From Octopus vulgaris (taxonomy: Eukaryota), in NCBI GenBank assembly GCA_951406725.2, contig OX597833.1, positions 54,064,001 to 54,128,000 of the forward strand: a stretch of DNA of 64,000 bases, read 5' to 3'. The position numbers were made by a program, and so were the translations under genes. Shown one piece after another: positions 1 to 64,000 of the stretch. Numbering within the stretch: position 1 is the stretch's first letter; every line of letters begins with the position of its first letter. Under the pieces are notes generated by a model that made no database searches, was not told where the DNA came from, and saw only the letters and a program-made list of their open reading frames with translations.

Positions 1-160
1 CTATAAACAAATCATCTGTGTGGTTGTTCGGTAAGAAATTGTCAAATGGTCATGTCGTCTAACTAAAGGGTAGGCCATCATATATATATATATGTCAGTC
101 GCCATGATAGATCATTAGCCACTACACAAATTTTTTTTCTCTCCTTGTTTCTTCCTTGTT

Positions 161-196
161 TTTTCTGTAGAAGAGCATAGGCTCGAAACGTAAAAG
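161..196 (+). ncRNA. Minimal type-I hammerhead-like motif with variant core (family I, copy 1), in a repeat spanning ~99-236
   Basis: TTTT-CTGTAGA-A-GAGC atag GCTC-GAAA-CG-TA-AAAG. Stem II GAGC/GCTC, palindromic stem III ACGT, GUA site. Core has A6->U plus an extra A. Second copy at 58323-58358. Confidence 0.4.
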
Positions 197-236
197 ACTT
201 TTTCTATTCCTGAGTGTTATACTAATACATCTGTTT

Positions 237-303
<67 letters not shown>
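237..303. repeat. (GA)n microsatellite
   Basis: Direct reading. Confidence 0.95.
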
Positions 304-306
<3 letters not shown>

Positions 307-446
307 GAGAGAGAAAAAAGAATGAGAGAAATAGATAGATAGATTGATTGATAGAAGTAATTTGCCAGGTGTGTTACCATTAACACATTTAATGCATGGG
401 TCATGAAAAAGCTAATAAATAAAATGCAACCAGTTTAATGACTTAC

Positions 447-546
447 ATATTTCTCCTCCAAGCCGGTATGGCAGACAACTCTGGACATGTTTTAGTTTTA
501 TTCTGTACTCATCAACAAAACATTACTGTTCATGACAAAACAGTCA
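447..546 (-). other. Candidate exon carrying a start codon (MSRVVCHTGLEEKY, ATG at 488, phase-0 donor)
   Basis: Minus strand: ...gattatttcAG acceptor, AAAC-ATG context, 14 open codons, then a GTAAGT donor. Non-repetitive DNA. No homology recognised. Confidence 0.3.
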
Positions 547-964
547 CTGAAATAATCGGTAAGCAAATGTTATAAGATTCTCTCTTAGCTAAAAGTGCTT
601 AATGCTTAGTTGTAAACTCCCTGTGGGAAGCAATTGTTTGTCTTTTGATAGAGAATTGGATGCTGAACCAGCAAACATACAATGCCAAAAAAATCTACTG
701 AGACTAAGAAAATATGTCACTTCTGCCTGCTCAGCATATCATATTTAAGATATAAAGAAAAAAAAAAAAGAAACATATATCTGAATATATATATGTATGT
801 GTGATTACATCTATCTATCTATCTATATATATATATATTTTAACATACATATATGTTCACATACATGCACACACACATGCACTAACATCTCTCTCTCTCT
901 CTCTCTCTATCCATTTACATTTATATATATATATATCTGTAAAATAATATGTGACAATTATTCA

Positions 965-1040
965 ATAGCCAAGATAAAACTCTGAGTTTCGGATGCCGAA
1001 GTGGAAATCCACAACACCATCTCTTCAGTTATCTGGCCAT
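965..1040 (-). ncRNA. Type-I hammerhead ribozyme (family A)
   Basis: Minus: ATGGCC AGATAA-CTGAAGA-GATG..GTGG attt CCAC..CATC C-GAAA-CTC A GAG-TT-TTATCT t GGCTAT. Stem I 6+6 bp, intact core, stem III with 1-nt loop, GUU site. Confidence 0.75.
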
Positions 1041-1419
1041 CTGAAAAACGCTATGAAAAAATACCGTTATACAAAGGGAAATTACTGTGTTATAATTCTG
1101 CTACTTATATAAATTAAGGTTAAAAGTTCATAGTAAACATGTAAGCATGGCTACTCATACGCTCACATGTGCATTCGCGCACCCACATGCATACATATAC
1201 GTCACTATGAAAACGTACACATCTTTACTCACATTTTTCACCAAATGTATACGCATATATATACAAACTCATACACACACACACGCGTACCGTAAAGGTT
1301 CATACATATGTCTATATACGCACAAGCACAAGAAAACACATGATATGATTGTGTGTGTGTATGAGTTTGTATATATATGTGTATGCATTTGGCGAAAAAT
1401 GCATGTATATAACTGTGTT

Positions 1420-1670
1420 GTGTGCATGTTTGTGTCTGTGTTTGTACCCCCATCACCGCCTTACAATTGGTGTTAGTGTGCTTGTATACCTGTAACTTAG
1501 CAGTTTAGCAAAAGAGATTGATAGAATTAATATCAGGCTTACAAAGAATAAGTCCTGGAGGCGATTTCTTTGACTAAAACCCTTTAATGCGATGCTCCAG
1601 CATGGCTGCAGTCAAATGACTGTAGCAAGTGAAAGAATGAAAGAATAACAGAATAACAGAATAAAAGAAT
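1420..1670 (+). mobile_element. SINE family A, 3' half
   Basis: Matches the 3' half of 8827-9228 (...ctccagcatggctgcagtcaaatgactg...). Confidence 0.8.
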
Positions 1671-1879
1671 AACAGATTATATATATTTCTTAACACTCAT
1701 GAGATTACTGATTGTGTGTAGATAGCTTGTGGATGGTATGCAAAATATGAAGAACTTGTCCACTCAACCATTTATTAACGTCATGATAACCAAACTGCGA
1801 ATGTCAGGGAATATTGTGAAGTGTGAAAAAGAATGTCAATGTAACCTTGATGGCAAAAACATAGAATTCTAATTATATA

Positions 1880-2088
1880 CTCTTTTACTTGTTTCAGTCA
1901 TTTGACTGCGGCCATGCTGGAGCACCACCTTTAGTCGAGCAAAAATCGACCCCCAGGACTTATTCTTTGTAAGCCTTAGTACTTATTCTATCGGTTTCTT
2001 TTTGCCGAACCGCTAAGTTACGGGGACGTAAACGCACCAGCATCGGTTGTCAAGCGATGTTCGGGGGACAAACAGACACACACAAACA

Positions 2089-2157
<69 letters not shown>
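1880..2157 (-). mobile_element. SINE family A, 3' half with (CA)n
   Basis: Reverse complement of the family A 3' half. Confidence 0.85.
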
Positions 2158-2159
<2 letters not shown>

Positions 2160-2402
2160 GATGGGGCTTCAGAGTGGAGATGCAAGCCATGAGCATTGAC
2201 ATATAATAATTACATGTTGCTTTAAATAGACAATTGGTGAAAACCTATAAAAAGTCCTTCTGAATGATCCTGAGTCGCCTTAAACCTCTTTGATGATCTT
2301 TAAAAAGAGGTTCATCTAATACAGATCATTATTGACAATAATGTCGAGATCATGTTTACCAGCAGAGTTATTGAGGTTGGTGTCTTTTGGAGAGAGTAGG
2401 TT

Positions 2403-2833
2403 CACCACCATCACCCCCATCATCGTCATCGTCGTCATCGTCGTCGTCATAATCATCATCATCGTCATCATCATCGTCGTCGTCATCATCATCATCATCG
2501 TCATCATCGTCATCGTGATCATCATCATTGTCATCATCATCGTCATCATCATCATCATCGTCATCATCATTGTCGTCGTCATCGTCGTCATCATCATCAT
2601 CATCGTCATCATCATTGTCATCATCATCGTCATCATCATCGTCATCATCATCGTCATTATCATCGTCATCATCATCGTCATCATCATCATCATCATCGTC
2701 ATCATCATCATCATCATTGTCATCATCATCGTCGTCATCATCATCATCATCATCATCGTCATCATCGTCATCGTCATCATCATCATCATCATCGTCATCA
2801 TCATTGTCGTCATCATCATCATCATCATTATCA
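2403..2833. repeat. Degenerate (ATC/GTC)n array, probably an expanded tail of the adjacent RTE 3'UTR
   Basis: Trinucleotide array directly abutting a minus-strand RTE 3'UTR remnant (~2834-3060). Confidence 0.9.
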
Positions 2834-3342
2834 TTTAGCATCCATTTTCCACATTGGCTAGAGTTGGATGGTTTGACAAGGAGCTGGCAATGCCAGGGCC
2901 CACACCAGGTTCCATGGTCTGTTTTGGCTTGGTTTTCTCCAGCTGGATGCTCTTCCTAATAATACCGACCACTTCACAGAGTGCCCTGTGTGCTATTTAC
3001 ACGGCACCATTGCCAGTGCTTTCCATGCGACACCGTCACCACTGCTTTTAGCATGGTGCCATCACCTGTACATTTTACGCTGCAGTTTTTTCCTCTCAAA
3101 ATCCATAACACTGCAGTATGCATTTTATTCCCAAATACAGAAAACTCACATACAAGAGCCTTGATTCAAGGAAGCAAGTAATAATAATAATGATTTCTAA
3201 TAAAAGCACAAGGCCACACATTTCAATGGGAGCATAGGGATGATTAGCTTAAGGCCAGGAGCTAACTTCTTTGTGTTTCATTGATTCTGGAAATTAAGTA
3301 TAAATCTATTGTGATAAAGGAAGAACCGCACATTCCCAGTGG

Positions 3343-3605
3343 TACAGCAGTATAGATGAGTATGCACAGATGCATACACATTAACGTGCACACACGTATA
3401 AACATTCACACACACACACACACGCATATCTGAACACACATCTACTTACAGAAAACTCCACAATCACATATAGATCTATATTTAATTGAGAGATACGATA
3501 CAAGCATGTGGATGTGGGTGTATATGCACACACACACACACACACTTGTGTGTGTGTGTGTGTGTGTGCATGTGTGTGCATATTTCACTGAGACAGTGAT
3601 ACTAC
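3343..3605. repeat. Left arm of ~260-300 bp inverted repeat (partner 5048-5348)
   Basis: tatagatgagtatgcac...gaaaactccacaatcacatatagatctatatttaattgagagata... is reverse-complemented at 5048-5348. Confidence 0.85.
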
Positions 3606-3638
3606 TAACTTGGTGTAAGAACTCAATATATATATATA

Positions 3639-3918
3639 TGGCACATAAAAAGCACCATCCAACCATGGCCGTTTGCCAGCGTGCCCGTCTGGTGGCACAT
3701 AAAAGCACCATCCACCGTGGCGTTTGTCAGCCCCGTGGCACGTAAAAAGCACCCACTACACTCACAGAGTGGTTGGCGTTAGGAAGGGCATCCAGCTGTA
3801 GAAACACTGCCAGATCAGACTGGGCCTGGCGCAGCCTTCTGGCTTCCCAGACCCCAGTTGAACCATCCAACCCATGCTAGCATGGAAAGCGGATGTTAAA
3901 CGATGATGATGATGATGA

Positions 3919-3922
<4 letters not shown>
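3639..3922 (+). mobile_element. RTE-clade LINE 3'UTR fragment with (GAT)n tail
   Basis: Same UTR is contiguous with RTE ORF ends at 22300-23130 and 57600-58236; internal ggcacgtaaaagcacc subrepeats. Confidence 0.75.
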
Positions 3923-3996
<74 letters not shown>

Positions 3997-4309
3997 AGAC
4001 AGAGGACGTGTGTGTATGTGTGTATATGTGATTGACCATTACTTGATGCTATTTAAAATCAATATTTTTCATCCAGTTTTGTTCATGCTTGGCAAATACA
4101 TCACTTATATTTCACCGATGGCTCTACACTATTTAGACTTTTCACTTATGGTGTAATATGGAGTCAGATGTACCAAACTTCAAGGGTCAGAAAGACTATA
4201 CTTTGTGAGGTAATAGTCAGAAATTGCTTGTATCCTTTACACTGTAAGTAACAATCAGAAATTGATTGTCTTCTTTACACAGCAATCTTCAAAAAAGGTC
4301 ATAACTAGG

Positions 4310-4770
4310 AATTTTTGGTTGATAATTGGTGGGTCGTACCCCACAACAAGATGCTCTGTGAAACATTTCATGCATACATCAACATAGAATTCAATGATGA
4401 AAACAAGGACAGCCTACACAGTTGGATCTAGCCATGTACAAAGGCGACACAATCATATGCGTCTACACAGTTCACCGCTTGAACTCCAAATGCTTCCACC
4501 TGATGGTCTTACTTCATGTCATTAAGGGACCAACCTCCTTCGATGACCTTTGCACGGTGGACGACCACTTATGCATCACTTTCAAAGATGCTTGCTCCAG
4601 ATGGATACAGATGACCAATATGATAATTCACTTGAAGAGGCCTCTCTGTATCCATTCTCCGTACAAGCTCTGACACCTTTCTGCAATAATGTTGGTTTTC
4701 TGTAATAACCTAACAGACACACATTCACTTTGGAATAAATACAAAGACTCAATGTACCATGAAATTTTGC
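4310..4770 (+). pseudogene. Helitron Rep/Hel protein fragment (deleted, frameshifted)
   Basis: Translated motifs VDNWWVVPHNKMLCETFHAYINIEF, VYTVHRLNSKCFHLMVLLHVIKGPTSFDDLCTVD..TFKDAC and SLWNKYKDSM resemble the conserved Helitron RepHel blocks VDNRWVVPYN..AHINVE and RLLLH.V.GPTSF.DLRTV. Confidence 0.85.
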
Positions 4771-4774
4771 TGCT

Positions 4775-5048
4775 CTATCTCTATCTATCCGCTCAGCCGA
4801 AGTTGACTCTCGGTTACTCCATGGATCAGTGTCCTCCAGTCATTTCTATCCTGGGCCGCTTCTTTCAGACTGGCTATGTCCATTCCGGTATCACTCTTGA
4901 TGGTGTCAAGCCAGCGGGTTCTTGGTCAGCCTCTTCCTCTCTTGCCACTGACCATTCCAAGCATGATGCTCTTCTCCAGGGATTTTCTCCTCATAATATG
5001 ACCAAAATATGCCAATCCATGCTTGGTGATCCTAGCTTCTAGTTAGCA
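4775..5048 (-). mobile_element. RTE (BovB-like) LINE ORF 3' end
   Basis: Minus translation ..LAYFGHIMRRKSLEKSIMLGMVSGKRGRG*PRTRWLDTIK..DRNDWRTLIHGVTESQLRLSG*; short (ATAG/AG) tail. Confidence 0.85.
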
Positions 5049-5607
5049 GTATTGCTGTCTCTGTGAAATACACACACACAGACACACACACACACACACA
5101 CGTGTGTGTGTGTGTGGTGTGTGTGTGTGTGCGTGTGTGTGCATGTGTGTACATACTCACCCACATCCACATGCTTGTATCATATCTCTCAATTAAATAT
5201 AGATCTATATGTGATTGTGGAGTTTTCTTTATGTAGATGTGTGTTCAGATGTGTGAGTGTGTGTGTGTGTGTGTGTGTGAATGTTTATACGTGTGTGCAT
5301 GTTAATGTGTATGCGTTTGTGCATACTCATCTATACTTCTGTACCACTGTCTTTCTTTTGCTTGTGTCAGTCATTTGACTGCAGCCATGCTGGAGCACCA
5401 CGTTTTGTCAATCAAATCAACCACAGGACTTATTCTTTGTAAGCCTACTACTTATTCTATCAGTCTCTTTTGCTGAACCACTAAGTTACGGCAATGTAAA
5501 CATACCAGATCACAGGTAGCGTTGACACTCCTACCACCCCTGCTATTTACAACGGAGGACTTCTTCCCTTGGAGGACTTGGTTATAGCAATTGGAAGTCA
5601 ATCAATG

Positions 5608-6100
5608 GATCATCATCATCATTGTTCGACCGTGGTCGAGACAATGGAATTTACCATGCTACGCCAGACTTCACGGTCCATCATTGCATTACGGAGGTCC
5701 TGTTGCTGGATGCCTGTATCCCTGGAGATTACATCAGGGTAGGAGAGTGTGCGCCCTCTGGTATTGCGAGTAGATGGCTTCCAGAGGAGAAGAGCAGAAA
5801 TTACCTCGTTTTCAGCTCTACAACAATGTCCAGCAAACTGGACTCTCATACCTTTCACAAGAGATGACAGAGGTGGTAGTTTCCCATATATTTGCATTTT
5901 GGTTGGATGACGCTTCCACGAGAGATTTTGAGCTCTCATGAGGAGGCGAGTGTAGGTTCCATCCAACCGCCTCTCAAGCTTCTTTGATAACATCCAGGTT
6001 TCTGAGCCATATAGTAGAATTGGTTCAACTGTGGCTTTGAAGATTTCAAGTTTGAAGTCTCTACTTAGATTTGATGACCAGATCTTATGCATGTCATAAG
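5608..6100 (-). mobile_element. RTE-type LINE ORF C-terminus, 5'-truncated
   Basis: ORF 5619-6107 contains IFKATVEPILLYGSETW..QFAGHC..DREVWR (post-RT region); (TGA)n tail right after the stop. Confidence 0.85.
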
Positions 6101-6549
6101 ATGACATGCATCAATGGATGCTTATTCTCTCAGTATTCCAGACAGAAATGAAGACGTCTGTCCCGATTGCCTCATTCTCAGAGAAACGTTCTACGGCATC
6201 CACAGACTCAAACATTACATTGCTGAAAACAAGCCCCTTTCTGAATTCTGATCAAACTGATGTATACAGTTTCATCCCTGGAAACATCTACACACGCACT
6301 GGTGGAATCAGAGAGAGAGTGTTTGTAAGTGTGTGCGTTTTTCTTTTGCTTGTTTCAGTCATTTGAGTGTAGCCATGCTGGAGCACCACCTTTTGCCAAT
6401 CAAATCAACCCCAGGACTTATTCTTTGTAAGCCTATTACTTATTCTATCAGTCTCTTTTGCTGAACCTCTAAGTTACGGCAATGTAAACATCCCAACATT
6501 TGTTGTCAAGGTGGGGGGCAAACACAGATGCACAAATACATACAAATAT

Positions 6550-6856
6550 CACCGTGATCACCGTGACCGAACAGGCTATCAGATGTTGCTACACATCGCT
6601 GGTCACAATGCGCTTCACATTGTTTTAGCCTTTAAATGATGCCACCCCGCCGGCAAAGCGAGCAGGCCAACAGAAGAAAGAGTGAAAGTTGTGGCGTAAG
6701 AGTACAGCAGGGATCGCCACCATCCCCTGCCGGAGCCTCGTGGAGCTTTAGGTGTTTTCGCTCAATAAACACTCACAACGCTCAGTCTGGGAATCAAAAC
6801 CGCGATCCAACAACTGCGAGTCCGCTGCCCTAACCACTGGGCTATTGCGCCTCCAC
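6550..6856 (-). mobile_element. tRNA-derived SINE family C
   Basis: Minus head tggaggcgcaatagcccagtggttagggcagcggactcgc..gattccc with A/B-box-like motifs; head shared with 28440-28733 and 36435-36736. Confidence 0.75.
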
Positions 6857-6858
6857 AT

Positions 6859-6911
<53 letters not shown>

Positions 6912-7171
6912 ACAGGCTTCTTTCGGTTTCCATATACCAAATCCACTCTTTGTAAGCCTATTACTTATTCTATCAGCTTGACAACCGATGGTGGTGTGTT
7001 TACGTCCCTGTAACTTAGCGGTTCGGCAAAAAGAGACCAGTAGAATAAATACTAGGCTTACAAAGAATAAGTCCTGGGGTCGATTTGCTCGACTAAAGGT
7101 GGTGCTCCAGCATGGCTGCAGTCAAATGACTGAAACAAGTAAGAGAGAGTAAAATAAAGTATATATATATA

Positions 7172-7604
7172 TCTATTCTATAAAATCCGTTCTGTCTGTC
7201 TGTATGTGTGTCTTCTGGGATCTCGGGCATCCTCCATCCGATTGCTCTCAAATTTGATATGTAGATACCGACGGTATCAGGGCGTGTATAAGTCTTGAAA
7301 CAATTACAAAAATCGATTCCAGGTGAGAATGTGATCGATAAAGCCGTTCTTCCAGTCAACAGCCTTATCATTACTGGTACTTTAAAATCTTCGGTTGCAT
7401 ATTTGCACAAATAAAATCGTTTTTCTTTGGAATAGAAAAAAAGTCTATCTTTATTTCTTCGTTTGCTGGTGTCTCAAATTTAGGTTAAATCAGTGTTTCT
7501 CAAAGGGGAGGCCTATGGGACGGTCGGACAAGTTGTTTTGAGAAAATTTGGTTTAAATGTTTGACAACTCAGCACCATCCATTGGACGGGAGCCGTTTTG
7601 CTCG
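7172..7604 (+). mobile_element. Non-autonomous Helitron-like element (5' part repeated at ~43803-44000)
   Basis: 5' A|TCTATTCTATAAAA; 3' GC-rich hairpin-like stretch then CTCG|T; homologous second copy. Confidence 0.6.
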
Positions 7605-7616
7605 TATGATATATAT

Positions 7617-7803
7617 CATCATCGTCTTCATCATCGTTTAACGTCCGTTCTCCATGCTAGCATGGGTTGGACGGTTCGACCGGGGATCTGGGAAGCCAGA
7701 AGGCTGCACCAGGCTCTGGTCTTATCTGGCAATGTTTCTACAGCTGGATGCCCTTCCTAACGCCAACCACTCCGTGAGTGTAGTGGGTGCTTTTTACGTG
7801 CCA
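7617..7803 (-). mobile_element. RTE 3'UTR fragment
   Basis: Reverse complement of 3639-3922. Confidence 0.75.
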
Positions 7804-8296
7804 TATATATATATATATTTTTACGTGCCATATATATATATATAAATAAATATATATATGTATATATATATATAAATAAATATATAAATAAATTTATATA
7901 CATATGTATGTATATATATATATATATATGTGTGTCTTTGGTGGGAATGCTAATGAGGTTAATGAAGCTAATGATATGTTTAATGCAACTATGAATTTTT
8001 ATTGGCTTGAGGTGAGTGGAAGGAAGAGATAGTTTTACTATACTTTACTGGTGAGGATTAATTTACAGATGTTAATTATAATAACGAGCTTCAACTGGAA
8101 ATCAACCACCATCAGTCTAGGGGAGGGTGAACATTATGGACTTTCTCCTCCTCCATTACCTAGAATAAATTAAGACAGATAATTAATTACTAATACAACG
8201 TAAATATATCATGTGCCTTTCTGCGTATGTTTATACATGTCTGTTTGCTCCTGTGAACACTTGTAGTTTTCATGTAAGGATTGAACTTCATGTGGC

Positions 8297-8331
<35 letters not shown>

Positions 8332-8553
8332 AGCGAGCAAATGAGTATGTGAGTATGTGAGTATGTGAGTATGTAAGTATGTGAGTGTTTGTGCATGTGT
8401 GTGTGTGTGTGTGTGAGTGTGTGTATGCGTGTGTGCGTGCGTGCATGTGTGTGCATGTGTGTGTGAATGAGCGAGCGTGTGAAAGAATGAGTATGTGAGT
8501 GTTTGTGCATGTATGTGTGTTTGTGAATGAGGGAAAGTGTGAGAAAATGAGTA

Positions 8554-8608
<55 letters not shown>

Positions 8609-8826
8609 GTGGATGAGCGAGCATGTGAATGAGTGAGTATGTGAGTGTTTGTGCATGCGTTTGTGTGTGTATGTTTGCGTACATATGTGTATGAATGAGT
8701 GAGTGTGCGTATTATACACAAGGTTTAGGTTTATCAGAGCTACAACCCCCTAAAAATTCCCTGCTTATTATACTCAAGGGCGGACTATACTCGAGGATTT
8801 ACGGTACATTTGTAACCTAAAGTAAA

Positions 8827-8989
8827 GGCGCAGGAGTGGCTGTGTGGTAAGTAGCTTGCTTACCAACCACATGGTTCCAGGTTCAGTCCCACAGCGTGGC
8901 ACCTTGGGCAAGTGTCTTCTACTATAGCCTTGGGCCGACCAAAGCCTTGTGAGTAGATTTGGTAGACTGAAACTGAAAGAAGCCCGTCG

Positions 8990-9021
<32 letters not shown>

Positions 9022-9228
9022 TGTGTGTGTTTGTCCCCCTAGCATTGCTTGACAACCGATGCTGGTGTGTTTATGTCCCCGTTACTTAGCGGTTCAGCAA
9101 AGGAGACTGTTAGAATAAGTACTGGGCTTACAAAAGAATAAGTCCCGGGGTCGAGTTGCTCGACTAAAGGCAGTGCTCCAGCATGGCCGCAGTCAAATGA
9201 CTGAAACAAGTAAAAGAGTAAAGAGAGT
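8827..9228 (+). mobile_element. Full-length tRNA-derived SINE family A (head, CORE-like box, (TA)n(TG)n, LINE-like tail)
   Basis: A box tggctgtgtgg, B box ggttcagtccc, ggcaccttgggcaag CORE-like motif; empty site visible in the duplicate at ~9860-9880. Confidence 0.9.
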
Positions 9229-9399
9229 ATTTAAAAGTTGCAGCCCGGTTCTATGAATTCATCGTACAGTGTTCCTTTATCGAATGAGATATTACAGCCT
9301 TCTGAACGGAGTCATCATTAGATGATTTCACCTCTTGAGACCACGACCATCCATACCCCTAAACACTAAGCCACAAGCCTTCACTCCACATACAAAACA

Positions 9400-9795
9400 T
9401 CTTTATATATAAAAGTGAGGTTGTGTGCTGTCTGTCTCCTATGATTTAGATTCCTAACTACTCCCACGTTTTGCGGTGCAGTTTAACCAAAACCGGGTAT
9501 CTTATAGTCGTGATTCATATCGAGCCCTTCTGTGTATTAGCGCGCGTCTACGATGAGTCTACGATTTAGAAAAAAATTTACCATCAATTTTTCCCATTTT
9601 TAATGCATTTTTGGCATATATAAGGGAAGTAACTCTCTAAAAATTTTTTATTAAATCTCAGAACGTAAAAAGCTACAGTAACACCCCACCTTTGTGGTTA
9701 GCCATATTGAGATGGCTATTATACTTTACATCTCTAAAAGTGCTTATATAGTTATTTCCCTTACAAACCCGAGCAACGCCGGGCGATACTGCTAG
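9400..9795 (+). mobile_element. Non-autonomous Helitron
   Basis: Inserted between A and T; 5' TC; 3' hairpin CCCGaGC-aac-GCCGGG followed by CTAG. Confidence 0.85.
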
Positions 9796-10489
9796 TATAT
9801 ATATATATATATATATATATACGAACTATACTCGAGGATTTGTGGTACATTTGTAACCTAAAGTAAAGGTATTTAAAAGTTGCAGCCTGGTTCTATGAAT
9901 TCATCGTACAGTGTTCCTTTATCGAATGAGATATTACAGCTTTCTGAACGGTGTCATCATTAAATGATTTCACCTCTTCAGACCACGACCATCCATACCC
10001 CTAAACACTAAGCCACAAGCCTTCACTCCACATTCAAAACATATGCTTATATTCAATTAAAACCAGAGTTCACGCATCAGTAACATAACCCAAACCATCA
10101 GAACGAATCCAAGGTTATACAACAAAATAGATTTAAATAATTTCTACAGCCACTGTATGATATAAATGTCATTTCACTAAATGTCAGTTTGTACAATAGT
10201 AATTTAAAACTTCCAGATTATTAACCACGGCTTGTCTTCCATGCTTTTCTCTCTTGCTTTTTTTCCTTATTTCAATCATCATTATCTTCAGGTATTTTCT
10301 ATTCATTTGGCTGGTTTTTGGAAGATGAAGTTAATAGTCCAGAAATTTTAAATTAATTCACCAATAGCTTTAATTGTAGAAGACAGGAAGATTTTTAAAA
10401 ACTGGTTTGGTTATACATTGACTGTGAATAATATCTCGTGTGAGTAAATAGTGCAGAAAATTTTAAACAGACAGCAAGTATGAGTGTAT

Positions 10490-10745
10490 AATAATAATAA
10501 TAATAATAATAATAATTGTGTACAGTGCTCAGGTGCACTAGAACTCATCTAAAGTGTATATATAATCAGGTGTAGTTTGGGCGGATTTCGGAAAGCATGA
10601 GGACCTTAAAGGATGCAGTGTCATGGCAGTCAACAACTGACGCAGGCAGTTTATTCCATTCTTCAGCAACTCTGAGCGTGAAAATATGCTTCCGAAAGTC
10701 ATGGGAGCTGTGTTGTTTTCTGACTTTGTAGGCATGTCCACGTGT
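10490..10745 (-). mobile_element. CR1-clade LINE 3' fragment
   Basis: Homologous to 19855-20390; (ATT)n tail. Confidence 0.8.
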
Positions 10746-10746
10746 G

Positions 10747-10786
<40 letters not shown>

Positions 10787-11032
10787 ATGTTGTGTTACAC
10801 TGTTGTTATACTCATGCGTATATTTACTCACGTGTAAATACGTACTTGGTGTGTTAAAGTGGCCAAAGGGATGAAGTTGTTGTCGAAACAGAACCAGATC
10901 ATGCATTGTGAGCTCAAAACATTTGCCACTGTTTTGTTGGATTCCTAAACAAGGTCATTTTGTTTTACTTACTTTTAATTTCAAGTATCCATGAATAGTA
11001 GGCACCAAATATTAAAAAAAAAAAAAAAAATT

Positions 11033-11204
11033 GGGCACAGGAGTGGCTGTGTGGTAAGTAGCTTGCTAACCAACCACATGGTTCCTGGTTCAGTCCCACT
11101 GCGTGGCATCTTGGGCAAGTGTCTTCTGCTATAGCCCCGGGCTGACCAATGCCTTGTGAGTGGATTTGGTAGACGGAAACTGAAAGAAGCCTGTCGTATA
11201 TATG

Positions 11205-11235
<31 letters not shown>

Positions 11236-11443
11236 CTGTGTTTGTCCCCCTAGCTTTGCTTGACAACCGATGCTGGTGTGTTTACGTCACCGTCACTTAG
11301 CGGTTCGGCAAAAAAGACCGATAAAATAAGTACTGAGTTACAAAGAATAAGTCCCGGGGTCGATTTGCTTGACTAAAGGCGGTGCTCCAGCATGGCCGCA
11401 GTCAAATGACTGAAACAAGTAAAGGAGTAAAAGAGTAAAGAGT
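11033..11443 (+). mobile_element. Full-length SINE family A
   Basis: Near-identical to 8827-9228. Confidence 0.9.
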
Positions 11444-11474
11444 AGAAAAAATACCCAGAGAACAAAGCAAAAAA

Positions 11475-11820
11475 CCTGTCTAACACCCGTGGACATGTTT
11501 ACAAAGTCAGAAAACAGCACAGCTCCCATGACTTTTGGAAACATTTTTTCACGCTAAGAGTTGCTGAAGCATGGAACAAGTTGCCGGCATCAGTTGTTAG
11601 TTGTTGGAGCACTGCACTCTTCAAAACTTCCATGCTTCCTGAGATTCGCCAACACTACACCTGATTTCCTCCCCTCCATACACACGCAGGCATGTATCTG
11701 ACTCATACACTGTTCACTTTCCAGACATTTGTACATTACTGCATATGCTTTATATGCACTTTTGACAAGTTTTGGTGCACCTGAGCACTGTATACAATAA
11801 TTTCATTATTATTATTATTA
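11475..11820 (+). mobile_element. CR1-clade LINE 3' end with (ATT)n tail
   Basis: Translates SNTRGHVYKVRKQHSSHDFWKHFFTLRVAEAWNKLP. Confidence 0.85.
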
Positions 11821-11875
<55 letters not shown>

Positions 11876-11916
11876 CATTATTATTATTATTATTGAGTGA
11901 GAGAGCAGCATCAGGG

Positions 11917-11964
<48 letters not shown>

Positions 11965-11996
11965 CATTATTATCATTATCATTATTATCATTATTC

Positions 11997-12551
11997 TTGA
12001 GTGAGAGAGCAGTGCATGCCATCAAAGTGACACTGGTGTAAAATATATGGAGCCCAGTATACCCATCATGACTACCCGTCTGATAAGGGTACACCAGGCA
12101 CATGCATCACAACCATATGTGCACGACATGGTGATCTCATATCAAGATAAACAGAGCATGACCTTGCAGGTGGGGTCCAGTTAGAATTTTCTTCTGGTCG
12201 AGTAGCCCATCCTGCTCAAAAGGTCCCTGAATAAGGGTTGTTTAAGGATGTTGAACGAACCACCCATGTTTCCAAAGGTGTATTATCCAAACCTCCAAGA
12301 ATTCCTCTCAACACATGGCTATGGTGCTCCCCCAGTACTTCTGCTCATGATTAGAGATGCACATATTGTCAGCCACTAAGGGACATGCTCAACTGGTTAA
12401 GGTCAAACAACTGACAAGCAAATCTGTGGTATTGAGCAGAATATTTTCTGTAGCCCATCTTTCATACCAAGACAAAACAATGTACATGATAACACTTCCA
12501 ATCAGTTAAGATCAGAAGCCACGAGAACCACTGCCTGGCACTGCATCAGGG

Positions 12552-25196: not shown

Positions 25197-26167
25197 CTCT
25201 CTATGGCAAATACCCAAAGAGAGCGAATAATGCAGATATCGACAAAGCCCTGACCCATCAATGGCTAATGGCCTCTGGCTTAAAATCTGAAACAGAGGGG
25301 TTTATCATAGCAGCTCAAGATCAATGCCTACCAACAAGAAACTACCAGGCCAACATATTAAAGATCAGAAGCAGTCCAACGTGTCGTGTATGCTAGCAAC
25401 AAAATGAAACCATTGACCATGTGGTCTCCAAGTGCAGTCTTCTAGCGCCTACAGAGTATCTCAACAGGCACGATAGAGCTGCACAATATATTCACTGGGT
25501 AATCTGTAAAAACCTGGATTTGCCCCATGAAAAAAACTGGTGGGAACACAAACCACCCCCAGTGCTTGAAAATGACCACATCTCACTCCTCTGGAACTTC
25601 ACCATTCAAACTGACAGGAAGATAGATGCAAATAGGCCAGACATCATATTGAAAGACTTCAAACAAAGAACATGCCTCCTCATTGATATGACTGTCCCAA
25701 TCGATATAAACGTATCTGTCAGGACCTACCAAAAACTGAGCAAATATAAAGATCTTGAAATAGAAATCAGTAAAATGTGGAAGCTGAAGACTAAAACAAT
25801 ACCTGTTGTCATAGGTGCCCTGGGAATGATAGCTAAAGGGGCTGATAGCTACCTAACTCAGATACCAGGAAACCCAAAAATGGCAGAAGTTCAAAAGATA
25901 GTGCTCATGGGAACTGCTCATATCCTACGCAAAATACTCTCTATGTAACCTCAAGGTTTAAAACAACCATAATTTTCGGTTTAAAAAAAAAAAAAAAAAA
26001 AAAAAACTTTTTTTTTAGACATTCATTAGTACAACATCCCCACCCCCCAAATATATGGCACACTAGGCATAACAACAACATGAACTTCCAACCCTGTTGT
26101 CTCTTGAGGTCTCTGGGTGAGACTTGGAGCCAACTTGTACAAATATAAAGCAAAAGTCAAACATAGA
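25195..26167 (+). mobile_element. Dong/R4-clade non-LTR retrotransposon 3' end (CCHC knuckle + restriction-like endonuclease), 5'-truncated, in (TAA)n
   Basis: ..ETEGFIIAAQDQ..CRVC*..ETIDHVVSKC..RHD..NRPDII..LIDMTVP..KLSKYKDL; one in-frame TAG; (TAA)n on both flanks, the known Dong target. Confidence 0.9.
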
Positions 26168-26486
26168 ATAATAATAATAATAATAATAAAATCTTTTAAG
26201 ACAGTCACAATCGAAACTGAATATTATTTGGAAAAAAATAAAGAAGATAATAAAAAAAGACTCGTTCACGGTCTTTTTTATTTTACAAGGATTAAATGTT
26301 GAATTTATTTATTTTGGACTTGTTAGGATTTATGAAGTCTTCAGATGAATGAATTTGAATAGAAAGGAAAGTTTTTCACTGAATTTCCTGAAAGGAAGGT
26401 TTTCACTGAATTTTCACTGAATTTCCTGATTAGAAAATAAATAGAAAATGAGAACTGGAAAAATAAGTTTTTGCTTTTGATAAATG

Positions 26487-27003
<517 letters not shown>

Positions 27004-27316
27004 CCATATTTCAGAGGAAAATTCGATTTCAACGAATTCCGGTGTTGCCTTTTATATCATCAAAAACAGTAATAATGTGAATAGCAACGCACTTATTTCG
27101 GAAAGCAAGAACAATTTAATTAATCAAGCATCTCTTCCTTTCTACCGATAAGAAATAAACGTTGGATCAAAGAGTAACGAACGTTGGATCAATCATTACC
27201 TGCTTAAATTTACCCGAAAAAAACAAGACAGAAAAAAACCCAGAAAGGGGAGGCAACTCTATATTTAACAGAATGAACAAATTTTGTTTCTATTTCAAAT
27301 AATTAAAATATGCCAA

Positions 27317-28120
27317 AAGGCGGCGAGATGGCAGAAACGTTAGCACTCTGGGCGAAATGCTAAGCGGTATTTCGTCTGCCGTTACGTTCTGAGTTCAAAT
27401 TCCGCCGAGGCCGACTTTGCCTTTCATCCTTTCAGGGTCGATAAATTAAGTACCAGTTACGCACTGAGGTCGATGTAATCGACTTAATCCGTTTGTCTGC
27501 CCTTGTTTGTCCCCTCTGTGTTTAGCCCCTTGTGGGTAGTAAAGAAATAGGTATTTCGTCTGCCACTACGTTCTGAGTTCAAATTCCGCTGAGGCCGACT
27601 TTGCCTTTCATCCTTTCAGGGTCGATAAATTAAGTACCAGTTACGCACTGAGGTCGATGTAATCGACTTAATCCGTTTGTCTGCCCTTGTTTGTCCCCTC
27701 TGTGTTTAGCCCCTTGTGGGTAGTAAAGAAATAGATATTTCGTCTGCCACTACGTTCTGAGTTCAAATTCCTCCAAGGTCGACTTTGCCTTTCATCCTTT
27801 CGGGGTCAATAAATTAAGTACCAGCTACACACTGGAGTCGATGTAACCGACTTAATCCCTTTGTCTATCCTCGTTTGTTCCCTCTCTGTTTAGCCCCTTG
27901 TGGGCAATAAAGAAATACGAATCGTTAGCAATCAGGACAAAATACTTAGCGACATTTCGTCCGCCCTTACGTTCTGAGTTCAAATTGCACCGAAATCGAC
28001 TTTGCTTTTTATCCTTTCAGGGTCGATAATATCAGCACCAGTTGATCATTATGGTTAGAAATAATCGACTTAACCTCCCTCTCCCGAAATTGATGGCCTT
28101 GTGCCAAAATTTGAAACCAA
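27317..28120 (+). mobile_element. SINE family B: one head plus tandem ~185-bp body repeats (3 full, 1 diverged)
   Basis: tatttcgtctgcc..gagttcaaattcc..gccccttgtggg..aaagaaata repeated. Confidence 0.9.
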
Positions 28121-28439
28121 TTAGAATACGAAAAAATTAAGCTGGCTTTTGGTAGGCACAATGATAATTCCCACGGTAATGCTGCGAGTGTGTTGGCTTG
28201 CTTTAGTAGGTTCCGTCGAACCTTGTGGTGTCTGACCAATTGAGGCACCTGGTGTTGAATTGATGTTTTTCCTTCTTTCTACCACGTTTACCTTTTCTGT
28301 CTCCCTTTTTCTCTTCCTTTCTTCACTCATGTTTGTAGATTCTTCGGTTGTGGATTTGTATTTTAATGTGGCTTTGTATCATATATGTAGAGAAAACCTG
28401 TGGAAGAGGTGGTTCCAGGAAGACATGGAATGAGGTTTG

Positions 28440-28733
28440 TTTTGTTTGTTCCTTCTCAAACCATGCCTGGCTCATAAGGGCCGGTTTCCTGGTTTCTTGG
28501 CGTATAGGTTCCCCACCTGGATGGGATGCCGGTCCATCGCAGGTGAGCTGCAAGATGCAGGAGGAAAGGGTGAGAGAAAGTTGTGGCAAAAGAGTCAGCA
28601 GAAGTTCGCCATTACTTTCTGCCGGAGCCACGTGGAGCTTAGGTGCTTTTGCTCATAAACACACATATCACCCAGTCTGAGATTTGAACCTGCGATCCCT
28701 CGACCGCGAGTTCGCTGCTCTAACCACTAGGCC
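28440..28733 (-). mobile_element. tRNA-derived SINE (family C head, different tail) inserted in an RTE fragment
   Basis: Near-identical to 36435-36736; splits the RTE motif RKTWNEV|VKHDL. Confidence 0.85.
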
Positions 28734-29520
28734 ATGGTGAAGCATGATCTTTGAATGCTGGGAAGAGGTAGGCCCAGGAAGATATGGGACGACATGGTGA
28801 AGCAAGGTCTTCAAATGTTGGGAAGAGATAGACCCAGGAAGGCATGGGACGACATGGTGAAGCACAATCGTCGAATGTTTGGAAGAGATAGACCCAGGAA
28901 GACATGGGACGACACGGTGAAGTACGATCTTTGAATGTTGGGAAGAGATGGTTCCAGGAAGATATAGGATGACATAGTGAAGTATAATCTTTGAATGTTG
29001 GGAAGAGATAGACCCAGGAAGGCATGGGATGACATGGTGAAGCAAGATTTTCGAATGTTTGGCAGTGATGGACCCAGCAAGATACGGGACGACATGGAGA
29101 AGGATGATCTTCGAATGTTGAGAAGAGATGGACCCAGGAAGACATGGGATGACATAGTGAAGTACGATCTTCGAATGTTGGGAAGAGATAGACCCAGAAA
29201 GGCATGGGACGACATGGTGAAGTACGATCTTCGAATGTTGGGAAGAGATAGACCCAGGAAGGCATGGGACGACATGGTGAAGCACGATCATTGAATGTTG
29301 GGAAGAGGCAGACCTGGGAAGACATGGGGCAACATGGTGAAGCATGATCTTCGAATGTTGGGAAGGGGTAGACCCAGGAAGACATGGGATGACATGGTAA
29401 AGCATAATCTTCGAATGTTGGGAAAAGGCAGTCTCAGGAAAACAGGGGACGACATGGTGAAGCACGATCTTTGAATGTTTGGAAGTGATGGACCCAGGAA
29501 GACATGAGATGAGGTGGTGA
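28734..29520 (+). repeat. 13 x 60-bp minisatellite derived from the RTE ORF C-terminal motif GRGRPRKTWDEVVKHDLRML
   Basis: Exact 60-bp period; continues into RTE ORF end and UTR to ~29850. Confidence 0.92.
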
Positions 29521-29917
29521 AGCGTGGTCTTTGAATATCAGGTCTCATGGAGATGATGACAAGCAATCAAGACCTTTGGCGATTTGCTGTGCTTGGGATG
29601 ACTTGTCAAGCCAAGTGAAATCCTAGTCATGGCCAGTGCTGGGGACACATAAAAGGCACCCATGCCAGTGACACGTAAAAGGAATCTACTACACTCTTGG
29701 AGCGGTTGGTGTCAGGAAAGCATCCAGCCCTTGAAACCAAGCCAGATCAGACTGGAACCTGGTACAGCTCTCTGGCTTAGCAATTCCAGTCAAACTATCA
29801 AACCCATTGCCAGCATAGAAAGCAAATACAAAATGATGATGATGATGATGATACATCATATACAAATGTGTTATATTCCAATAAAAAGTTCACTTTTGCC
29901 ATTCTGTAAAATAAACT

Positions 29918-30080
29918 AACAGGAGTGGCTGTGTGGTAAGTAGCCTGCTTGCCAACCACACGGTTCTGGGTTCAGTACCACTGTGTGGCAACTTGGGCAA
30001 GTGTCTTCTGCTATAGCCCCGGGCCGACCAATGCCTTGTGAGTGGATTTGGTAGACGGAAACTGAAAGAAGCCTGTCATA

Positions 30081-30129
<49 letters not shown>

Positions 30130-30331
30130 TCGTGTATCTGTGTTTGTCCTCCTGGCATTGCTTGACAACAAATGCTGGTGTGTTTATGTCCCCATAACTT
30201 AGCGGTTTGGCAAAAGAGACCGATAGAATAAGTACTGGGCTTACAAAGAATAAGTCCCGGGGTCAAGTTGCTTGACTAAAGGCGGTGCTCCAGCATGGCC
30301 GCAGTCAACTGACTGAAACAAGTAAAAGAGT
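29918..30331 (+). mobile_element. Full-length SINE family A
   Basis: Homology to 8827-9228. Confidence 0.9.
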
Positions 30332-30620
30332 ATTCCGGATATGTTTTGGTCTTGTAAAATAGTTTGGGTTGCTTTGATGCTGCCATAGTTTAATAAAGTT
30401 GCACTGAAATGGCTTCTTTAAATTTCATTCTTCAAATTGGCATTAAGGTTAAGATTTTGCTTTCTTTGTGGCAAGAATTTAGATAGCAGCACATAGAGGT
30501 TGCGATGTTCATGCCCATCCCAAGCACTTTACACCCTCTCAAGTTTCACATACACATACGCATCCACATGCTCATATACATAAAAATACACATACTTACA
30601 TACACACGTGTATGCACATA

Positions 30621-30846
30621 TATTTCTTTACTACCCACAAGGGGCTAAACACAGAGGGGACAAACAAGGACAGACAAAGGGATTTAAGTCAATTACATCG
30701 ACCCCAGTGCATAACTGGTACTTAATTTATCGACCCCGACAGGATGAAAGGCAAAGTCGACCTCGGCGGAATTTGAACTCGGAACGTAACGACAGACGAA
30801 ATACGGCTACGCATTTCACCCGGCGTGCTAACGTTTCTGCCAGCTC
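30621..30846 (-). mobile_element. SINE family B with TSD cacgtgtatgcacata
   Basis: Direct repeat at 30605 and 30846. Confidence 0.85.
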
Positions 30847-32076
30847 ACGTGTATGCACATAGGCATACTGGTACACACATTTACATGCTCACATGCACAC
30901 ACAAACATGCACACTCACACACACACATGCATGCACATACACATTCACACATATACACACTCAGTCACATGCTCAGCATATATTTATAAACCAAACATAA
31001 ATATAGGCACAGGCATGGCTGTGTGGTAAGAAGCTTGCTTCCCAACCACATGGTTCAGGGTTCAGTCCTATTGTGTGGCACCTTGGGCAAGTGCCTTCTA
31101 CTCTAGCCTTGAGCTGACCAAAGACTTGCAAGTGGAAGACTGAAACTGAAAGAAGCCAATTGTATATATATATATATATATATAAGTCCAGCAACAATTT
31201 AGATTCAAATGAATATGGTACTTAATTTAGATGCACCAGAATTTTGTATGGTGTTATCCATAAAAATTTGCGGGGTGATTATAATAAAAAATAAGCAACA
31301 AGAATGACTCCAGTAATTTGGTACAATTGTTTCGCACTACATCATTTTATTAAAAGTTGTAAGTATTACAGCAGATTTAAGATGTTGAATGCTCATCAGC
31401 CAATTATGTAGATTTGTGTTGCCATTGATGCAAACACTTACTTATATTGATACCAAGCCATATTGAATTATTCATATTTAAATTAAAAATGTGATTGAAA
31501 TCTTGTTACAGCGTGAATGACAATGAGATTTCAGTTGGTTAACACTGACTTGATGCCTGCCAATATTTAAACTAATAGATGTTTTAATTCTTATGCTCGT
31601 GCAGGAAGGGTGATGTAAATTCCCAACCAATGGATTTTGCCCCTGCAGCATTAGTTTTGGAGGGAAAAAGTAAAGCCAGATAATTTTCAAATGCACCTTG
31701 TACTGTTTATACAACATGTTTTCCTTTCCTGAAATAAAAAATAGCATCAAATGGCAAAAATCTTCCTCCATTGTCATTTTCAATAAAGTGTCCACTTCAA
31801 TGATATAGAAAGATTTGTTGAAATATTGCCTTTCAGGAAATATGTGTTATATGCTTGTGCCATATGAAAAAAAAAAATAGGTGTTTAAATGCTACCAAGT
31901 GAAAAATGGTGCAAACCCTCACCCATGTTTGTGTGTGGGGGTGTATATATGATGTGCACTTTTTTTTATACAAAATTAAGGATAAAACCACTTTAATGAT
32001 TTTATCAAGTGGCCAGCATGAAATAAAAACCATACAGGTTACAATTTATACTAATTTATAATTATATAATATAATT

Positions 32077-32234
32077 ATATTAAAGGGTGTAGATAACCCC
32101 CACCAACACGCTGGAAATAGATGTCAAATGGTTCTAAAAACCACATTGTGTAGATGGAGTGTAGACGTGGTTTTTAGAGCCATTTGGCGTCATTTTCTGG
32201 CGTGTTGGTGGAATTTATCTGCATCCTTTAATAT
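32077..32234 (+). repeat. Imperfect ~68-bp-arm hairpin
   Basis: ccaccaacacgctggaaa..aaaaaccac / gtggttttt..ttctggcgtgttggtgg. Confidence 0.85.
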
Positions 32235-32271
32235 ATATTATAAGTTAGTATGTATATATGATGTGTGTATA

Positions 32272-32665
32272 GGTGCAGGAGTGGCTGAGTGGTAAGAAGC
32301 CTGCTTACCAACCACATGGTTCTGGGTTCAGACCCACTGCATGGCACCTTGAGCAAGTGTCTTCTACTATAGCCTTGGCCTTGTGAAGCCTTGTGAATGG
32401 ATTTGGTAGATGGAAACTGAAAGAGGCCCATTGTATTTATATGTTTGTGTATGTTTGTAATTTGTGTCTGTGTTTGTTCCCCTACCATCACTTGACAACC
32501 GATGTTGGTGTGTTTACATCCCTGTTACTTAGCGGTTTGGCAAAAAGTGACCGATAGAATAAGTACTAGGCTTACAAAGAATAAGTTCTGGGGTCAATTT
32601 GTTTGACTAAAGGTGGTGCTCCAGCATGTCCACAGTCAAATACCTGAAACAAAAGAATAAAAGAA
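32272..32665 (+). mobile_element. SINE family A
   Basis: Homology to 8827-9228. Confidence 0.85.
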
Positions 32666-32761
32666 TATGTACACACACACACATATATGTACTGTTTATA
32701 CGTATACCTATTTGTATATATATATATATATACATATATATACCTATTTGTATATATATAT

Positions 32762-33093
32762 CCCGTCTGGCCTCCGTGGCGGTGGCACGTAAAAGCACCA
32801 TCCGTTCGTGTCCGCTGCCAGCCTCGCCTGGCCCCCGTGCCGGTGGCACGTAAAAGCACCATCCGTTTGTGGCCGTTTGCCAGCTCCGTCTGGCACCTGT
32901 GCGGGTGGCACGTAAAAAGCACCCACTACACTCACGGAGTGGTTGGCGTTAGGAAGGGCATCCAGCTGTAGAAACACTGCCAGATCTGACTGGGCCTGAT
33001 GCAGTCTTCTGGCTTCCCAGACCCCAGTTGAACCGTCCAACCCATGCTAGCATGGAAAGCGGACGTTAAACGATGATGATGATGATGATGATG

Positions 33094-33094
<1 letters not shown>
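32762..33094 (+). mobile_element. RTE 3'UTR with internal subrepeats and (GAT)n tail
   Basis: Homology to 3639-3922 and 57830-58236. Confidence 0.8.
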
Positions 33095-33125
<31 letters not shown>

Positions 33126-33849
33126 GTGTGTGTGTGTGTGTGTGTGTGTCTGTTTGTTCTCCCAACCATCACATGACAACCAATGCTTGTGTGTTTATGT
33201 CCCCAGAACTTAGCAGTTCAGTAAAAGCAACCGATAGAATAAGGCTTACAAATGACAAGTCCTGGGGTTGATTTGTTCAACTAAAACTTTTTAAGGTGGT
33301 GCTCCAGCATGGCCACAGTCAAATGACTGAAACAAGTAAAAGAATGAAGGAATAAAACAACAGTTTCAACATCATCATGAACCAACAATGGAGGCCTCGA
33401 CATGGTAATTGGATCTGCTAGAAATAGCCACTATATCCCATCTCAAGTCATACTCTACCATTCTCAATATAGAAGGATACATTGAATAATGTAATCCCTG
33501 ATATGTAAACTACAACTTTTTCTTAGACTGTTTTATTAGTATTGGTACTAAGCCAACTATTTACTCTTTTAGTAGTCTTGGTAATTTGTCTATGGTCAGA
33601 GTGGAGCACTACACTGATAATATTAAGAGCAGATTATGATCACAACCTGCTATTTATAAATTTATAAATGTTTACCTTAGTTCAGACCAAATGTTTATAA
33701 AATTTAATTACAACAGTTTTAATGCTTGAAACATAGTAAGAAGGAGGAGGAAAAAGAAAAGAAGAAGGGGGGAAAAAAGAGGAAATGAAGGAGGAGGATA
33801 CAAAGATGAAGGCTAGGAGTAGGAGGGAGAGAAGCAAAAAAAAGGGAAG

Positions 33850-34343
33850 TGCTCCAGCATGGCCACAGTCCAATGACTGAAACAAGTAAAAGAGTAAAAG
33901 AGTCCCGAGATTGATTTGTTTGACTAAAACCCTTCTGGGCAGTACTCCAGCATGGCCACAGTCCAATGACTGAAACAAGTAAAAGAGTCCCGAGATTGAT
34001 TTGTTTGACTAAAACCTTTCTGGGCAGTACTCCAGCATGGCCACAGTCCAATGACTGAAACAAGTAAAAGAGTAAAAGAGTCCCGAGATTGATTTATTTG
34101 ACTAAAACCCTTCTGGGCAGTACTCCAGCATGGCCACAGTCCAATGACTGAAACAAGTGAAAGAGTAAAAGAGTCCCGAGATTGATTTGTTTGACTAGAA
34201 ACCCTTCTGGGCAATACTCCAGCATGGCCACAGTCCAATGACTGAAACAAGTAAAAGAGTCCCGAGATTGATTTTTTTTGACTAAAATCCTTCTGGGCAG
34301 TACTCCAGCATGGCCACAGTCCAATGGCTGAAACAAGTGAAAG
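33850..34343 (+). repeat. Tandem array, 6 x ~86-94 bp, of the SINE A 3' tail
   Basis: ctccagcatggccacagtccaatgactgaaacaagt..gagtcccgagattg repeated. Confidence 0.9.
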
Positions 34344-35051
34344 ACGAAAGATAAAACATTTTCCCCCCAACACTGTAGCTTGACCGTTCAAGGCACATTT
34401 GCAGAATTGCATTTGGAGCATGAAAATATCAAGATCAATAATTGTTGAATAAGATTCAAGCCATCATTCACTCAGATTTGCAGCCCAGAATCCAACTGAA
34501 AGTCATTGTGGGAGGAAGATCTGAATCACTTTAGGTTTGCTTAAATCTTATACAGGAGAAGTAGAAAATTCTGTAATAAACTGTTTACCGTATGTAAATC
34601 GTCTCATAATGAATGGTATAAGAATGGTTATTTCCACTGATCTTAGAAAAGGAGACATTACACGTATTGCTTTACAGATGGACATTTGCGTTGAGAGGAT
34701 CCTATGGCTTGCGTGTTATATTATATTCTGACCTGACTTATGTCTGATATTACAAATCTGGTGTTCAATTGTGAGATAAGCTTCAGATGTCTGAATTAGA
34801 TAGGACCCCAAAGAACCTTTACAGTCATATTAAATTTCCTTCGTATTCATGGTAAGTGGTTGTATCTCATCTATTATACTGAAACATCAAGGACTTTATC
34901 ATGATTGTGGACCAACCACAATAATGATTACTGTGTGATATATTAGATTTAATAACTCCCAGTGTGTTACCATAATCTCTAACTGATATCCTTGACATGA
35001 TATCATTGTAAAAATTGTTTCATATAATGATCCCTAATATTTCAGCTGTGA

Positions 35052-36100
35052 AAGGCAGTGAGCTGGCAGAAATGTTAGCACACCGGGCGAAATACTTTAT
35101 GGTATTTCATCTGTCTTTACGTTCTGTGTTCAAATTCTGCTGAGGTCGACTTTGACTTTCGTTCTTTCGGGGTCGATTAAATAAGTACCAGTTATGCACT
35201 GGGGTTGATGTAATTTACTTAATCTCTTTGTCTGTCCTTGTTTGTCCCCTTTATGTCTAGCCCCTTGTGGGCAATAAAGAAATAAGAAATAAGAAACATT
35301 AGCATGCCAGGCGAAATGCTTACTCTTTACTCTTTACTCTTTTACTTGTTTCAGTCATTTGACTGCGGCCATGCTGGAGCACCGCCTTCTAGTCGAGTAA
35401 ATCGACCCCAGGACTTATTCTTTGTAAGCCTAGTACTTATTCTATCAGTCTTTTTTGCTGAACCGCTAAGTTACAGGAAGTAAACACACCACCATCGGTT
35501 GTCAAGCAATGGTGGGGGGACAAACACAGACACACAAACATATACATACATATATATATATACATATATACGACGGGCTTCTTCCAGTTTCCGTCAACCA
35601 AATCCACTCACAAGGCTTTGGTCAGCCCGAGGCTATAGCTGAAGACACTTGCCCAAGGTGCCACGCAGTGGGAATGAACCCGGAACCATGTGGTTGGTAA
35701 GCAAGCTTCTTACCACACAGCCACTCCTTAGTGATATTTTGTCTGTCTTTACATTCTGTGTTCAAATTCTGCCAAGGTTAACTTTGCCTTTCATCCTTTT
35801 GGGGGTCGATAAATTAAGTACCAGTTGCGTACTGGGCTGATCTAATTGACTGGCCCCCACCTCCCCCAAAATTTCAGGCCTTGTGCCTAGAGTAGAAAAG
35901 AATTGTTTGCAAGCAAGGTAAAATGCTTAGCAGCATTTTGCCATCTTTATGTTCTGAGTTCAAATTCTGTTGAGGTTGGCTTTGCTTTTCATCCTTTCAA
36001 GGTCAATAAAATAAGTACCAGTTGAATACTGGGGTCGATGTAACTAACTTGACCCCTTCCTCTAAACTGCAGACCTTGTGCCAAAATTTGAAACTAATAT
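35052..36100. mobile_element. SINE B tandem (+) interrupted by a full SINE A (-, 35325-35728)
   Basis: Homology to both families; SINE B sequence resumes after 35728. Confidence 0.8.
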
Positions 36101-36434
36101 TTCAGCCATGAATTTAAATATTTCACTAAGTACCATACTTAATGGCATATAAGATGCAATTTTTTCCTCCAGAGAATGTCTCACCCGCCACTCCGGGTCA
36201 TGCACATCAGATTGGATTGAATTGAGCAGCTCATGTTCAGTCCACTGCAGGATGAAGGCCTCATCCAGTGCTGGATTAACCATTAAGCAGTATAAGCATG
36301 TATTTAGGGCATGAAGGGAAGAGGGAGTGCCACAGAAATAGTAAATGGTTTATGGTACAACAAGGATATTAGATATATTCCCACAGGTTTTAATAAGCTC
36401 AAAGATTAGTTGCAGCTCAACCCCAATAAATAAT

Positions 36435-36736
36435 TTTGTTTGTTTGTACCTTCTCGAGCCATGCCTGGCTCATAAGGGCCGGTTTCCTGGTTTCTTGGCG
36501 TATAGGTTTCCCACCTGGACGGGACGCCAGTCCATCACAGGTGAGCTGCAAGAGGAAAGAATGAGAGAAAGTTGTGGTGAAAGAGTCAGCAGAAGTTTAC
36601 CATTACCTTCTGCTGGAGCTGCGTGGAGCTTAGGTGTTTCGCTCATAAACACGCACATCGCCCGGTCTGAGATTCGAACCCACGATCCCTCAACCGCGAG
36701 TCCGCTGCTCAAACCATTAGGCCATGTGCCTCCACA
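36435..36736 (-). mobile_element. tRNA-derived SINE, same family as 28440-28733
   Basis: Near-identical copy. Confidence 0.85.
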
Positions 36737-37426
36737 ATAAATAATACCTTCTTATGATAAGTAATCTCAATTGAATCTCAAGTAAGGTGATTCAGTCAAA
36801 GATCAGCGTAATAATGGTAAATTGAATCCTGTTTTTGTCTTGGAATTGCAATTATAAATTATCGTCTTAGACTGTCAAAACTTGTGATGGATTCCTGTAA
36901 TAGCATAATAGGAAATTTTCTTGTTTTCTTTTCGTTTCTTTTCGTTTTGTTTTTTTGTTAAAACAAGTGAAATTCCTCAACTGGAATGACCTATCTCTCT
37001 CAAAAAGCATTTCTCTCAAAAAGTATTACAAAAGTATTGAATTTCCATCAATTTGAAACAAATTCAATAAAAGAGAGAGAGAAAGAAAGTGCGAAAGGTA
37101 GAGAGAGAGGGGGTGAAAGAGTTAGGTGGGGGTGTGGAAAAAATAATTAAAATTCCAGTTTAAATGAAAAATGGTTGTGGAACTGTAAATTCCATAGACA
37201 CTACTGACCAACCATTATTTTGTTACAAGATCTGAAAGAATTGCAAAAAAACCTAAATCATCGAATCCATTATTTTGTTAGATTTAATTGAATGTTAAAT
37301 GTTGATTTTAATGTATTTTTGCTGAATGACTTTGAAGGTGGTCTTTGATTACAAACATATTTCAATGCTACGCGATAGAAGCAGTGATAATAACATAGAT
37401 TGAGAATTTAATTAGAGATTACATAT

Positions 37427-38820
<1,394 letters not shown>

Positions 38821-39169
38821 GCATATGCAGGTTCAAAATTAATGTACAAGTACATCTCATAAAATTAGAATCTTAAGAAAAAGACGATGGATATTCTAAA
38901 AGTTATTAATTTGAAGCATAAAATAACAAAAGCTGTGACAGTAAATGCTTCATATTAGACTGTTAGGCTGTGAACCATCTCACTATTTTCTAGATTTATT
39001 AACTGTGGAGTTTAACAGTACAGATACACCTAAGAATACATGTAAGTATGTGAATTCTGGCGTGAGGGAACATAGTTTAAAGGTTAGTGTGTTGCACTCA
39101 CGATCATGTAACTGGGGTTTCTTTTCTTGGTTTGGGTGCTATATCACCTCACCTGGAATTTGCATCATC

Positions 39170-39728
39170 GGTCTGGAACCACTATCAATCGTCTGGAAGC
39201 CGTTCAGTGACGTGCAATCAAAAGAATACCCTCCATCAGGCATTTGCCATATTCTGAACGCCTACTTCCCTGGGCATGGACACATTGAAACTCCAACGTC
39301 TGGCAGCTGACTTGGCAGACACCCATAAAATTATCAACCATCTTAGAAACAATAACTCTGAGCACCTTTTCAAACTCCACCCATCTAACACCCGTGGACA
39401 TATTTACAAAGTCAGAAAACAGCACAGCTCCCATGACTTTCGGAAACATTTTTTTCACGCTGAGAGTTGCTGAAGCATAGAACAAACTGCCAGCATCAGT
39501 TGTTAGTTGTTGGAGCACTGCATCCTTCAAAACTTCCATGCTTTCTGAGATTCGCCAACACTACACCTGATTTTCTCCCCTCCATACACACACAAGCATG
39601 TATCTGACTCATAGATTGTTCGCTTTCCAGACATTTGTACATTAGTGCATATACTCTATATGCACTTTCTGACAAGTTGTGGTGCACCTGAACACTGTAT
39701 ACAATAATTTCATTATTATTATTATTAT
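39170..39728 (+). mobile_element. CR1-clade LINE 3' end with (ATT)n tail
   Basis: ORF 39276-39473 MDTLKLQRLAADLADTHKII..NTRGH..RKHFF. Confidence 0.9.
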
Positions 39729-40639
39729 TTTATCATGTTTTGGAGCCAAAATTTTAGTCTCATGATGCTCTGTGGTCACTTCGATATCTGATGTGCAGTG
39801 GCCCAGCAACAAAATTTGCTAAGGGGGTGCAAACCCAGGTCCTAATTTTTTAATGTAAAATGTGGATTTTTCCAATGTTAACATTAAAACAAATGCAGGT
39901 ATAATAATAATTTTTATTACTATGAGGGCCAGCTGAACTCTTCTACTTGTTTCTGTGATTCGACTGCAGCCATGCTGGAGCAACACCTTGACGGGATTTT
40001 CGTCAAACTAATTGAACCTAGGACTTATATTTCAAGCCTAGTACTTACTATATCACTCTTTTTCTGCTGAACCGCTCAGTCACAGGGACTTAAACACACC
40101 AGTTGTCAAGACACAAGGGGAGATGCAAACAGCAAGGGTGGGACAAACAGATACAAACACACACATCCATAGCAGTGGCCCAGCAACAAAATTTGCTAAG
40201 GGGGTGCAAACCCAGGTCCTAATTTTTTTATGAAAAATGTGGATTTTTTCCAATGTTAACATTAAAACAAATGCAGGTATAATAATTTTTATTATTATGA
40301 GGGTCGGCTGAAATGTTCATAATCTGAGCAAGACACTCTCAATGGAATGTGACCAAATGAAGTTCATTTTCTAACATAGTTCCTCTTACTGTCTACACAC
40401 TTCCATAAGAGTGTGTTCTCAAGAAAAAAACCTAGCGAACACCAAAACACTCTTTGTGGTAAGACTATTTGACGTCTATTTCTAGCGTATAGGATTCTAC
40501 TTTAGTGGTCATTTCTCTTATTAATTGTAATATAATTTTTAAATCTTCAGATTTTTTTGAATATGCTAGACCACTGGTTTAAATTGATGTTAATTAATTG
40601 ATATCAATTTCTACCCTTAGTATTTTAATATATATATAT

Positions 40640-41114
40640 ATCATCATCATTCTCATCATCATTTAACGTCTGCTTTCCATGCTAGCATGGGTTGGACGAT
40701 TTGATTGAGGACTGGTGAACCAGATGGCTGTGCCAGGCTCCAATCTGATCTGGCAGAGTTTCTACAGCTGGATGCCCTTCCTAACACCAACCACTCTGAG
40801 AGTGTAGTGGGTGCTTTTACGTGTCACCGGCATGGGGGCCAGTCAGGCAGTACTGGCAATGACCTTGCTCAAATCTTTTTACACGTGCCACCGGCACAGG
40901 TGCCAGATGAGGCTGGCAATGGCTATGATCGGTTAGTGCTTTTTACGTGCCACCAGCACAGAAGCCAGTCAAGGTGGCGCTGGCATCGGCCACATTCAGA
41001 TGGTGCTTTTTACATGCCACTGGCACAGGTATCACAGCTACAATTTCCATTTGATTTTTTGATGTTGATGTACTTGACTCAATAGGTCTCCTCAAGCACA
41101 GTGTGTGTATATAT

Positions 41115-41152
<38 letters not shown>

Positions 41153-41360
41153 TTAACGTTCGCTTTCCATGCTAGCATGGGTTGGACGATTTGACGGAGG
41201 ACTGGTGAACCAGATGGCTGTGCCAGGCTCCAATCTGATCCGGCAGAGTTTCTACAGCTGGATGCCCTTCCAAACACCACCCACTCTGAGAGTGTAGTGG
41301 GTGCTTTTACGTGCCACCGGCACGGGGGGCCAGTCAGGCAGTACTGGCGACGGCCACGAA
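40640..41360 (-). mobile_element. Two tandem RTE 3'UTR fragments
   Basis: (ATC)n tails followed by ttaacgt..gctttccatgctagcatgggttgg.. Confidence 0.8.
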
Positions 41361-42274
41361 AAAATCATGTGTGTGTGTGTAGGTAGGGGGGTGCCCATTT
41401 TCCATGCTGGCATATGTACAACAAGCTTCTTCGCTGTCTCCGTTTACTAAATTCTGCTGAAACAGCATTGGTTGGCCAAAAATTATGATAGATAACACTT
41501 TTCCCTGGCTCTGAGCTCTGCCACATAACTGTGAGCCAAATGGTTACAAAGCATTCTTTTTCACTGCAAAGCCATGTCCTTTTAATGATGAGTATATTAA
41601 TAATACAATCTGACAGATATAATAAAAATAATAATAATAAAAAATACAGAAAACTATAACCAATTTTTCTATGTAATCAGATTTACAAATAAATCTATAA
41701 TAACATATTTGCTTTTAATTTAAAAATAAGGAAGTTTTTTTAAAAAAAAAAACGAAATAATTAAAATATAAGATATTATCTGCTAATCAAAAAGTTCCAT
41801 ACACAAAGTCAAGAATTTTTAATTGGGTATAATAAAATACTGCATTGTTGTTGCTGTTGTTATTGTTGTGTTGCTGTTGTTGTTGTTGTTGCTGCTGCTG
41901 TTGTTGCTGCTGTTGTTGCTGTTGTTGTTGTTGTTGTTTTGCCCTAGGTCAGGCTTGCTTGTTGTCTTGAAATTACTTGGATAACCAATGCTCGGCTAAT
42001 GAAACTCCGGATGGATTAAACCCGTGACATTTAAGTAGCCGGTCGAGTAAATAGATGCGAGTCACTAATCTATGATCATCAGCATCGTCATCATCGTCAT
42101 CATCATCACCATCATCATCATCATTGTCATTGCCATCATCATCTTCATTTTACAAGAAGGGTGCTGCAAAGTTCCTGTCTTGGATTAAAAGAAAATACAG
42201 GAGGATTAGTTAATCCTGGTTCTCTTATATGAACAAATTCATTCTTATTGCGCTGTGAACGACAGATTTGGTGT

Positions 42275-42321
42275 TCATAACTGATGAAGCAAAAGGACGC
42301 AGAAATGCATGTGTCCTATAA
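42275..42321 (+). ncRNA. Type-I hammerhead-like motif (family H, copy 1)
   Basis: TCATAA-CTGATGA-aGC aaaaggac GCa-GAAA-TGC AT GTG-TC-ctataa; GUC site, stem I imperfect in this copy. Confidence 0.5.
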
Positions 42322-42546
42322 TCCAGTGACATCATTTACAATGCAGTGTGTTTTGACACATGTCGTCTAGGAGGAGAAATTTTTTCTCAGAACTATTTCT
42401 GCCCCTGGAGGTCTGCCCACATTTCAGTGTGTTCAAACATGAAAGATATGAAGTTAAATGGTGCTTCTCCCTGGTGAACCAGACTGTACTCAGTTATTTT
42501 CTGCAACATCATCAGAGTAACAAAACCATTTACAGTTCTGATATAC

Positions 42547-42768
42547 TCTTTCTCTCTTTTACTCTTTTACTTGTTTCAGTCATTTGACTGCGGCCATGCT
42601 GGAGCACCGCCTTTAGTCGAGCAAATCAACCCTGGGACTTATTCTTTGTAAGCCCAGTACTTATTCTATCGGTCTCTTTTGCTGAACCGCTAAGTGACGG
42701 GGACGTAAACACACCAGCATTGGTTGTCAAGCAATGCTAGAGGGACAAACACAGACACACAAACATAT

Positions 42769-42801
<33 letters not shown>

Positions 42802-42963
42802 CATATATACGACAGGCTTCTTTCAGTTTCCGTCTACCAAATCCACTCACAAGGCTTTGGTCAGCCCGAGGCTATAGAAGAAGACACTTGCCCAAGATGC
42901 CACGCAGTGGAACTGAACCCGGAACCATGTGGTTGGTTAGCAAGCTACTTACCACACAGCCAC
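42547..42963 (-). mobile_element. Full-length SINE family A
   Basis: Homology to 8827-9228. Confidence 0.9.
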
Positions 42964-43001
42964 AAATTCATTCTTATTGCGCTGTGAATGACAGATTTTG
43001 T

Positions 43002-43052
43002 GTTCATAACTGATGAAGCAAAATGATGCAGAAATGCATGTGTTTTATGAGC
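43002..43052 (+). ncRNA. Type-I hammerhead-like motif (family H, copy 2)
   Basis: GTTCATAA-CTGATGA-aGC aaaatgat GCa-GAAA-TGC AT GTG-TT-TTATGAGC; 8-bp stem I, A.A at 10.1-11.1. Confidence 0.6.
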
Positions 43053-43727
43053 CAATGATATTGCTTACAGTCCAGCATGTTTTAACATGAAATTTCTCTC
43101 AGAACTATTTCTGCTGTTGAAGGTCTACCCACACTTCAGTGTGTTCAAACATAAATGAATTTAATTCCTCAAACATGAAAGATATGAAGTTAATACTTGA
43201 AAATAACATTAGAAACAAAATTACACTTTTTCTCTGGTGAACCAGACTGTACTATACCCAGTTATTTTCTGTAATATCAACAGAGTGACAAAGCATAAAG
43301 ACATAAAGACAAGACTACTAGACGCAGACTTCCCATTCAACTTACAACACCTTCAGAGCAGGTGTAAAGCATATGTTCTAGGTGTGCTTTATACCACCAA
43401 AATTGGTAAATTTTCTTTTAAATACTTTTGTTCTTGCAGTAGCATGATATAATCTAGTAGTAATTTGTTTTCATATCTACCAATTCACACTCTAAAACAT
43501 GATTAAATCAGCTTAAAATCGTATGATGTCTAGGAATAGCCTGAAGTTTGGTAAGTTCGTTTTTTGAGCAGCATAAATGTGGCTCTGTGCTAAGAAGTTT
43601 ACTTACCAACCACATTGTTTCTGGTTCAGTCCCACTGTGCGGCACCTTGGGTGTCTTCTGCTACAGCCCCAAGCCAACCAAAGCCTTGTGAGTGGATTTG
43701 GTAGGTGGAAATTGAAAGAAGCTCATC

Positions 43728-43758
<31 letters not shown>

Positions 43759-44284
43759 TGTATGTATGTATGTATGTATGTATGTATGTATGTATGTATA
43801 TATCTCTTATATAAAATCTGTTGTCTGTGTGTGTGAGTGTGTGTGTGTGTGTGTGTGTGTCTTCTCGGATCTTGGGCATCCTCCATCCGATTGCACTCAA
43901 ATTTGATATGTAGATACTGACGGTATCAAGGCGTGTATAAGTCATGAAAAAATCACAAAAATCGATTCCAGGTGAGAATGCAATCGATAAAGCCATTTTT
44001 GTCCTGCTTTTCTTCCATCAACCTGTACATAACTGCACCTTCCACTATATATTTAAAATTTATAAGTTTAAATTATTTAAATAATTTTTAAAATTTTAAC
44101 TTCTATATTTTTAAATTAATTTTATGTATTGGCTTATGTTTTTCACTGTTTGATTTGCATAATAGTGGTTTTATCTCTAATTTAAAATAATATAATATAA
44201 TATATCTATACTATAAAATTGGATTTAATCCTATATCTAATTTTTCCCTGTAAGTTTGGATTTATTCCCTAATATTATTATTAT

Positions 44285-44329
<45 letters not shown>

Positions 44330-44414
44330 TACTGTTTCATGATAGAAAGATCAACAAAAAGCGTACTCCATCTGGTAAGAGATAAATATTGTTTAATAGA
44401 TGCAGTTTATGATT

Positions 44415-44475
44415 TTATGCTGTACTAAAAGTTTCATATGTTGAGAAATACCTCAAACATATTCATCAGACACAA
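44415..44475 (-). ncRNA. Type-I hammerhead ribozyme (family D), imperfect stem I junction
   Basis: Minus: TTGTGT-CTGATGA-ATATGT t TGAG gtattt CTCA ACATAT-GAAA-CT ttt AG-TA-ca GCATAA; 10-bp stem II. Confidence 0.6.
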
Positions 44476-44702
44476 GACACATATCATATGATATGTGGTT
44501 TGTGCTGCCAAAAGGATGAAAGGCAAAGTTAACCTTAAACTCAGAATGTAACAACAGACAAAATGTTGCCAAACATTTCGCTCAGCATGCAAACAATTCT
44601 GCCAGCTAACCACCTTAATAATATGATGATGATGATGATGATGATGATGATCATCATCATCATCATCATAATAAAAATAACAACAACAACAGCAGCAGCA
44701 GC

Positions 44703-44741
<39 letters not shown>

Positions 44742-44813
44742 AATAATATGTAATAATAATAATAGTAATAATGATAGTAATAATGATAATAATAATAATA
44801 ATAATAATAATAA

Positions 44814-45655
44814 ATGCCCTGATGCAGTACCATGCACTGGCTCCCATGGCTTCTGATCTTAACTGATTGGCAGAGTTATCATCTACATGTTTTGTCTTGG
44901 TATAAAAGATGGGCTACAGCAAATACTCTGCTCAATACCACAGATTTGCTTGACAGTTGTTTGATCTTAACCAGTTGAGCATGTCCTTTGGTAGCTTGAT
45001 GATGTGTGCATTTCTGATCATGAGCAGAAGTAGAGCTGAGAGGAATTCTTTGGAGTTTGAGTAATTCACTTCTGGAAACGTGTTTCATTCAACATCCTTA
45101 AACAACCCTTATTCAGGGATCTTTTGAGTGTGATGGGCTACTGAACCTGAAGAAAAAATTCTAACTGGGCCCCATCTGCAAAGTCATGTGCTGTTTATCA
45201 CCATGTCACGCACATATGGTTGTAATGCATGTGCTAGGTATATCCTTATCAGTGAAAAGCCAAAATTAGAGGCATTTAACTGTTAATTAAAAAACTGAAA
45301 TATTTATTTCTTCACTGACCAAAGGCGATGAGCTGGTAGAAACGTTAGCACACTGGGCGAAATGCGTAGCCGTATTTCGTCTGCTGTTACGTTCTGAGTT
45401 CAAATTCTGCCTAGGTTGACTTTGCCTTTCATCCTTTCGGGGTCGATAAATTAAGTACCAGTTATGCACTGGTGCCGATGTAATCGACTTAATCCGTTTG
45501 TCTGTCCTTGTTTGTCCCCTCTGTGTTTAGCCCCTTGTGGGAAGTAAAGAAATAGGTGTACCCTTATCAGACAAGTAGTCATTATGGGTATGCTGGGCTT
45601 CGTATATTTGTACCCCAGTGTCACTTTGATGGCATGCACTGCTCTCTCACTCAAT
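44814..45655 (+). mobile_element. Second copy of the (TAA)n-embedded element, interrupted by an insertion containing SINE B (45320-45555)
   Basis: Reverse complement of 11997-12553; (TAA)n flanks. Confidence 0.75.
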
Positions 45656-45668
45656 AATAATAATAATG

Positions 45669-45714
<46 letters not shown>

Positions 45715-45998
45715 TAATAATAATAATAATTACATGATGCAGTGGCTCTCATGGCTTCTGATCTTAACTGATTGGAAGTGCTATCATGGTTTCACATTTT
45801 GGCACAAAGCCAGCAATTTCAGGAGAGAGGCTAAGTCAATTACACCAGCCCCAGTATTCAGCTGGTACTTACTACTTTACTCATCCCACCAAAAGTCGAC
45901 CTTGGTGGAATTTAAATGACAGACGAAATGGCATCAAACATTTTGCCTAGCTTTCAAATGATTTTGCCAGCACACCACCTTAATAGCTGTATATATAT

Positions 45999-46091
<93 letters not shown>

Positions 46092-46745
46092 GATACTTAT
46101 TCTTTCAGGGCTGTAATTTATTCAGTTTTTTTTTTTATCAGTTAATGATTTATGCTTCAAAAAAAAAAAGAAAATGAAGAAGAATTGAATGAGAACATTT
46201 GAAGATTCTGTGTTAATGAATTACATGGCTTTGTTATTCATTTCTTATGGATTATTGAAATCCATATTGCCACATGTGTTAACATAATCAATAACAAGTA
46301 GAAACGATTTTTATGCCTACCGTAGCTTATATGACAGAATCAAAGATTTTACAATGGAATGCCTTGTATATTGTTGTAGTAATTGTTATTGCTGTTGTTG
46401 TTGTTGTTGATGTTGTAGTTGTTGTTGTTGTGGTTGTTATTGTTATTGTTGTTGTGTTGTTTTGTTAGACTCGTCAGCCATCAAACTGACAAAATACCAG
46501 ACCCAACCCTAACACAAGATATTATGAGAGAAATAAAATTTATTGCCGCTCCTTCCTGCTCTTCGTTAATGAGCAGACAAAAAAAAGCTGGCATGGCCCG
46601 TGTGGTTAAGAAGCTTGTTTTGTAACCATATTGTTTCAGGTTCAGTCCTACGGTGTGGCACCTTGGGGTAAACTGTCTTCTATTATAAACACCAGGCCAA
46701 TTAAGGCCTCGTGAGTGACTTTGGCTGACAGAAACTGTATGGAAG

Positions 46746-47157
46746 GCGGTGAGCTGGCAGAAATGTTAGCATGCTGGGCATAAAGCTTAGCGGTATTTTG
46801 TCTGCTGTTATGTTCTGAGTTCAAATTCCCGCTGAGGTCGACTTTGCTTTTCATCCTTTCAGGGTCGATTAAATAAGTACCAGTTACGCACTGGGGTCAA
46901 TGTAATCGACTTAATCAGTTTGTCTGTCCTTGTTTGTCCCCTTTGTGTTTAGCCCCTTGTGGGCAATAAAGAAATAGGTATTTCACCTGTCGCTACGTTC
47001 TGAGTTCAAATTCTGCCGAGGTCGACTTTGCCTTTCATCCTTTCAGGGTCGATAAATTAACCAGTTATGCACCGGGGTCGATGTAATTGACTTGATTCCT
47101 TTGTCTGTCCTTGTTTGTCCTCTCTGTGTTTGGCCCCTTGTGGGCAATAAAGAAATA
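46746..47157 (+). mobile_element. SINE B dimer inserted in a SINE A copy (~46590-47540), 16-bp TSD agaaactgtatggaag
   Basis: TSD at 46730-46745 and 47158-47173 brackets two body units. Confidence 0.85.
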
Positions 47158-47180
47158 AGAAACTGTATGGAAGTCCAGCA

Positions 47181-47213
<33 letters not shown>

Positions 47214-47747
47214 ACGTATTGTGTGCACGTATTTGTGTATGTATGTATGAATGTATGTATGCACGTATGTATGTATATATGTGCATGTGTATGTGTGTGT
47301 GTGTGTGCGTGTGTGTGTGTATGCATCTCTGTGCCTACACTACTTAACAACCAGTTAAGTAGTGTTTACATCATCCCCATAACTTAACAGTTCAGCAAAA
47401 GACACTGATAAATAAGAAACAGGTTTAAAACAAACAAACAACAAAAAAATACTAGTGTCAATTCATTTGACTAAAAAATTCTTCAAGGTAGTGCCCCAGC
47501 ATGGCCAAAGTCTAATGAGTGGAACAAATAAAAGACAATAGATAATACTCCTTTGTCTGGTGAATTTATGGAAAATAAGGAAACGGTAAAGGCTGTTTCC
47601 ACTTTTACATGGCTGTTCTATGCAGAACAAATGTTACAATATTTTAACCCCAGAAAAACATCTTTTCCCACAGGCTAACAACACACAACTTGTGTCTGTT
47701 TTATTGAGAGCAAGGGAGCGAACAACTCCCACTCTAGCCAAGCAAAA

Positions 47748-47788
47748 CCAGTAGACTAGATTCTGGGTTCCTTTCCATCCTCAGTACG
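47748..47788 (-). ncRNA. Type-I hammerhead (family E, left arm)
   Basis: Minus: cGTA-CTGAGGA-TGG aaaggaac CCA-GAAT-CTAG-TC-TACTGG; palindromic CTAG stem III, A15.1->U. Confidence 0.55.
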
Positions 47789-47927
47789 AGACGTTTGCCT
47801 GCTAGAAATGACAGCTATTTGTCCTTGCTTGCAATATATATATTTCTTTACTACCCACAAGGGGCTAAACACAGAGGGGACAAGCAAGGACAGATAAACA
47901 GATCGGGCTGTAAATAATGTCACTGGA

Positions 47928-47974
47928 TTATAGGACACATGCATTTCTGCGTCATTTTGCTTCATCAGTTATGA
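47928..47974 (-). ncRNA. Type-I hammerhead-like motif (family H, copy 3)
   Basis: Reverse complement of 42275-42321. Confidence 0.5.
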
Positions 47975-48021
47975 ACATCAAATCTGTCATTCACAACGCA
48001 ATTAGAACGAGTTTGATCTTA

Positions 48022-48625
48022 TATATTTCTTTACTACCCTCAAGGGGCTAAATACAGAGGAGACAAACAGGGACAGACAAACGGATTAAGTCGATTACAT
48101 CGACCCCAGTGTGTAACTGGTACTTAATTTATCGACCCCGAAAGGATAAAAGGCAAAGTCGACCTCGGCGGAATTTGAACTCAGAACGTAACGGCAGGCG
48201 AAATACCTATTTCTTTATTGCCCACAGGGGGCTAAACACAGAGGGGACAAACAAAGACAGACAAACGGATTAAGTTGACTACATCAACCCCAGTGCATAA
48301 CTGGTATTTAATTTATCGACCCCGAAAGGATGAAAGGCAAAGTCGACCTCGGCGGAATTTGAACTCAGAACGTAACGGCAGGCGAAATACCAATTTCTTT
48401 ATTGCCCACAAGGGGCTAAACACAGAGGGAACAAACAAGGACAAACAAACGGATTAAGTCGATTATATCGACCCCAGTGCATAACTGGTACTTTATTTAT
48501 CGACCCCGGAAAGATGAAAGGCAAAGTCGACCTCGGCGGAATTTGAAGTCAGAATGTAATGGCAGACGAAATACGGCTACGCATTTTGCCAGACGTGCTA
48601 ACGTTTCTGCCAGCTCACCGCCTTG
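48022..48625 (-). mobile_element. SINE family B tandem trimer
   Basis: Three ~185-bp units with one head. Confidence 0.9.
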
Positions 48626-48958
48626 CTTACAATATATTGGGCGAATAACTGCCATCTCTATATAGCTGCGACTATCGGTTGTTGATTTTGTAACAAGCTA
48701 AAGTAGCCAGTGTTAAATCTCTGAGAGAAATTCGCATAGTAACAGAACTAAACGGTAAAGGCTGTTACGACTTTTACATGGCCATTCTATGCAGAACAAA
48801 TGTTACTAGAGATGGCAGCTATTTATCCAATGGGAATCTCTTTCAGAGATTTAAAACCAGCTATTTTAATTTGTTAGAAGATCAGCACCCGATAGTCGCT
48901 TCTTTATTTATACATTGCGAGCAAGGATGAATAGCTGTCATTTCTAGCAGGCAAACCT

Positions 48959-49003
48959 CCAGTACTGAGGATTGGAAGAAACCCAGAAAAAAAGGTATAC
49001 TGG
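48959..49003 (+). ncRNA. Type-I hammerhead (family E, right arm)
   Basis: CCAGTA-CTGAGGA-tTGG aagaaac CCA-GAAA-aaaagG-TA-TACTGG; perfect 6-bp stem I, decayed stem III. Confidence 0.6.
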
Positions 49004-49635
49004 TTTTGCTTTGCTGGAGTGGGAGTTGTTCGCTCTCTTGCTCTCAATAAAACAGACACAGGTTGTGTGTTGTTAGCCTGTGGGAAAAGATGTTTTCCTG
49101 GGTTTAAAATATAGACTCAAAAACTGAAATTTTGTGTGGAGGGGGTCTGGTTGATTATATCAACTCCAACGCTTCATGGATAAATATTTTATTGACCCTA
49201 AAAGGATGAAAGACAAAATCGACCTCAGGGATATTTGAACACAGAACATAAAGACAGATAAAATTCTTTTCAACATTTTGTCTGGCATACAACATTTTGT
49301 CTGGTACCCTAAATTCTTTCTACTATAAGCACAAGGCCTAGAATTTTGGGGGAAGGGGCCAGTCGATTACATCGACTCTAGTGCTAAGCTGGTACTTATT
49401 TTATCAATTCTAAAAGGATGAATGGCTAAGTTGACCTTGGCAGAATTTGAACTCAGAACAAAAGGACTGAAGAAATTCTACTAAGCATTTCACCTGGTGT
49501 TTTAATGCTTCAGCTAGCTCACTGTTTTACTGCCAAGTAATATTAGTACAATTAGAATTTGATTGAAATTGGCAGTTCAGAGGAAATGTGAAAAGGTAAG
49601 AAGTCACACTGGTAAATAGTTATAAAAGAAAAAAA

Positions 49636-50057
49636 GGATCTTTTCGGTTTGAACGGCAGTTTTTTCTAGCGGTGTCATATGAAATTGTCACCCATAATTA
49701 TGACCCTAGTATCGATCTATTGCATTTCAATCTGTTTTAGGGTTAGGGTTGGTTAGGGGTGGAGGGAAGGGTATCTTTTTCTCTTCAGAAATGTAAATAA
49801 ACCCAATCTGTTTCTTAAATGAGGGACATATTCATATGGCACAGAATGTTTTTTACCTCAATAGACGTCATTGATTAGTTGAAATTGCAGAAATTGAAGA
49901 AAAAAAACAACTAATATCTTACAAACTATAGAATTTTCTCTATAAAGCCAAGAGAAAAAGATGTTTTATAAACACATTCTACCAGTATACGAAGTTTAAA
50001 AGTGTTTAGTTACGTGGAAATTATTGTAAAAAACTGCCTGTCAAACCGAAAAGATTC
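49636..50057. mobile_element. MITE with TIRs and internal TTAGGG units (copy 2)
   Basis: Highly similar to 24226-24643. Confidence 0.85.
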
Positions 50058-51574
50058 GAAAAAACTATACAACAAGGGCACTCAGAGAGTGCAAATGTCC
50101 ACCAAGGCAACACCAACGTCCTCTCAATGATTAGCCAGAGATTATTTTTAAAATGAGAATATCTGTAATAAACTCAACTGCTCTCATAAATGAGAATGCT
50201 AGAAATGAATCCAACCGCTCTAAAAAATTAAGTAAAAGAAACAGGAAAAATAATCCAGAATCCTTGTTTGGTACTGGATCGATCTCAAAATCTAATCAGC
50301 TTGTGCCAGTTATGAAACCAAGCATCCCTGAAAGTTTCATCCAGATCCATCCAGTGGTTCTTGAGATATCTTGTCCACAGACAAGCAAACATGACTAAAA
50401 ACACTTCCTCCACCTTCGCTAAGGCGGAGGTAATAATCAAAGAGTTTTAATATGGATCACAAGGAAGAGAGAGAGAGAGAGAGACTACGCATAAAATAAA
50501 TCTAGATTAGGACGGTTAGAATTTGACTGTCAACAACAGAACCAGGAAGTCGTAGTTTCAGAATAGAAATCAAAGAGAAGACACAGCTCAATAGAGATAT
50601 TGGTGAATGAAGAATTTGTCAATCAATCAGGTAGATCTAGGTTTTAGTTTTTGTTTGTTTTTTGTTTTTTGTTTTTTTGTTTTTTTTTTCTTCCTAGGTT
50701 TTGATTAGACTGTGTATAATGGAAATGCGTTAAAAATACAAACACTTGCAACAGGTTCAAACAAGAATTTCATGAATAATCGATTGGAAATAGTATTATC
50801 TATCAAAATTATCTCAATTTACTCTGATACTTCCAGAAGATTCTATATACAAGTGATATTCAAATTCAAAAAATATTAATACTTGATTATAAATATTTCT
50901 GCAACCTTTTGTTAATTTTTTTATTTAGTTATTTTTATCCATTTTATTTATTTTATTCTCTGTTTTTTTTTTTCTTACTCAACTAAGATCACTATGATTT
51001 TCTTGTCTTAGATAGATTCAACGCTGATTGACGTTCATGAGACCAATAATATAGATTTGATTAAACAAATAATCAATTTATTGGCTGTCCTATTTATTTA
51101 TTGATCTTCCGATGAGATCAAAATAGCATATATCTTTTCTTTTTTATATTTTACTTTTATTTTATTCCATTTTATTACTTTATTCCTTTTTCTTTTTTTG
51201 TCTCATGTCTCTAGCTGTTTGCCGCATCTCCTCTTGACCAAACTGCTTATGGAACTATGAAATAAACATCTTCCAAAAAAAGCTAGTTATTACATTAAAG
51301 AACATGCATGTTATTTCTCACTTTGTATCCTCGTTACAGGCTGGCAGAAGCTTTATGTTGACTTAATTAGAAGATACGCCAAAGAAGTTACAAGTATTTA
51401 CTCAAGTGAAAATCACAAAAGCCATTCGCAAAAGACCTCTTCAGATTTTATGATTTGTTTAAATCAATTCATAACAACAAGAGCTTAACCTCAAATATAC
51501 ATGTATATGTGCATGTATATGCATGTGTGTGTGTGTGTGTGTGTATGTGTGCGCACGTGTCTGTTTGTGTTTGT

Positions 51575-51750
51575 GTGAGGTGGTATCGAAAAGGTTTTAG
51601 ACTAGTTCTGTAGTGCACCAACAGATGGCAGCACACGACTTTCATGAGGCAGTGTGCTGAGTGACATTGCCGTGTTTACTTTGCAATTCGTGTGAAATTT
51701 GTGCCTTTGTGGTCATGTGTATACAGCAGTCTGTGATTTTACATTGGATA
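51575..51750 (+). mobile_element. Probable Tc1/mariner-type terminal fragment
   Basis: gaggtggtatcgaaaaggttttagact..caccaacagatggcagcac resembles mariner 5' ends (from memory). Confidence 0.4.
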
Positions 51751-51891
51751 GGAACATTGGATAGCTAGCTAGATAAATAGATAGATAAGAAGGCAATTAG
51801 ATTGATGGATAGATAGATAGCGATGTAAATATAGTACGTTTATATATTTGTTGTGCAAGATTTTTTATGTGAAGTCGTGTGTTGAAACAGA

Positions 51892-52149
51892 TATTGTTAT
51901 ATTTCGGAATGGTCATTTTGCCAGTTTAGCCAATAAAAACACACTCACTATATATTTGGTGTTACTTTGCTTCAGTGTTATTTATTTTTTACATTAATCT
52001 TAATCTTAATCTTAATCTTATTTCGGCTGAAATAAGATTAAGAGTAATGTAAAAAATAAATAACACTGAAGCAAAGTAACACCAAATATACAGTGCGTGT
52101 GTTTTTATTGGCTAAACTGGCAAAATGACCATTCCGAAATATAACAATA
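51892..52149. repeat. Near-perfect ~258-bp palindrome (foldback)
   Basis: tattgttatatttcggaatggtc..ttattt-cggctg-aaataa..gaccattccgaaatataacaata. Confidence 0.92.

Positions 52150-64000: not shown

Follow-up and report, generated by a model that had tools for sequence, protein, structure and literature searches.

A probable decayed dimer of a hammerhead-bearing repeat, interrupted by a SINE, in the genome of Octopus vulgaris

Introduction

Hammerhead ribozymes of Penelope-like elements (PLEs) that cleave as dimers have reportedly been described by Lunse et al. Three features mark the hammerheads in the pseudo-LTRs (pLTRs) of PLEs: one additional base separates positions 9 and 10.1, G10.1 and C11.1 form a conserved pair, and helix III is palindromic. 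The min-HHR descriptor published for them leaves room for an additional base at N10 and another at N11 (Cervera & de la Pena 2014; PMC4209133). According to the same paper, most of the motifs are solitary leftovers and some form close inverted pairs, the ribozymes are weak even as dimers, and the mutant control named in a legend has a disrupted 1.1-2.1 pair. In its alignment, AGAAA is found in one of 56 rows, which by the order of the text belongs to a bracovirus PLE, the column order of the PDF being unreliable. PLEs occur as complex tandem and inverted insertions, with a bias towards (TA)n targets in some clades (PMC8557442), and a 4-kb NRPS module has been transposed between PLE terminal repeats, with a target-site duplication (TSD) of 8 bp (PMC6431247).

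The second group of closely comparable sequences are the non-LTR retrozymes. Those of mussels measure 350–390 bp (Cervera & de la Pena 2020; PMC7229834). Most retrozyme families consist of few units and many monomers, eight of nine Xenopus dimers remained uncut in vitro, and a pLTR origin of retrozymes has been argued for (Li et al., bioRxiv 10.64898/2026.07.22.740005). Octopus genomes contain Penelope LINE-type repeats and abundant SINEs (PMC8967140). Further sources used for comparison were PMC3088659, PMC6765202 and PMC6155905. Among the leading results of our literature searches, none described hammerheads of cephalopods or a retrozyme with a SINE inside it, and a catalogue of octopus hammerheads may be unpublished.

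Here we describe a locus of Octopus vulgaris in which two copies of a hammerhead-bearing repeat bracket a SINE. It lies in a stretch of 64,000 nucleotides (assembly GCA_951406725.2, contig OX597833.1, positions 54,064,001 to 54,128,000, forward strand), hereafter called the window, to which all coordinates refer. An earlier note, made from the letters of this stretch alone, had interpreted the locus as a retrozyme-like tandem from which cleavage at two sites would release the SINE as the cargo of an RNA.

Results

The first unit (U1) occupies 42234-42527 on the plus strand and is followed by a linker of 18 nt (42528-42545); the second (U2), delimited by BLAST and alignment, occupies 42963-43296 on the same strand, which bears out the direct pair of ~310-bp units given in the earlier note. 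The two differ by 39 substitutions in 277 aligned bases (14%) and by six gap events, so that the tandem is real but its copies are old and unequal. Once the SINE is discounted, the head-to-tail period is 313 bp; there are two units only, and TRF reported no period of ~310 or ~730 bp at the locus among 150 of the 156 rows listed. BLAST of the units against the 64-kb window gave matches only at U1, U2 and a third, inverted copy (U3, 47909-48015, minus strand). The inversion, which the note had placed at ~47915-48010, was thus confirmed, but U3 is a fragment of 107 bp and not a full copy; it is surrounded by a tandem array of SINE B (184-bp period, three copies) and a 3' fragment of SINE B, together at 47841-48574 on the minus strand.

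The units have a GC content of 0.33-0.39, and Pfam gave no match in the reading frames over them, so no coding capacity was found. Simple A-box, B-box and AATAAA patterns are missing from the plus strand of the units, which for the two boxes is a weak test, given that neither the A-box nor the strict B-box pattern picked up the SINE itself. All three copies are preceded by an ATATA stretch, in keeping with the (TA)n target bias of some PLE clades. That of U2 stands on the far side of the SINE, at the end of the linker and directly before the SINE tail; the SINE would therefore have entered at the old monomer junction, which the linker, with its weak likeness to the sequence 5' of U1, probably represents. 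Short tandem repeats (CATAAAGA-like) that recall a slippage tail are located at 43293-43315, directly after the end of U2. A CUGAUGA...GCAGAAA string on the minus strand at 42515, near the 3' end of U1, has neither a valid site nor a stem I, is absent from U2 and was set aside as probably due to chance.

The hammerhead core CUGAUGA...GAAA...NUH is present in all three copies, each time in the order CUGAUGA, A, a G-C/C-G stem, A, GAAA, a stretch of 8 nt, U, and then C or U. The type I motif of U1 (42273-42323, plus strand) has its C3 at 42281 and a GUC site after 42315, and that of U2 (43002-43052, plus strand) has its C3 at 43010 and a GUU site after 43044; the C3 of U3 is at 47968. The positions of both sites in the earlier note were correct, and the spacing, given there as ~730 nt, is 729 nt. 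An extra A between A9 and 10.1 and the pair G10.1-C11.1 are common to all three copies, and U2 has an extra A at both N10 and N11. The two A's that had been numbered 10.1 and 11.1 ('A.A 10.1-11.1') are better interpreted as extra N10 and N11, with G10.1-C11.1 as the pair; since the PLE descriptor permits both extra bases and the pair is found in every copy, the core represents a known PLE-type option. Helix III, with 8 nt between A15.1 and U16.1, is weak alone. It is self-complementary, in U2 as in the other copies, and between two copies all ten positions can pair, four of them as G-U (-8.8 kcal/mol). Stem II has only 2-3 bp across the copies (3 bp in U2) and is shorter than in typical min-HHRs; stem I (8 bp) is longer. 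No AATAAA was found downstream of the motif on the plus strand.

Rfam gave no match in the whole window at the gathering score, and the 48 matches with E ≤ 10 in 41000-49000 included no hammerhead family. A relaxed descriptor matched five times in the window, three times with at least six pairs in stem I. Block-wise dinucleotide shuffling (200 shuffles) yielded 0.01 matches per window with a stem I of at least six pairs and none with at least eight, which argues that the U2 motif is not a product of chance. With our own implementation of the published PLE descriptor, the strict form had no match, and a form allowing a helix III of up to 12 nt matched only U2 of the three copies.

The copies are distinguished by stem I. 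U2 has eight of eight pairs; U1 and U3 have five of eight and share the same three breaks (1.1-2.1, 1.5-2.5 and 1.7-2.7), which are all on the substrate (3') strand and include the pair next to the cut site. No compensating change accompanies the broken pairs in U1 and U3, and no covariation was seen among the copies (n = 3 only). The earlier statement that each unit carries a hammerhead is therefore right for the letters of the core, and for stem I it is right only in U2. The 8-nt 5' arms of stem I are identical in all three copies. Since the defect of U1 lies in the 3' substrate arm, a dimer in cis cannot rescue the U1 site: an exchange of the 5' arms leaves it equally broken and could help only the U2 site.

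In none of the three copies is the minimum-energy fold a hammerhead. Constrained folding of the isolated motifs placed the hammerhead 26.8 kcal/mol (U1) and 9.4 kcal/mol (U2) above the free ensemble, compared with 3.8 and 10.9 kcal/mol for two other motifs in the window, where only the order of the values is meaningful because the energies ignore tertiary contacts and Mg2+ and were calculated without an active-ribozyme control. On the same relative scale, the penalties in a transcript of 821 nt were 11.1 kcal/mol for the U2 monomer, 17.7 kcal/mol for a dimer at the U2 site only and 27.4 kcal/mol for both cores. U1 has an alternative fold that blocks the core, with ~27 kcal/mol in its favour, and U2 is the only copy able to form the full hammerhead fold, with a competing rod fold favoured. 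The models predict that the U1 hammerhead is inactive. On the best reading, the locus would be cut at most weakly and only once, at U2 (after 43044), provided that the plus strand is transcribed, and for want of a second cut the 729-nt RNA would not be released. This contradicts the release of a ~730-nt RNA by cleavage at both sites, for which U1 lacks 1.1-2.1 and two more pairs, as well as the suggestion that the two motifs complement each other as a cis dimer, which the defective substrate arm of U1, the identical 5' arms and the cost of the dimer with both cores all oppose. The predicted circles had self-pairing z-scores of -1.88 (313 nt, without the SINE), -1.79 (729 nt), -1.09 (U1) and +0.59 (U2).

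The space between the units (42546-42963) is filled by a copy of SINE A on the minus strand, in agreement with the antisense orientation given in the earlier note. It is clipped at the 5' end by ~9 nt relative to the other copies and has no flush TSD, and its head abuts the first base of U2 with an overlap of 1-3 nt. For dating, seven near-full copies of SINE A were aligned and a leave-one-out consensus was formed from the five youngest; the copy at the locus diverges by 4.3% from the consensus and by 5.0% from the nearest copy. A duplication made at the time of SINE insertion should have diverged by at most ~8.6%, under which the 39 differences in 277 bases between U1 and U2 have a probability of 0.0017, and the 34 differences in the 195 bases after the cut site one of 6e-5. 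Judged by divergence (4.3% from the consensus against 14% between the units), the SINE is younger than the split of U1 and U2, although divergence dates the lineages and not their juxtaposition.

SINE A is present at 25 loci in the window, one of which touches a copy of the repeat, and the rough chance that it lands in a target of 313-626 bp is 0.13-0.25. The flanks of the U1-SINE-U2 composite have no exact 6-mer in common, only A-rich near-matches; clear TSDs are not evident at five other copies of SINE A either. No second composite of this kind occurs in the window. Insertion of a SINE-bearing circle would have given identical units, each with its own SINE; instead, the parts after the cut site differ at 34 of 195 positions, and there is one SINE. 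The cargo capture envisaged in the earlier note is at odds with this picture, in which the SINE postdates a dimer of unequal units, the flanks show no exact TSD and the composite is single in the window.

The 107 bases shared by the three copies form a mosaic. Changes private to U3 cluster at positions 5-38 and those private to U2 mostly at 65-102, and only 2 of 3003 orderings are as extreme (one-sided). Up to the cut, 5 of 82 sites (6%) distinguish U1 from U2; beyond it the count is 34 of 195 (Fisher P = 0.013; P = 0.083 if the contrast is confined to positions 1-38). The 3' part of U1 is nearer to U3 (1 difference in 25) than to U2 (8 in 25). The best-kept stretch is that of positions 39-82, with 1-3 differences in 44. 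Most simply, U1 would be a chimera that resembles U2 in its 5' part and U3 from the ribozyme onward. The break would lie at positions 39-64; it may be as far along as 82 if U2 acquired two C-to-T changes afterwards. The mosaic does not fit a plain old duplication. Neighbouring copies that exchanged sequence by gene conversion where conservation is highest would account for it, and so would an earlier mixed dimer from which a monomer was cleaved, re-ligated and integrated anew.

The window as a whole is rich in repeats, and no host gene was recognized. ARAGORN found no genes in it, and an exact-pattern scan of GTDB genomes gave no matches, as expected for animal DNA. Reading frames at 5619-6110 (minus), 25397-25948 (plus), 17156-17518 (minus), 20002-20361 (minus), 63270-63557 (plus) and 4401-5042 (plus) have the look of protein fragments that we take to be those of LINEs, mariners and helitrons. 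The best match of the retroelement-like frame 25397-25945 is a protein of Octopus bimaculoides (84% identity, 97% cover). TRF identified head-to-tail arrays at 27366-27917, 46812-47157, 48024-48574, 33844-34344, 20374-20979 and 28733-29523, which comprise SINE B (184 bp), the 3' end of SINE A (86-93 bp) and retroelement-derived units of 304 bp and 60 bp.

At least three other hammerhead-like families are present in the window. A single-copy type I motif at 13560-13618 (plus) has a stem I of 6 bp, a GGC/GCC stem II, an extra A before GAAA, a near-palindromic helix III and UC at the site, and has the downstream AUCCAGU in common with U1 and U3, of which it is possibly a distant relative. Its fold penalty (3.8 kcal/mol) was the lowest of the motifs tested, and by this model it is, of all motifs in the window, the most promising candidate for an active ribozyme. 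A second single-copy type I motif at 972-1034 (minus) has a stem I of 6 bp, a stem II of 4 bp, UU at the site and one extra C before GAAA, which may alternatively be a bulge in stem II. Two inverted arms of ~205 bp (47639-47843, minus; 48909-49112, plus; 89% identical) each carry a decayed hammerhead core followed by AATAAA; inner direct and inverted pieces lie at 47581-47637 and 48660-48907, and the arms enclose both U3 and the SINE B array. By analogy, this structure resembles a complex pLTR insertion of a PLE. A weak Pfam match to a kinase at 48752-48874 (E 0.0077) lies inside the inverted-repeat element and was not accepted as an exon. An extra base just before GAAA occurs in three unrelated motif families, at 1028 (minus), at 13566 (plus), and at 42281 and 43010 (plus) with 47968 (minus), against one of 56 rows in the published PLE alignment, where it is a rare option (PMC4209133). 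It may be a lineage-wide variant and of interest to ribozyme specialists.

Discussion

The reading that we favour, with a probability of roughly 0.6, is that the locus is a head-to-tail dimer, now decayed, of a non-coding repeat of ~313 bp with a ribozyme of the PLE pseudo-LTR kind, and that a SINE invaded it later. A unit starting just after ATATA would first have given rise to a dimer, either through tandem insertion of the PLE type or through an old local duplication; stem I would then have been lost in the lineage of U1 and U3, the first 40-80 bases of U1 would have been replaced by or converted to the U2 type, and a copy of SINE A would finally have entered where the two monomers meet. 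In the ancestral element, adjacent cores may have paired their self-complementary helices III into a duplex of 10 bp and cut as a dimer. Today, a transcript of the plus strand would presumably undergo one slow cut at most, after 43044, and give neither a 729-nt monomer nor a circle. Pfam was applied to 131 frames, namely 121 of the 169 stop-free stretches near the loci (those omitted are mainly SINE or microsatellite) and ten longer frames elsewhere; as none of these frames matched a reverse transcriptase or GIY-YIG domain, and the 121 stretches thus showed no remnant of a PLE protein, it is the shape of the ribozyme that points to PLEs. The period of 313 bp and the GC content of 33-39% suit the definition of a retrozyme equally well, and the divergence of U1 and U2 over positions 1-82 (5/82), which is comparable to the age of the SINE, counts against our reading.

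A possible but doubtful alternative is that the repeat belongs to a genuine octopus family of non-LTR retrozymes, with arrays elsewhere and monomer circles of ~313 nt, and that the locus is a dead dimer into which the SINE came later; this differs from the favoured explanation only in origin. The SINE-free period falls within 150-450 bp and mussels have retrozymes of 350–390 bp, the GC content and the lack of detected coding capacity agree, few units with many monomers and dimers that remain uncut are usual among the families described, and the break in the mosaic falls within or beside the ribozyme. Against this stand the extra N10 of the core, which is of PLE type, the weak excess of pairing of the SINE-free circle over shuffles (z -1.88), the 14% difference between the units and the lack of an array in the window. 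The notion that the duplication was made when the SINE inserted, either as a very long TSD or as a repair-linked local copy of one dispersed element, would account for the position of the SINE head on the first base of U2, for the lack of a visible short TSD and for the small difference over the first 82 bases (five sites, 6%), which is close to the SINE age. It is quite improbable in view of the divergence overall (39/277, P = 0.0017 at 8.6%) and after the site (34/195, P = 6e-5), the six gap events and the 3' part of U1, which is nearer to U3 (1/25) than to U2 (8/25); its long-TSD form was rejected on the U1-U2 divergence.

That cleavage occurs at both ribozymes, singly or as a cis dimer, and that the 729-nt antisense-SINE RNA circularises and can be mobilised, as cargo capture would have it, we regard as barely credible. 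The geometry and the 729-nt spacing are correct, U2 is by its predicted fold a plausible ribozyme, the two strands of helix III can pair over 10 bp, and the module transposed between PLE terminal repeats with an 8-bp TSD provides a precedent (PMC6431247). However, the cargo circle is disfavoured because it needs a cut at the U1 site, which has lost its closing pair (1.1-2.1) together with two further pairs and to which a swap of 5' arms makes no difference; the dimer with two cores carries a penalty of 27.4 kcal/mol, the SINE is younger than the units, the flanks show no exact 6-mer TSD, the window has no second composite, and the 729-nt circle folds only at z -1.79. Just as little credence is given to the view that the core letters match by chance in an unrelated repeat whose real structure is a short GAAA-capped hairpin. 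It would agree with the lack of an Rfam match, the non-hammerhead minimum-energy folds of the three copies and the lack of covariation (n = 3), but not with the absence of matches with a stem I of at least eight pairs in 200 shuffles, the combination in U2 of an 8-bp stem I in exact register with a self-complementary helix III and the PLE-type extra base, or the conservation of positions 39-82 (1-3 differences in 44). Very improbable, too, is a still-active octopus retrozyme with a dimer-only hammerhead bearing extra N10 and N11, in which the chimerism of U1 would be the scar of a re-integrated, re-ligated circle and the locus would shed a 729-nt antisense-SINE circle. Were a cargo circle nevertheless real, ribozyme repeats would package another mobile element into circular RNA.

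Compared with described systems, the kinship with retrozymes seen in the earlier note was upheld, in that a head-to-tail repeat of ~313 bp that combines a type I hammerhead with a self-complementary helix III has the look of a non-LTR retrozyme or a PLE pseudo-LTR. The repeat shares with the PLE pseudo-LTR hammerheads (Cervera & de la Pena 2014; PMC4209133) the type I topology, the extra base after A9, the G10.1-C11.1 pair, the base that may be added before GAAA, a helix III whose self-complementarity suits cleavage as a dimer, and the occurrence of solitary, shortened and inverted copies. It differs from them in having no adjoining reading frame for a reverse transcriptase or endonuclease (121 of 169 stretches), a stem II of 2-3 bp, a longer helix III and, in two of the three copies, a broken stem I; a stem I of at least 3 bp from the core combined with a stem II of at least 3 bp is found in U2 but not in U1 or U3. 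With the non-LTR retrozymes (Cervera & de la Pena 2020, PMC7229834; Li et al., bioRxiv 10.64898/2026.07.22.740005) it has in common a non-coding, ~313-bp head-to-tail unit with a GC content below 50% (0.33-0.39) and a type I core in each unit. In contrast to them, the locus is a dimer only, diverged by 14% and interrupted by a SINE, and instead of a complete type I hammerhead in at least two consecutive units there is one complete ribozyme, that of U2, among the three copies.

Like the cargo carried by PLE repeats (PMC6431247), the SINE is foreign sequence between two terminal repeats of hammerhead type, but in the octopus the cargo is younger than its brackets and neither a TSD nor a second copy was found; the brackets, far from near-identical, are 14% apart, and the window has one composite. 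By description only, SINE A can be likened to the tRNA-derived OK, OR1 and OR2 SINEs of octopus (PMC4758252), being an abundant element of ~400 bp with a short-repeat tail. The locus thus appears as ordinary transposon debris, one decayed case of the PLE- or retrozyme-type hammerhead repeats that are known across animals.
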